A stretch of 64,000 nt of DNA, taken from contig CBDESS010000002.1 in the NCBI GenBank assembly GCA_965242605.1, forward strand, positions 128,572 to 192,571, read 5' to 3'. This DNA is from an uncultured Candidatus Binatia bacterium (GTDB lineage Bacteria > Desulfobacterota > Binatia > Bin18). The notes below the pieces were generated by a model that was given only the letters and a program-made list of their open reading frames with translations, was not told the origin of the DNA and did not search any database. Position numbers and translations under genes: made by a program. Shown here piece after piece: positions 1-64,000 of the stretch (the stretch's first letter is position 1; each line of letters starts with the position of its first letter).

Positions 1-601
1 TACGGGTTTGGTCCATTGTTCTCAGCATCCTGGTGCTCACGCCGGCCTGCTGGCGATCAATCAGAAACAAGCTGAACCCCTCGTCGGTCCGTGCCGCACA
101 CACGATAGTATCCGCCACATGGGCGTCCGGAACAAACAGCTTCATCCCGCTGAGCTGATACCCTCCGTCGTTCTTTTCCGCCCGAAGACGCACGCCCCGT
201 TCATCCCAACGCGCGTTGTCTTCCAGGACGGCCAGGGTCGTCTTGAGCTGTCCCGAAGCGATGTGGGGCAACAGCGTGTTTTTCTGCTCCTCGCTGCCGG
301 CCTCGAGAATGGCAAAGCCGCCGAGTACAACCGTTGAAAAAAACGGTCCGGGCAAAACAACCCGGCCCATTTCTTCAAGAACCACGACCATGTCGATCAG
401 GCTGAGTCCTGAGCCGCCGTACCGTTCAGGCACCATCAGACCCATCCAACCCAGCTCGGCCATCTTTTGCCACAACTCATCGGCATAGCCGCGCTCGTCC
501 TCCATCATCTGGCGGACATAGCTCATCGGACATTCATGGTTCAGGAAATCTGCCGCAGACTGGCGCAGCAACTCCTGCTCTTCGCTAAAGCCAAAGTCCA
601 T
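1..601 (-). CDS. Acyl-CoA dehydrogenase family protein (3' end runs off the window)
   Basis: Hand translation from ATG at 601: MDFGFSEEQELLRQSAADFL...LWQKMAELGWMGLMVPERYGGSG...LSGMKLFVPDA, typical ACAD N-terminus. Absent from the ORF track because it has no stop inside the window. Confidence 0.9.
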   Translation of the reverse strand, partial: MDFGFSEEQELLRQSAADFLNHECPMSYVRQMMEDERGYADELWQKMAELGWMGLMVPERYGGSGLSLIDMVVVLEEMGRVVLPGPFFSTVVLGGFAILEAGSEEQKNTLLPHIASGQLKTTLAVLEDNARWDERGVRLRAEKNDGGYQLSGMKLFVPDAHVADTIVCAARTDEGFSLFLIDRQQAGVSTRMLRTMDQTR

Positions 602-614
602 TGGACGCTCCGGG

Positions 615-1758
615 TTAGCTGTTGGCCAGGATCGACACACAGCCGACCGAACCCGGACCGCCCAGGTTATGGGCCAGCCCGACTTCGGCGTTTTTGACTT
701 GGCGCTCGCCGGCTTTGTTCCACAGGTGTTGACCGACCTCGTAGATCATTCGGATACCGGTCGCGCCAATGGGATGACCAAACGATTTGAGACCACCCGA
801 CGGATTGACCGGAATCTCGCCCCCGATTGAGGCCCGGCCTTCTTCAAGGTACTTCCAACCCTCGCCTTTTCTACACAGACCCAGGTCTTCGTAGTTCAGA
901 ATTTCGGTAATCGTAAAGCAGTCGTGGCACTCAACCAAGTCAATGTCTCTGGCTGTCATGCCGGCTTGCTGATAGGCCGACTGAGCGGCCTGGGCCGTGG
1001 CTGGGAAGCCGGTATAGGCAAAACCCGGTTTCATATACGGCTCGCCCGAGGTGACCGACAGACCGATGCCTTTGACCTTCAGCGGATCGGGCCGGAGGGA
1101 TTTGGTCAGATCTGAGTTACAGATGATGACCGCGGCCGCCCCATCCGTTGTCGGACAGCAGTCAAACAGACCTAGCGGGCTACAGATCAGCGGCGCGTTG
1201 ATGACCTGCTCCTCAGACACTTCCATCCGGAAGTGCGCCTTGGGGCTCATTGTGCCGTTGTGATGGTTTTTGATCGCCACCTTGGCCAGGGCGTGTTTGT
1301 CGATGCCGTAGGTCTCGAAATAGCGGTTGGCGGCCATCGCAAACAGCGACGGCGCCGGTTGTGCCGTAGCCGACAACAGGATGGTTGCCAAAGGTCCCTA
1401 AGCCTCGTTGGCCAGAGTCGCGCAGCTTCTCAAAGCCGAGTGCCAGCACCACATCGTACATCCCGGAGGCGACCGCCATGCAGGCGTTGCGGAAGGCGTC
1501 CATCCCCGAAGCGCAGTAGTTCTCCACCCGGGTGATCGGGATGTTGTACAGCTTGAGCGGGTCGGCCAGGGCGTTGCCGGCGCTGGCGGAACTTAGCGTC
1601 CCCACCCAAGCAGCCTGAATCTGGCCGGGGTCGATATTGGCGTCGGCGTAGGCTTCCAGTGCTGCCGTGACCACCATATCTTCCGCGCTCATATCGTAGT
1701 TCTCACCGAATTTGCTGCATCCTGCCCCAATAACCGACACTTTGTCGCGAATATCCAT
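615..1758 (-). pseudogene. SCP2-type thiolase / acetyl-CoA acetyltransferase split by a +1 frameshift near 1356 (real lesion or sequencing error)
   Basis: ORF 1213..1758 gives the N-half (VENYCASG active Cys) and ORF 615..1391 the C-half (HDCF, GHPIGATG). Removing one G from ACA ACC G GCG CCG TCG restores GYGTTAPSLFAM. Confidence 0.85.
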
Positions 1759-1779
1759 CTGTCTTCTCCTTTCTACTGC

Positions 1780-3183
1780 TCAGCCGCCGACCGGTCTGGC
1801 CTTCCAGAAATAATTCTTGATACCAGACCCCTCGTGATACTTTCTAAACGTCAACTCAACCGGCAGGCCGATTGCGACCCGGTCGGGTTCGCAGTCGGTC
1901 AACTGGACAAAAATCCGCCCTCCGCCGTCCAGCTCAACCACTGCGTGCGTCGTCGGCGGATCGGGCGTTTCGGTCAGATAATCATGGGTGAAGGTAAACA
2001 GTTGGCCGGTTCGGGCCAGCTTCACCTCTTCAAGACCGTCGCGGTAGCCGCACTCGACACAGATTCGATGGAGAGGAAACTGGACTGTACCGCAGCCGGG
2101 GCATTTTCCGCCGTGGAGCGGTAAAATCTCGCTTTTATCCCGCAACAACACAACCGGGGTTGATTCGTCCCGGGTCGAATAGTCCTTCTTCATCAACTTA
2201 CGGAAGCGGGCGTATTTTCCATATGACGCCAGGGTGCGTTTGACCTCAATCTGCGAGTAGACGCTGCGCACCAACTGATAGTCTGCCAGGGCGTCGGTGA
2301 CGCGAAAAACCGCCGCGTCAGCCCCGTCGCCATAGCCGGCAACCAGAATCAGGTCGCCCGGCTTGGAGCGCTCAAGCACCGCGGCCAACAGCACCAAAGG
2401 CTGAGCCGTGCCCGAATCGCCGACCGTGTTCCAGAACGTATCCTGGACCTGGGACGTGACATCCAACTCCAGACCGCGCAGGGCCGCCTGCATGGCGCGT
2501 TGGCTCGGACCGGCAATGGCCGCGTTGGTGATATCCCGGGCGCTGAGCTGACACTTGGCCAACACCCCCTTGACCGCGGCGGCGATAAAACGGTTGTAGC
2601 CAAACGTATTCTCAAACGTGCCTGGGAATGAGCGCAGGTAGTCTTGCTCTTCAGTGCGCCAGGTACCGAGAAATTCCTGGCTCATGGTATAGGTTCCAAC
2701 CACTTCGGCCAGCACCCCATCGGCCCCAATCACCAGCGCCCCGCCCGCATCGCCATAGTTCTGCTCTTGCTGGGTATCGGGCTCGCCCATGCGTGAGTCA
2801 CCCGCACAAACCAGGAGCTGTTGACCAGTCTGGACAAGGTCGAGCGCGGTTAGCAGGGCCGAGGTGCCGGCCCGGAGCGTATCGGTGAAATCCATGGTCC
2901 GGATTTCGGCCTTGGCATCCAGGACCGTGGCGACGGTCACTGCAGCCTGCTTCTCCCGGTACGGCGAGGTGGTTGAGGCAAAAAACACTCCGGCCAAGCG
3001 CTGGGGGTCTTGACTGCCCAGCGCGTCCACACTGGCGTTGACCGCCAGGGTCAGACTGTCTTCGTCATAATTGGCAATCGCCCGTTCCCCGCCCAAAGAA
3101 GGGGTGCCCCACTCCTGGGCGATCAGGTCACGCGGGAGACGATAGGTCGGGACATGCGTCCCGTATGAAACAATACCTGCCAT
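1780..3183 (-). CDS. HMG-CoA synthase-like (PhlA-like) domain fused to a C-terminal DUF35 zinc-ribbon/OB-fold domain
   Basis: Start MAGIVSYGTHVPTYRL, DEDSLTLA and VGDSGTA motifs. C-terminal CPGC...CVEC and OB-fold ending KNYFWKARP. The usual catalytic Cys position reads DTLRAGT. Confidence 0.85.
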   Translation of the reverse strand: MAGIVSYGTHVPTYRLPRDLIAQEWGTPSLGGERAIANYDEDSLTLAVNASVDALGSQDPQRLAGVFFASTTSPYREKQAAVTVATVLDAKAEIRTMDFTDTLRAGTSALLTALDLVQTGQQLLVCAGDSRMGEPDTQQEQNYGDAGGALVIGADGVLAEVVGTYTMSQEFLGTWRTEEQDYLRSFPGTFENTFGYNRFIAAAVKGVLAKCQLSARDITNAAIAGPSQRAMQAALRGLELDVTSQVQDTFWNTVGDSGTAQPLVLLAAVLERSKPGDLILVAGYGDGADAAVFRVTDALADYQLVRSVYSQIEVKRTLASYGKYARFRKLMKKDYSTRDESTPVVLLRDKSEILPLHGGKCPGCGTVQFPLHRICVECGYRDGLEEVKLARTGQLFTFTHDYLTETPDPPTTHAVVELDGGGRIFVQLTDCEPDRVAIGLPVELTFRKYHEGSGIKNYFWKARPVGG

Positions 3184-3197
3184 AGCGGTGTTCCAGA

Positions 3198-3730
3198 CTA
3201 ATTGAGACGGCTCTCGGGCTCGCCGCTTTTCAGCATGCACCCATCAACTTGTAAGTTGGCCCCGTTAATGAAGCTTGAGGCCGAGGACGCCAGAAAGACG
3301 CATGGCCAAGCGACCTCCAGACCGCTGCCAAACCGTTTCAGGGCGTTGGAGTCGCGGGCGCACTGCTGTAGCTCCGGCGTTGGCCCCAGCACTTCTTTGA
3401 CGCCGGGCGTTTCGATAGGACCGGGCGAGATACAGTTGACCCGGATACCGCAGGGTGCCCATTCGATGGCCAGCGAGCGGGTCAGATTGACCACGCCGGC
3501 CTTCGAGGCACCGTCATGAGCCATGGTGGCCAACCCGTAGACGCCCGAATCGGACAAGATATTGATGCTGCTGCCGCCGCTGTTTTTGTCCATCATCAGC
3601 CGTGCCACAGTCCGGGAGAACAGAAAGGTGCCGTTCAGGTTGATATCGACAATCGCCCGAAAACCGTACCCGTCCCGCCACCGGTAACAATCGTGACTTT
3701 GCTCGCAATATCAAAGACCGAATCTGCCAT
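3198..3730 (-). pseudogene. Short-chain dehydrogenase/reductase (2,4-dienoyl-CoA reductase-like) with an internal deletion and frameshift
   Basis: ATG at 3730 gives MADSVFDIASKVTIVTGGGTG, then jumps out of frame to GFRAIVDINLNGTF...ASKAGV...IRVNCISPG...LQVDG. Most of the Rossmann fold is missing. Confidence 0.8.
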
Positions 3731-3773
3731 GTCGCGTATGCTCCGTGTTCGCAGTTAGGTCCGCCCCGCCGCC

Positions 3774-4832
3774 CTAGCCAAAACTGGTCAACCAACTCTG
3801 GCCGCCGTTCGAGGTGCGCATGACCGTGCCAAAACCGCCCACAATCCAGCCGTGCTGTTCGTCCGCAAAATCAATCGCCCGCAGCCAAGTGACCGTTGGC
3901 AGGCCAAAGCTGAAGCGCTGCCAGCTAGGACCATTGTCTCCGCTCTGGAGCTGGTAAATCCGCCCCGAAGCTCCGACGATCCAGCCCCGACCGTTGCCGA
4001 GTAAGACCGGCGTGTAGAGCGGCGCGGTTTCTGAGGCGGTATCTGCGAGAAATGTCCAGTGTTGGCCACCGTCGGTCGTTGCCGCGATTTTGCCTTCCAA
4101 GCCGACGGCAATGCCTTCTAAGGCGGAGGTGAAATACGTCCCGAAGAAGGTGGGGAAGTTCAGGGCATCATCAATACCGGCTTGCCCCAAGAGGCTGTTC
4201 TGCTGTTCGGTCCAACTCTGGCCACCGTCGGTCGAATGGAAGATTTTGCCAAACTCCCCTACCATCCAGCCGGTCTGCGCATCAACAAAATGCACATCGT
4301 AGATATTGGGCTCTGTCAGGGCCAGGGTGGCGTCGATATCCACGCCTTCCAAAGACGGCTCAATATAGCCGGATTTCCACGACTGTCCGCCGTCAGTCGT
4401 GCGCAGATAAGTGGCTTGACCACCAACCGCCCAGCCGTGGGTGGTGTCCAGAAACTGGAGGGCTAGCAGGGAAACCGCTACACCGCTGTCCCGCTGCTGC
4501 CAGGTTTGCCCGCCGTCTTCGCTTTTCAACAGCAGGCCGTCTTGGCCGCTGACCCAGCCCGTTTGGGCATCTGGAAAATCGACGCTATACAGGGCCAGAT
4601 CGGTGCCGCTGTCCTGCTGCTGCCAGGTTTGCCCGCCGTCAGCGGTCATCAATATCTTCCCCCCATAGCCAACCACCACCGCTTTTTCGACCGATACGGC
4701 TTCAACATCAAAGAACTTATCGGCCACCGTCATGAGCCGGTTGCTGAGCGGCACATCTTTGACCTCTCGGGCGCAGCCGGTCAGAGCGGTGAGCAGACAC
4801 AGGACAGGCCAGCAGCGGAGCACGGGGTTCAT
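3774..4832 (-). CDS. YCF48-related BNR/Asp-box beta-propeller lipoprotein
   Basis: Lipobox LTGC after a hydrophobic signal; repeated (S/T)xDGGQxW boxes and GWxVG motifs. Confidence 0.85.
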   Translation of the reverse strand: MNPVLRCWPVLCLLTALTGCAREVKDVPLSNRLMTVADKFFDVEAVSVEKAVVVGYGGKILMTADGGQTWQQQDSGTDLALYSVDFPDAQTGWVSGQDGLLLKSEDGGQTWQQRDSGVAVSLLALQFLDTTHGWAVGGQATYLRTTDGGQSWKSGYIEPSLEGVDIDATLALTEPNIYDVHFVDAQTGWMVGEFGKIFHSTDGGQSWTEQQNSLLGQAGIDDALNFPTFFGTYFTSALEGIAVGLEGKIAATTDGGQHWTFLADTASETAPLYTPVLLGNGRGWIVGASGRIYQLQSGDNGPSWQRFSFGLPTVTWLRAIDFADEQHGWIVGGFGTVMRTSNGGQSWLTSFG

Positions 4833-4989
4833 AGTCAAGCGGCTTTCCAAAACGATTCCGATGGGATAACCTCGGCTGGATTGCAAGAGTTTTCCCCTGT
4901 CTACTATCTTCGGGCGCGCTTTGCAATCCGCTCGGGGCTGGGATGTATCTCAGACCCACGCTCCCACAAGGTTGAGGAAAGGATACTGT

Positions 4990-7218
4990 ATGGCACCAGC
5001 AAAAATTACCTGGACAAAGATTGATGAAGCGCCGGCCCTGGCCACCTACGCCTTGCTGCCGATTGTACAGGCCTACACCAAGGGGACCGGGATTGAGCTC
5101 GAAATCAGCGATATCTCTCTGGCCGGCAGGATCATTGCCAACTTTCCCGAAAAGCTGACCGACGGGCAAAGAATTCCCGACTGCCTGAGCCAACTCGGCT
5201 CACTGGCCCAAACGCCCCAGGCCGCCATCCTCAAGCTGCCGAATATCAGCGCGACGGTTCCGCAGCTCAAAGACGCGATCAAAGAACTCCAAGCCAAGGG
5301 CTACAATATCCCCGACTACCCGGAGGAGCCTCAAAACGACGCCGAGAGCGCCCTGCAAGCCCGGTTCACAGCAGTGCTCGGTTCGGCGGTCAATCCAGTC
5401 CTGCGCGAGGGCAACTCGGATCGCAGGGCCGCGACCTCGGTCAAGAAGTTTTTCCAGAAGAATCCCCACACAATGATGCGGGAGTGGCCGGAGAGCAGGT
5501 CGGAAGCCCGTGTCGCTCATATGGAAGGCAAGGATTTTTTTGAGAGCGAGAAATCGACTACCGTGGAAAAAGCCGCCGAAGTGCGGATTGAGTTCGTCGC
5601 CGCCGCCGGAGCGGTCAGCGTCCTGAAAGATGGGCTGGCTCTGTTGGAGGGCGAGGTCATTGACACCTCGGTCATGAACGTCAAGGCCCTGCGCAAGTTC
5701 TATGCCGAGCAGATGGACGCCGCCAGGAAAGACGGCGTGCTGCTGTCTTTGCACCTCAAGGCGACCATGATGAAAGTTTCTGATCCCATCATGTTCGGCC
5801 ACTGTGTATCGGTCTACTTCCAGGAGGCGCTCAACAAGCACGCCGAGGTCCTCAAAAAGATTGGGGCGAATGTCAACAATGGGCTGGCCGATGTGCTGGC
5901 CAAACTTGACCGCCTGCCGGCCGAGAAGAAAGCCGAGATCGAGGCCGACATCGCCGCGGTCTATGACACGCGCCCGGCTCTGGCGATGGTCAACGCCCGG
6001 CGCGGCATCACCAACCTGCACGTTCCCAACGACATCATCATTGACGCCTCCATGCCGAATGTAGTGCGTGACGGGGGGCGGATGTGGAATGCGAACGACG
6101 AGTTGCAAGACACGATTGCTCTGGTGCCCGACCGGTCTTACGCGACCATGTACAAGGAAATTCTCGAAAACGCGAAACAATACGGACAGTTTGATCCGGC
6201 GACAATGGGCAGCGTCTCCAATGTCGGTCTGATGGCCCAGAAAGCCGAGGAATACGGCTCGCATGACAAAACCTTTGAAGCCCCGGCCGACGGCAGGATT
6301 CGCGTCGTAGAGCCCTCAGGGACAACCCTGCTTGAGCAGACGGTCGAGGTCGGCGATATCTTCAGAATGTGCCAGACCAAGGACGCGCCGATCCGTGACT
6401 GGGTTCGCCTGGCCGTGTCAAGAGCAAGAGCGACTGGCGCGCCGGTGGTTTTCTGGCTGGACGAGCGCCGAGGACACGATAGGGAGATCATCAGGAAGAT
6501 GCGTGCCTATCTGCCCGCGCACGACACGACCGGTCTGGACATTCGTGTCATGAAGCCCCAGGACGGGATGCGGTTTTCGCTGGAACGCATCCGCAGAGGG
6601 GAAGACACTATTGCCGCAACGGGCAACGTACTGCGGGACTATCTGACCGATCTGTTCCCGATTCTGGAACTGGGGACCAGCGCCAGGATGCTGTCGATCG
6701 TGCCGCTGATGAACGGTGGCGGGCTGTTCGAGACCGGTGCCGGCGGTTCCGCTCCCAAACACGTCCAGCAATTCCTGCAAGAGGGGCATCTGAGATGGGA
6801 TTCGCTGGGCGAGTACTGCGCCCTGGTGCCCGCGCTTGAACTGGTTGCCGAAAATACCAGGAACCCAGCCGCGGCGCTGTTTGCCCAGACGCTCGATCAG
6901 GCCATCACCATATACCTCGAAAACTCGCGTTCTCCCTCCCGCAAGGTGAACGAGATCGATAACCGGGGCAGCACCTTCTATCTGGCTCTGTACTGGGCCC
7001 AGGCGCTGGCGGCCCAGGACACCGACACAGCCCTACAGGCACGCTTCACCAGGGTGGCCAAAGCCTTAGAGGACCATGAGGGCACGATCAACCAGGAGCT
7101 CCTCGCCGTCCAGGGCCAGCCGGTCGATATCGGTGGCTACTACTCGCCCGACCCGGTCAAGACCGCCCGGGCGATGCGTCCCAGCCCGACCTTCAACGCC
7201 ATCATTGACGGGCTGTAA
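4990..7218 (+). CDS. icd: Monomeric NADP-dependent isocitrate dehydrogenase
   Basis: [15 protein letters not shown] start, [45 protein letters not shown]; about 740 aa. Confidence 0.97.
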
Positions 7219-7406
7219 GCCTGACCGTGCGATATTCTAGAGTGGAATGACGGAACGGAGCGTCGTAAAAACGTCATCGCGGGAGCAGCTTGACGCTCTG
7301 TTCCGACGAGGACAATCTTGTCTTCATGCAGAGGCCGCCCGCCGAAAATTTGAGGGCGCAAACTCCGCAACTGACTCGCCTGACACTTCAGTCAAAGCGA
7401 TACCCG

Positions 7407-8327
7407 ATGGCTCAGAGTACAAAAGCAGCATTTCTGAGAGAATTTTCGACTCGTTTCGGGGTATTACGAAAATTAGGAAAAAGTCAGTCACTCTATGAAG
7501 TGGGCAGGGACGCCGCTCGCCTATACATTCGTTACTCAAAGCTACATTCGAAGAATCAGACATTCTATGGTCTGAGAAAAGACGACCTGCAACAACTCGA
7601 AGGGCATCCGTCGATCATCTGCTTGTTATGGAATGGTCAAGTAGAACCACTATCCTTACCTTATTCGGAGTACGAAGATGTCTTCAAGACCATATCCCCC
7701 GCCAACGACGGTCAGTATAAAGCGCAAGTATACCTGCGGAAAGAAGGGAGCGAGCTCTATATTGCCAACGCGGGCAGACATAATGTCGAATCGTACTTCG
7801 GTTGGAAATATCTCTCCTCTCTGATTGATAGAGTAAAACTTACGGAAACTCCTGCCCTTTCCCATGCGCAAGTCCAAACCTTGATAGGTTCCATTGGATT
7901 ATCCAAAGGATTCGAGATATGGGTACCTGAAAACGATCGTGGAAAATTGGACTGGTCGCTTACGGAACGATTTGAATGCGCCGCAGCCCTCCCCGATAAA
8001 TTTCATTCAATCGAAAATGTCCTATCGGAAATCGATATTCTCTGGATGGAGCGTGGTGCCGGCCAATTATACGCACTCTTTGAGGTTGAACATTCAACCC
8101 CCATTTATTCGGGCCTGTTGCGCTTCAATGATGTGCATCTCGCTGGGGCGAGTGTCCGCGCAACCTATAATATCGTAGCCAACGAGGAAAGGCGAAATCG
8201 TTTTGTCAATCAATTGAGCAGACCAACGTTCAAAGCGAGTGGTCTCGATAGATACTGTTCTTTCATGAATTATTCTAATGTATTTGAATGGTACACGCGG
8301 ATTTATAAGCTTGTGCAAGCGAGGTGA
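7407..8327 (+). CDS. Hypothetical protein with a C-terminal PD-(D/E)XK restriction-endonuclease-like domain
   Basis: HAQVQTLIGSIG...IDILW...LFEVEHSTPIYSGLLRFND resembles a REase core. Visibly AT-richer than the flanking genes. Start placed at MAQSTK. Confidence 0.6.
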   Translation: MAQSTKAAFLREFSTRFGVLRKLGKSQSLYEVGRDAARLYIRYSKLHSKNQTFYGLRKDDLQQLEGHPSIICLLWNGQVEPLSLPYSEYEDVFKTISPANDGQYKAQVYLRKEGSELYIANAGRHNVESYFGWKYLSSLIDRVKLTETPALSHAQVQTLIGSIGLSKGFEIWVPENDRGKLDWSLTERFECAAALPDKFHSIENVLSEIDILWMERGAGQLYALFEVEHSTPIYSGLLRFNDVHLAGASVRATYNIVANEERRNRFVNQLSRPTFKASGLDRYCSFMNYSNVFEWYTRIYKLVQAR

Positions 8328-8329
8328 TT

Positions 8330-8503
8330 ATGCCTGAAGACAAGAAATGTACAATTTGGATCGCTGTGAAGGTCTGGCGAGGCGTTCCGGTGGAAGTGAA
8401 GGGGTTCAGGAAGAGAACAGAAGGTGAAAAACAGGCGCGACTATGGCGAGAAGAAATGAACCCGGATTATGACGAGGCCGGGGTGTTTGAAATCAAAATC
8501 TGA
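8330..8503 (+). CDS. Small hypothetical protein (57 aa)
   Basis: MPEDKKCTIWIAVKVWRGVPVEVKGF...EAGVFEIKI. GAGGTG RBS overlaps the upstream stop; below the ORF-track length cutoff. Confidence 0.6.
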   Translation: MPEDKKCTIWIAVKVWRGVPVEVKGFRKRTEGEKQARLWREEMNPDYDEAGVFEIKI

Positions 8504-8517
8504 TCCGCTGTGACGAT

Positions 8518-8985
8518 CCCAGAGCTTGTCCCGGCTGGCAAACCGGGCAAACTCCCCCTGGTCAAAGACCAGCTTCAAGCGGTTCCTGCCGGCCTGATTG
8601 CGCAGCTAGTGCCGCGCCCCCGGGGAATACCTGCCGCCGTCCAGGATGATGATGGTGTCGTACTCAATCCTGCTGGATACTCAACACCTCAAACGGGAAC
8701 TTCTGCTCCACACTCCCCGGTGACGCCTGCCACTTGCATTGAATGACCATGCAGTGGGGCCAGAGCCAGGGGTGGTAGAGCATGAGATCAACAAAGCGGC
8801 GCTTGCCGTAAATGTCCTTGCCAGCTTTGACCTGGCGGGCATAGATGGACTGCTCCATCTCCCGGAGCGGAAAGAACAGCCGGCGCGTGACCGGCTCATA
8901 GCCCAAGCCGTCCAGGATATGAGCAGCAAACGCTTCGAGCTGGTTGCCGGGGCTGCGTTGGCCCGGCTGCCTCCTTGTGGTGTTC
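8518..8985 (-). pseudogene. Degraded PD-(D/E)XK nuclease-family gene (boundaries approximate)
   Basis: Reconstructable as QGGSRANAA/GNQLEAF...DIYGKRRFVDL...IQCKWQASPGSVEQKFPFE.../EYDTIIILDGGRYSPGARH*LRNQAG, with two frameshifts and a TAG at 8606-8608. Confidence 0.7.
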
Positions 8986-9054
8986 GTTACAATCGCGTTG
9001 AAGCTGTCGGATATTCATGCCGGGGCTGAGTACGTCATTCCAGAACCGCCGGCC

Positions 9055-9912
9055 TCAGAACTGTGCCTTGGGCACCGGCAGACCGGGAATGTCTGAGCGG
9101 GTGCGGAACACTGTGCCTTTGAGCTCTCGTTGGTCGTTATTGGCGGTGACAACATACAGGTCACACATATCGGGGCCGCCAAAGGCCACGCTGGTGATCG
9201 TCTTGGCCGGGATGTTGACCCGCCGGTCAAGGGTTCCGTCCGGCTTGAACCGCACCACCTCGCCGGAGCCGGCCACCACCGCGACCCACACACCGCCCTC
9301 GACATCGACGGTCATACCGTCGGGCATGCCCTCGGGCAGCCTGGCGAACAGGTGGCGGTCGCTGACCGTCCGGTCGGCGCGCACGTTATACACCCAGACC
9401 GCGCGGGTGGTGGAATCGCAGTGGTAGAGCAGGGTGCGGTCGGCGTTGAAGCCGAGTCCGTTAGTGACCTCAACCCCCTCCCACAGATGCGTCACCTGTC
9501 CCGATGGATCAACGCGGAAGAGGGACCCTGGCGGGGGGCTGCTCTTGAAGTCAAACGCGCTGATGTCGCAGCCGAACGAGCCAACCCAGATGCTCCCCCG
9601 GTCATCAATGGTCAGGTCGTTCAGACCAAACAACGGCTCGTTGTTCCACTGACCGAAAATCTCTGTGAGCTGACCGGTCTGTTCATCCCACCGGGCCAGC
9701 GACAGGCCGGTGACGAGGAGGCCGCCGCCCTCGTTCAGGGCGATGCCGCCCACCGACTTGCGGTCTGTTGAGATCAGCGTTTCAATCTGCCCGTCTGGGC
9801 TGCGACGGAAGACGCCGCCCCCACGCACATCGCTGAAGTACAGCCGGTTCTGGTCATCGGTGCGGGGTCCCTCAAGCAGGCCATAGCCGGTCGCCAAGGT
9901 TTCAAATTCCAT
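9055..9912 (-). CDS. SMP-30/gluconolactonase/LRE family protein
   Basis: LEGP, LND, NGLGF, PDGMTVD and VAFGG motifs; GGAGG RBS. Confidence 0.92.
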   Translation of the reverse strand: MEFETLATGYGLLEGPRTDDQNRLYFSDVRGGGVFRRSPDGQIETLISTDRKSVGGIALNEGGGLLVTGLSLARWDEQTGQLTEIFGQWNNEPLFGLNDLTIDDRGSIWVGSFGCDISAFDFKSSPPPGSLFRVDPSGQVTHLWEGVEVTNGLGFNADRTLLYHCDSTTRAVWVYNVRADRTVSDRHLFARLPEGMPDGMTVDVEGGVWVAVVAGSGEVVRFKPDGTLDRRVNIPAKTITSVAFGGPDMCDLYVVTANNDQRELKGTVFRTRSDIPGLPVPKAQF

Positions 9913-9995
9913 ACGCTTCCTCCTTTTTCCTCAATACTGTCCCAGATCGGTCGGACTGTTCAAGCGCCAGGGGTGTGGCTTGCCCTGGAGTCCGT

Positions 9996-10982
9996 TCAGG
10001 GGGCCGTGTCACGCGCCGCGGCTCGGCGCAGGCGGTCCATGATCGCCCGGCCGATTCCCCGCTCGGGAACGGCTTCAACTACCAGCCGGTCAAGGCCAAG
10101 TCGGTCAAAACGGCGCAGGGCGGAAAACAGATTGGCCGCGGCTTCGGCCAGATCGCCCCTGGCCGACAGGGCGGCCTGACAGGTGTAGGCGGGTCCCATC
10201 GGCCCGGGCTTGAACGTCAACAGGCCGACCCGTTCCTGAGGCGGCGGCTGAGGAACGGCCTGACCGAGGGCGAGCAAGGTCATTGGAACGCGTGGCGCGT
10301 AGTGCTGCGCCAGGGTGCCGGGCGAGCGCGCGTCAGGACCGCCAGAAGAGGGCCGGCCGACCGGCCCGATGACGGCTTCAATGTCCTCTACGCTCACCCC
10401 GCCCGGGCGCAACACCACCGCTTCTCTGTCGGTCAGCGCGCACACCGTGGACTCAAGCCCGACCGTACACGGTCCGCCGTCCAGAATCAGCTCCAGCGTC
10501 TGGCCTAAGGTGTCCTGCACATGCCGGGCGGTGGTCGGGCTGACATAGCCGAACGGGTTGGCGCTCGGGGCGGCAATCGGCGTCCCGGCCTCCCGTAACA
10601 GGCTGAGAGAGACGGGGTGGGCCGGCATGCGCAGCCCGACGGTCCCCAGCCCGGCTGTGACCAGGTCTGGAATGAGAGGCCGCTTGGGCAGTACGAGGGT
10701 CAGCGGCCCGGGCCAGAAGTGGTCCATCAGCGCTCTTGCCCGGTCGTCAATATGGGCCGCGTACCGGGGGACGGCATCAACCTGCGCGATATGGACGATC
10801 AGCGGGTCAAACGTGGGACGCTGTTTGACGGCGAAGACCTGGGCTACAGCGCACTCATTGAGCGCGTCGGCCCCAAGACCGTAGACGGTTTCGGTCGGAA
10901 AGGCGACGAGGCCGCCAGCTTGGAGCAGCGCCGCCGCCTGCCGGACCGCGGCCGGAGCAGCGGCGTCGAGAATCCGGGTCAT
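9996..10982 (-). CDS. tsaC: L-threonylcarbamoyladenylate synthase, Sua5 type (YrdC plus SUA5 C-terminal domain)
   Basis: AFPTETVYGLGAD, KQRPTFDPLIVH, APSAN, GLESTV, SPG...HYAP, AIMDRLRRAA. Confidence 0.95.
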   Translation of the reverse strand: MTRILDAAAPAAVRQAAALLQAGGLVAFPTETVYGLGADALNECAVAQVFAVKQRPTFDPLIVHIAQVDAVPRYAAHIDDRARALMDHFWPGPLTLVLPKRPLIPDLVTAGLGTVGLRMPAHPVSLSLLREAGTPIAAPSANPFGYVSPTTARHVQDTLGQTLELILDGGPCTVGLESTVCALTDREAVVLRPGGVSVEDIEAVIGPVGRPSSGGPDARSPGTLAQHYAPRVPMTLLALGQAVPQPPPQERVGLLTFKPGPMGPAYTCQAALSARGDLAEAAANLFSALRRFDRLGLDRLVVEAVPERGIGRAIMDRLRRAAARDTAP

Positions 10983-10990
10983 AGCCGCTC

Positions 10991-12982
10991 TCAGTCCTCC
11001 AGCGTCGGATAGGTATAGCTTTTGAGGGCGGCTTCAAACTCTTGCATCAGCCGCTCCCGCTCACCGTCCTGGCCGGTGCCGGTTGCGTCAAGCTGGCCCA
11101 GAAATCCTTCCAGCAACTCTTGCCGCTCATAGCCAAACACCTTGAGCACGCCCTCGATCGTCTGGCCGGGAATGATCCGGGTCAGGTGATAGTGGCCGGT
11201 GTTGTCAGTCACTACCGAGGCGTCGTGGACATGGCCGAACAGATTATGGTAGTCGCCCAGGACATCCTGATACGCGCCGGTAAAAAAGACCCCCAGATAA
11301 TACGGCTGGCCGTCAGGAGAGTGGAGTTCGAGCCAGTCTTTGATGTCTCGCAGGTCAACAAATGTATCGACCTTGCCGTCCGAATCGCAGGTCAGATCCG
11401 CCAGATAGCCCTTGTGGTCAGGGACCTCGGTCAGCCGGTGCAGCGGCATGATGGGAAAGAGCTGGTCTACGGCCCATGAGTCTGGAATAGACTGGAAGAC
11501 GGAGAAATTGCAGATGAACTTGCGGGCCAGGCGGCGCTCGAGGTCTTCAAACTCTTCGGGCATATGCCTGGCCAGCTTGGCAAACTTCAGCGCCCGCTCA
11601 CACGTCCCCCAGAACAACTCCTGCCCCAGCCCGCGATCCTCCAGGGACAGATAGCCCAGGTTGAACAGCGAGAACATTTCGTCGCGCTGCTCCACGATGT
11701 CGTGGTAGTACTCCCGGTAGTTCCTGGCGTTGAGCTCGGTGTAGATGTCGTACATTTCCCGGATGACCTGTGGGCGGCTGTCCGGGTCAGGGACATGAAT
11801 GGGACCGTTCGTCAGGGTCAACTCGTTGATGACATTAAAGACCAGCAGGGCGTGGGGGGCGGCGATCATGCGCCCATTTTCAGTCAGGACGGTCGGCTCG
11901 CGCACATCCTCGCTGTCGCACACCTCTTTGATGGAGTAGACAATGTCGTTGGCGTACTCATCGACCGAGTAGTTGACGCTCGAGTCTGAGGCGGTCCGCG
12001 AGCCATCGTAGTCAACGCCCAGACCGCCGCCGACATCAAGGTAGTTGAGCTGCGGGCACAGTTTGCGCAGCTTGGCATAGGTCCGCGCCGCCTCTTTGAC
12101 CGCGTACTTGATGCGCTTGATATCGGGCACCTGCGAGCCGATATGAAAATGCAGCAGTTGGAGGCAGTCGCCGAGCCTGGCTTCGTTCAGGCGGCTGAGG
12201 CAGACGAGCAGCTCCGTGGTGGTGAAGCCGAACTTGGACAGGTCGCCGCTCGACTTTTCCCATTTGCCGCTGCCGCGCGCCGACAGTTTGAGCCGCAGGC
12301 CGATACGGGGACGGATGCCGAGGTGGCGGCTCATCTCCAGCAGCAGCCCCAGCTCAAAGAGCGTTTCCAGAACGATAAAGACCTGCCGTCCGGCCTGTTC
12401 GCTATGCAGGGCGAGGCTGAGATAGGCTTCGTCTTTGACCCCGTTACAGATGATTGGCGCATTCGGATTGTGGTTCAAAGCCAGGGCCAGGGCCAGCTCG
12501 GCTTTGCTGCCGACCTCAATGCCGAGGTCGTAGCGCTGGCCAAAGCGAACGATCTCCTGGACAACCTCTCTTTTTTGGTTGGCCTTGATCGGATAGGCTG
12601 GAATATAGCCAGCCTTATAGCCGAACTCCTTGATTGCGGTCCGAAAAGCGGCGACCAGTTTCCTGATCTGCCCGTCCAGAATCTGGGGGAAGCGCAGGAT
12701 GAGCGGGGTTGACAGTCCACGCCGACGCAGCTCTGCCACGATCCGGGTGACGGCCACCGGCGCGCCGCGGTCAAAGGCCAGGACGACATCCCCCTCCCGG
12801 TTGACCGAGAAGTATGCTCCGCCCCATCTGTGTATTCCATACCGGTCGAGGTCTTCCTCGATAGCATTCCCGGCGGCAGAGGGCGCTGTGGGGATGGCTG
12901 TCGTGTCTCGCAGACTTTCGACCAGGCAAGATGAGAAACGTCCCAGCCGGGTATTACGGGGCCCCTCTTTGAGCACTCTCAT
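10991..12982 (-). CDS. speA: Biosynthetic arginine decarboxylase
   Basis: YPIKANQ (PLP Lys), HFHIGSQ, DVGGGLGVDYDG, NFSVFQSIPDSW, DLTCDSDG, GAYQD. Start placed at ATG 12982, which has an AGAGGAAG RBS. Confidence 0.96.
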   Translation of the reverse strand: MRVLKEGPRNTRLGRFSSCLVESLRDTTAIPTAPSAAGNAIEEDLDRYGIHRWGGAYFSVNREGDVVLAFDRGAPVAVTRIVAELRRRGLSTPLILRFPQILDGQIRKLVAAFRTAIKEFGYKAGYIPAYPIKANQKREVVQEIVRFGQRYDLGIEVGSKAELALALALNHNPNAPIICNGVKDEAYLSLALHSEQAGRQVFIVLETLFELGLLLEMSRHLGIRPRIGLRLKLSARGSGKWEKSSGDLSKFGFTTTELLVCLSRLNEARLGDCLQLLHFHIGSQVPDIKRIKYAVKEAARTYAKLRKLCPQLNYLDVGGGLGVDYDGSRTASDSSVNYSVDEYANDIVYSIKEVCDSEDVREPTVLTENGRMIAAPHALLVFNVINELTLTNGPIHVPDPDSRPQVIREMYDIYTELNARNYREYYHDIVEQRDEMFSLFNLGYLSLEDRGLGQELFWGTCERALKFAKLARHMPEEFEDLERRLARKFICNFSVFQSIPDSWAVDQLFPIMPLHRLTEVPDHKGYLADLTCDSDGKVDTFVDLRDIKDWLELHSPDGQPYYLGVFFTGAYQDVLGDYHNLFGHVHDASVVTDNTGHYHLTRIIPGQTIEGVLKVFGYERQELLEGFLGQLDATGTGQDGERERLMQEFEAALKSYTYPTLED

Positions 12983-13043
12983 GGCAACACTTCCTCTTGC
13001 GACGGACCTTGCTTCGACACCATCGGGAATACGATCAAGAGGC

Positions 13044-13253
13044 TTAGCGCCCCGTAGCCATTGGGACACGGAGGGATGGGACGAGAGGGGTGGTGCGGAA
13101 AGTCGGGGGCAGTCTCTTCGCTTGGGGCCGACCCAGACCAGGTAGGGGTGTAGGTTGAGGTCGGGGTATGGTGCGGAGAGTCGGGGGCAGTCTCTTCGCT
13201 TGGGGCTGGCCCGAAGGTACGGGAGATACGGTGTGGGGTGCGTGTGTCTTCAA
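13044..13253 (-). CDS. Putative Pro-rich leader peptide upstream of speA (69 aa) with two PQAKRLPPT motifs
   Basis: TTG start with GAGGTG 11 nt upstream; the repeat period of 78 nt keeps frame; stop lies 61 nt before the speA ATG. Confidence 0.45.
   Translation of the reverse strand: MKTHAPHTVSPVPSGQPQAKRLPPTLRTIPRPQPTPLPGLGRPQAKRLPPTFRTTPLVPSLRVPMATGR
13091..13206. repeat. Two-copy 38-bp direct repeat (13091-13128 and 13169-13206, one mismatch)
   Basis: TGGTGCGGA(A/G)AGTCGGGGGCAGTCTCTTCGCTTGGGGC, read directly from the sequence. Confidence 0.95.
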
Positions 13254-13292
13254 GGCAGGCGGCTCACCTCGTGCTGCTGTAAGAGGCCATCA

Positions 13293-13321
13293 TCTCTACC
13301 CTCTTTGTTCACCTTTGTCAA
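13293..13321 (-). promoter_or_regulatory. Possible sigma70 promoter for the leader-speA-tsaC transcript
   Basis: Perfect TTGACA, 17 bp, weak -10 TAGAGA. Confidence 0.4.
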
Positions 13322-13359
13322 GACAAACCTGGACCTCAGGCCGCTTGGCGCGTTCAGCA

Positions 13360-13388
13360 TTGAGCCGGGTAGGCCGATTCCGTACAAT
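13360..13388 (+). promoter_or_regulatory. sigma70 promoter of aguB (probably leaderless transcript)
   Basis: TTGAGC-17 bp-TACAAT ending 7 nt before ATG 13396; no SD. Confidence 0.6.
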
Positions 13389-13395
13389 ACGGGCT

Positions 13396-14263
13396 ATGGA
13401 TAGCAGTTCGTCCGCGGTCCGGGTCGGTTTGGTCCAGATGGTGTGCGGAGACGATCCCGGCGCAAACCTCAGCAAAGCCGTGCAGCGCATCGAGGCAGCC
13501 GCCCAGCGTGGAGCCCGGATTGTATGCTTGCAAGAGCTCTTCTGCTCGGTCTATTTTTGTCAGCGGGAAGATACCGGCTGTTTTCGGCTGGCCGAGCCGA
13601 TTCCTGGGCCGACAACCGAGACGCTCAGCCGGGTGGCGCGTGCCCGTCAGGTGGTGGTGATTGCGCCGATTTTTGAGCGGCGGGCAGCGGGTCTGTTCCA
13701 CAACTCGGTGGCGGTGCTGGACGCCGACGGCGCTCTGCGCGGCGTCTATCGCAAGATGCACATTCCTGATGATCCGCTCTATTATGAAAAGTTCTATTTC
13801 ACACCGGGCGATCTGGGGTTCCAGACCTTTGTGACCCGTTACGCTCGGATTGGAGTCCTCATCTGCTGGGATCAGTGGTTTCCCGAGGCCGCCCGCCTGA
13901 CCGCCCTGGGCGGGGCCCAACTGCTGTTCTACCCGACGGCTATTGGTTGGCACCAAGCCGAACACGCCGAAGAACGCCAGGCGCAGCGCCACGCCTGGGA
14001 GACAATCCAGCGTGGCCACGCTGTTGCCAACGGGGTCTTTGTCGCGGCGGTGAACCGCGTTGGCACAGAGGGCGGGCTTCAGTTTTGGGGCTCCTCTTTT
14101 GTGAGCGATCCTTTTGGCCGCGTGCTGGTCAGTGCCGGAGCCGAGCACGAAGAGACGGTGCTGGTCTCGTGCGATCTCGGTCGTATTGATACGGTGCGCC
14201 AGGAGTGGCCGTTTCTACGCGATCGCCGGATCGATGCCTACACCAATCTCACCAAGCGCTATC

Positions 14264-14271
<8 letters not shown>
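13396..14271 (+). CDS. aguB: N-carbamoylputrescine amidase (carbon-nitrogen hydrolase family)
   Basis: LQELF, YRKMHIPDDPLYYEKFYFTPGD, ICWDQWFPE, WPFLRDRR; adjacent to aguA and speA. Confidence 0.92.
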
Positions 14272-17481
<3,210 letters not shown>

Positions 17482-17489
17482 AACCAGCG

Positions 17490-17519
17490 TTGACACCTTG
17501 CCGCCGTATGGTGTACACT
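17490..17519 (+). promoter_or_regulatory. sigma70 promoter for tRNA-Gly and polA
   Basis: TTGACA-18 bp-TACACT just upstream of the tRNA. Confidence 0.6.
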
Positions 17520-17532
17520 CATGCCGCATCAT

Positions 17533-17606
17533 GCGGGTGTAGCTCAGCTGGCTAGAGCGCGACCTTGCCAAGGTCGAAGTCGCCGGTTCGAAGCCGGTCA
17601 CCCGCT
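17533..17606 (+). tRNA. tRNA-Gly (GCC)
   Basis: GCGGGTG/CACCCGC acceptor stem, anticodon loop TTGCCAA, GGTTCGA T-loop; CCA not encoded. Confidence 0.97.
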
Positions 17607-17648
17607 CTCTCCAAAGTCCCTGGCCAGCCAGGGACTTTTTTCAGGCCA

Positions 17649-20312
17649 ATGCGGATTTTTCTGATCGACGGTCAGTCGTACATCTACCGGGCGTTCTACG
17701 CCGTGCGTGAGCTGAGGAATTCGAGCGGCTTTCCCACCAATGCGATTTTCGGCTTTGTGAACATGCTCCAGCGGGTCCAGGACACCTATGACCCGAGCCA
17801 CCTGGCCATTATCTTTGACGCGCCGGGCCAGACTTTTCGGCACGCACGCTACAGCGACTATAAGGCCAACCGGCAGTCCATGCCTGACGCCCTCCGGCGG
17901 CAAATCCCCCGTATCAAAGAGCTCGTCAAGGCGTACCGCATTCCGGCCATTGAGCTGGCCGGCTACGAGGCGGACGATATTCTGGCCACCCTGGCGAGCC
18001 GCTGGGACCGGGACGGGGCCGAGATTGTCCTGGTATCCGGCGACAAGGACCTGATGCAGCTGGTGTCTGAGCGGGTGACGATGCTCGACACCATGAAGAA
18101 CCACACTATCGGCATTGAGGAGGTCCGGGCCAGGTTCGGCGTTGAGCCCGGACGGGTGGTTGAGGTCCAGGCCCTGATGGGAGACGCGACCGATAATATC
18201 CCGGGTATTCCCGGGGTGGGCCACAAGACCGCGATGAAACTCATCGCCGAATGGCACGATCTCGAAAACGTACTCAGCAACAGCGACCGCATCAAGGGCA
18301 AGCTAGGCCACAAGGTCCGCGACAATATCGATCTGGCCCGCCTGTCCAAAGCACTCGTGACCCTGTGTCGTGAGGTGCCGATCGAGGTCGAGTTGGACAG
18401 CCTGGCCCGGGAGGAGCCTGACGTTGACCGTCTGCGGGAGTTGTTCAGCGAGTTTGAGTTTCGCCGCTTTCTGTCTGAACTGGACGTGAGTTGGGAGTTT
18501 TCTGTAGATGACGAAAAGGCCAAGGCGGGCCGTTACGAGATTGTCCAGACCGCCGAGCAGCTCCACCATGTGCTGAGCCGGATCCGGGCGGCCAAGACCT
18601 ATTGCCTCGATACCGAGACGACCGCCCTCAACCCGCTCGATGCCGAACTCATCGGGGTCGCCCTGTCGGTCCACGAAGAACAGGCCTGGTATGTGCCGGT
18701 TGCGCATACCGCAGAAGGGGCCGACTCCCAGCTGCCACGCCAGACCGTACTTGAGGCACTCCGCAGCCTGTTTGCAGACGAGTCGCTGTCGCTGGTCGGT
18801 CAGCATATCAAATATGACCTCATGCTCCTGGCCAGATATGGGCTGTGGCCCAGGCGCGTAGCCGGGGACACCATGCTGGCCTCCTATCTACTTGACCCCG
18901 CCACCCGTCATAATCTGAACGACCTGGCCTGGGAGCATCTGCACTACAGCATGACCAGCTATGAGGAAGTGACCGACGGGACCAGAAAAGGCTTTGCCGA
19001 GGTGGCGGTTGCGACTGCGGCCAGCTACTCAGGCGAAGACGCCGATATCACCCTGCGCCTGGCCCAGCGCCTGTTTCCGCGCCTCCACGACGAGGGCATG
19101 GGCGAGCTGTTCTCCGAAGTCGAAGTCCCCCTGGCCCTGGTCTTAGCGCGTATGGAGCTGAGCGGTATTCTGGTCGACCGCGACTTTCTGGCCGGCCTGT
19201 CAACCGAGTTCAGCCAGCACCGCGGCCGGCTTGAGCACGAAATCTACGAGCTGGCCGGCGAAGCGTTCAATATCGCCTCTCCGCAGCAGCTCCAGCGTAT
19301 TCTGTTTGAAAAGCTGGGCCTGCCGCGCGGCAAAAAAACCAAGACCGGCTCCTCAACCGACTCCTCGGTCCTGGAAGCCCTGTCCGAGCACTATCCGCTG
19401 CCGGCCAAAATCCTCTCCTACCGGGGCTTTGCCAAGCTGCAAAGCACCTATGTGGATGCCCTGCCGAAGCTGGTCCGGCCCACAACCGGGCGGATTCATA
19501 CCTCGTTCAACCAGACGGTCACGGCGACCGGGCGTCTGTCTTCGAGCAACCCGAACTTACAGAATATCCCGATTCGGAGCGAAGAGGGCCGGCGTATCCG
19601 GGCCGCCTTTGTTCCGCCGCCGGGCCATGTGTTTGTGTCGGCTGACTACTCACAGATCGAGCTGCGGCTGCTGGCCCACCTGAGCCGTGACCCGGTCCTT
19701 GTAGAATCGTTTCGGCGTGGACAAGATGTGCACGCCCGGACCGCGGCCGAGATTTTTGGGGTTGATACGGTCACGGCCGACCAACGTCGCCAGGCCAAGA
19801 CGATCAATTTCGGTATTATCTACGGGATGGGTGCCCACCGCTTGGGCCGCTCGCTGCACATTCCGTTCAAGACCGCTCAGGGCTACATTGACCAGTATTT
19901 TACCCGCTACCACGCGATCAAAGGCTATATGGACGGCGTGCTCGACACCGCCCGGGAGCGGGGCTATGTGACCACCCTCCAGGGCCGGCGGCGCTATGTG
20001 CCGGACTTACACAGTACCAACCGGCAGGTGATAAGCGCTGCAGAACGGATTGCCATCAATACCCCGATTCAGGGGACGGCTGCCGATCTGATCAAGAGCG
20101 CCATGGTGACGATCGACCGACGGCTCCGCCGGCAAGGGTTAAGCGCTCGCATGTTGCTACAGGTCCACGACGAACTGCTGTTCGAGGTGCCCGAGGGAGA
20201 ACTCCAGACCGTCATTCCCCTCGTCCGGGAGATCATGGAAGAGGCGGCAGCACTTGAAGTGCCACTTGAGGTGGAGATCGGCCAGGGAAAGAGCTGGGCT
20301 GATGCCCACTGA
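17649..20312 (+). CDS. polA: DNA polymerase I
   Basis: MRIFLIDG 5'-3' exonuclease, LDTET 3'-5' exonuclease, TGRLSS.NPNLQNIP, ADYSQIELR, KTINFGIIYG, QVHDEL. Confidence 0.98.
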   Translation: MRIFLIDGQSYIYRAFYAVRELRNSSGFPTNAIFGFVNMLQRVQDTYDPSHLAIIFDAPGQTFRHARYSDYKANRQSMPDALRRQIPRIKELVKAYRIPAIELAGYEADDILATLASRWDRDGAEIVLVSGDKDLMQLVSERVTMLDTMKNHTIGIEEVRARFGVEPGRVVEVQALMGDATDNIPGIPGVGHKTAMKLIAEWHDLENVLSNSDRIKGKLGHKVRDNIDLARLSKALVTLCREVPIEVELDSLAREEPDVDRLRELFSEFEFRRFLSELDVSWEFSVDDEKAKAGRYEIVQTAEQLHHVLSRIRAAKTYCLDTETTALNPLDAELIGVALSVHEEQAWYVPVAHTAEGADSQLPRQTVLEALRSLFADESLSLVGQHIKYDLMLLARYGLWPRRVAGDTMLASYLLDPATRHNLNDLAWEHLHYSMTSYEEVTDGTRKGFAEVAVATAASYSGEDADITLRLAQRLFPRLHDEGMGELFSEVEVPLALVLARMELSGILVDRDFLAGLSTEFSQHRGRLEHEIYELAGEAFNIASPQQLQRILFEKLGLPRGKKTKTGSSTDSSVLEALSEHYPLPAKILSYRGFAKLQSTYVDALPKLVRPTTGRIHTSFNQTVTATGRLSSSNPNLQNIPIRSEEGRRIRAAFVPPPGHVFVSADYSQIELRLLAHLSRDPVLVESFRRGQDVHARTAAEIFGVDTVTADQRRQAKTINFGIIYGMGAHRLGRSLHIPFKTAQGYIDQYFTRYHAIKGYMDGVLDTARERGYVTTLQGRRRYVPDLHSTNRQVISAAERIAINTPIQGTAADLIKSAMVTIDRRLRRQGLSARMLLQVHDELLFEVPEGELQTVIPLVREIMEEAAALEVPLEVEIGQGKSWADAH

Positions 20313-20382
20313 CAAGGTGGTGGTCAGGCGCAATGACCTTCGGGCTGACCAGACCAACACCAGGCAAAGGAGGCAGAGGAGT

Positions 20383-21195
20383 ATGGATTACCGCAGCTAC
20401 GAGCATCTGCTCATTGAGATCAACGACGGCATTGCCACGCTGACGATTAACCGGCCCGAGACCCTGAACTCGACCAATTTCCGTCTCCATTACGAGCTGA
20501 GCAAGGTCTGGCTCGATATTACCGAAGACGACGACATCCGGGTTGCCGTGATTACCGGTGCCGGGCGTGCCTTCTCGGCCGGAGGAGATTTTGAGGTCGT
20601 TGAACAATCAATCGGCAACCTCGACGTGGTATCGCAGACCATGAAAGAAGCGCGCGACATCGTCCACAATATGATCAACTGCAACAAGCCGATCATCTCG
20701 GCTATTAACGGCGTAGCGGTTGGTGCCGGGCTGGCGGTGGCTCTGCTGGCCGACATCAGCATTGCCTCAGACAAGGCCAGGTTTACCGATGGCCATACCC
20801 GGCTCGGCGTGGCCGCCGGCGATCATGCGGCCGTGATATGGCCCTTGCTCGTCGGCATGGCCAAGGCCAAGTACTACCTCCTGACCTGCGATATGCTGGA
20901 CGCCCCGGAAGCCGAGCGGATTGGCCTGGTGAGCATGGTCGTCCCCCACGACGAGCTGATGCCAAAGGCGATGGAGGTGGCCGGCAAGCTGGCCAACGGC
21001 GCTCAGCAGGCGATTCGCTGGACCAAGCTGTCCTTGAACCAGTGGCTGCGGGACGCCGCCGCGACCTCGTTTGACTACTCGCTGGCCCTGGAAATGCTGG
21101 GCTTCTTTGGCAAAGATGTGGGCGAAGGCTTAGCCTCCTTGCAGGAGCGCCGGAGCGCGGTCTTCCCTTCGATCAAGGGCCGGCAGAACACATGA
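20383..21195 (+). CDS. Enoyl-CoA hydratase/isomerase (crotonase) family protein
   Basis: AFSAGGD, KPIISAINGVAVGAG, GVAAGDHA; GAGGAG RBS. Confidence 0.92.
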   Translation: MDYRSYEHLLIEINDGIATLTINRPETLNSTNFRLHYELSKVWLDITEDDDIRVAVITGAGRAFSAGGDFEVVEQSIGNLDVVSQTMKEARDIVHNMINCNKPIISAINGVAVGAGLAVALLADISIASDKARFTDGHTRLGVAAGDHAAVIWPLLVGMAKAKYYLLTCDMLDAPEAERIGLVSMVVPHDELMPKAMEVAGKLANGAQQAIRWTKLSLNQWLRDAAATSFDYSLALEMLGFFGKDVGEGLASLQERRSAVFPSIKGRQNT

Positions 21196-21458
21196 ACACC
21201 GCAGACACCATTGAACAGCGCCTCCGCCACCGCCTCAAAGCCCTGGAAGTCGCAGTCGAAGACGAGAGCGCCCTGCACGCCGGCCATGCCGGGGCGGCCT
21301 CGGGCGGGCGACACTACCGGGTCCGCATTGTGTCCGGGCTGTTTGCCGGAAAAACCCGGGTGCAGCGCCACCGCATGGTCTATGCGGCCCTGGCCGAGGA
21401 GATGGGCGGGGCGATCCATGCCCTGGCCCTGACAACGCTGACGCCGGGCCAGCGCTGA
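21192..21458 (+). CDS. bolA: BolA family protein
   Basis: DESALHAGH, HYRVRIVS..F.GK.RVQRHRMVY, IHAL. Confidence 0.93.
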   Translation: MNTADTIEQRLRHRLKALEVAVEDESALHAGHAGAASGGRHYRVRIVSGLFAGKTRVQRHRMVYAALAEEMGGAIHALALTTLTPGQR

Positions 21459-21461
21459 GCC

Positions 21462-22469
21462 CTAACACCGGTAATACGCCCGGTACCATTCCACAAACCG
21501 GGCAATCCCCTCGCGCAGCGGCGTAGCTGGCCGAAAGCCGACGGCGCGGACCAGGTCGTCCACCTCCGCGGCGGTCTCTGGCACATCTCCGGCCTGGAGA
21601 GGCTGGAAATCCTTCTGTGCCACACGGCCCAGGCACTCCTCCAGGAGGCTGATAAAGTCGAGCAGCGCGACCGGCCGATTGCTGCCGATATTGTACAGGC
21701 GGTAGGGGGCCGAGCTGGCGGCCGGGTCGGGCGCGTGACTCGACCAGTCCGGGTCTGGCTGCGGGACGCGGTCCAGCACCCGGACAACCCCTTCGACAAT
21801 ATCGTCAATGTAGGTGAAATCGCGGTACATCCGCCCGTTATTAAAGACCGCTATCGGCTCCCCGGCCAAAATGGCGCGGGTAAACATGAACAGGGCCATA
21901 TCTGGACGCCCCCACGGACCGTACACCGTAAAAAACCGCAGGCCGGTCGTCGGCAGATCATACAGGTGGCTGTAGGTATGGGCCATCAGCTCATTGGCCT
22001 TTTTGGACGCCGCGTACAGGGATATCGGATGGTCAACATTGTGGTGGACCGAGAACGGCCGGCTGGTATTTGCCCCGTACACCGAGCTGCTCGAGGCATA
22101 CACCAGGTGAGCGGGCCGGGTCGCCCGGCAGCCCTCAATGATATGCAGAAAACCGACCAGGTTGCTCTCAACATAGGCGTGCGGGTTGGTCAGCGAGTGG
22201 CGGACGCCGGCCTGGGCGGCCAAGTGAACGACCCGCTCCGGGCGGTAGCGCTGAAACAGTTCGGCCATACCCGCCCGGTCGGCCAGATCGCGTTTATGAA
22301 AGCTGAAGCCGGCCTGGGGGCTGAGCCGGGCCAGCCGGGCCTGTTTCAGCCGGACATCGTAGTAGGCGTTCATATTATCGAGGCCGATGACCGTATCCCC
22401 ACGCGCGAGCAGGCGGGCCGCAACATGAAAGCCAATAAAACCGGCAACTCCAGTGACCAGAACCCGCAT
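21462..22469 (-). CDS. NAD-dependent epimerase, UDP-glucuronate 4-epimerase type
   Basis: TGVAGFIG, HLAAQAGVR, YAASKK, LRFFTVYGPWGRPDMA. Confidence 0.92.
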   Translation of the reverse strand: MRVLVTGVAGFIGFHVAARLLARGDTVIGLDNMNAYYDVRLKQARLARLSPQAGFSFHKRDLADRAGMAELFQRYRPERVVHLAAQAGVRHSLTNPHAYVESNLVGFLHIIEGCRATRPAHLVYASSSSVYGANTSRPFSVHHNVDHPISLYAASKKANELMAHTYSHLYDLPTTGLRFFTVYGPWGRPDMALFMFTRAILAGEPIAVFNNGRMYRDFTYIDDIVEGVVRVLDRVPQPDPDWSSHAPDPAASSAPYRLYNIGSNRPVALLDFISLLEECLGRVAQKDFQPLQAGDVPETAAEVDDLVRAVGFRPATPLREGIARFVEWYRAYYRC

Positions 22470-22485
22470 GCCGCTCTCTCACCGC

Positions 22486-23142
22486 TCAGCCGGGCTGGAG
22501 GGTGTCGGCGGTAGCGTCCCGCCCGTCGGCCTGGCCGTTCGGATACGCAGCATCAGGCTTCTGCCGGTCCCGCCGGTCGTGGGACCCCGAGCGGCTGACC
22601 GACACCCGTCGGATGACCTTGAGATGATACTCCAGCCCGGACCACAGGCTCAGCACGGCCGAGAGCCACAGAAAATACATCCCGGTGAGGTGAAAATCGA
22701 TATGCCAATAGGTGTAGTGCAGGATCAGACTGTGGACGGCAAAAATCTGGCAGAGGGTTTTGTACTTGCCGAGCGCTTCGGCCTCAAGCACGACCCCCCT
22801 GCCGGCGGCGATGCCGCGCAGCCCAGTGACCGCAATCTCCCGTCCGATCAGCACCACCACCAGCCAGGCCGGAACCCGTGGAACACGGTCCAGGCTGAGC
22901 AGCATAATCAGGGCGGCCGTCACCAGCAGCTTATCGGCCAGGGGGTCAAGCAGCTTGCCCAGGGTGCTCGTCCGACCCTGGAGCCGGGCAAGATAGCCGT
23001 CAAAATAGTCGGTCCAGCTGGCCACAAAAAAAATACCAAACGCCCACACCCCGGCCCTCGGCCCGGGGTCGGTCAGATAGTACATCAGCAGCGGGATCAG
23101 AGCGATGCGGAAGAGACTCAGCAGGTTGGGCAGGTGTGACAC
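22486..23142 (-). CDS. pgsA: CDP-diacylglycerol--glycerol-3-phosphate 3-phosphatidyltransferase
   Basis: PNLLSLFRI, DYFDGYLAR...GKLLDPLADK. Start moved to GTG 23142 because TTG 23181 coincides with a -35 box (TTGACC-17-TATACA). Confidence 0.92.
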   Translation of the reverse strand: MSHLPNLLSLFRIALIPLLMYYLTDPGPRAGVWAFGIFFVASWTDYFDGYLARLQGRTSTLGKLLDPLADKLLVTAALIMLLSLDRVPRVPAWLVVVLIGREIAVTGLRGIAAGRGVVLEAEALGKYKTLCQIFAVHSLILHYTYWHIDFHLTGMYFLWLSAVLSLWSGLEYHLKVIRRVSVSRSGSHDRRDRQKPDAAYPNGQADGRDATADTLQPG

Positions 23143-23249
23143 GAGTGCTTCCTGTATAGGCAATCTTTTGCCCCGGGTCAATTTGCCGCCCCTGCCGCTT
23201 CTCCCGCCTTGACTCCGCGGGGGCGACGTGTCAGCAATGGGCTTCGCGC

Positions 23250-24902
23250 ATGGAGACGAGCGACTATCTTATTATCGGCAGCGGCATTGCCGGCCTCAGC
23301 CTTGCCCTCAAAGCGGCCGCCCACAGTTCGGTCACCATTGTCACCAAAGACCGCCTCCCGGAGAGTAACAGCGCCTATGCCCAGGGCGGCATTGCCTCGG
23401 TCTGGAGCGCTGACGATTCTTTTGACGCCCATACGCGCGATACCCTCAAGGCCGGGGCCGGGCTGTGTCATCCCGAGGTGGTCGAAACCGTTGTCCGTGA
23501 AGGCCCGGAGCGGATTCGGGAACTGATTGCGCTGGGCACCAACTTCTCGCGGCGGAGCGGCAGCCGGGCCGAGGAGTATGATCTCGGCCTTGAGGGGGGG
23601 CATTCGTACCGGCGCATCCTGCACGCCGCGGACGCCACCGGCCAGGAAATTATCCGTGCCCTCGTCGCCGCGGTCCGCCGCCAGACCAATATCCGCATTC
23701 TTGAAAGGCATATGGGGATCGATCTGCTGACGACCGACGGGCCGGAGGGCAAAGCGTGCTGGGGGGCCTATGTGCTCAACCTTGAGACCAGGCGGGTCTC
23801 GACGTTTCCCGCCCAGGTGACTGTATTATGTACCGGCGGGGCCGGCAAGGTCTACCTGTATACCAGCAATCCCGATGTGGCCACCGGCGACGGTGTGGCT
23901 ATGGCCTATCGGGCCGGCGCGCCGGTCGCCAATCTCGAGTTCTTTCAGTTTCACCCGACCTGTCTGTTTCATCCCCAGGCCAGGTCGTTCTTGATTTCCG
24001 AAGCCCTGCGTGGCGAGGGCGCGGTGCTTCGCCGCCCAGACGGCACGGCCTTTATGGCCGAGTATGATGCGCGAGCCGAGCTGGCCCCCCGCGACATTGT
24101 GGCGCGGGCGATTGACCGGGAGATGAAGAGCCACGGCTTTGAGGCGGTTTTGCTCGATATCAGCCACCGCGACGCGGGTTTCTTGCGCCGACGCTTTCCG
24201 GTCATCTCCCAACGCTGTCGTGAGTACGGGATTGATCTGACCAGCGAGCCGATTCCGGTCGTGCCGGCGGCCCACTATATGTGCGGCGGGGTGGTCGTTG
24301 ACCTCAGCGGCGCAACCGCACTCCGGCGTCTGTACGCGGCCGGTGAGGTCAGCATGTCCGGTCTGCACGGGGCCAACCGGCTGGCGTCCAACTCGCTGCT
24401 CGAAGCTGTCGTCTTTGCCCATCGGGTGTTTGTGCATGCCGAGGAGTTGCTGGCCACCGACCGGCAGCCGCGCCCGGCCTTTGCCGACTGGAACCCGGGC
24501 CGGGCGGGCGATAGCGATGAAATGGTCGTGGTGGTCCAGACCTGGGAGGAGATTCGCCGCCTGATGTGGAACTATGTCGGCATTGTGCGCAGCGATCGCC
24601 GGCTGGCCCGCGCCCAGCGTCGGATTGGGCTGATTCAGGACGAGATTCGGGACTATTACTGGAACTTTCTGGTGACCGGTGATGTGCTGGAGTTGCGCAA
24701 CCTGGCCACGGTGGCCGAGCTGATCATTCGCTGCGCCCGTCTGCGCCGCGAGAGCCGGGGTCTGCATTCAACCCTGGATTATCCCCAGGCCGATGACCGC
24801 CGCTGGCGGCGCGATACCGTTGTGCGGGCCGACCCTCAGCCGTCCAACTCAAACAGGCCGAGCTGGCTGCCCTTGGGGCGTTCGCCGACCGGGACGGGGT
24901 AG
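23250..24902 (+). CDS. nadB: L-aspartate oxidase
   Basis: IIGSGIAG, SAYAQGGI, EGGHS.RRILH, QFHPT, ISEALRGEG, GLHGANRLASNSLLE, RESRGLH. Confidence 0.97.
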   Translation: METSDYLIIGSGIAGLSLALKAAAHSSVTIVTKDRLPESNSAYAQGGIASVWSADDSFDAHTRDTLKAGAGLCHPEVVETVVREGPERIRELIALGTNFSRRSGSRAEEYDLGLEGGHSYRRILHAADATGQEIIRALVAAVRRQTNIRILERHMGIDLLTTDGPEGKACWGAYVLNLETRRVSTFPAQVTVLCTGGAGKVYLYTSNPDVATGDGVAMAYRAGAPVANLEFFQFHPTCLFHPQARSFLISEALRGEGAVLRRPDGTAFMAEYDARAELAPRDIVARAIDREMKSHGFEAVLLDISHRDAGFLRRRFPVISQRCREYGIDLTSEPIPVVPAAHYMCGGVVVDLSGATALRRLYAAGEVSMSGLHGANRLASNSLLEAVVFAHRVFVHAEELLATDRQPRPAFADWNPGRAGDSDEMVVVVQTWEEIRRLMWNYVGIVRSDRRLARAQRRIGLIQDEIRDYYWNFLVTGDVLELRNLATVAELIIRCARLRRESRGLHSTLDYPQADDRRWRRDTVVRADPQPSNSNRPSWLPLGRSPTGTG

Positions 24903-26308
24903 CGGTCGGTAAAGCAGGCGTCACAGAAACCGGCCTGCGACGCTTTGAGGGCGATATACAGCCCGGCCTGGCTCAGATAGGACAGGCTGTCGGCGGTGAT
25001 ATAGCGCTGGATGGCTTCGACGTTCTGGTTGGCGGCGATGAGTTCGCGCCGTTTGGGCGTATCAACACCGTAGTAGCACGGGCCGACCGTCGGCGGGGAG
25101 CTGATCCGCATATGGACGGCACGCGCGCCGGCCTGGCGAATCATGGTGATAATTTTGCGGCTGGTCGTGCCCCTGACAATCGAGTCGTCCACAACAACGA
25201 CCCGCTTGCCGCGCAAGACCTCGGCCTGGGCGTTGAGCTTGACCTTGACGCCGAAGTGCCGGATGGCGTCACGCGGCTCAATAAAGGTGCGGCCCACATA
25301 GTGATTCCGAATCAGCCCCATCTCAAACGGCAGGCCGGCCTGCTGGGCATAGCCGAGTGCCGGCGGCACGCCGGAGTCCGGGACCGGGATGACGATATCG
25401 GCCTCGACCGGGGCCTCGCGGGCGAGTTGGCGACCGAAGGCCTGGCGGACCTGATAGACGTTCTTGCCGTACAGGGTGCTGTCGGGCCGGGAGAAGTAGA
25501 TATACTCAAACACGCACCGGGACAGCGGCTCACGCGCAAAGGGTGTGTAAGAGTGCAGCCCTTGGGGTGTACACAGCAGCACTTCGCCCGGCTCGACTTC
25601 CCGTTCGTAGCCGGCCCCGATCAGGTCAAAGGCGCAGGTTTCTGAGGCAACGACCGCGTCGGCTTTGCCCCCGTTGTTGATGTGGCCGAGCACCAGGGGG
25701 CGAAAACCGTGGGGATCGCGCGCTGCCACCATCGCGTTTTCGGTCAGAAACACCAGGGAGTACGCCCCGCGAAGCTGGGTCAGGGCTTCGATAATCCGGT
25801 CAACCAGGCTCGGTGCCTGGGCGGCGGCAATCAGGTGGAGAATGACCTCGGTGTCGACTGTTGATTGAAAAATCGAGCCCTGCCTCTCCAGCCGCAGCCG
25901 CAGCTCGTCGGCGTTGACCAGGTTGCCGTTATGGCCGACCGCCAGTGAGCCGTAGGTGTAGCGGGCCACCAGCGGCTGGCTGTTCCTGAGAATGGTTGAG
26001 CCGGCGGTGGAGTAGCGGTTATGCCCGATGGCGCTGGTGCCCTCCAGCCGGCGGATGTGGCGTTCGTCAAAAATATCGGCGACCAGGCCAAGCCCGCGAT
26101 GGGCCAGCAGGGTTTGGCCGTTGGAGGAGACAATGCCGGCTGCTTCCTGGCCCCGGTGCTGGAGGGCGTACAGCGACAGGTAGGCGAGATTGGCCGCGTC
26201 GGGGTGGCCGTAGATGCCGACTACGCCGCACTCTTCGCGGAAACGGTCGAGCCGGTCGTGCGGGTCCTGCTGCTGGGCGCGCTGGCCTGGGGGGGGGGTG
26301 TCCGGCAT
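24836..26308 (-). CDS. purF: Amidophosphoribosyltransferase
   Basis: EECGVVG (propeptide then catalytic Cys), LQHRGQE, GHNRYST, VVDDSIVRGTTS. Confidence 0.98.
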   Translation of the reverse strand: MPDTPPPGQRAQQQDPHDRLDRFREECGVVGIYGHPDAANLAYLSLYALQHRGQEAAGIVSSNGQTLLAHRGLGLVADIFDERHIRRLEGTSAIGHNRYSTAGSTILRNSQPLVARYTYGSLAVGHNGNLVNADELRLRLERQGSIFQSTVDTEVILHLIAAAQAPSLVDRIIEALTQLRGAYSLVFLTENAMVAARDPHGFRPLVLGHINNGGKADAVVASETCAFDLIGAGYEREVEPGEVLLCTPQGLHSYTPFAREPLSRCVFEYIYFSRPDSTLYGKNVYQVRQAFGRQLAREAPVEADIVIPVPDSGVPPALGYAQQAGLPFEMGLIRNHYVGRTFIEPRDAIRHFGVKVKLNAQAEVLRGKRVVVVDDSIVRGTTSRKIITMIRQAGARAVHMRISSPPTVGPCYYGVDTPKRRELIAANQNVEAIQRYITADSLSYLSQAGLYIALKASQAGFCDACFTDRYPVPVGERPKGSQLGLFELDG

Positions 26309-26353
26309 GGAAGCTCCTCTCGGCCGCCTGCCCTGTGCGTTGGACCTTGGGCT

Positions 26354-28588
26354 TTACTGCCCGAGGTGCCGGGCCAGAGCGGTCTGCCATTCGTGTTTGA
26401 GCCGGGCAACCGGCAGGCGTATACTGCCGGTCAGCTCCAGCAGGCTGCCGCCGACCTGGCCCAGGACAGCGCACGGCAGGCCGGCCGCCTCGGCCAGGGC
26501 TTGGAGCCGGGTGAGCCTGGCGGCGGGTAATGAGACCAGGGCCCGGGACTGGCTTTCGCCAAACAGCAGAGCGTCAAGACGCGGAGCGCCGAGACGCATG
26601 GAGTCGGCAAGGCGGACCTGTGCGCCGAGGGCGGCCGGGCCGCTGATGCACGCCTCGGCCAGCGCTACGGCCAGGCCGCCTTCGGCGATGTCGTGGGCTG
26701 ACGACAGCAGCCCTTCGGCGCTGGCGTTGAGGCAGACATGGTGGAGGCGTTTTTCACGCTCAAGGTCTAACTGGGGTGGTCGGCCGGCCACCCGGTTATG
26801 GATCACGGCCAGGTATTCGCTGGCCCCTAACTCCTCGAGGGACTCGCCGAGCAGGACGATGACATCGCCCGGTCGCTTGAACCACTGGGTCAGACGGCGG
26901 CTGACATCGGCCAGGATGCCGACCATAGCGACGGTTGGCGTCGGCGGAATGGCCCGGCCTTCGGTTTCGTTATAGAAGCTGACATTGCCACTGACGACGG
27001 CGAGGCCAAGCGCCTGGCACGCGTCCCGCAGGCCGGCAATGGTCTGCTGGAACTGCCACATCACCTCGGGTTTTTCAGGATTGCCGAAGTTCAGACAGTC
27101 GGACAGGGCCAGCGGGCGAGCACCGCTGACGGCCAGGTTGCGGGCGCTCTCGGCGACGGCGAGCAGCGCACCGCGATACGGGTCTTGGACACAGTAGCGA
27201 CTGTTACAGTCAACGCTCAGGCCGATACCGGTCGTGGTCCCTTTGATACGCAAGACGGCCGCATCCGATCCAGGCGGGACAACCGTATTGCCGCTGACCA
27301 GCGTATCGTACTGCCGGTAGACCCATTCTTTGCTGGCCAGGTTGGGCGAGCCCAGCAGCCGGAGCAGGACGGCGTTGTAATCGCTCGGCAGGGGCAGGCC
27401 GGCCAGGTCGAGGGAGTGGCGGCGGTCGAGATCGTCCGGCTTGCGGGCCGGCCGCTTGTAGGCCGGTGCCTCGTCGGTCAGTGCCGAAACCGGAATACGC
27501 ACCACCTCTCGGCCCTGCCAGTCGGCCCGGAACAGGCCGTCGTCGGTGACCTGGCCGACAACCACGGCGGGCAGGTCCCAGCCGGCGAAAATGGCCCTGA
27601 CCTCTTCTTCACAGCCGGCCTTGGCCACGAGCAGCATACGTTCCTGGGACTCTGACAGCAGCAGCTCACAGGGGCTGATGCCGTCCTCGCGGGTAGGAAC
27701 GGTGTCCAGATTGAGCACAAAGCCGGTGCCTCCCCGGCCGGCCATTTCGACCGATGCACTGCTCAGGCCGGCCGCTCCCATGTCCTGGACAGCCACGATC
27801 ACATCCCGCTGCATCAGCTCAAGGCAGGCTTCAATCAGCAGGTTTTCGGTAAACGGGTCGCCGACCTGCACGGCCGGCCGGAGTTCTTCTGAGCGCGCGT
27901 CAAACTCGCGCGAGGCGAGCAGGCTGGCCCCATGAATGCCGTCTCGCCCGGTGCGTGAGCCGACATACATGACGGGGTTGCCGGCTCCGGCCGCCCGGGC
28001 ACGAAAGACCCGGTCGGTCCTGACCACGCCGAGGCCGAAGGCGTTGACGAGGATGTTGCCGTTATAGCCGGGATCAAAGGACACCTCACCGCCGACGGTC
28101 GGCACGCCGACGCTGTTGCCATAGCCGCCGATGCCGGCCACCACGCCTTTGACGAGACAGGGGGTGCGCGGGTGCGCGGGTGCGCCAAAGCGCAGCGAGT
28201 TGAGCGAGGCGATTGGCCGGGCACCCATTGTAAATATGTCGCGTAAGATGCCGCCTACCCCGGTTGCCGCACCGTGACAGGGTTCGATAAACGAGGGGTG
28301 GTTGTGGCTCTCCATTTTGAACACCACGGCCAGCCCGTGGCCAATATCGACAATCCCCGCATTTTCGCCCGGACCCTGGAGAACGGCCGGACCGGTGGTC
28401 GGCAGGTGGCGCAAAGAGTGCCGGGAGCTCTTGTAGCTGCAGTGCTCAGACCACATGACCGAAAAGACGCCCAACTCCTCAAAGCTCGGCGTGCGGCCGA
28501 GCAACTGGACGATGCGGGCATATTCGGTGTCGGTCAGGCCATGAGCCTGGGCGAGTTGGAGCGTCACCGTTGGGGTGTGGGCTGTCAT
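26354..28588 (-). CDS. purL: Phosphoribosylformylglycinamidine synthase subunit PurL (small type)
   Basis: [41 protein letters not shown]. Confidence 0.98.
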
Positions 28589-28593
28589 GGCTC

Positions 28594-29280
28594 TCAGCGC
28601 TCTTCCCCGACACCGGTGAACAGCCGGCGGCCGTCTTCTCCGCCCAAGAGCGCCTCAACGGCGTGCTCGGGATGGGGCATCAGGCCAACGACGTTGCCCC
28701 GCGGATTGGTGATCCCGGCGATATTGTGCAGCGAGCCGTTGGGGTTGGCGCTGGCCTCGACGTCGCCCGCCGAGGTGGCATAGCGAAACACGACCTGGCC
28801 GTTGTCTTCAAGCGCTTGCAGGGTAGGCGGGTCGGCAACATAACAGCCCTCGCCGTGCTTGATCGGCAGGTGCAGGGTCTGGCCTGTCCGGCAGGTGGTG
28901 GTAAACGCGGTGCTGGTCTGTTCGACCCGGATCCAGACCCAGGCGTTGATGAACCGCAGCGACTGGTTGCGAACCAAGGCACCGGGTAAGAGCCCCGACT
29001 CGCACAGAATCTGAAAGCCGTTACACATGCCCAGAACCGGCCCGCCGGCCTTGGCAAACGCGATAATACTCTGCATGACCGGGGAAAAGCGGGCCAGGGC
29101 ACCGCAGCGCAGATAATCGCCGTATGAAAATCCGCCCGGCAGGACTACCGCGTCCACGCCGTGCAGGTCGCGGTCTTTGTGCCACAGCGAGACGACCTGG
29201 TGTCTGAGGACCGTCTCCAGGCAGTACGCCGAGTCTCGGTCGTCGTTTGAACCGGGAAAGGTGACCACCCCCCACTTCAT
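28594..29280 (-). CDS. purQ: FGAM synthase glutaminase subunit
   Basis: [30 protein letters not shown]. Confidence 0.98.
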
Positions 29281-29286
29281 CGGACG

Positions 29287-29535
29287 CTACTCTTCAACCA
29301 GCTCAAAGCGAAAGTCCTCAATGATCTGGTTGGCCAACAGCCGCTGGCACATTTCTTCAACCCGCTGTTGGGCCCGGCCCGGCGGCAGGTTGTGGAGGCG
29401 GACTTCGAGGTATTTGCCCATCCGCACATCGCTGACTTCGCTATAGTTGAGGGCGTGCAGCGAGGCCGCAATCGCTTTGCCCTGGGGATCGAGAATCGCT
29501 TTTTTGGGGGTCACATAGACTTTTGCCAACAGCAT
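29287..29535 (-). CDS. purS: FGAM synthase subunit PurS
   Basis: LDPQG, VRMGK, LLANQIIE; lies between purB and purQ. Confidence 0.95.
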   Translation of the reverse strand: MLLAKVYVTPKKAILDPQGKAIAASLHALNYSEVSDVRMGKYLEVRLHNLPPGRAQQRVEEMCQRLLANQIIEDFRFELVEE

Positions 29536-29544
29536 GGGAGTGGC

Positions 29545-30843
29545 CTAGGCGTGGCGCAAGGCGCGTTCGATGACGGTCTGGGCATGTCTGAGCGCGTGCT
29601 GGGCATCAAACAGTTGGTCCAACTCCACAGGGCTGAGCAGGCCGCTGATGTCCGGGTCCTGGCGCACGGCAGCGGCAAAGGAGGTGCCGGTCTCCCACAC
29701 ATGCATGGCGTTGCGCTGCACCCAGCGGTAGGCCTCGTCGCGGGCGGTGCCCTTGCGGACGAGGGCCAGCAGGAGATGCTCGGAGTAGACCATCTCGCCC
29801 AGGGTCGTCATATTCTCCCGCATCCGCTCGGGGTGCATGACCAGCCGGACAAGAATGCCGGTCAGGCGGGCGAGCATGAAGTCGAGCAGGATAGTCGCGT
29901 CTGGACCAATGACCCGCTCAACCGAGGAATGGCTGATATCACGCTCATGCCACAGGGGGATATTTTCAAAGGCCGACAGGGCATAGCCACGGAGCAGGCG
30001 AGCGCAGCCGCACACGTTTTCCAACTGCCAGGGGTTGCGCTTGTGGGGCATGGCTGAGGAGCCCTTTTGGCCGGGGCTGAACGGTTCTTCGACTTCCAGG
30101 ACTTCGGTGCGCTGGAGGTGGCGCAGCTCGGTCGCAATCCGCTCCAGCGAACTGCCGATCAAGGCCAGGGTCGAGAAGAAGGCGGCGTGGCGGTCGCGGG
30201 GCACAATCTGGGTGGAAATCGGCTCTGGCCGCAGCTTGAGGCGGCGGCATACACGCGCTTCAATCTCCGGGTCGATATTGGCAAATGTCCCGACCGCGCC
30301 CGAGATTTTGCCATAGGCGATATCCTGGCGCGCCTGGTCCAGGCGTGTATGGCCGCGCCGCATCTCGGCATACCAGTGGGCGGCTTTGAGGCCAAAGGTG
30401 ATGGGTTCGGCGTGAACCCCGTGGGTTCGTCCGATGGTCAGGGTATGGGCGTGCTCTTGGGCGAGACGTTTGAGAATCGCCAGCAAGGCCTCAACATCGG
30501 CCAGGAGGATGTCGGCGGCCTCGCACAGTTGGACAGCAAAGCCGGTGTCAATGACATCCGATGAGGTCAGGCCCAGGTGCAGATAGCGGCCGGGCTCACC
30601 GAGCGGTTCGGCAACGGACGACACAAAAGCGACCACGTCGTGTTTGACCTCGGCCTCGATCTCCCGCATACGCGCAAGATTCAGAGTTGCCCGCCGGCGG
30701 AGTTGGTCCGCGGCCGTGCGCGGAATCTGGCCGTGCTCGGCTAAGGCTTCGCAGGCCAACAGTTCCACCTCCAACCACTTGGCAAATTTGTTGTCTTCCG
30801 ACCAAATCCGGCCCATGACCGGGCGGGTATAGCGTTCAATCAT
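29545..30843 (-). CDS. purB: Adenylosuccinate lyase
   Basis: MIERY, HLGLTSSD, GRTHGVHAEP, GSSAMPHKRNP. Confidence 0.98.
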   Translation of the reverse strand: MIERYTRPVMGRIWSEDNKFAKWLEVELLACEALAEHGQIPRTAADQLRRRATLNLARMREIEAEVKHDVVAFVSSVAEPLGEPGRYLHLGLTSSDVIDTGFAVQLCEAADILLADVEALLAILKRLAQEHAHTLTIGRTHGVHAEPITFGLKAAHWYAEMRRGHTRLDQARQDIAYGKISGAVGTFANIDPEIEARVCRRLKLRPEPISTQIVPRDRHAAFFSTLALIGSSLERIATELRHLQRTEVLEVEEPFSPGQKGSSAMPHKRNPWQLENVCGCARLLRGYALSAFENIPLWHERDISHSSVERVIGPDATILLDFMLARLTGILVRLVMHPERMRENMTTLGEMVYSEHLLLALVRKGTARDEAYRWVQRNAMHVWETGTSFAAAVRQDPDISGLLSPVELDQLFDAQHALRHAQTVIERALRHA

Positions 30844-31043
30844 ACGAGTGTTGAGTCAGAGGCTTTGGGGCTGTGTTCTGTCCTATGTGGCGACCGCTCG
30901 GATGTCAAGGGAGAAGCCGAAGAAGATACGGGAAAGCCGGTTTTGCCTCTCTTCGCTGTTGGGCTTGATTGCTCAAGTCTTTTTGGAGTATACGGAAAGC
31001 CATAGAAAGATGAGAGCGATAATCAGTAGAGAAGGAGGACGCA

Positions 31044-31157
31044 ATGGCTTCAGAACAACAGAACCGGAAGATTGCCCATGACGCCATTTCTCGTGGAAGA
31101 GATAGAGATGGAGTCCAGAAGAAGAGGATAGAGATTACAGACAGGCTGTTGGCATAA
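31044..31157 (+). CDS. Small hypothetical ORF (37 aa)
   Basis: AAGGAGG RBS 5 nt before ATG; MASEQQNRKIAHDAISRGRDRDGVQKKRIEITDRLLA. Its stop overlaps the RBS of the next gene. Confidence 0.35.
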   Translation: MASEQQNRKIAHDAISRGRDRDGVQKKRIEITDRLLA

Positions 31158-31169
31158 GGAATCGTGTGT

Positions 31170-31637
31170 ATGGAACCGAAAGAAGCGGTAGACCGATTGA
31201 CTCAGCGGTGGAAAGAAGCCCGGCTGACGATCAGACCTGGCGTCCGCGCTGAACGGCTGGGTCAATTCAAGCAACGGTCTGGTGTGCAACTCGGGCCCGG
31301 TATACGCGAGTATTTCAAGGCAGTAAATGGGATGGCGCTGGACGAAATGGACCCTGACTGTCATATGCGGTTCTGGCCTTTGCAGGAGGTCAAACCGGTT
31401 CAGGAAGAATTTGACGCCCCCTGGGTAGCGCAGTACACGGGCTCCTACCTGTTTGCGGATTATCTTCTCTGGTCTCACGCCTACGCGATTGACCTCACTC
31501 CCGCCGGTCAAGAGGCTATCGTGATGGTGGGGGGGAAAACTCCCCGGCCGGTAGCACCATCTTTTACCGATTTTGTCTGGATGTACCTGGACAACAGTGA
31601 ACAACTTTTCCCTCAACAAGAAGTTTATCCGGGATAG
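31170..31637 (+). CDS. SMI1/KNR4 (SUKH) family protein, immunity-protein-like
   Basis: PG..E.L..F....GVQL...IREYF...NG, RFWPLQEV, FADY, VAPSFTDF pattern. Confidence 0.8.
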   Translation: MEPKEAVDRLTQRWKEARLTIRPGVRAERLGQFKQRSGVQLGPGIREYFKAVNGMALDEMDPDCHMRFWPLQEVKPVQEEFDAPWVAQYTGSYLFADYLLWSHAYAIDLTPAGQEAIVMVGGKTPRPVAPSFTDFVWMYLDNSEQLFPQQEVYPG

Positions 31638-31719
31638 GTCAAGCCGTTCCAGTTCGGATTCTCCCTGACTCTGACGGTGTTGCAATCCCCAGTCGGGCCA
31701 GATAGGGTAGGGGGCCGAG

Positions 31720-31792
31720 GGCGGCGTACCCAAGTGGTTAAGGGAGCGGTCTGCAAAACCGCCATTCACCGGTTCAAATCCGGTCGCCGCCT
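31720..31792 (+). tRNA. tRNA-Cys (GCA)
   Basis: GGCGGCG/CGCCGCC acceptor stem, anticodon loop CTGCAAA, GGTTCAAATCC T-arm, U discriminator. Confidence 0.97.
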
Positions 31793-31799
31793 CGTGACT

Positions 31800-32603
31800 T
31801 CAATCTGGGCTGCATCCGTCCCGCGTCGTCTGGCGCGGTCCCAAACATACCCCCCGCTCGGACTCTTCGATAAAATCAAGTAAGGCCAGAATGTCGGGAG
31901 TACACGGCTCCTGACGGAGGGCTTCAACCGCATGTTTCAGGTTGATTTTTTTCCTGAACAGGCGACCAAACACGACGTGTAAGGCCCGGATCCGCTCTTG
32001 GCTCAAGCCGGCCCGACGCAGACCCACCCGATTGAGACCCCTGACCGTGTGGGTCCCATCCATAATGCAAAACGGCGGAACATCGCGGCTGGTCCGCGAT
32101 AAGCCGCGTAACAGGGCCAAGGTTCCGATCCGAACAAATTGGTGGACCACACAGTTCCCGGACACAAAGGCGCGGTCTGCGACCTGCACATAGCCGGCGA
32201 GCAGGGCACCACCGGCAATAATCGTCTGACTGCCAATCTGACAGTTATGGGCGACATGGGCGTTTTGCATCAGGTAATTATCGTCCCCGATAACAGTGCT
32301 GCTGCCCGCGGTCGTTCCCCGATGGACCTGACTGTGCTCCCGAAAGACATTCCGGTGGCCGATCTTGAGAAAGGTCTGGTGCCGGGCGTAGGACAGGTCT
32401 TGTGGTTCGTGGCCAATGACTGCCCCCATATGAATGACATTGTCCTCGCCAATTTCTGTCCAGCCGCTGAGCACGGCATGGGCCAGCACACGGCTTCCGG
32501 CCCCCACCCGAACGGGTCCGTCAATCACGACATACGGCCCAATGTCGGCCTGGGGAGCAATGTCGGCCCGCGGATCAACGATCGCGGTCGGATGTATTGG
32601 CAT
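31800..32603 (-). CDS. lpxA: Acyl-ACP--UDP-N-acetylglucosamine O-acyltransferase
   Basis: IHPTAIVD hexapeptide repeats, EPQDL, HRGT, HVAHNC, VHQFVRIG, GLNRVGLRRAG. Confidence 0.93.
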   Translation of the reverse strand: MPIHPTAIVDPRADIAPQADIGPYVVIDGPVRVGAGSRVLAHAVLSGWTEIGEDNVIHMGAVIGHEPQDLSYARHQTFLKIGHRNVFREHSQVHRGTTAGSSTVIGDDNYLMQNAHVAHNCQIGSQTIIAGGALLAGYVQVADRAFVSGNCVVHQFVRIGTLALLRGLSRTSRDVPPFCIMDGTHTVRGLNRVGLRRAGLSQERIRALHVVFGRLFRKKINLKHAVEALRQEPCTPDILALLDFIEESERGVCLGPRQTTRDGCSPD

Positions 32604-32616
32604 GGGCAGAGGTGAG

Positions 32617-32823
32617 CTAACGCGGCTTGTCGGGCCGACGGTGTGCGACAGGCTCGCCGGATTCCGCTTCAGGTTCGGCTTGGTCGCCCGGAATGCGGTA
32701 GGATTCGTCGGCCCATGCCCCAAGGTCAATCGTCCGACAACGCGCTGAGCAAAAGGGGCGAAAGGGGTTGGCCGGCCAGGAAACAGGTTTGCGGCAGGTC
32801 GGGCACGGCACGCTGTGTGGCAT
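32617..32823 (-). CDS. yacG: DNA gyrase inhibitor YacG
   Basis: CPTC...[24 protein letters not shown]. Confidence 0.93.
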
Positions 32824-32868
32824 ACAGGTTCCAGGATGGGACGAACTGTCGTGGCATCAGAAAACCGG

Positions 32869-32940
<72 letters not shown>

Positions 32941-32954
32941 CCGGAGCGAGAAAA

Positions 32955-33073
32955 CCCCCGGCCTCGTCCTACTCTCCCACTCCCGGAAGGAGCAGTACCA
33001 TCGGCGCTGGAGGGCTTAACGGCCGTGTTCGGTATGGGAACGGGTGTGGCCCCTCCGCCATTGAGACCAGGGG
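32955..33073 (-). rRNA. rrf: 5S ribosomal RNA (not linked to 16S/23S)
   Basis: Reverse complement contains CACCCGTTCCCATACCGAACACGG, GCCGATGGTACT and GGGAGAGTAGG; terminal helix CCCCTGG/CCGGGGG; about 119 nt. Confidence 0.95.
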
Positions 33074-33128
33074 AGTTTCTCTTGGGAGAGTACCTACACA
33101 CACAGACCCGTCCTGTCAAGTCCGCCGC

Positions 33129-33157
33129 TTGACTCAATTTGTATGAGCCTCTAAGAT
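33129..33157 (+). promoter_or_regulatory. sigma70 promoter of the gsp cluster
   Basis: TTGACT-17 bp-TAAGAT, 12 nt before the gspF ATG. Confidence 0.6.
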
Positions 33158-33169
33158 TTTGAGACGCCC

Positions 33170-34402
33170 ATGCCACAATTTCACTATCAGGCGACAACCC
33201 CCCAAGGAAAAATCATCAAGGGGGTCATGGACGCTGGCGCAGAGCGGGTGGTTGTCTCGCGTCTGCACGACCGAGGCTATCTTCCCCTGAAAATAAGCCT
33301 GCCGGACCAGACGACGGGGAAGCTGACCGGCCTGCGTCTGACCCTCCCCGTTCTGCCGGGTCAGGGCAGGGTGCGCCAGCGGGACTTGTTACTGGTGACC
33401 CGGGAGCTGGCGACCTTGCTGTCTGCCGGCCTGCCGCTTGACCGGGCGTTGTCCGTTTTGACCGGATTGACCACCAGGGCCGAGTTACGCCAGGCGGTGG
33501 AGCAGATCCTGCGCCATGTGCAGCGGGGGAAATCCCTGGCCGAAGCCCTGGCCGAGTATCCAAGAATTTTTCCGCCCCTGTATATCAATATGATCAAGGC
33601 CGGTGAGCTGGGCGGCTTTCTCGATACGGCGTTAGCGCGCCTAGCCGAGTATCTGGAGCGCGCCCAGGAAGTGCAGGAGGAAGTGAAATCCGCCCTGGCC
33701 TATCCCACAATCCTGGTGTGTGTTGGTGGGGCGGCCATTGTCCTCATGTTTACCTTTGTGTTACCGAAATTTGCGGTCTTATTTGAAGATATGGGCGAAG
33801 CGCTGCCGGCCTCAACCCGTTTCCTGCTGGCGGTGAGTCATTTCGCGCGGGACTACTGGTGGCTCGTGGCCCTGAGTGTGACCGCGTGTGGGGCCGGGCT
33901 GTGGCGCTATATTGCCAGCCCACAGGGACGCCTGGCCTGGGATGGCTGGAGTCTGAGGATGGCCTTCATCGGCCCATTATTGCAAAAACGCGAGGTTGGA
34001 CGCTTTGCCCGGACACTTGGAACCCTGCTCCAGAGCGGCGTGCCCCTCCTCCAGGCGATGGAACTGGTTGAGGAGGTGGTGAGCAATCAGCATATCAGGC
34101 GCAGCCTTACAGATGTGCGGGCTGGGGTTCGAGAGGGTGAGGGCATTGCCGCGCCGCTTGGCCAGAGTGGGGTCTTCCCGTCTCTGGCCTTGCAGATGGT
34201 CAGCGTGGGTGAGGAAACCGGACGGCTTGACGAGATGTTGATGCAGGTCGCCGAGTATTATGAAAAAGATACCCATGCCCAGCTACGACGCCTGACCTCG
34301 CTGGTTGAGCCGGTGTTGCTTTTGACTATGGGGCTGATTGTCGGCTTTGTGGTGATTGCCATGCTGTTGGGACTGTTCAGCGTCAACGATGTCTCATTCT
34401 GA
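33170..34402 (+). CDS. gspF: Type II secretion inner-membrane platform protein GspF/PilC
   Basis: RELATLLSAGLPL, MIKAGELGG.L, ALAYP, GEETGRLDEML, VEP. Confidence 0.93.
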   Translation: MPQFHYQATTPQGKIIKGVMDAGAERVVVSRLHDRGYLPLKISLPDQTTGKLTGLRLTLPVLPGQGRVRQRDLLLVTRELATLLSAGLPLDRALSVLTGLTTRAELRQAVEQILRHVQRGKSLAEALAEYPRIFPPLYINMIKAGELGGFLDTALARLAEYLERAQEVQEEVKSALAYPTILVCVGGAAIVLMFTFVLPKFAVLFEDMGEALPASTRFLLAVSHFARDYWWLVALSVTACGAGLWRYIASPQGRLAWDGWSLRMAFIGPLLQKREVGRFARTLGTLLQSGVPLLQAMELVEEVVSNQHIRRSLTDVRAGVREGEGIAAPLGQSGVFPSLALQMVSVGEETGRLDEMLMQVAEYYEKDTHAQLRRLTSLVEPVLLLTMGLIVGFVVIAMLLGLFSVNDVSF

Positions 34403-34418
34403 GAAAGGAGGATTCGTG

Positions 34419-34883
34419 ATGGACAAGACACGTCACGCACCCTGGCATCTGCCTGCCGGTCAGGCCGGGACGGCCCAGGCTGGTTTTACCCTGGTTGAAC
34501 TCCTGGTCGTGATGGTTATTCTGGGGCTCCTGGTCGCCCTGGTTGCCCCGAACTATATGGGGCGGGTGGATTCGGCACGCGAAGACGCCGCCCGAGTCCA
34601 GATTGAGAACCTGGGTGCCGCGCTCGACATGTTTCGTCTTGACGTTGGCCGCTATCCAAACTCCCAGGAGGGGTTGGCCGCACTGCGCCAGCGACCGGCC
34701 GGTCTTGAGCGCTGGGACGGCCCCTATCTCAGGAAAGATGTGCCACAAGACCCCTGGGGCGGTCAGTATGTCTATCGCAGTCCTGGCGAACGGGGAGCCT
34801 ACGACCTCATTTCCTACGGTGCCGATCGCGTGGCCGGAGGAAACGACGAAGGCAGAGACATCAACAGTTGGGAGAACAGTTGA
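34419..34883 (+). CDS. gspG: Type II secretion major pseudopilin
   Basis: G|FTLVELLVV prepilin site, LDVGRYP..EGL.AL, WDGPYL...PQDPWG..Y.Y.SPG; AAAGGAGG RBS. Confidence 0.95.
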   Translation: MDKTRHAPWHLPAGQAGTAQAGFTLVELLVVMVILGLLVALVAPNYMGRVDSAREDAARVQIENLGAALDMFRLDVGRYPNSQEGLAALRQRPAGLERWDGPYLRKDVPQDPWGGQYVYRSPGERGAYDLISYGADRVAGGNDEGRDINSWENS

Positions 34884-34938
34884 GCCCGCGGCTCCGAACC
34901 CCAGGAGTCCTGAGTGGCGTGGCCCCTGACTGAGGGCG

Positions 34939-36372
34939 ATGGAGGCGGGGGTGGAACTCGGCGCTCTGTTTCAACAGCTCGCCAGGCTGGATTACCTGGA
35001 TGGGCTGGGGATCGGGATCGGCCCGCGCGAGATGAGTATCGTGCATCTGGCCAAGCGCTTCTTCCGGGTCAGCGTGCGGCGGGCACAGACAGTCCCCCTG
35101 CCTGCATCCGGGCCAGAACGCCTCCATGCCTGTGGACAGGCGTTGGAGGAGTTTCTGGCCGCTATGGAAACCAGCCCGGATCAGGTGGTCTTGTGTTTAC
35201 CCAGACACACGGCAAGTGTCAGCCGCTTGACGGTGCCCGAGGCAGCCCGGGATTCCCTTGAGAGCGCCATCGGGTATGAAGTCGAGCGGCTCTTCCCTTT
35301 CCCCAAAGAAAAGATTTATTACGATTATCTGAGCTACCCGGTTGGTGGCGAGGGCGAGCGGCTCGGCGTCGCCCTGTTCTGTCTGCCCCGCAGTGAGGTT
35401 GAAGACCTGCTTGACGTTCTCTCAGAATTCCAGCTCCGCCCCCACACGGTCACCATCAGCGGCTGTGCCCAGCTGAGTGCCTTGCTGTCGTGTGCCCCCA
35501 CGCCCGGTGCCTCGTGCGTGCTCATCGGACCGGAAGACGATAAGCTGGAACTGAGTTTCATTGCCGGCGAACAGCTGGTGGCCAGCCATCTGTTCGCCGG
35601 CCGACCCACCGCTGAACCGGACGCCCTGAGCGACCTGCTGGCCCAGGGCGTCACCCGGAATCTGCCCGACGCCTCACCCGACGGTCCGCCCATTTTTACC
35701 TGGGGAACACACGCCCGGCTGCCCTGGACGGTGAATACCGGGCACGATCTCAGCGCCCTTGCGACCGCTCGTTTTGGTGTCCCCCTGGAGTCCGGTTTTT
35801 CTCCGGCCGCGCTGCCGGCTCTGGGGGCGGCAGTCCAGGCGGTGGGGGAGGTGACAGGCGGCATCAATGTCTTGCCCCTCGACAGGCGCGCCCAGCGGGA
35901 AAAACGTCTGTCAGCCCTGACCCTGGGGCTGGTGAGCCTTGTCTTTGTCCTTGGGTGTGCCTGGGCGGTTGGAACTGTTGTCCAGAACCGCCGGACGCTG
36001 AACATTCTGACCGCGCAGGTCGAAACGCTCAACCCGGAGGTTGAGCAGACCCTGGTCCACCAATCCGAAGCCGACCTCCTGGCCGGCCATATGACGGTCC
36101 TCAGTGCAGAGCAGGACAAGCGCGTCCTGCCCCTCCTGCGCCACCTGTCGGACACTATCCCGGCCGATATGTATCTCACCAGTCTTCGCTATACAGGCGG
36201 GAGTATTGAGTTGAGCGGGGTGGCCAGGACCAAGCCGGCCTCGGAGCTGGTGACAGCCCTTGAACAGCTCGAATGCATTACTGGCGTTGTTCCCAAAGCC
36301 GCGTTTGCAACGACAGCCCAAGGTGAGACCTTCACCCTGAGCGCCGAGGTGGTCCACCCGTGCGGCCGCTAG
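34939..36372 (+). CDS. GspL-like (PilM-like cytoplasmic plus PilN-like periplasmic) protein
   Basis: YEVERLFPFP...YYDY cytoplasmic domain, INVLP motif, single TM, LRHLSDTIPADMYLTSLRY...ELSG periplasmic domain. Confidence 0.75.
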   Translation: MEAGVELGALFQQLARLDYLDGLGIGIGPREMSIVHLAKRFFRVSVRRAQTVPLPASGPERLHACGQALEEFLAAMETSPDQVVLCLPRHTASVSRLTVPEAARDSLESAIGYEVERLFPFPKEKIYYDYLSYPVGGEGERLGVALFCLPRSEVEDLLDVLSEFQLRPHTVTISGCAQLSALLSCAPTPGASCVLIGPEDDKLELSFIAGEQLVASHLFAGRPTAEPDALSDLLAQGVTRNLPDASPDGPPIFTWGTHARLPWTVNTGHDLSALATARFGVPLESGFSPAALPALGAAVQAVGEVTGGINVLPLDRRAQREKRLSALTLGLVSLVFVLGCAWAVGTVVQNRRTLNILTAQVETLNPEVEQTLVHQSEADLLAGHMTVLSAEQDKRVLPLLRHLSDTIPADMYLTSLRYTGGSIELSGVARTKPASELVTALEQLECITGVVPKAAFATTAQGETFTLSAEVVHPCGR

Positions 36373-36989
36373 TCCATCTCTGGCAACGCTTCTCCAGGCG
36401 GGAACGCCTGTTGCTTGGCGCGGCTGGCGCGTTCCTGCTCGTGGTGGCCGTGCGTTCTGGCGTGCTTGACCCCTACCGGGCCTATGTCCAGCGTATTGAA
36501 GAGCACATTGAACAAACGGCCGATCGAGTCCGCCACATGCAGGAGCGAAAAGACCGGGCTCCTCACCTGGCCCGCCACCTTGAGGAGCTGCGCCGCCAGT
36601 TCACGACCCTGCAAACGCGCTTCATTCCAGAGACGACCTCCTCCCTGGCCGCGGCCCTCCTCCAGGAGCGGATACAGACCCTGGCAGCCCAGAGCGGCCT
36701 TGAGTTGGCCACCACCCAGGTGATGAAAGAGCAGACCATCGGCGAGTTTCGCAAAGCGCTGGTACAGGTCAGCCTGAGCGGGCAGCTGCCGGCAGTTGCC
36801 GCCTTTCTGTCTGGCATTGAATACACCAACGAGTGGCTCCTGTCTGTGTCCAGCCTGGAGATACACAGCCCGTCCAGGAGCCGGACACGCCGGAGCCGCC
36901 GCAGGTCGGCGAGTACTCCCCAGGCCACGAATGTCCTCACCCTCACCCTCACCGTCGGGGGGGTGATGCGGCAGGCTGAAGCCTCCTGA
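36360..36989 (+). CDS. GspM/PilO-like protein
   Basis: SRRERLLL followed by a TM, coiled coil, AAALLQERIQTLA and a ferredoxin-like C-terminus; follows the GspL-like gene. Confidence 0.75.
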   Translation: MRPLVHLWQRFSRRERLLLGAAGAFLLVVAVRSGVLDPYRAYVQRIEEHIEQTADRVRHMQERKDRAPHLARHLEELRRQFTTLQTRFIPETTSSLAAALLQERIQTLAAQSGLELATTQVMKEQTIGEFRKALVQVSLSGQLPAVAAFLSGIEYTNEWLLSVSSLEIHSPSRSRTRRSRRRSASTPQATNVLTLTLTVGGVMRQAEAS

Positions 36990-37001
36990 AGAAAGCCACC
37001 A

Positions 37002-37769
37002 ATGCGAATCCGACGCTTTGTTCACCTGATACTGCTGCTGGGGGCCGGTGGGCTCGCCTGGCAGGTGTTTGTCGCCTGGAGCCACACCGCTTCGCTTCTT
37101 GGAGTCGATTCCGTACCAGATTCTGACCCTACCCTCCCGTCCTTCTCCCGGGCCGGACCGGAGACAGGCCAAGAGCTCGTCCAGGTCATTACCGACAAGA
37201 ATCTCTTTGCTCCCAGCCGCCGCCCGCCGTCAACCCGGCCGGCAGCACAACAGCCGGCCCCTGCTGTTCCGCCGCCCGATCACCTGAAGCTCGTCGGTGT
37301 CTTCAGCGTCGGCGAGCGGCGCGAGGCGCTGTTTGCCGATACCTCCAAAGGCGGGAAAGTCACGCGGGTGGGGTCTGGAGACAGGCTGGACTCCTACCGG
37401 TTGGCCCGGCTTACCCATACCGAAGCAACGCTCGCCCTTGGCGCGGGGGGACGCGAGTTCAGCCTGCCCCTGCATATCCACAAGAGCGCCGATGCGGCCA
37501 GGGCCCCGCGTCTCATACCCGCCAGACCCCAGTCGATGCCTGAAGCCTCAACACCACCACCACCAGGTGCTCCGCCCAGCGGGATGGCCGTCCCCATACC
37601 GGGAGAACCCCCGCCAGGCCAGCCCCCTCCTCCTCCACAAACGGCCGCGGCCCCCAGCGGCCAGGACGATATCGTGACCATTCGGAGGAATATCCGCCGG
37701 ATGCAACGCCGTCTGCGTGAGATCCGCCGTGCCCGCGCCCGCGAGCGACGTGAGGCACGGGATGGCTGA
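37002..37769 (+). CDS. GspC-like protein (TM, HR-like domain, Pro-rich linker, Arg-rich tail; no PDZ)
   Basis: KNLFAPSRRP, LKLVGV, VGSGDRLDSYRL; immediately upstream of the secretin. Confidence 0.55.
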   Translation: MRIRRFVHLILLLGAGGLAWQVFVAWSHTASLLGVDSVPDSDPTLPSFSRAGPETGQELVQVITDKNLFAPSRRPPSTRPAAQQPAPAVPPPDHLKLVGVFSVGERREALFADTSKGGKVTRVGSGDRLDSYRLARLTHTEATLALGAGGREFSLPLHIHKSADAARAPRLIPARPQSMPEASTPPPPGAPPSGMAVPIPGEPPPGQPPPPPQTAAAPSGQDDIVTIRRNIRRMQRRLREIRRARARERREARDG

Positions 37770-40017
37770 GGGACGCGCGGGCACGAACACACGAAGACGG
37801 CTGCGGGGGCGGGAACGGTGGTCTTGTGACCTGCTTCGCAGCCTGGGCCTGGTGGCGACAGCCGGCGGTCTCTTGTGGAGTGCTGCCCCGCCCCCCCCGG
37901 CCGTTGCTCAGAGCGACCCGGCCGACAGCCAGGCGGCAGTCCGGCTCAATTTTGAAGGCGCGGACATCCGCGAGGTGATTCACAGCATCGCTGCCGCCCT
38001 GGAGATTCACTACATCATTGACCCGCGTGTCCAGGGCCAGGTCACCGTTCGGACGGCCAGCGATATTCCCCATGATGAGCTGTTGTTCATCTTCCACCAG
38101 ATTTTGCGCAGCAGCGGGGTGGCAGCCAAGCGCGTGGGCAATATCTACCATATTGTCCCGGTCGCAGAAGCAAAAACCAAGACCAGCGTCTCTCTCTCCC
38201 GGCAGTCGAGGGCGGACGATGCGTTTGTCATTGAGGTCGTCACGGTTGAGCACGCGCCCGTCGAAGAGATGGCCAAGGTCCTCCAGCCGTTTGTCTCGCC
38301 CGGCGGCGATGTCCTGCCCTATCCACGCTCCAACCTGCTCGTGCTGTCTGACCTTGCCTCAAGTGTGCGCCGGCTCAAGGAGCTGTTGAGCATTTTTGAT
38401 ACCGATACGTTCGGCGAGCTGCACGCCGAGGTGTACCGGATTGAGCACGCCAATGTTGAAGACCTGAGCGAAGAGTTGACCGGCCTGCTTGGACCCTATG
38501 GGGTCATTACGGCCGTTGACACCCTGGCAATGCATGGCGTGTTTGTCATTCCTCTGTCACGGCTCAATTCTGTTGCGGTCATTGCGTTCAACCCTGGCGT
38601 GTTTACCCATGTTGAAAAATGGATTCAGGTTCTTGATGTGCCGCCGGAAAAAGGCGGCGGTCGCACCGTCCATGTGTATGCGGTGGAAAATGCCAAAGCG
38701 GTTGATCTGGCCGGCATTTTAGGCGAGCTGTACGGTGGCGATGGGATGGCCAGAGGGCGGCGGAGCCGCAATCAAGGCTCGGGTACGCGCGGCAGCCGGC
38801 GCTCCGGGGCCACTGGCAGCGGCGGCTCAGAAGAGGGCAGCCTCCTCGGCAGTGACGGCGAGAGCCGCCAGAGCGGCGGTTTCGGCTCCGGTCGTGGCCG
38901 CCGGCGCGGCGGCGGGGACGGCGGAACCCAGAGTGTGCTGCTGGCACCCCAGGAAGGCGAGAAGCCGGTGTTTAAGGAGGAGGTCCGGGTGGTGGCCGAT
39001 GAGATCAGCAACTCGCTGATTATTCTGGCTACGCCGCGCGACTATGCGATGATCCGGGACGTCTTGCGTAAGCTCGATATCGTGCCCCGGCAGGTGCTTA
39101 TTGAGGCGATTATTGCCGAAATCCAGCTGATCGGTACGCTCGCCTTTGGGCTGGAATATGCCCTGTCACAGGGGGGGATTGCGGATCTGCTCGGTACAAG
39201 TGAAGGGAGTGGGGTTGGTGCTGCCGAAACCCCGGCGACCACCAGCCTGAGCGTTGGCAACAGCGCGTTGCTCGCGAGCTCAAAGCGGGCGGTGAATATC
39301 GGTGCGCAGGGCGTCTTCGGGTTTCTGACCGACCGCGACCAGTTTCTGGCTTTGATCCAGGCCCTGGAGACCAAGCAGCGGGTCAATGTGCTGGCCACCC
39401 CGTATGTGATCGCGTCCGATAATCGTGAGGCGAGTATCCTGATTGGTGAAGAGGTGCCGATCCTGACCTCGACTTCGACGAGTACGCTGACTGATAACGC
39501 CCGGACCATCAACAGTGTCCAGTACCGCGATACCGGCAGGATTTTGACAATTCTGCCCCAGATCAATTCGGCTGGTCTGGTCAATCTTGAGATTCGTCAG
39601 GAGGTCAGCTCTGTCGGCCAGTCCGAGTTTGGGCGGACGAACTCACCCAGCTTTGTGTCACGCGAGGCCGAGACTACGGTTGTTGTCCAGGATGGGGAGT
39701 CGGTGGTGTTGGGCGGCATTATTGCCGACCAGATCAGACGGACCCGCAACGGGGTGCCGTTCCTGATGGATGTGCCGGTGTTGGGCCGCCTGTTCCGGGT
39801 GGATGGTGAGCGGACTGAGCGGACTGAGTTGATTATTCTGATTACGCCGCGGGTGATTCGGAGTCGTCAGGAGTTGCAGGCTGTCACCGAGGACTTTACT
39901 CGGCGGATCAAGACCCTGGGGGAGATGATTGAGCGGGGAAAATCAAGCTGGCCGACCGCGGCGTCCGGCAGTCCGGCGGCTCTGCCCCCTCCAGCAAGAC
40001 CGGATGAGCAGTCTTAG
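37762..40017 (+). CDS. gspD: Type II secretion secretin
   Basis: LNFEGADIREVI (N0), three KH-like N domains, QVLIEAIIAE, GVPFLMDVPVLGRLF, RTELIILITPRVI. Start uncertain. Confidence 0.95.
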   Translation: MAEGRAGTNTRRRLRGRERWSCDLLRSLGLVATAGGLLWSAAPPPPAVAQSDPADSQAAVRLNFEGADIREVIHSIAAALEIHYIIDPRVQGQVTVRTASDIPHDELLFIFHQILRSSGVAAKRVGNIYHIVPVAEAKTKTSVSLSRQSRADDAFVIEVVTVEHAPVEEMAKVLQPFVSPGGDVLPYPRSNLLVLSDLASSVRRLKELLSIFDTDTFGELHAEVYRIEHANVEDLSEELTGLLGPYGVITAVDTLAMHGVFVIPLSRLNSVAVIAFNPGVFTHVEKWIQVLDVPPEKGGGRTVHVYAVENAKAVDLAGILGELYGGDGMARGRRSRNQGSGTRGSRRSGATGSGGSEEGSLLGSDGESRQSGGFGSGRGRRRGGGDGGTQSVLLAPQEGEKPVFKEEVRVVADEISNSLIILATPRDYAMIRDVLRKLDIVPRQVLIEAIIAEIQLIGTLAFGLEYALSQGGIADLLGTSEGSGVGAAETPATTSLSVGNSALLASSKRAVNIGAQGVFGFLTDRDQFLALIQALETKQRVNVLATPYVIASDNREASILIGEEVPILTSTSTSTLTDNARTINSVQYRDTGRILTILPQINSAGLVNLEIRQEVSSVGQSEFGRTNSPSFVSREAETTVVVQDGESVVLGGIIADQIRRTRNGVPFLMDVPVLGRLFRVDGERTERTELIILITPRVIRSRQELQAVTEDFTRRIKTLGEMIERGKSSWPTAASGSPAALPPPARPDEQS

Positions 40018-40212
40018 GGGTCCTGGCAGATGCATTGGGGAGCGGCTCAGGTGGCGGGGAGTGCCGGGGGGCTGTGGGTCATGGGGACGGGTGGGAAGCG
40101 CGGGCGCGGGACCTGACCGCCCCATGCCGACAGGAAGCCTGCGCCGGGCCTGGAAGGTCCTGACTGAACGCAGGGCCAAGCCGCAGGGGCGCGATCTTCC
40201 TGTTCCGGCTGC

Positions 40213-40243
40213 AAAAAAAGGAGAGGGGCTTCCCTCTCCTTTT
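40213..40243. terminator. Bidirectional rho-independent terminator between gspD and the S-layer-like gene
   Basis: A7-GGAGAGGG-GCTT-CCCTCTCC-T4, giving a 7-U tail on the minus strand. A second 9-bp GC hairpin lies at 40252-40272. Confidence 0.85.
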
Positions 40244-40311
40244 GACTCTGACCCGCCCGGAGGCCGGGCGGGGGTTGGCTGAGGTGACGCTCAGCTCGTT
40301 ACTGGACAGTT

Positions 40312-40344
40312 CCCGGAGGGACACCCGGAGGGACCCCGGAGGGA
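40312..40344. repeat. Three tandem copies of CCCGGAGGGA in the 3' region of the S-layer-like gene
   Basis: Copies at 40312, 40324 and 40335. Confidence 0.8.
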
Positions 40345-40355
40345 ACAGCCCCCTC

Positions 40356-41705
40356 TCATGGAGGAGTTATTCCGGTGTGCCAGCGGATCGGACTCAGATT
40401 GTCGTACATGCCGGAGGTCACGTCAAAGGCTGACATGGTGAATCCGAAGACAGGGAGACCCCAAGGTCCTCCATTTCCACCTAGTGGTAGTGGTACTGTA
40501 CCCGCACCCGCGTATGTCTGAGCCGCAAGGGTGAAACTCATCGTCATGTCGTCGGTCCCAGTTTCAGTCCCCGCCATAGCCTTCATGTCCCCAGCATACT
40601 TCTTGTCGGTGTTATTGACGATGCGGAAACTCCCGGCCTCAGCGTTGAATCCCTCAATAACTACCACGTCATTGCATGTGACCTGGGTCAGGCGGTTCTC
40701 CATCATCTCAAAGCGGCACATGTTGACAGTCTGGTCAAGCATGACCTCATGGTTTGCAACAGTGTTCCCCGCTTCGTCAAAGACATACATGGTCAGCGGG
40801 TCGGTATTGGTCCGCGGTTGGTTGTCCACCACTGTCTGATAGTTCAGCGGATGAGTGTCGGGGAAGGTCAGGATGACATCTGTCGTGGCATTGAGGACTG
40901 GATCGGTGATCCAACGACCGAACAGATGGCGTTTGATCTCCTCCCGTGCGTTGAAAGCCATGAAGCCGGCGTTGCACTCCTGGACATTGCAGGACGTCAG
41001 AGCGACGGGGTTATATGTTGAGGCAAAGCCCTCCTCAGCAGAGACGAGGTAGGCGAGGCCCGAGATATCTCTAACCGTACTGGTTGCCATGTCCTCGCCG
41101 GTCCCAGTAGACGCTACCTTCGGGAATGCCTCAATGATGCCCATTGTACCGTCAAGCATGATGGTCGGATTGTCCATCGTCGGCGTTCTCATGACATTGC
41201 TCCCCCCTCTTGTCATCGCCGGCTGTGTCACCATGGCATCACACTCGCCAGGATTGCCGAGTGTCAGCATGGACCCGTCGCCGGCGGCATTGGCACTGAT
41301 GGAGGCCGTCCAGGTGTCGCCTGGCATGAGGCAGATATCAAACTGGGCCAGCATCGGGGGTCGACGGAATGCATTGTGGGCGGCCATGGTGTCACCACTG
41401 GTATCCCGCGCGACACTAGCTACCTGATCGGTGAACGGGGGGGTATCTCCACTCCGCACGATGACCCTGACCACATTCCTGGTCTGCGTCGCCGGATCAT
41501 CCATGACTCCCCCCGGAGAGTCAATACTGAGGTAGGTATCCCTGTCTTCTGTGGTCCAGTAGTGGAAGAGGAGATAGCTGCCTAGCCCGCCGGCTCTGGG
41601 CACCTGTCCCGGATTTCCCTCGTGTGCATGCGCGGGCTGCATGGCAAAGAGCAGGGTGCCGGCTACGAGTGCCGTAGCCAGGGTATATTGTCCGACTTTT
41701 CTCAT
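40356..41705 (-). CDS. Secreted cell-surface protein, probable S-layer subunit
   Basis: Sec signal ending AHA; Thr/Gly/Asp/Met-rich. Motifs GLGSYLLFHYWT, FDICLMPGDTWTASI, TDVILTFP and GLPVFGF recall the proteobacterial GQVLIYPYY/DVWTA/TDWVVTFP/GLPVIGF surface-protein family. Strong TAAGGAGG RBS and own terminator. Confidence 0.65.
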   Translation of the reverse strand: MRKVGQYTLATALVAGTLLFAMQPAHAHEGNPGQVPRAGGLGSYLLFHYWTTEDRDTYLSIDSPGGVMDDPATQTRNVVRVIVRSGDTPPFTDQVASVARDTSGDTMAAHNAFRRPPMLAQFDICLMPGDTWTASISANAAGDGSMLTLGNPGECDAMVTQPAMTRGGSNVMRTPTMDNPTIMLDGTMGIIEAFPKVASTGTGEDMATSTVRDISGLAYLVSAEEGFASTYNPVALTSCNVQECNAGFMAFNAREEIKRHLFGRWITDPVLNATTDVILTFPDTHPLNYQTVVDNQPRTNTDPLTMYVFDEAGNTVANHEVMLDQTVNMCRFEMMENRLTQVTCNDVVVIEGFNAEAGSFRIVNNTDKKYAGDMKAMAGTETGTDDMTMSFTLAAQTYAGAGTVPLPLGGNGGPWGLPVFGFTMSAFDVTSGMYDNLSPIRWHTGITPP

Positions 41706-41838
41706 GATTGTCTGTCCTCCTTATACAGGTGTTGTCTGCCTCAAAGGCTGTCTTCGGCGTCAAGAGCAGGGCATCAGGCTGAGCCCCTGTAGTCCATTCC
41801 CATCCAAAAGTCCAGTATCCGTGTTTCGGCCCCCCAAA

Positions 41839-41851
41839 GATCACCTCCTTA
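41839..41851 (-). promoter_or_regulatory. 13-nt perfect Shine-Dalgarno (TAAGGAGGTGATC) in the 5' leader of the S-layer-like gene
   Basis: The plus strand reads GATCACCTCCTTA, the canonical 16S rRNA 3' tail; about 135 nt upstream of the ATG. Confidence 0.6.
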
Positions 41852-41881
41852 CTTCTGTCTCCTCATGTGGAGTATCTCTGT

Positions 41882-41910
41882 ATACTGATGAAATCCGGAA
41901 TGTATGTCAA
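41882..41910 (-). promoter_or_regulatory. Probable sigma70 promoter of the S-layer-like gene
   Basis: TTGACA-17 bp-CAGTAT with AT-rich upstream sequence. Confidence 0.5.
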
Positions 41911-41951
41911 GTGTATTTTGCAGGCTTGGGGGCCTGCTGACATGTCTGTGG

Positions 41952-42416
41952 TCATTTTTTCCTGGGAGCGCGCCTGGGGTTTATGACCCGGTACCACACT
42001 TCGCCCTCTTTCCGCCAGGTATCCGTGACGGAGGTGGATGTGAGCATCGGGCCGCCGAAGGGGAGCGTATATTCATATTTCAGGCGCAGCCTCACATTCG
42101 CTTCCCGGACGGATGGGTCGGGTTGCAAAGCCTGCGGGTCAATCACGGCAAATTCTTTGATTCTGACGCCTGAGCGCAGGCGGGCCAGGGAGATTTGTTC
42201 TCCGACCTGTTTTTGCTGATCGGGGTGTTCGTACTGGAGGGCCAGCGTCATGTTGTGCTCAGCTCTGGCCCGCCAGTAGGCTTCAAGCCGCGTTTGCAGG
42301 CTTTCCGGGGCGGCTTGCGGGGCCGGCGGCTGTGGCGTGGGGGCTTTGAGGCCGGCGCAGGCTGACACAGACAGGCTCAGCAGTATGCAGAGCAGGGTTC
42401 TCAGGGTTTGATGCAC
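41952..42416 (-). CDS. Small lipoprotein, possibly NTF2-like fold
   Basis: Lipobox VSAC; LQTRLEAYWRAR and DTWRKEGEVWY. GTG 42416 lies 7 nt after an extended -10 promoter. Confidence 0.7.
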   Translation of the reverse strand: MHQTLRTLLCILLSLSVSACAGLKAPTPQPPAPQAAPESLQTRLEAYWRARAEHNMTLALQYEHPDQQKQVGEQISLARLRSGVRIKEFAVIDPQALQPDPSVREANVRLRLKYEYTLPFGGPMLTSTSVTDTWRKEGEVWYRVINPRRAPRKK

Positions 42417-42423
42417 TGTGATC

Positions 42424-42452
42424 AGGATAACAATTGGGAGGGTCGGTGTCAA
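42424..42452 (-). promoter_or_regulatory. sigma70 promoter (extended -10) for the lipoprotein, probably leaderless
   Basis: TTGACA-17 bp-TATCCT, with TGn immediately before the -10. Confidence 0.65.
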
Positions 42453-42543
42453 TGGCCGCGGCTTCGGGGCCATGTCTTGCGGTGGTCGCTGTTTTCGGTT
42501 ATCAGGTGGCAACTCCCGGTGTTCCTCGTTCCTGTGTTGAGCT

Positions 42544-43749
42544 GTGGCTGGAATGAATTCGCGGCTGTTGATTGAAGCGTGCGGGCTTGGCAAATCCTAC
42601 CATCTGTATCACCGCCACCTTGACCGTCTGAAGGAAGCGGTATGGCTGGGCCGGCGGCGTTTTTCTGAGGAGTTCTGGGCGGTGCGCGAGGTGTCCTTGC
42701 AGGTCTATCAGGGCGATGCCTGGGGGATTGTTGGAGAAAACGGGGCTGGAAAAAGTACGCTGCTCAAACTCTTGTGTGGCGTCACCCTGGCGTCTGAGGG
42801 ACAGGTACGCAGGGTTGGCCGGGTCAGCTCTCTGCTTGAACTTGGGATTGGCTTTCATCCTGAGTACAGCGGGCGCGAAAACCTGGCCCTGTCGGGCGCT
42901 CTGATGGGTCTGGGTCAGGAAGAGTTGGCGGAGTGCCTGCCGCGGATTCTGGAGTTTGCCGACATTGGCGATTTCATTGAGCGGCCGCTGAAAACCTATT
43001 CGTCCGGCATGGCGGTGCGGCTGGCCTTTGCCCTGGCCAGTTGTGTTGAGCCGGATGTGCTTGTCACCGATGAGATTCTTTCCGTTGGGGATGAGGCGTT
43101 CCAGAAAAAGTGTATTCGCTGGGTGGAAGATTTTCTTGGTGGTGGCGGAACGCTGCTGTTCTGCGGCCATAATACCTACCACATCAGGAAACTGTGCGGC
43201 AAGGCCATGTGGCTGCACCGGGGGCGGGTGCGCGCGCAGGGGGCGGCGTCAGGCGTGGTCCGGGAGTATGCGGATTTCATCGAAGCCCAGAGCCGGACGG
43301 ACGCAGACCGGACGGATGACTATCCGGTCGCGCTGAGCGCTGGAGAGAACCGGGTCACTGAGGTCCGGCTGTTGGACGGCTCGGCCCAGGAAACCTCACA
43401 GTTCCATTTTGGACAGCCGTTCCGGGCCCGGGTCAGGGTGGAGGCCGGGGCGGGGGAGACCGGGCCGCCGGTGATTCACATTGGTCTTGTCCGGTCCGAC
43501 CTGGTCCCGGTCTATGGGGTGTCTTCGGACATGGATGGGGTTGTGCCGCGGTGCCTGGAGGGGCGCACCTATCGGATCGATTACGTTTTGCCCCGGCTCA
43601 GCCTGTTGCCTGGACGCTATGTGCTACGCGCCTACGCTATGGACAGCGCCGGCTTGCGGCATTTTGATACGGTTGAGCATGAGTTCTCGGTGTACGGAGA
43701 GAATCGGGAACTCGGCCTATGCTCCTTGCCGCATAGCTGGGAGACCTAG
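42544..43749 (+). CDS. wzt: Polysaccharide ABC exporter ATPase with C-terminal Wzt carbohydrate-binding domain
   Basis: GENGAGKST, LGIGFHPE.SGREN, YSSGMAVRLAFA, DEILSVGD..FQKKC, plus a ~150 aa C-terminal beta domain. Confidence 0.92.
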   Translation: MAGMNSRLLIEACGLGKSYHLYHRHLDRLKEAVWLGRRRFSEEFWAVREVSLQVYQGDAWGIVGENGAGKSTLLKLLCGVTLASEGQVRRVGRVSSLLELGIGFHPEYSGRENLALSGALMGLGQEELAECLPRILEFADIGDFIERPLKTYSSGMAVRLAFALASCVEPDVLVTDEILSVGDEAFQKKCIRWVEDFLGGGGTLLFCGHNTYHIRKLCGKAMWLHRGRVRAQGAASGVVREYADFIEAQSRTDADRTDDYPVALSAGENRVTEVRLLDGSAQETSQFHFGQPFRARVRVEAGAGETGPPVIHIGLVRSDLVPVYGVSSDMDGVVPRCLEGRTYRIDYVLPRLSLLPGRYVLRAYAMDSAGLRHFDTVEHEFSVYGENRELGLCSLPHSWET

Positions 43750-43761
43750 CAGAGGGGCGGA

Positions 43762-44697
43762 GTGATGAAGGCGGCGGCGTTGTGGAAGATCAGTCAGGAC
43801 GGGTTGAGATATGGGCTGTATTTCCCGCTGGCGGCCTTATTCCCCTTGCCGATAGCCTACCGTCTGGCGCAAATCTGGGGACGGTTGGAAGCTTGGCGTT
43901 CTCCCGCTGAACTGCTCGGCCTGATCCGGGCCAATGCGGCCTCAGCGCTCCAGTCAGAGGAGCTGCCAGCGACGGACATGGGAGAACAATTTTTTGAGGT
44001 CATGAACTGTGACCGGATTGACGCGTATGCCTCTTGGTTGTATTCGTGGCACCGGTTACAACGGTGGGTGCGAGTGACAGGAGAAGAGCGGCTCTTTACC
44101 GCTGTGGCCGAGAAGCGGGGCGTGCTCCTGCTCACCTTCCATTTTGGCGGCGGCTCTCTCATCTTTCCGTATCTGCGGAGTCACGGGATGTCGGCCCATC
44201 TTGTGGCAAATTCACTCCAGCGGACGCGGGAGGGAGGGGGGTGGGCACAGTATACATTCGGTCGGCTGCGGTTTCAGCATATTGCGCGGCTGATGAAGCG
44301 CGAGGTGATTTTTGTCGGCGGTGTCGGTCCCCGGAAAATTCACCGGGCGCTTGCCAAGGGCGGTATGGTGGTAGCCCTCCTGGATGTGGTACCCGAGTTT
44401 GTCGGTATCAAAGAGTGGAGAGAAGAGCAAGAAGTCCCCTTCCTGGGACGGCCCGCCCGGTTTCCGACCGGCTTGCTGTCGATCGCAGCCCGGACCGACG
44501 CCGTGATCGTGCCCTTTTTTGGTTGGGTCGGGGCAGACCGCCATTGGCATCTCTCGTTTGAGGAGCCGTGTCGGGCCATCGCGCCGAGTGAAACCTTGCC
44601 TGTCTTAGTCGGTTTGCTTGAGCGCTACATTCGGCAGTACCCACACGAGTGGCATCATTGGCCAGCGGCCCAGGCATTTTACCGCCAAGCCAACTAG
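43762..44697 (+). CDS. Lysophospholipid acyltransferase, LpxL/HtrB superfamily
   Basis: GVLLLTFHFGG, VPFLGRPARFPTG...AARTDAVIVP, LERYIRQYPHEWH.W. Confidence 0.8.
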   Translation: MMKAAALWKISQDGLRYGLYFPLAALFPLPIAYRLAQIWGRLEAWRSPAELLGLIRANAASALQSEELPATDMGEQFFEVMNCDRIDAYASWLYSWHRLQRWVRVTGEERLFTAVAEKRGVLLLTFHFGGGSLIFPYLRSHGMSAHLVANSLQRTREGGGWAQYTFGRLRFQHIARLMKREVIFVGGVGPRKIHRALAKGGMVVALLDVVPEFVGIKEWREEQEVPFLGRPARFPTGLLSIAARTDAVIVPFFGWVGADRHWHLSFEEPCRAIAPSETLPVLVGLLERYIRQYPHEWHHWPAAQAFYRQAN

Positions 44698-44701
44698 AAC
44701 A

Positions 44702-45502
44702 ATGGTCAATCCGCTGGCACTGGTCCGCACTGCCGTGCAGCACCGGGCATTGTTAGGCCAGATGGTGGCGCGTGATGTGACGGCGCGTTTTGCAGGGACG
44801 AGTCTCGGTGCGGTGTGGAATCTCATTCAGCCGTTTATCCTGCTGTGTCTGTATACGTTTGTGTTCGGGGTGATTTACCAGGTGCGCTTTCAGGTTGAAG
44901 GGGTCGGCTTTGTGCCGTTTTTGTTTTGCGGCCTGTGGCCGTGGCTGGCGTTTCAGGACGCCTGTCTGCGTTCGGTGACGGTCATTGTCGATAACGCCCA
45001 GTTGATGAAGCGTGTCCAGTTTCCCTCGGAACTGCTGGTCTTGTCCGCGGTGGTGTCGAGCTTTGTCAGCCACGCGGCCGGCTTTGGTTTGATGCTGGCC
45101 GGGGTTGGCTTGTGGCAGGGCGGGCTTTCTCCGCTGGCCGTTGGCCTGCTGGCGGTTCCGTTTCTGCTCCAGGTGCTGCTGGCCGTTGCCCTCGGCCTGC
45201 TGCTGGCCCCGGCCAATGTCTTTGTGCGGGATGTGTCGCAACTGAGCGGGGCGCTGTTTACGGTGTGGTTCTTCCTGTCTCCGGTCTTGTATTCCGTGCA
45301 GATGGTGCCCGAAGCTCTGCAAGCCCTCCTGGCCTGGAATCCGCTGACCCCCATCCTGTCCCTGTACCGGGCGTTGATTCTCAGCCCTGAACAGGTGGGC
45401 TGGACTTTGGTCTTGTATCCCTTCATTCTCTCTCTGGTATTGCTCGGCTTGGCCCAGCGGCTCTTTTCTGGCTGCAAAGGCTATTTTGCCGATTATCTCT
45501 AG
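44702..45502 (+). CDS. wzm: Polysaccharide ABC exporter permease
   Basis: RDVTARFAGTSLGAVW..IQP, KRVQFP, VFVRD, FLSPVLY, NPLT, FADYL. Confidence 0.93.
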   Translation: MVNPLALVRTAVQHRALLGQMVARDVTARFAGTSLGAVWNLIQPFILLCLYTFVFGVIYQVRFQVEGVGFVPFLFCGLWPWLAFQDACLRSVTVIVDNAQLMKRVQFPSELLVLSAVVSSFVSHAAGFGLMLAGVGLWQGGLSPLAVGLLAVPFLLQVLLAVALGLLLAPANVFVRDVSQLSGALFTVWFFLSPVLYSVQMVPEALQALLAWNPLTPILSLYRALILSPEQVGWTLVLYPFILSLVLLGLAQRLFSGCKGYFADYL

Positions 45503-45531
45503 GGGCTGTGGGCTGAGGCTGGAAACACACG

Positions 45532-47154
45532 ATGCGCGGGAATATCAGAGAGTTCGTCCGGGTTGTGTCTGAGACGCTGAGCATTCCACCACCTGTTGTT
45601 GAGATTGGGGCCTTCCAGGTTGCCGGTCAGCCCTACCCGGCCGATCTGCGCTCGCTGTTTGCCGAAACAGACTATATCGGCTGTGATATCCGGCCCGGGC
45701 CGGGGGTGGACCGGACCGAAGATGTCCACCACCTGTCGTTTGCCTCGGACACGGTTGGAACCGTCTTGATGCTGGAGACGCTGGAGCATGTCAAAAATCC
45801 GCTCCAGGCTATGGCTGAGGTGTTCCGGGTTCTGCGACCTGGCGGTCTGGCGGTGATCAGTTCAGCCATGGACTTTCCTGTGCATGAACATCCGGCCGAT
45901 TATTGGCGCTTTACGCCACAGGGATTTGATCTGTTGTTAGAGCGCTTTGCACCGCGGCGGGTGTATGTCCAGGGTCTGCCCGTGTTTCCCCACTCGCTGG
46001 GCGGGGTTGGGATAAAGCCGGGACAGGCTGAGACGCCCGCCCACCCGCCCGCCCTGGCTCTGCTTGACCAGCGTGTGCGGACGATTCCGGGGACTCTGAC
46101 CCAGGAGATTACGCCTCGGCTTGGGCCGGACCATTTTCGGCTCCTGGGCGATGAGTTGAGCGAGGAAGAGCGTCCCCGCTATCCAGTCCCGATGTTGCAT
46201 AACGCCTATGACCGTCTGTTGCAAAAAGATGAAGAAATTGCGCGTCTCCAACGCGATCTGAACCGTTTGCAAGAAGCCCACCAGGGAGAACAGGACACAA
46301 GGGGAACGCGCTTTGATTATGCCGACTATGAATTCGCTCTGCGTGACCGGCAGGTGAATCGCGACATGCAGGTCGGTTATGTGTCCCATTTCCAGGGCTG
46401 CCGCAAGGTGCTTGACCTGGCCTGCGGCTCGGGCATTTTCCTCGAACTGCTGGCCGAGCAGGGGATTCCCGCCCTCGGCGTTGAACGCAACCCGGCGGTG
46501 GCGGCCTGGGTGAAGCGGCACGGCTGGGATGTTGTGGAACAAGATGTCCTCTCCTTCCTGGAGCAGACGACCGAGACCTACGACGGGGTCTACTGCTCCC
46601 ATTTTCTTGAGCATCTGCCTTTTGCCGAGGTGGCGCGGTGCATTCAGTTGCTCGCCTCTCGTGTCGCTCCGTCAGGAACGGTGGTGATTGTCGTGCCCAA
46701 TCCCGAATCGATCCGGATGCAGTTGTTTGGATTGTGGCGTGACCCTGAGCATGTTCGCTTCTATCACCCCGAGCTGCTTGAAGCCGTCTGCCGACACGCC
46801 GGCCTTCAGGTCATTTCCACCAATCAGAAAGACTTCCCCTTCGCTATCGCTCCGCTTTCATTTCCGTCCACAGCGGAAACGCCCGCCAACCAGTCCGACC
46901 CGCGGCGGGGCTGGCTGAAAGAGCAGGCGCGAGCCGCCTACTTCCAATGCCTGCGTCGGTTGCGCATCAGCCCCGCCGCGGATCTCGTGGCTGTAGAAAA
47001 CCGCCTCCGCCAGCATATGGACGCCCGCTGGGAAGCCGTGGTTGCCTGGGCAGACAAAACACATAAGGCCCTTGACCAAATATGGGCGTGGCCCGACGAT
47101 GCGGCCATCGTGTGCCGCAAGATGGACGCCACCCGGGATGACACTTCCGGGTGA
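45532..47154 (+). CDS. Protein with two class I SAM-dependent methyltransferase domains joined by a short coiled coil
   Basis: Domain 1: VEIGA...LEHV...LRPGG...P.DYWRFT. Linker: LLQKDEEIARLQRDLNRLQE. Domain 2: VLDLACGSG...HFLEH...VPNP. Confidence 0.85.
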   Translation: MRGNIREFVRVVSETLSIPPPVVEIGAFQVAGQPYPADLRSLFAETDYIGCDIRPGPGVDRTEDVHHLSFASDTVGTVLMLETLEHVKNPLQAMAEVFRVLRPGGLAVISSAMDFPVHEHPADYWRFTPQGFDLLLERFAPRRVYVQGLPVFPHSLGGVGIKPGQAETPAHPPALALLDQRVRTIPGTLTQEITPRLGPDHFRLLGDELSEEERPRYPVPMLHNAYDRLLQKDEEIARLQRDLNRLQEAHQGEQDTRGTRFDYADYEFALRDRQVNRDMQVGYVSHFQGCRKVLDLACGSGIFLELLAEQGIPALGVERNPAVAAWVKRHGWDVVEQDVLSFLEQTTETYDGVYCSHFLEHLPFAEVARCIQLLASRVAPSGTVVIVVPNPESIRMQLFGLWRDPEHVRFYHPELLEAVCRHAGLQVISTNQKDFPFAIAPLSFPSTAETPANQSDPRRGWLKEQARAAYFQCLRRLRISPAADLVAVENRLRQHMDARWEAVVAWADKTHKALDQIWAWPDDAAIVCRKMDATRDDTSG

Positions 47155-47167
47155 GGGGTCGGGAGCC

Positions 47168-48136
47168 GTGACAACACGTCCGAGTGTATCCGCTCTGCTG
47201 GTGACGAAAAACGGTGCCCGCTATCTGGCCGAAGTGCTGGACGGCATTGGCCGCCAACAGGGACACTTTCACCTCGAGGAGATTATTGCGGTGGATTCCG
47301 GCTCGCGGGATGGCTCGCCGGAGATTTTGCGCCAGGCCGGGGCGCGTGTCATATCGATTCCCGCGGCCGCCTTTGGCCACGGCAAAACGCGTAACCTGGC
47401 CGCCTCGCAGGCCCGGGGCGACTATCTGGTTTTCCTGACCCAGGACGCGACTCCGGCCCGCACGGACTGGCTGGACAGGTTGATCGCCCCACTGCTGGCC
47501 GATCCGCTCATTGTCGGGACCTACAGTCATCACAAGCCGCGCCCCGACTGCCACCCGATGGAGTGGCGACGGATCGTCCAGGAAGAGATGACCGGCAGGC
47601 CAGACTCCTGTGTCAATAGCGCGGTCAATAATCCAGACTACGACCGGAATCCGTCTCTCTTTAATTTTTTTGCCAACACCGGCTCGGCCATTCGTCGCCA
47701 GACCTGGAGCCGCATCCCCTGGCCCGAGGTCGAATTTGGCGAAGATCAGCTCTGGGCCAAACGTGTCCTTACAGCCGGCTATAAGACGGCCTACTGCGCC
47801 GACTCAGTGATGTATCATTCCCACGGCTATGGAGCGTGGGCCAATTTCCGCCGCCACTTTGATCATTTCTCTGCCCTGGGCAGCGAGGCGGATAGGCCGC
47901 CTCGTCATCTGCGTGAGTGTCTGCCCGCGGCTGCCCAGGCGACCCGTCTCGACCTGGCCTTCTGGGCTCAGGAGTGGGGCCAGACCAGGGCACGCGTGGT
48001 GTGCCGCTGGGCACTGCCGGCGCTGAGTTGGCATGTCGCCGCCCGGCTGGGGAGGTGGTGTGGGGAGCGGGTGGACACACTGCCGGGCTGGCTCCCGATG
48101 TGGTTTTCGTACCAGGCCCACATCAAACGCCAGTAG
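47168..48136 (+). CDS. GT2 glycosyltransferase (rhamnosyltransferase-like)
   Basis: VDSGSRDGS, FGHGKTRN, FLTQDA, FGEDQ.WA, YHSH. Confidence 0.88.
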   Translation: MTTRPSVSALLVTKNGARYLAEVLDGIGRQQGHFHLEEIIAVDSGSRDGSPEILRQAGARVISIPAAAFGHGKTRNLAASQARGDYLVFLTQDATPARTDWLDRLIAPLLADPLIVGTYSHHKPRPDCHPMEWRRIVQEEMTGRPDSCVNSAVNNPDYDRNPSLFNFFANTGSAIRRQTWSRIPWPEVEFGEDQLWAKRVLTAGYKTAYCADSVMYHSHGYGAWANFRRHFDHFSALGSEADRPPRHLRECLPAAAQATRLDLAFWAQEWGQTRARVVCRWALPALSWHVAARLGRWCGERVDTLPGWLPMWFSYQAHIKRQ

Positions 48137-48165
48137 TGGAGAAAACGAGCGAGAGAGACAGGGTC

Positions 48166-50643
48166 ATGCGGATTGTCCAGGTGGTACATGCACTTCCTCC
48201 AGAGCAGAAGGCGGGGACCGAGATCCTGACCCTGGAACTCTCCCGGGCGCTCCAGGCGCGTGGACACCAGGCCACGATTGTGACGCGGACCTCTGATCCT
48301 GAGCGCGAGGAGTTCAGCCTCCAGGAAGAGCGGGATGAGAGCGGGGTGCGGATTATCCGCCTAGTCAATAATGGCACGCGAACAACATACTATCGCCTGC
48401 GGTACGATAATCCCTTTTTCCATGACACCTTTCGTCAACTCTTACACCGCTGCCAGGCCGATATTGTCCATTTTCAACATCTTGTCCACCTGTCGGCCAG
48501 ACTTATTCCGTGCGTGGCTGCCCTTGGCTGCCCAACGGTGTTGAGCCTGCACGACTTCTTCTTCGCCTGTCATCGGGTACAGCTCATGGATCGTGACGAC
48601 CGGCTCTGCCCCGGACCGCAACGTGGCGAGCGGTGTGTCTCGTGTCTCCACGACTTCGCCCCGGCCGCAGCGATTCGTCGTCGTTTCGGGTATATGAGCC
48701 AGGTCTTGGAGGTCCCCCGCCGGGCGATCGTTCCATCCGCCTTTCTGGCCAAGCGGATTGCAGACGATTTTCCCTCCTTGCGCGACCGGCTCCAGGTCAT
48801 TGCCCCCGGGCTGCCCCTCCCGCCCGGCTCCACGCCAGAGAAGCCCTCGCTGTCGGATGGGGCGGACAGGGGGCGACACCTGTCAGGGAGCCCCCGGCGG
48901 TCCCTGCGGATTGTGTATGTCGGTGTTCTGCAACCGCACAAAGGTGCGCATGTTCTGGTTGAGGCTCTCACAGGGCTGCCCACCGACCGGGTTCATGCCT
49001 CGTTCTACGGGCAGGAGCCGGCCTCCAGGCAGGACTATATTGACCGGCTCCGCCGGGCGGCAGCCGGCCTGTCGGTTCAATGGGCGGGCGTGTACGACCG
49101 GGCGCAACTCCGGGCTGTTCTGGCCCGGCACGATGTGCTGGTCATGCCGGTCATATGGGAAGAGACATTTTCTCTGGTGGTCCGTGAAGCACTCCAGGCC
49201 GGTCTGCCGGTGATTGCCGCCCGCCGCGGGGCCTTGCCCGAGGTCATCCACGCCGGCCGCAATGGGCTGTTGTTTGAGCCGGAGAATGCGGAGGACCTGC
49301 GGCGGTGTCTGCGGCGTCTTCTTGATGAGCCGGAACTGCTCGCGCAACTCAAGCCAGACCGCTCTGTCTGGCGCGACGCTGATGCCTACGCCCAGGATAT
49401 TGAGCAGGTGTATGAAGCCGTGCTGGCCGAGTCCGGCCCCCGCTCCGCCCTGTCTTTGCCGGGTGTCTCCAACACGCCGCCGGCACCGGGCGGGTCAGAG
49501 GCGTCGCCTCAAGCTCCGCCCCCCTCCAGCCCGGCCGCCGCACCTCGCCAGCTCAGAGACACATCGCCCGCCCTCGCCCCGCCTCGCCTGAGCGTCTGTC
49601 TGCCGACCTGCAATGGTGAGACCTGGGTGGCCGAAGCAGTACAGAGCGTATTGCAGCAGAGCTATGCCGATTTTGAAATTGTGGCGGTTGACGACGGCTC
49701 AAACGACCGGACGCTGGAGATTCTCCAGGCGTGTGACGACCCCCGCGTCCGCCTCTATCAGAACCCGTGTCCACGGGGCATTCCGGGCAACTGGAATGCG
49801 GCCGTTGAGCTGGCCCGGGGCGAGTATGTGTGCGTCTTCCACCAGGATGACGTGATGCTGGCCGACAACCTGGCTCGGAAAATGGCCCTGTTTGAGACAG
49901 ACCCCCGCCTCAGCCTGGTGCATTCGCGGGCAGACCCCATTGTCGAAGCCGAAGCGCCGAGCCGTTTCAGCGACCGGCTGGAAAAAGCAGAGGCGGATTT
50001 TGTGGCAGAGGGCGAGGCGTATTTCCGCAAACTGCTGCTGAGGGGCAATTGCATCTGCGCGTCGACCGTCATGGTCCGGCGGGAGCAGCTGGCCGCGGCC
50101 GGCGGTTTCAATGAAGCCCTCGGCTTTGCCTGCGACTATGAGATGTGGATGAAGCTGTGCCTGGAGGGACGGGTCGGTTTTCTCCACGACGCCCTGGTAC
50201 GCTACCGCTGGCATGGCGGCAACGCCTCGCACGACTATCAATACGAACGGGGAGTGGCAGAGGGCGGGCGGGCGATGCGCACCGCCGTCGCCTGCTACAG
50301 CCAGCGCAACGGCGTAACGGGCCAGGCGCGGCTCTTGGCCGAGGCCGCCGAAGCCGTCCTGAAACAACAGGAGTGGGCGGCCGGGCTTGATCGGGGGCGG
50401 GAGTGGCTGGAAGAGCAGTGGCGGGGCTGGCAGGAGCACGCCGAAGAGCAGACCCGGGTCATGGCCGAGGACCGGGCCTGGATCGGTGAGCTGGAAACCG
50501 GCAAGGCCTGGCTGGAAGAGCAGTGGACCAGGCAACAGCAGTGGATCGGCGAGCTGGAAACCAGTTTTTGGGGACGCCTGGGCCGGTTCTTGAGACTCGT
50601 AAAGCCGGTCCCAGGGGGGTCCGGCAAAAAAGAGTGCGCCTGA
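48166..50643 (+). CDS. Bifunctional GT4 + GT2 glycosyltransferase with C-terminal Trp-rich coiled coil
   Basis: GT4: HKG, WEETFSLVVREA. Pro-rich linker. GT2: VDDGSND, FHQDD, DYEMW. Repeated WLEEQW/WIGELET tail. Confidence 0.88.
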   Translation: MRIVQVVHALPPEQKAGTEILTLELSRALQARGHQATIVTRTSDPEREEFSLQEERDESGVRIIRLVNNGTRTTYYRLRYDNPFFHDTFRQLLHRCQADIVHFQHLVHLSARLIPCVAALGCPTVLSLHDFFFACHRVQLMDRDDRLCPGPQRGERCVSCLHDFAPAAAIRRRFGYMSQVLEVPRRAIVPSAFLAKRIADDFPSLRDRLQVIAPGLPLPPGSTPEKPSLSDGADRGRHLSGSPRRSLRIVYVGVLQPHKGAHVLVEALTGLPTDRVHASFYGQEPASRQDYIDRLRRAAAGLSVQWAGVYDRAQLRAVLARHDVLVMPVIWEETFSLVVREALQAGLPVIAARRGALPEVIHAGRNGLLFEPENAEDLRRCLRRLLDEPELLAQLKPDRSVWRDADAYAQDIEQVYEAVLAESGPRSALSLPGVSNTPPAPGGSEASPQAPPPSSPAAAPRQLRDTSPALAPPRLSVCLPTCNGETWVAEAVQSVLQQSYADFEIVAVDDGSNDRTLEILQACDDPRVRLYQNPCPRGIPGNWNAAVELARGEYVCVFHQDDVMLADNLARKMALFETDPRLSLVHSRADPIVEAEAPSRFSDRLEKAEADFVAEGEAYFRKLLLRGNCICASTVMVRREQLAAAGGFNEALGFACDYEMWMKLCLEGRVGFLHDALVRYRWHGGNASHDYQYERGVAEGGRAMRTAVACYSQRNGVTGQARLLAEAAEAVLKQQEWAAGLDRGREWLEEQWRGWQEHAEEQTRVMAEDRAWIGELETGKAWLEEQWTRQQQWIGELETSFWGRLGRFLRLVKPVPGGSGKKECA

Positions 50644-52970
50644 TGATCGATCCGAATAATCCCGATTATGCCAATACGCCGGCCTCAGACCAGCGTCCCG
50701 CCTATGGCTATGGTCCGGCCGACCCGACTGCCCCTCCCGCGGCGACCATTGTGACGCCGTTTTACAACACCGGGGCGGTTTTTCATGAGACTGCCCGCTC
50801 CGTCATGCGCCAGTCCTTCCAGCAGTGGGAATGGCTCATTGTGAACGACGGCTCAACCCGGCCCGAAGCCCTGGCCGTCCTTGATGAATATCGAGCGCTG
50901 TCCGATCCCCGTATCCGGGTCATGGACCAGCCGGCGAATCAGGGCCCTGGTGCCGCCCGAAACTGTGGCTTTCGAGCAGCGCGTGCGCCCTATGTCGTCC
51001 AGCTCGACAGCGATGACCTGCTTGAGCCGACCGCGGTGGAAAAATGGCTGTGGTTCCTGGAGTCCTACCCGGAGTACGCGTTTGCCACGGGCTATAGCGT
51101 TGGTTTTGCCGCCCGGGAATATCTGTGGCAGACGGGCTTTCACGATGGAGCAGCCTTTCTGGAAGACAATCCGGTTGATATCACCAGCGCCCACCGCACG
51201 GCTGTCCACCGGGCGGTGGGAGGCTATGACGAGACCATTCGGCACGGCTTTGAGGACTGGGACTTCTGGCTGCGGTGCGCCAGCCAGGGCTATTGGGGGG
51301 GAACCGTTCCCGAGTATCTCGACTGGTATCGGCGGCGAGAGTCACATCAGGACCGCTGGGCCAACTGGGACGCTGGCGGGCACCGGCGGGCTTTTCGGAG
51401 CGGCCTCCGGCAGAAATATCCTGCGTTGTGGAATGGCGGGTTTCCCCGGATTACGCCCCGTCCTCCCCTGCCGTATGACCCGATTCCGAACAGCCTGGCC
51501 TGGGACAACCGCTTAGCCAAAGACAAACCCCGCCTGGTCATGATTGTTCCCTGGATGACGATGGGCGGAGCGGACAAGTTTAATCTTGACCTGATCGAGC
51601 GGCTGACCGGGCGCGGCTGGGAGGTGTCGGTCGCCACCACCCTGAGCGGAGCTCATGCCTGGCTGCCGCTCTTTGCCCGTTGTACGCCAGACCTGTTTAT
51701 CCTCCAGAACTTTCTGCGCCGGGTGGATTATCCGCGTTTCCTGCGGGCGCTGATCTGCTCCAGACAGGCTGAGGTGGTCCTGATTTCCAACAGCGAGTTG
51801 GGCTACCAGCTGTTGCCCTACCTGCGCGCCCATTGTCCAGACACGACCTTTCTCGATTACTGTCATATGGAGGAGGAGGAGTGGAAGAACGGCGGCTATC
51901 CGCGTCTGGCCGTGGACTACCAGGAGTTGCTTGACCTCAATACGGTCTCGTCTACCCACCTCAAAGACTGGATGGTCCAGCGTGGGGCTGAGGCCGACCG
52001 CATCCGGGTCTGCTACATCAATGTCGACCCCGAGGTATGGAAGCCGGACAGCCGGCTGCGCCAAGCCGGGCGGAGCGAGCTCGATCTCGACGACCAGACC
52101 CCCGTCATCCTGTACGCCGGCCGTATCTGTGCCCAGAAACAGCCCAGGGTGTTTGCCCGGACGCTGCTCGGCGTTGCCAGACAGACTCCGCAGGTCGTGG
52201 CCCTCGTCGCCGGTGATGGACCTGAGCTGGGCTGGCTCCAGACCTTTACCCGTCGCCACCGGCTTCAACCGCAGATACGTTTCCTGGGGGCGGTTTCCCC
52301 CCAACGCATGCGGCAACTCCTGGCCGTCGCCGATATTTTTTTTCTGCCCTCACAGTGGGAGGGCATTGCTTTGTCCATCTACGAGGCAATGGCCTGTGGC
52401 CTGCCGGTCGTTGGCGCGGCTGTTGGTGGGCAGCCTGAGCTGGTCACTCCAGACTGTGGCACACTCATGACGCCCGGTGATGACACCGCCGAGGTTGCCC
52501 ACTACAGCGCGGAGCTGGCGCGTCTCATCCAAGACCCTGGCGCACGTCAGGCAATGGGCCGGGCCGGCCGGCGGCGGATCATGGATGGGTTTCAACTGGA
52601 CCAGATGGCCGACCGGATGGAAGCGGTGATGACCGAAGCCCGCCGTCTGCACCGGTCCCGGCCACGTCCCCGGCCCGGGCCCGGGCTGAGTCTGGCCTGT
52701 GCCGGCCAGGCGGTGGAGTATACCCGCCTGTTGCAACTCGCCGACAGCCTGTGGCAGGAGCGTGGACAGGCGAAGTCGGCTCCCCCCGGCCTTTCGCCCA
52801 TTGGGCTCGACGGGCTGCCGGGTGTGCCGTGGCGGTCACGTCTCTACTTTGCTCTCCGGCGTCTCTTGTTGCCGTCGTATCGGCTGGCCGTCAATTACAA
52901 TATGCGGTGGAGCGTGAGGCTCAAAGACGCACTGAGACGGTTCTTGTTGGGACGCCACCGCGCCAGCTGA
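50643..52970 (+). CDS. Bifunctional GT2 + GT4 glycosyltransferase
   Basis: GT2: VNDGST, GPGAARN, LDSDD, EDWDFW. GT4: GGADKFNLDL, QKQP, EGIALSIYEAMACG. Confidence 0.9.
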   Translation: MIDPNNPDYANTPASDQRPAYGYGPADPTAPPAATIVTPFYNTGAVFHETARSVMRQSFQQWEWLIVNDGSTRPEALAVLDEYRALSDPRIRVMDQPANQGPGAARNCGFRAARAPYVVQLDSDDLLEPTAVEKWLWFLESYPEYAFATGYSVGFAAREYLWQTGFHDGAAFLEDNPVDITSAHRTAVHRAVGGYDETIRHGFEDWDFWLRCASQGYWGGTVPEYLDWYRRRESHQDRWANWDAGGHRRAFRSGLRQKYPALWNGGFPRITPRPPLPYDPIPNSLAWDNRLAKDKPRLVMIVPWMTMGGADKFNLDLIERLTGRGWEVSVATTLSGAHAWLPLFARCTPDLFILQNFLRRVDYPRFLRALICSRQAEVVLISNSELGYQLLPYLRAHCPDTTFLDYCHMEEEEWKNGGYPRLAVDYQELLDLNTVSSTHLKDWMVQRGAEADRIRVCYINVDPEVWKPDSRLRQAGRSELDLDDQTPVILYAGRICAQKQPRVFARTLLGVARQTPQVVALVAGDGPELGWLQTFTRRHRLQPQIRFLGAVSPQRMRQLLAVADIFFLPSQWEGIALSIYEAMACGLPVVGAAVGGQPELVTPDCGTLMTPGDDTAEVAHYSAELARLIQDPGARQAMGRAGRRRIMDGFQLDQMADRMEAVMTEARRLHRSRPRPRPGPGLSLACAGQAVEYTRLLQLADSLWQERGQAKSAPPGLSPIGLDGLPGVPWRSRLYFALRRLLLPSYRLAVNYNMRWSVRLKDALRRFLLGRHRAS

Positions 52971-53081
52971 CCGCCCACCACGGCCGGGGCAGAGAGGAGA
53001 GACGCTGGAGCCGCTATCTCACCGCAGCCGAGTGTGGCACGATACGGGACAGCAATACCTCTCGTCCCTGTCCGGTGCATA

Positions 53082-54506
53082 ATGACAGAGAATACTGCCG
53101 CCCCTCACCTCTTATTGCTCGTGCCCTGGCTGGAAATGGGCGGGGCGGACAAGTTCAACCTGGACCTGCTCCGGCAGTTGCGCCAACGGGGATGGCAGGT
53201 GTCGGTCGCAACGACCTTGCCCTCCGCTCACCCCTGGTTGGCCCGGTTTACCCGCTATAGCCAGGACATTTTTCTGTTTGACCAGCAGCGACGGCTGGCC
53301 GACTATCCCGCTTTTCTCCGCGAGTTGATTCAGACGCGGGGCGTCAATGTGGTACTGATTACCAATAGCGAACTCGGCTATCTGCTCCTGCCGTACCTGC
53401 GTGCCGAGTGTTCGGACGTGACGTTTGTCGATTTTTGCCATATGGAAGAGCACGCCTGGAAACGCGGTGGCTACCCCCGGATGTCGATTGAACACCAGGA
53501 CTTGCTTGACTTGCAGTTCGTCTCCTCTGACTATCTGCGCGGCTGGATGGTTGACCGTGGAGCCGACCCCGAGCGCATCCGGGTGTGTTACATCAATATC
53601 GATCCGACTGAATGGCGGCCCGACCCTGAGCGGCGTAAACGGGTTCGCCGTGAGCTGCTGACCACTCCTGAACACAGCGAGCAGGACGAACGAGGGCCCC
53701 GGCTCCCAATCATCTTGTACGCCGGACGTATCTGCGACCAAAAACAGCCGCGCGTGTTTCTGGAGACGCTCCGACACCTGAGGGCCGGCACCGACCGCTT
53801 TGTGGCAGTAGTGGCCGGCGACGGGCCCGAGTTTGCCTGGCTGCGAAGCGCGATCAGCCGCTCCGGTCTGGTCGACCGGGTGCTTTTGCTGGGAGCGGTT
53901 TCAAACGCGCGGATTCGAGACCTGATGAGCGCGGCCGATATCTTTTTTCTGCCCTCCCGATGGGAGGGCATCGCCGCGTCGATCTTTGAGGCGATGGCCT
54001 GTGGGCTGCCGGTTGTAGGGGCGGATGCAGGCGGCCAGCGGGAACTCCTGACCCCGGAGTGTGGGGTGCTGGTCTCGCCAAGCCCCACCGGAACGGCTGG
54101 CGCAGCGCGTCAATACGCGACTATCCTGGCCGACCTGCTGAGCGACCCCCAACGCCGGGCAGCCCTCGGCCGGGCGGCACGACAGCGCGTCTGCCAGCAT
54201 TTCCGGCTTGAGCAGATGGGCGAGCGCATGGCCGGCTTACTCCAGGCGGCGCAGGACCTGCATATCCGCCAGCCCCGTCCCCTCCCCGATGCGCGCTTCG
54301 GCCAGCTCCGGGCGGTGCGGACCGTGCGCTATATGCGCTTCCAGGCGCTGCTCAGACGCCTGGTGTCTCCGACCATACGAGCGGCCTTGGACAAAAAGCT
54401 CCACTGGCTCCTGCCGGTCAGGGAGACCGCCGAGCGGGTCTTGCTGCGACAGGTCTGGAGAGATGCCCCTGCCGTGCGCCGGCTCCCTCCACCCAAGACA
54501 CCGTGA
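53082..54506 (+). CDS. GT4 glycosyltransferase, paralog of the preceding gene's C-terminal half
   Basis: GGADKFNLDL, NSELGY.LLPYLRA, QKQP, EGIAASIFEAMACG. Confidence 0.9.
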   Translation: MTENTAAPHLLLLVPWLEMGGADKFNLDLLRQLRQRGWQVSVATTLPSAHPWLARFTRYSQDIFLFDQQRRLADYPAFLRELIQTRGVNVVLITNSELGYLLLPYLRAECSDVTFVDFCHMEEHAWKRGGYPRMSIEHQDLLDLQFVSSDYLRGWMVDRGADPERIRVCYINIDPTEWRPDPERRKRVRRELLTTPEHSEQDERGPRLPIILYAGRICDQKQPRVFLETLRHLRAGTDRFVAVVAGDGPEFAWLRSAISRSGLVDRVLLLGAVSNARIRDLMSAADIFFLPSRWEGIAASIFEAMACGLPVVGADAGGQRELLTPECGVLVSPSPTGTAGAARQYATILADLLSDPQRRAALGRAARQRVCQHFRLEQMGERMAGLLQAAQDLHIRQPRPLPDARFGQLRAVRTVRYMRFQALLRRLVSPTIRAALDKKLHWLLPVRETAERVLLRQVWRDAPAVRRLPPPKTP

Positions 54507-55396
54507 GCTGCCCGAATTCCAAAACCCCCTCCGAGCCCGCGGCCGTCCACGCACAGCCGACAGAGGTCACCGTTTCGGTTGTCATCCTGACCTGGAACTC
54601 CGAGCAGCAGATTGCCGCCTGCCTGGCCTCCCTGACCCAAGGGCTGGGCGCATTTTCTGCTGAGGTCATTGTGATTGACAACGGCTCACAGGACCGGACC
54701 TGTGCCGTTATCCACAAGACCCTGCCCGGCGTGCGGCTGGTGCGTAACACCACAAACCGCGGCGTTGCCCCGGCTCGGAATCAGGGCATCCGCTTAGCGC
54801 GTGGCCAGTATATCGTCCTTCTGGACGACGACACGATCGTCCAGCCCGGGGCTTTGGACTCCCTCATCCACTACATGAACACCCGGCCCGAGGTCGGGAT
54901 ATGCGGCCCTAAACTGACCGCGGCCGACGGCGGGCTCCAGTTCTCCTGTCGGCTGTTCCCGACCTTGTCCGATAAACTGGCCCGGCGTCTGCCCTCAGCC
55001 GCGGCGCAAAACATCGCCCGTGTCTCTGACATGGCCGACTGGGATCACAACGCGACCCGTGAGGTGGACTATGTGATCGGGGCCTGCCAGGTTGTCCGTC
55101 ACAGCGCCCTGCGCACGGTAGGGATGCTTGACGAGCATATCTTCTATGGTCCAGAAGACATTGACCTGTGTCTGCGGCTGCAACAGGCCGGCTGGCGGGT
55201 GGTGTATAAGCCTGATGCGGTCGTTATGCATGAGGAGCGACGGATGACCAACTCCGTGTGGTCCGGTCTGACCTGGAAGCATATGTGGAGCGTCGGCTAT
55301 TTTTTCTGGAAGCACGGCTACCTGCTGTCCCGCAAAAAGCCCTACGCACGGATTGCCCGGTCTCGGGCGCGCAGTCAGGTCCGGAGGCAGGGGTGA
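54503..55396 (+). CDS. GT2 glycosyltransferase (WbbL-like)
   Basis: IDNGSQD, NRGVAPARNQG, LDDD, VIGAC, EDIDLCLR. Confidence 0.88.
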   Translation: MSCPNSKTPSEPAAVHAQPTEVTVSVVILTWNSEQQIAACLASLTQGLGAFSAEVIVIDNGSQDRTCAVIHKTLPGVRLVRNTTNRGVAPARNQGIRLARGQYIVLLDDDTIVQPGALDSLIHYMNTRPEVGICGPKLTAADGGLQFSCRLFPTLSDKLARRLPSAAAQNIARVSDMADWDHNATREVDYVIGACQVVRHSALRTVGMLDEHIFYGPEDIDLCLRLQQAGWRVVYKPDAVVMHEERRMTNSVWSGLTWKHMWSVGYFFWKHGYLLSRKKPYARIARSRARSQVRRQG

Positions 55397-56856
55397 GGAG
55401 CCCTGCGTTCCGCTCCTCAACGCTGCTGCTGGGGCTCCTGGCCGCCGACCTGGTGTGTGCCGGCGGCGCATACGCGATGGCATTTGCCTTCCGGTTTGTT
55501 CTGCCGCTGCCCTTCACCGCCGAGCTGCTGCCGGCCGAGCGCCTCATCGAAGTGCGCCACCCCGTCGTCTTCCTTCTCGTCACCCAGGGATGGGTCTTAT
55601 ACTTTCTGGGGCTCTACGATCTGCATACCTCGCAGTTGCGGGCCCGGGTCCTGCCCCGGACGCTGACCGCCGGCGGGCTGCAAGTGCTGCTGACCACGGC
55701 GTGGTATTTTTTTCGGGGCGATGTTTTTTTCCCCCGTTCCGTGCTGGTGCTCTTCTGGCTCTTCAACGCGGTGATGGTCGGCGTCCTGCGCCTGGGCGTC
55801 CTGCGCTGGCTGGGGCGGGTCCGCCCGGTGCGGATTCTGCTGGTCGGTACGACTAAGGAGGCGCGAGCTTTTCTCAGCCTTCTGCCCGCGGTGCGGCCCC
55901 GGCCCAAGGTTGTGGGCCTGGTCAGCCTCTCCGGTCTGAATGGCCAGGCCGCCCAGGATGACGACCAGCCCGAGCCTGCCGACCTGGGGGTCCCCCGGCT
56001 GGGGGACGTGACAGCGCTGGAGCGGATTGTCCAGGATGTGGGCGCTGATGATATCATCCTGCTGGCCTCTACAACCTGGAAAGACGCCTTTGCTGAACGC
56101 CTGCTCGGTCTGCCAATGCAGCCTGGCAAGCGGGCTGATTCGTCCCTGGACGACACTGACAGACGCCCCCGGGTGCTGGTTGTGCCCTCGGTGTACGACA
56201 TCCTGGTTGGGCGGGTCGCCTCGATCCGGCTGCACGACATGCCCCTGGTCGAAGCGCTCAAAGACCCGCACGACGATCTGGCCTTCGTCGTCAAGGGCAT
56301 CCTTGACCGGGTGCTGGCGGCGGGGCTGCTGGTGCTGAGTCTGCCCGTCCTGGGTCTGGCCGCCGCCGGCTTGGCCGCCACCTCCCCGGGACCGATTGTC
56401 TACCGCCAGCGGCGCGTCGGCAAAGACGGCCGGGAGTTCATCCTGTACAAGTTACGCACCATGATCGACCGGGCTGAAGAAGAGACCGGGCCGGTGCTGG
56501 CCAGCCGGACCGACCCGCGGGTGACCCGGCTGGGCCGCCTCCTGCGCAAGAGCCGCATTGACGAACTCCCGCAGCTCTGGAACGTCCTGAACGGTACAAT
56601 GAGTCTGGTCGGCCCCCGGCCCGAGCGGCCCGAGTTTGTCAAAGACTTCCTGTGCAGCGTGCCAGGCTATGCCGAGCGATTCCAGGTCAAACCTGGCGTA
56701 ACCGGGCTGGCCCAGATCAACGGCGAGTACCACACCACCCCGGAATACAAGCTCAAATACGACCTGGCCTATATGTACAACTATTCGGTATGGCTCGATG
56801 TCCGTATTCTGGCCGATACGGTCAAGGTCGTGCTGACCCGCCAGGGCAGCGCCTGA
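55393..56856 (+). CDS. Priming polyprenyl-phosphate sugar-phosphotransferase (WbaP/WcaJ family)
   Basis: N-terminal TMs; KLRTM, DPRVT, DELPQLWNVL.G.MSLVGPRPE, VKPGVTGLAQ, YDL.Y. Confidence 0.93.
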   Translation: MRSPAFRSSTLLLGLLAADLVCAGGAYAMAFAFRFVLPLPFTAELLPAERLIEVRHPVVFLLVTQGWVLYFLGLYDLHTSQLRARVLPRTLTAGGLQVLLTTAWYFFRGDVFFPRSVLVLFWLFNAVMVGVLRLGVLRWLGRVRPVRILLVGTTKEARAFLSLLPAVRPRPKVVGLVSLSGLNGQAAQDDDQPEPADLGVPRLGDVTALERIVQDVGADDIILLASTTWKDAFAERLLGLPMQPGKRADSSLDDTDRRPRVLVVPSVYDILVGRVASIRLHDMPLVEALKDPHDDLAFVVKGILDRVLAAGLLVLSLPVLGLAAAGLAATSPGPIVYRQRRVGKDGREFILYKLRTMIDRAEEETGPVLASRTDPRVTRLGRLLRKSRIDELPQLWNVLNGTMSLVGPRPERPEFVKDFLCSVPGYAERFQVKPGVTGLAQINGEYHTTPEYKLKYDLAYMYNYSVWLDVRILADTVKVVLTRQGSA

Positions 56857-56859
56857 ATC

Positions 56860-58155
56860 ATGCGCCCCCCACACGGCAAAGCGCCGGCAGAAGGCCGGAT
56901 ATGGGCCGAGCGCAGTGTCCGCATCGGCTTGGGGCTGTTTTTCGTCAGTCTGTGTACCTCGGTCGCCATTCAGCAAACCCTGCTCGGCGTCATGCTCGGC
57001 CTCGGGGCCTGCCACTGCTGGCGGACCCGGACCGTCCCCCGCACGCCTCTTGACCCGGCACTGCTGCTCTTCGGGGGCGCACTGCTGCTGTCAAGCCTGC
57101 TCGGCCCGGACCCGCTCCACTCCCTGTCAGCATATCGAAAGCTGTGGCTGGTGGGGGCCTTTTTTGTCGCCTATGTCCTGATTGACAGCCGCCAGTGCGC
57201 CGTCTGGCTCATCAGACTGGTGGTCATCACTGCGGCTGTGCTGGCCGCCTACGGCATTGTCCAGCACCACACCGGCCTTGACCTCGCCCGCCAGTTGGTC
57301 GGCAAAGAGCCGAATCTGACCGCCTTCTGGTTGGGCAGCAAAGAGGGGTTTCGGACCGCCGGGCTTTTTCCGTCGGGCATCACCTACGCCCACAATCTGC
57401 TGTTTCCCCTGTGTCTGGTCACGGTCCTTCTCTCGGCTCCAACCGGGAGCTGGTGGACACGGGCCGGGCTGGGGCTGGGCTGGGGGTTGTGCTGGGGGCT
57501 GATGGTGCTGGCCCTGCTGTTCTCCCTGACCCGAGGCGTCTGGATAGCGTATGCCGGTGTGCTCGTGCTGGCCGGCGTGGTCCGGGGCAGACGGACGCTC
57601 AGCAGGGTCCTCTGGGTGCTCGGGCCGCTCGGCGTCTGCGGGGTGTTGCTGCTCAATGCCGGCGACGGCGTGCGGGAGCGGGCCGGTGAAATTGTTGACC
57701 TGAACGCGCCGGCAAATCTCGCCCGCAGCCGCATCTGGCAGGCCAATATCGCCATGATCCAGGACCGGCCGCTGTTTGGCTGGGGCTACGGCAACTATAA
57801 ACAGTTCCGCGGCCCCTACTACGCCCAGTACCCGGAGGTCGGCCCGGCCGGGTGGGCCGGGAACTCGAGCGCCCACGCCCATAACACCTTTTTGCAACTG
57901 TGGGTCGATGGTGGCTGGCTCGGCCTTGTCGCTTTTGTCGCCCTGATTGCGGTTGTCCTGGGCAGAGGCTGGCAGACCTACACCCGGCTGTCAGCCGAGC
58001 CGCTCAAGAGCTGCGCCCTGGGCATTCTGCTCGGCCTTGTCGGCTTTCTCATCGGCGGGCTGACCCAGCACAACTTTGGCGATGCCGAGGTGAGCATCGT
58101 GCTGTGGGCGCTTGTTGGCGTGCTGACCCGCCTCGAGCAGTGGACGGAGGACTGA
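56860..58155 (+). CDS. O-antigen ligase family protein (WaaL / O-oligosaccharyltransferase-like)
   Basis: About 12 TM segments, SLTRG, R..IW, PLFGWG.G, HAHN..LQ. Confidence 0.88.
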   Translation: MRPPHGKAPAEGRIWAERSVRIGLGLFFVSLCTSVAIQQTLLGVMLGLGACHCWRTRTVPRTPLDPALLLFGGALLLSSLLGPDPLHSLSAYRKLWLVGAFFVAYVLIDSRQCAVWLIRLVVITAAVLAAYGIVQHHTGLDLARQLVGKEPNLTAFWLGSKEGFRTAGLFPSGITYAHNLLFPLCLVTVLLSAPTGSWWTRAGLGLGWGLCWGLMVLALLFSLTRGVWIAYAGVLVLAGVVRGRRTLSRVLWVLGPLGVCGVLLLNAGDGVRERAGEIVDLNAPANLARSRIWQANIAMIQDRPLFGWGYGNYKQFRGPYYAQYPEVGPAGWAGNSSAHAHNTFLQLWVDGGWLGLVAFVALIAVVLGRGWQTYTRLSAEPLKSCALGILLGLVGFLIGGLTQHNFGDAEVSIVLWALVGVLTRLEQWTED

Positions 58156-58255
58156 AATACCCCAACAGCCCGCCCGTCACACAGCACCCTGACCCGCCCC
58201 GTCCTTGTCCCCTTGCCGCCCCTCATGCGCGTCGCTATGGTGGCCCAGGCCTGCC

Positions 58256-59995
58256 ATGTACCGCCTCTGGACCTATATCTTTCGCTACCGCTACCGGTAT
58301 CTGCGCGGTATCCTGTGTCTGTTGCTCACCGCCAGCCTGGCGATGTCCATTCCGCTCCTGCTCAAGCGTGCGGTTGAAGGCATTGAGCGGGGGCTGCCTT
58401 TCTCTGACATCAGCCTGTCGCTTGCCGCGGTCATCGGTGTCGCGCTCATTCTGGGCGTGGTCCGCGCCTTCTCCCGGTTCCTGATCTTCAATGTCGGCCG
58501 CGACATTGAGTATGCGTTGCGCAACGACCTGTTTGCCCACATCCAGACGCTGTCTCTCCGCTACTACCAGCGCAACTTTACCGGCGACCTGATGTCCCGT
58601 TTTGTGAACGACGTCAACGCGGTCCGTCTGCTGCTGGGGCTGGGAATCCTGAATGTACTGAACACCCCCGTGTACTATGCGTACGGCGTCTCGGCCATGA
58701 TCGCTATTGACCCCGGCCTGACCCTGGCTGCCCTGGCCCCGTATCCCCTGATGATCGTCTTTGTGCGGGCCATGAGCCGGCAGCTCATGGCCCGCACCCT
58801 GCGGGTCCAGGAGGGCCTGGCCGAGCTCTCGACCCGGGTCCAGGAGGGGACCAGCGGCATCCATGTCGTGCATGCCTATGTGGGCGAGGAGTGGCAGAAC
58901 GCCGGGTTTGCCACCCTGAACGCGCGATTCAAGGCCGACAGCATCGCCCTGGCCCGGATACGCGGCCTGTTTCCGCCGCTGATGAAAAGTGTGTCCGGGC
59001 TCGGCCTGCTGGTCATCCTGTGGTACGGCGGGGCGCAGGTCATTGCCGGCCGGCTGAGCCTGGGCGATCTGGTCGCCTTTATGGGCTATCTCCACCTGCT
59101 GGCCTGGCCGACGATGGCCCTCGGCTGGCTGGTGTCCATCCTGCAACGGGGACGGGCCGCCCTCCAGCGCCTCGACGGCGTCTTTCAGGTCCAACCCGAG
59201 ATCGTTGACGGCCCTGACGGCCGGCCGGGGCAGGTGTTCAAGGGGGAAGTCGGCTTTCATAACGTGGACTTTGCCTACCACGCGCCTGACAACGGCCACC
59301 AGGTTCTGCACGATATCACCTTCACCGTCCCGGCCGGCTCTACCGTCGCCGTGGTCGGCCGCATGGGTTCGGGCAAAAGCAGCCTGGTGCATCTGCTGCC
59401 GCGGCTGTTTGACGTCAGCGACGGCTCGGTCAGCATTGACGGTCGGGATATTCGGACGTTGTCCCTGGCGGACCTGCGCCGCGCCGTCGGCTTTGTCCCC
59501 CAAGAGCCATTTCTGTTCTCAACCCGCATCAAAGACAATATCGCCTTTGGAATGCCGACGCTTGAGCCCGAGCGAGTCCGGTGGGCGGCTGAGGTGGCGA
59601 GCATCGACCACGAGATTGCAGCCCTGCCCAAGGGCTATGATACGGTGATCGGTGAGCGCGGCATCACGCTGTCCGGCGGCCAGAAACAACGCCTGACCCT
59701 GGCCCGGGCCCTGATGGCCGACCCGCCAATCCTGGTCCTTGACGCCGCGCTGTCGAGCGTGGATACCCAGACCGAGCGGACCATCCTGCACGCCCTGCGC
59801 GACTCAACGCGGGGCAAGACGGTCGTGCTGATTTCGCACCGCATCTCCGCGGTCCGGGACGCCGCCCTGATCGTGGTGCTTGACCGCGGCCGGATTGTTG
59901 AGACCGGCACGCACCAGGACCTCGTGGCCCGGGGCGGCCTGTACGCCAACCTCTTTCAGCAGCAGACCCTGGAGCACGAACTGGCCGAGCTGTGA
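58256..59995 (+). CDS. ABC exporter TMD-NBD subunit with degenerate Walker B (heterodimer partner, MdlA/YheI-like)
   Basis: TGDLMSR, GRMGSGKS, LSGGQKQR, LVLDAALSSVD lacking the catalytic Glu. Confidence 0.92.
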   Translation: MYRLWTYIFRYRYRYLRGILCLLLTASLAMSIPLLLKRAVEGIERGLPFSDISLSLAAVIGVALILGVVRAFSRFLIFNVGRDIEYALRNDLFAHIQTLSLRYYQRNFTGDLMSRFVNDVNAVRLLLGLGILNVLNTPVYYAYGVSAMIAIDPGLTLAALAPYPLMIVFVRAMSRQLMARTLRVQEGLAELSTRVQEGTSGIHVVHAYVGEEWQNAGFATLNARFKADSIALARIRGLFPPLMKSVSGLGLLVILWYGGAQVIAGRLSLGDLVAFMGYLHLLAWPTMALGWLVSILQRGRAALQRLDGVFQVQPEIVDGPDGRPGQVFKGEVGFHNVDFAYHAPDNGHQVLHDITFTVPAGSTVAVVGRMGSGKSSLVHLLPRLFDVSDGSVSIDGRDIRTLSLADLRRAVGFVPQEPFLFSTRIKDNIAFGMPTLEPERVRWAAEVASIDHEIAALPKGYDTVIGERGITLSGGQKQRLTLARALMADPPILVLDAALSSVDTQTERTILHALRDSTRGKTVVLISHRISAVRDAALIVVLDRGRIVETGTHQDLVARGGLYANLFQQQTLEHELAEL

Positions 59996-61833
59996 TGGAC
60001 ACGCCGCGCGAGCCCGAGCTGGGCAAAACCTGTGACCTCGTCCTGCTGCGGCGGCTGTGGCGCTATGTCCGTCCCTACCGGGCGCGGTTTGTCCTGGCTC
60101 TGGTCTGTCTGCCGCTCACCTCGGCCTGTGTGCTGGCCCAGCCCTACCTGCTGAAGCTGGCCGTTGACCGTTACATGCTCCAGCGTGACCCCGAGGGGCT
60201 GGCCCTGGTCGGGCTGCTGTTTGCCGGCGCTCTGCTCGGCGAGTTTATCTTCCTGTACACCCAGTTTCACGCCACCATGCTCATGGCCCAGAGCAGCCTG
60301 GCCGACCTGCGCCGCGACCTGTTCGCCCACCTGCTGGAGCTGCCGGCCCGCTTTTTTGAGAGCACCCCGGTCGGCCGCCTGGTCACCCGCCTGACGACCG
60401 ATGTGGACGCGATTAACGAAGCCTTCTCGGCCGGCACGCTGACCATCTTCATGGATGTGCTGACCATGGCCGGGATCGTGACCATCATGCTGCTGCTTGA
60501 CCCCCAGTTGGCCCTGGTGGCCCTGCTCCTGGTACCGCCGCTGGTGTTCATCCTGAATGTCTTCCGGGTTCGGACCCGCCGGAACTACCGGGCGATGCGG
60601 AGCCGGCTGGCCCGGATCAACTCTTTTCTGCAAGAAACCATCTCCGGCATCCTGGTGGCGCAGCTGTTCGCCCAGGAGAAAAAGCTGTTTGGCGAGTTTG
60701 ACCGGCGGAACCTTGACTACCGGGACGCCAGCCATGTGTCGAATATCTACGAGGCCAGCCTGTTCTCGGTGGTTGAAGCGACCAGCTCCGTCTCGATTGG
60801 GCTGATGCTGTGGTACGGTGCCGGCCAGGTCGGCAGTGGCGTTGTCGCCCTCGGCACCCTGGTGGCCTTTGTCGATTATATCCAAAAACTGTTTGTGCCA
60901 ATGCGGGAGTTCAGCGGCAAGTACACCACCCTGCAATCCGCCCTGAGCGCCATAGAGCGGGTTTTCCAACTCCTGGATACGCCGCTGACCATCACCTCGC
61001 CCGACACCCCCCGCCGGCCCCGGCAGGTTCGCGGCCGGATTGTGTTTGAGCATGTCTGGTTTGCCTATACCGACGAAGACTGGGTGCTGCGGGATGTGTC
61101 TTTCACCCTGGAACCTGGCGAAAGCATTGCCCTTGTCGGCGCGACCGGGGCCGGCAAAACGACAATCAGCAAGCTGCTCAGCCGCTTCTACGATGTCCAG
61201 CGGGGCCGGATTCTGATTGACGGCATTGATATCCGGGAGTGGGACCTGAAGGTCTTACGGCGACACATCGGCACGGTCCTCCAGGACGTGTTCCTGTTTG
61301 TCGGCGATATCGCCACCAACATCAGCCTGGGCCGGACCGATATTTCGCCGGCAGCCCTGGAGCGAGCCGCGCAGGCTGTGCATGCCGACAGGTTTGTCCG
61401 GCAACTGCCCAAGGGCTATGCCGAACAATTGTACGAACGTGGTACCAATCTGTCCGCCGGCCAGCGCCAGCTCCTGTCTTTTGCCCGGGCCCTGGCCTAC
61501 GACCCGGCTGTCCTGGTCCTGGACGAAGCCACCTCAAGCGTTGACCCGGAGACCGAACTGCTCATTCAGGACGCCCTGACGACGCTGATGAAAGGCCGGA
61601 CCACCCTGGTGGTTGCCCATCGCTTTTCGACCATCCAGAACGTTGACCGCATCCTGGTCATGCACAAGGGCCGGCTGCGCGAGGTGGGCAGCCATGAAGA
61701 GTTGCTCCGCCTTCGTGGCATCTACTGGCGTCTGTACCAGTTGCAGTACAGCGGCCAGGGGTCCGGCGGGCAGGCCCCGCAGCCGCGGCGTTCGACCGGG
61801 GGCGAGGGGCTGTTTGGTGAGGAGACCGAGTGA
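59992..61833 (+). CDS. ABC exporter TMD-NBD subunit (MdlB/YheH-like)
   Basis: GRLVTRLTTD, GATGAGKT, LSAGQRQL, LDEATS, AHR. Confidence 0.92.
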   Translation: MMDTPREPELGKTCDLVLLRRLWRYVRPYRARFVLALVCLPLTSACVLAQPYLLKLAVDRYMLQRDPEGLALVGLLFAGALLGEFIFLYTQFHATMLMAQSSLADLRRDLFAHLLELPARFFESTPVGRLVTRLTTDVDAINEAFSAGTLTIFMDVLTMAGIVTIMLLLDPQLALVALLLVPPLVFILNVFRVRTRRNYRAMRSRLARINSFLQETISGILVAQLFAQEKKLFGEFDRRNLDYRDASHVSNIYEASLFSVVEATSSVSIGLMLWYGAGQVGSGVVALGTLVAFVDYIQKLFVPMREFSGKYTTLQSALSAIERVFQLLDTPLTITSPDTPRRPRQVRGRIVFEHVWFAYTDEDWVLRDVSFTLEPGESIALVGATGAGKTTISKLLSRFYDVQRGRILIDGIDIREWDLKVLRRHIGTVLQDVFLFVGDIATNISLGRTDISPAALERAAQAVHADRFVRQLPKGYAEQLYERGTNLSAGQRQLLSFARALAYDPAVLVLDEATSSVDPETELLIQDALTTLMKGRTTLVVAHRFSTIQNVDRILVMHKGRLREVGSHEELLRLRGIYWRLYQLQYSGQGSGGQAPQPRRSTGGEGLFGEETE

Positions 61834-62906
61834 GGCCTGGGGGTTTCTGGCTCGTCTGCCTGACGCTGCTGTCGGCCTGCTCGCCGGTCCATGTCCTCAG
61901 GCTGGGCTATGAAGAGGCCAGAATCCTGTGGCACCGCCGGCCCATCAGCGACATCTTACGGCGGCCCGGGCTTGACCCCGCCACCCGCGACAAGCTGCGC
62001 CTCGTCTTGCGCGTCCGGGCCTTTGCCGAGCACGAATTGGGCTTCAGGGTCCGCGGCAGCTACGCCAGCCTGACCGAAGTCAGCCGTCCGCCGATTGTGC
62101 ATGTGCTGAGCGCAGCCCCGCGGACGAGTCTCGAGCCGTATACCTGGTGGTTCCCGGTTGTTGGCCGGGTGGCCTACAAGGGTTATTTCAACGCAGACCT
62201 GGCCGAGGCTGACGCGCGCCGGCTCGAAGCCCAAGGCTACGATACCGCTGTCCGTCAGGCTGCGGCCTTCAGTACCCTGGGCTGGTTTGACGACCCGCTG
62301 CTGCCGCATCTGCTGGGCTATGAGGCCGGGACGCTGGCCAATGTGATTTTTCACGAACTGTTTCACAGCACGTTTTATCTGGCTGGACACACGGCGTTCA
62401 ACGAATCCCTGGCCAATTTTGCCGGCCATCGGGCCGCGATTGTCTTTTTTGCCAGGGAGCACGGCCCGGATGCCGCGCCCACCCGCAGGGCCGAAGCCGG
62501 CTGGAGGCGGCAACTGCGGCTGTCCGAGTTGCTGGCCCGGGCCGCCGAGGGCTTGAGGACGCTCTACGCCTCAGCCCTGCCCGAGGCCGACAAGCTCAGC
62601 CAGCGGAAAGACCTGTTTGCCGGGCTCCAGGCCGAGTATCGGGCCCTGGTCGGGCCGGCTTCGGCCAAGGCCGGGCTTGCCTCGGGCCGGCTCAATAACG
62701 CCATCCTGCTCAACCATCTCGTCTATATGCGAGAGCTCGGGCTTTTTGAGCGGGTCTATCAGCACAGCGGCCAGGATTTGCGCCTCACCTTAGAGCGCAT
62801 TCCTGAGGTGGCCGAGCGAGCCGCCGAGCCGTTTGCCGGGGTGAAAACCCTGCTCAAACCGGTGTCAGAGCCGGGGAACGCGGGCGGGACGCCCGCCCCA
62901 AGCTGA
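61830..62906 (+). CDS. Putative zinc aminopeptidase lipoprotein
   Basis: Lipobox LSAC; WWFPVVG.V.YKGYF, AFSTLGWFDDP, HELFH...FNES, LNNA. Confidence 0.8.
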   Translation: MRPGGFWLVCLTLLSACSPVHVLRLGYEEARILWHRRPISDILRRPGLDPATRDKLRLVLRVRAFAEHELGFRVRGSYASLTEVSRPPIVHVLSAAPRTSLEPYTWWFPVVGRVAYKGYFNADLAEADARRLEAQGYDTAVRQAAAFSTLGWFDDPLLPHLLGYEAGTLANVIFHELFHSTFYLAGHTAFNESLANFAGHRAAIVFFAREHGPDAAPTRRAEAGWRRQLRLSELLARAAEGLRTLYASALPEADKLSQRKDLFAGLQAEYRALVGPASAKAGLASGRLNNAILLNHLVYMRELGLFERVYQHSGQDLRLTLERIPEVAERAAEPFAGVKTLLKPVSEPGNAGGTPAPS

Positions 62907-62968
62907 GATGAAAACGCTGGTACAGCGGCCGGCGTCAGAGGAGCGGAGGCCCGGCGCGTGGAATGCTA

Positions 62969-63178
62969 TCAGGCTGCCTCAATAAAATCGCTCTCAGAAG
63001 CGGGGAGTGGAACGGGCTGGTCGCACTCGCGCAGCCCCTCCAGGTGAAAGTCAATCGCTTCCTTAATCAGGGCTGTTGCTTCCTGCCGTGTGTCTGCCAC
63101 GGCAATACAGCCGGGGAGGTCAGGGACATGGGCACCCCAGCTTGACTCGCCTTTTTCAAGAATCACGAGGTAGCGCAC
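62969..63178 (-). CDS. hicB: HicB family antitoxin (short form)
   Basis: YLVILEK...WGAHVPDLPGC...EAIDFHLEGL. Confidence 0.88.
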   Translation of the reverse strand: MRYLVILEKGESSWGAHVPDLPGCIAVADTRQEATALIKEAIDFHLEGLRECDQPVPLPASESDFIEAA

Positions 63179-63189
63179 CGTTTTCCTCT

Positions 63190-63381
63190 CTACAACCCGG
63201 CTTGTTTCAGGATACTGCTCAGGGTCCCAGGCGGAATGTCTCGGCCTAGTTTACCCGAGACTGTCACTACACCGGGTTTCGTTGGGTGACGGAACTGTCG
63301 ATGATCGCCCTTTGTCCGTGCGGGATACCATCCGGCCTTTTCAATTACCCTGATAACGTCTCTGACTTTTTTAGCTGCCAA
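63190..63381 (-). CDS. hicA: HicA family toxin
   Basis: GW...R.KGDHRQFRHP...VTV...DIPPGTL.SILKQAGL; TTG start with AGGAG RBS. Confidence 0.9.
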   Translation of the reverse strand: MAAKKVRDVIRVIEKAGWYPARTKGDHRQFRHPTKPGVVTVSGKLGRDIPPGTLSSILKQAGL

Positions 63382-63627
63382 TTTTTTGTTCTCCTGGTCC
63401 CAACTGCGAAATTGTCCAACTAAAAGCTACAGAACTAAAACGATGTGATTCTCATCTGATGTCCTCCTGTGACGTAGTGCTTCTTCGCTCACGGCTGAGC
63501 TTCCAAACTGTCCGGCTAAAAGCTCTGATAGCGGCAAATCCAAAATAGCAACTTCATGTAAGGTTTCCCCAACCGTGTCACAGTTACGGCAGCTTGTCCA
63601 CCCTCGCCGCTGTATAGTGCCGAGCCT

Positions 63628-64000
63628 TCACGGTTTGGCCTCGGCCTGGACAAACGCTACCGCGGCCCGGGCCGCGGCCCTCTCCTGTCCCCGGAAAAAA
63701 TGGTCAACCCCGGCCAGCGTCACCAGCTTTCCGGGTTCGGGCATTTTTTCGACCAGCTTTTGCAGGTCAGGGATGGGCGAGAAGGTGTCCCTGTCTCCGC
63801 TGATGAGCAGCGTCGGCTTGTTGGCCGTCAGCAGAAACGACGGGTCACGAAAGCCGACCGGCAGGGCCACGCCAATCAGTACGCCCACCCGCCCGTCTTC
63901 GGCCCCGGCGCGCAGCCCGACGAGAGAGCCGAATGAATAGCCGGCGACAACGACCCTGGACACCGGCTGACGGGTGAGCAGGGCGGTGACTGCGGCTTTG
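63628..64000 (-). CDS. Alpha/beta hydrolase (5' end outside the window)
   Basis: GYSFG nucleophile elbow, GDRD, DHFF. Confidence 0.85.
   Translation of the reverse strand, partial: KAAVTALLTRQPVSRVVVAGYSFGSLVGLRAGAEDGRVGVLIGVALPVGFRDPSFLLTANKPTLLISGDRDTFSPIPDLQKLVEKMPEPGKLVTLAGVDHFFRGQERAAARAAVAFVQAEAKP

Follow-up and report, generated by a model that had tools for sequence, protein, structure and literature searches.

The tandem repeat found upstream of the arginine decarboxylase gene speA in an uncultured Candidatus Binatia bacterium is probably a lineage-private insertion or duplication of 78 nt within the non-coding 5' leader of this gene, the repeated unit being devoid of a detectable sequence-specific function of its own. 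As judged from the sequences compared, the "RLPP-RLPP peptide" seemingly encoded by the repeat is C-rich sequence read in one frame and no conserved regulatory peptide. The region as a whole may be a regulatory leader of speA, considering that its promoter and a block composed of a Shine-Dalgarno (SD)-like motif and a TTG codon are conserved above background.

Within the window, i.e., the entire 64,000-nt stretch of DNA analyzed, speA is oriented divergently to the aguB-like and aguA-like genes, as stated in the initial annotation, and the Pfam assignments agree for all three genes (Table 1). The speA product contains Orn_Arg_deC_N (3.2e-37) in addition to Arg_decarb_HB and Arg_decarbox_C, while the product of the divergently oriented aguB-like gene was assigned to CN_hydrolase (3.1e-60). 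Of the 44 Binatia-type loci examined, 34 share this divergent aguB-speA order. The promoter assigned to speA combines a -35 box that is invariant in all seven leaders of the genus with a -10 box too weak to be detected by the promoter scan. TTGACA is present in 33 out of these 34 aguB-speA intergenic regions of Binatia, with TATATA-like -10 boxes located 17 nt downstream in the other leader groups. The TTGACA box, which implies a leader of approximately 300 nt, could be read from the sequence on the speA strand as initially annotated, and the same holds true for a tiny ORF (MMASYSSTR) ending within GAGGTGA.

Table 1. Genes, promoters and leader elements of the speA-aguBA region. Positions refer to the window.
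Feature	Position	Strand	Basis and remarks
speA, biosynthetic arginine decarboxylase	10991..12982	-	ATG at 12982; Pfam domains; N-terminus aligns with relatives from residue 1
speA ribosome-binding region and start codon	12979..13004	-	most conserved leader block
69-codon TTG ORF ("RLPP" ORF)	13044..13253	-	ORF list; open through C-rich sequence, not conserved as peptide
Repeat copy 2, speA-proximal	13091..13134	-	repeat search; fold z +0.78
78 nt missing from the one-copy form	13101..13178	.	contigs and alignment; position of the joint ambiguous within 28 shared letters
34-nt spacer between the copies	13135..13168	-	not significantly like either flank
Repeat copy 1, promoter-proximal	13169..13212	-	repeat search; fold z -0.89; 7-9 of 20 columns invariant
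Conserved 5' block: SD-like GAGGTG, variable spacer, TTG and next ~10 nt	13239..13268	-	15-16 of 20 columns invariant, p 3e-4 to 1.5e-3
speA promoter	13293..13321	-	TTGACA 13316-13321, 17-nt spacer, weak -10 TAGAGA 13293-13298
aguB promoter-like site TTGAGC-17-TACAAT	13360..13388	+	promoter scan; kept in relatives
aguB-like N-carbamoylputrescine amidase (CN_hydrolase)	13396..14271	+	start 13396 by homology (tblastn); listed ORF opens at 13168
aguA-like agmatine deiminase	14114..15394	+	PAD_porph 2.1e-122 (Pfam); ORF as listed

The repeat family located in the speA 5' leader consists of two copies of 44 nt each, which are identical at 41 positions (93%) and separated by 78 nt from start to start, corroborating the direct repeat and its period as described before. 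The longest exact run common to both copies comprises 28 nt, which, by our own arithmetic, far exceeds what chance would produce inside 1 kb. Tandem Repeats Finder returned zero rows for this stretch, because only the 44-nt cores match, and no inverted repeat was reported in the repeat search. According to the alignment, the copies differ by one synonymous and two non-synonymous changes. The spacer between the copies does not significantly resemble its flanks: 305 of 2000 shuffles score as high against the sequence upstream of copy 1 and 1509 of 2000 against the sequence downstream of copy 2, even if a gapped alignment of spacer to flanks can be drawn. BLAST against the genome revealed no second copy of the spacer as its possible source. 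Furthermore, no further copies of the 291-nt stretch were found by BLAST in the 3.64-Mb genome (11 other matches of 15-34 nt, each with an E of at least 0.26), and profile searches of the same genome recovered the speA locus alone, the next-best match (E 0.74) lying within a 485-aa ORF.

Extension of the search to a DNA set of 41 genomes, composed of this genome (G000) and 40 relatives, located the leader in seven of them, namely G000 and six of its seven congeners, and in none of the 33 genomes from other genera. All six congeneric leaders contain a single repeat copy, recognized by two BLAST pieces that overlap on one unit in each of them. Congruently, MAFFT aligns the sequence reaching from where copy 1 ends to where copy 2 starts as an insertion that only G000 possesses. 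The one-copy form was also encountered in two public contigs, one from run X3 of study P2 and one from run X4 of study P3, which join position 13100 to 13179 and thereby skip 78 nt. The contig pieces are 99-100% identical to the window, with two and zero other letters respectively, and are short contigs with a depth of 3.3, representing short-read assemblies rather than reads. A simple collapse of these contigs in the course of assembly should be unlikely, since the 28 exact letters shared by the copies fall short of the 31-letter words of the contigs. A scan with a degenerate 27-letter pattern retrieved zero further genus-like leader stretches from metagenomes.

The inserted 78 nt consist of a 44-nt leader segment in its second copy and the 34-nt spacer. 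A recent duplication had already been considered as one option in the initial annotation. The duplication as such is in line with the single copy in six out of six relatives and with the 78-nt skip in contigs of two studies, but the spacer, not being significantly similar to its flanks, argues against a simple and very recent tandem event. Two histories are possible. One is a complex event that introduced a 44-nt copy together with filler sequence. Alternatively, the duplication would be older, and selection or gene conversion would have maintained the similarity of the cores, which would imply that the unit matters; the one-copy contigs would then have arisen by secondary deletion between the repeats. 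In general, the pattern resembles that of local duplications or indel polymorphisms as they ordinarily occur in non-coding DNA, with two copies in one lineage, one copy in its relatives and apparently also in near-identical populations, and a neutral rate of change. It differs from such a case in its spacer, which is not significantly similar to the flanks.

To put the conservation of the unit into perspective, four-fold degenerate sites of speA were taken as neutral benchmark, of which 62 out of 156 are invariant in the seven genomes (0.397), an imperfect benchmark by which, given only seven related genomes, weak constraint acting on the repeat core might escape notice. The corresponding fraction for the leader is 0.477 (112 of 235 ungapped columns). 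The four-fold-site background is exceeded by only three stretches: the -35 box (13 of 20 columns, p 0.02), the 5' block harboring the SD-like motif and the TTG codon, and the ribosome-binding site (RBS) with the speA start codon (17 of 20 columns, p 4e-5). The 5' block folds no better than its shuffles (z +0.59). The core of the repeat, having 7-9 of 20 columns invariant (p 0.4-0.7), stays at background. In terms of pairwise identity, the leader (0.67-0.83) is comparable with the four-fold sites (0.67-0.86). Taken together with the background-level core, the nucleotide conservation of the unit within the genus can therefore be ascribed to shared ancestry alone.

Among the alternatives to a private copy lacking a function of its own, a functional RNA module survives best, even though we consider it improbable. 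According to this explanation, the 44-nt unit would be a hairpin or a protein- or ligand-binding site related to the covariation-supported hairpin found in speA leaders of other Binatia, and its duplication would alter the gain of a leader acting like a riboswitch. Each copy can indeed form a hairpin of the GCG-AGAG / CUCU-CGC type, one stem position of which was read from the alignments as C-G in G000 and U-A in G007, and the cores have remained 41/44 identical despite a spacer without detectable likeness to the flanks. However, the copies fold at -10.6 and -8.7 kcal/mol, which is no better than shuffled sequences (34 of 200 shuffles are as good for copy 1), and six of the eight modules from this genus have a z above -1. 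On the level of the whole leader, z-values of +1.37 (G000), +2.67 (G007), and +0.61 (G001) were obtained, none of them better than shuffles. RNAalifold predicted 45 pairs on the genus alignment, only 4 of which show compensatory changes, with a covariation term of -0.58 kcal/mol. A repetition, in which one row included the promoter and lacked its 3' end, was similar, so that both runs together gave 3-4 compensatory pairs among 33-45 predicted and a covariation term of about 0. In a search of the leader against Rfam 15, the best matches (E 0.88 and E 6) concerned unrelated families and stayed far below the threshold, and the six related leaders had no match in Rfam. The RNA-level tandem motif offered as a further option in the initial annotation thus lacks an excess of folding and an Rfam match, and its conservation does not exceed the synonymous-site background.

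A wider comparison of the speA leaders in Binatia distinguished the genus under study (group A), a group B of ~255 nt (9 loci), a group C of ~245 nt (7 loci), and a group of short leaders (10 loci). Groups B and C share a hairpin at the same relative place as the unit. In a plain MAFFT alignment of 10 sequences, 86.4% of its cells pair, compared with 40-55% when the partner is slid, 10 out of 11 pairs are changed on both sides, and none of 500 shuffles reaches the covariation score. Short motifs in the arms of this hairpin resemble the repeat core in an almost ungapped alignment of 23 sequences. A homology of the repeat unit to this hairpin was nevertheless dropped: RNAalifold found no consensus on the 23-sequence module alignment (zero pairs), a covariance model of the 10 group-B/C sequences recovered none of eight group-A and one of five other group-C modules at E <= 10, and 64 pairwise local alignments of group A versus B and C were at chance (mean z 0.24 and -0.29). 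Likewise, an nhmmer profile of the genus leader matched 4 of 79 speA loci, all of them belonging to the same genus. The leaders of the different groups are orthologous by position only, and no homology is claimed. The older-duplication history outlined above is the main reason for leaving the functional RNA module any probability. A candidate role of the unit as SD mimic or anti-SD was discarded as well, the best RNAduplex partner of the speA RBS moving between species and never being located in the repeat unit within the genus.

Very unlikely is an explanation in which the repeats serve as tandem DNA operators of a transcription factor controlling both the speA and the aguBA promoter. Their position between two divergent promoters of one pathway would suit such a role, and direct repeats 78 bp apart would face approximately the same side of the helix. 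On the other hand, only this genome possesses the second site, conservation of the unit does not exceed background, the repeat search reported no inverted repeat, and the unit belongs to the transcribed leader, at a distance of 80-200 bp downstream from the speA promoter.

The initial annotation had favored a tandem RLPP leader peptide causing ribosome arrest. The ORF on which this proposal was built is present as described: it comprises 69 codons starting with TTG, is preceded by GAGGTG, and reads ...GQPQAKRLPPTLRT...GRPQAKRLPPTFRT..., with RLPP occurring once per copy and a stop ending 61 nt before the A of the speA ATG (leader positions 280 vs 342). The 78-nt period equals 26 codons, and consequently the frame is kept. 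Motifs of the RAPP/RAGP type are known from ribosome arrest peptides such as SecM, ApdA, and ApdP, and the candidate resembles them in having an Arg-x-Pro-Pro string in a small ORF upstream of a possibly regulated gene. In contrast to these systems, the defining conserved motif is missing here in six of seven orthologous leaders, and PP pairs are expected from composition.

In particular, RLPP is found in only one of the seven leaders of the genus, being replaced by RLPQ in G007, GLPG in G004, and EPPS in G003. G001, G005, and G006 are read in another frame after a 2-nt deletion, and the frame of G007 is shifted after a 1-nt insertion. The ORF starting at the invariant TTG is open in all seven leaders, covering 36-69 codons, with products that differ from each other. 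Shuffling of the corresponding G000 stretch produced an open frame at least as long in 430 of 2000 cases (430-842 of 2000 across the seven genomes), five of the seven leaders have a second frame without any stop, and at least two PP pairs appear in 77% of the shuffles. Length and PP count of the ORF are hence those predicted by composition. The variable columns amount to 18/35, 26/35, and 21/36 for the first, second, and third codon position of the ORF, while the speA control from the same seven genomes shows the third-position bias of a coding gene (96, 76, and 266 of 451). In agreement with this, the share of synonymous changes among differing codons is 0.159 in the ORF frame compared with 0.185 and 0.287 in the other two frames and 0.591 in speA; the proposed check on the leaders of relatives, i.e., whether KRLPP is kept as amino acids, was negative. 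The 69-aa product could not be assigned to any Pfam family.

It is thus highly improbable that translation of the 69-codon ORF yields a peptide whose two RLPP motifs cause a polyamine- or arginine-responsive ribosome arrest attenuating speA. In favor of this reading, the ORF starts with TTG in a conserved block that also contains an SD-like motif, the period keeps its frame, and a position upstream of a polyamine gene is reminiscent of orf34/SpeFL upstream of speF (PMC6386406; bioRxiv 10.1101/604074). This is opposed by the restriction of RLPP to one of seven species, the frame-changing indels within the genus, the single repeat copy in six of six related leaders and apparently also in near-identical populations, the lack of the third-position and synonymous bias that is clear in speA, and an ORF length and PP count that follow composition. 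Translation of the leader as such may still take place, as the UUG ORF is open in all seven genomes and its SD-like motif and UUG codon lie in the best-conserved 5' block. An assembly artefact of this genome as source of the second copy deserves next to no credence: the only runs with the two-copy form are those regarded as the likely source, X1 and, judged by word share, X2, but an independent assembly of X1 spans the stretch with both copies in one 13.5-kb contig at a depth of 28 and with zero differences, the 34-nt spacer is unique sequence that must exist in the reads, and the 28 exact letters shared by the copies are fewer than the 31-letter words of the contigs.

With the second copy regarded as a private addition, a possible function has to be discussed for the leader rather than for its repeat. 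The best 78-nt window of the G000 leader contains 39 C and 12 G (C/G 3.25), a value reached by 1.0% of random genome segments, and C/G ratios of 1.9-3.4 were determined for all seven leaders of the genus. No intrinsic terminator-like site was found in the leader. The genome encodes Rho (Rho_RNA_bind, 119 bits, in a 446-aa open frame). In terms of the properties of rut sites, the leader offers a C-rich and G-poor tract of ~80 nt with little structure (z +0.61 to +2.67) in a Rho-encoding organism. A conserved block resembling an initiation site, a peptide free of constraint, a C-rich tract constrained in its composition, and a conserved RBS together form the pattern expected of a translation-coupled attenuator of the Rho type. 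We therefore tentatively propose that the leader could be a translation- or Rho-coupled attenuator, a plausible reading that falls short of being probable and for which we infer the transcription start, the translation of the ORF, the action of Rho, and any effector.

In such an attenuator, the conserved sigma-70-type promoter would give rise to a leader of ~300 nt in this genome and of ~215-225 nt in its relatives. The block with the SD-like motif and UUG may start translation of the ORF, the sequence of the peptide being irrelevant. Translating ribosomes would shield the C-rich, G-poor, and unstructured tract, which otherwise resembles a loading site of Rho, and read-through into speA would then hinge on translation of the leader. 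All that the duplication would contribute is an in-frame extension of this tract by 78 nt (26 codons). In E. coli, polyamines reportedly promote initiation at UUG codons and at poorly spaced SD sequences. If this applies, it would provide a route by which the start block could sense polyamines.

Two other views of the leader have to be considered beside attenuation. It is conceivable, albeit doubtful, that the leader has no regulatory role beyond promoter and RBS. Rather unlikely is a leader that sequesters the Shine-Dalgarno sequence via CCUC-containing stretches. Regarding the other Binatia, six of nine group-B and six of seven group-C leaders contain an ORF with a UUG/GUG start that is open in one shared frame, with synonymous shares of 0.22 (B) and 0.15-0.17 (C) compared with 0.40-0.69 in the speA control, so that any signal of a leader ORF in these groups seems weak at best. 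The broadest interpretation, to which we ascribe a low likelihood, would regard the Binatia speA leaders as a new family of cis-regulators of putrescine synthesis. Therein, a UUG ORF with unconstrained peptide and the downstream RNA would sense translation or polyamine status, the RNA being C-rich and rut-like in this genus and hairpin-rich with covariation in others, and the private copy would represent a natural gain-changing variant.

The attenuator proposed for this genus as well as the repeat itself can be put into the context of known systems. Primarily, our finding removes a false lead, given that the tandem "RLPP" is a compositional by-product of a private duplication. Residual interest lies in the long leader that an uncultured phylum has retained between the divergent promoters of speA and aguBA, and in the succession of a start-like conserved block and a tract resembling a Rho-loading site. 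Moreover, the natural one-copy and two-copy alleles are directly comparable. Within a limited search of the literature, we met no speA leader element of such kind.

Leaders of the mgtL/mgtP type are Rho-dependent attenuators governed by translation of a leader ORF rich in Pro codons. The speA leader is similar to them in its C-rich sequence, its Pro-rich open frame, and the absence of an intrinsic terminator, a likeness which is compositional only. In the Salmonella speF leader, translation of orf34 counters Rho-dependent termination as well as an RBS-sequestering structure (PMC6386406). SpeFL/orf34 is a conserved peptide, the sequence of which (Arg codons, ornithine-sensing domain) serves as the sensor (PMC6386406; bioRxiv 10.1101/604074). 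The speF leader of Salmonella and E. coli and the speA leader have in common a long 5' leader and a short upstream ORF preceding a gene for a polyamine-biosynthetic decarboxylase; on the side of the speA leader, a C-rich rut-like tract, a rho gene in the genome, and a conserved block of SD-like motif and UUG can be put next to this. They differ in that the peptide found here is not conserved even within the genus and shows no coding signature, and in that the gene concerned is speA and the phylum Binatia. If the leader proves to be regulatory, control by a leader ORF and Rho, as known for speF of enterobacteria, would extend to speA in a distant lineage.

The small ORF MMASYSSTR on the speA strand, which the initial annotation had placed ahead of the leader ORF, was compared across the seven genus leaders (that of the genome of the window and those of six of its seven congeners). 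Its ATG is kept in only two of them (the genome of the window, G000, and the congener G007) and its TGA stop occurs in G000 alone, which makes a real gene unlikely at this position. Neither the conserved 5' block nor the repeat unit occurs in the speA leader of the remaining congener (G002, locus L059); this leader shares only its 3' part with the seven genus leaders and carries a short tandem repeat of its own of ~9-10 nt.

On the divergent side, the promoter-like -10 box ends so shortly before the start codon of aguB that, judged from the predicted promoter position, the aguB mRNA would be leaderless or nearly so. The aguB promoter motifs were found again at other Binatia loci. Within aguB, a 32-nt segment is also matched, with two differences, by far deeper contigs of three sequencing runs (depth of 185 vs 28 in X1, the likely source run of the genome). 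Beyond both ends of the segment these contigs are unlike the window; it is a short segment common to other, more abundant DNA of the same samples.

Coordinates of features around the speA-aguB intergenic region (window positions)
Feature	Position	Strand	Remark
Small ORF MMASYSSTR	13263-13292	-	begins inside or directly 3' of the predicted speA -10 box
aguB promoter-like -10 and start codon	13383-13398	+	-10 TACAAT, 3' end at 13388; aguB ATG at 13396
32-nt segment within aguB	13588-13619	+	matched by contigs of three runs

On class level, the same speA promoter together with a short intergenic region was found in 10 Binatia loci (L031, L033, L035, L037-L039, L041, L043, L044, and L046; the aguB start and the estimated speA start are 132-181 nt apart), which indicates that the long speA leader has repeatedly been gained or lost within the class.

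In other Binatia genomes, the group-B speA leaders of ~255 nt (L025:1252-1506, L027, L028, L029, L030, L034, L048, and L054) contain several hairpins with compensatory changes. Double changes occur in 18 of the 38 pairs given by RNAalifold; in the main hairpin, 10 out of 11 pairs have them. A CCUCC stretch is a predicted pairing partner of the G-rich Shine-Dalgarno sequence. Six of the nine group-B leaders (L025, L026, L027, L030, L034, and L048) carry a UUG ORF of 47-74 codons. Its stop (UAA, UGA, or UAG) falls within the loop of one and the same downstream hairpin and precedes the speA ATG by 57-63 nt. In L026 the main hairpin holds an insertion of ~72 nt that leaves the frame intact; the synonymous share of this ORF is just 0.22 vs 0.40-0.69 in speA. 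An Rfam search of the group-B leaders returned no match, and we regard the group-B speA leader, located outside the window, as a candidate new structured leader.
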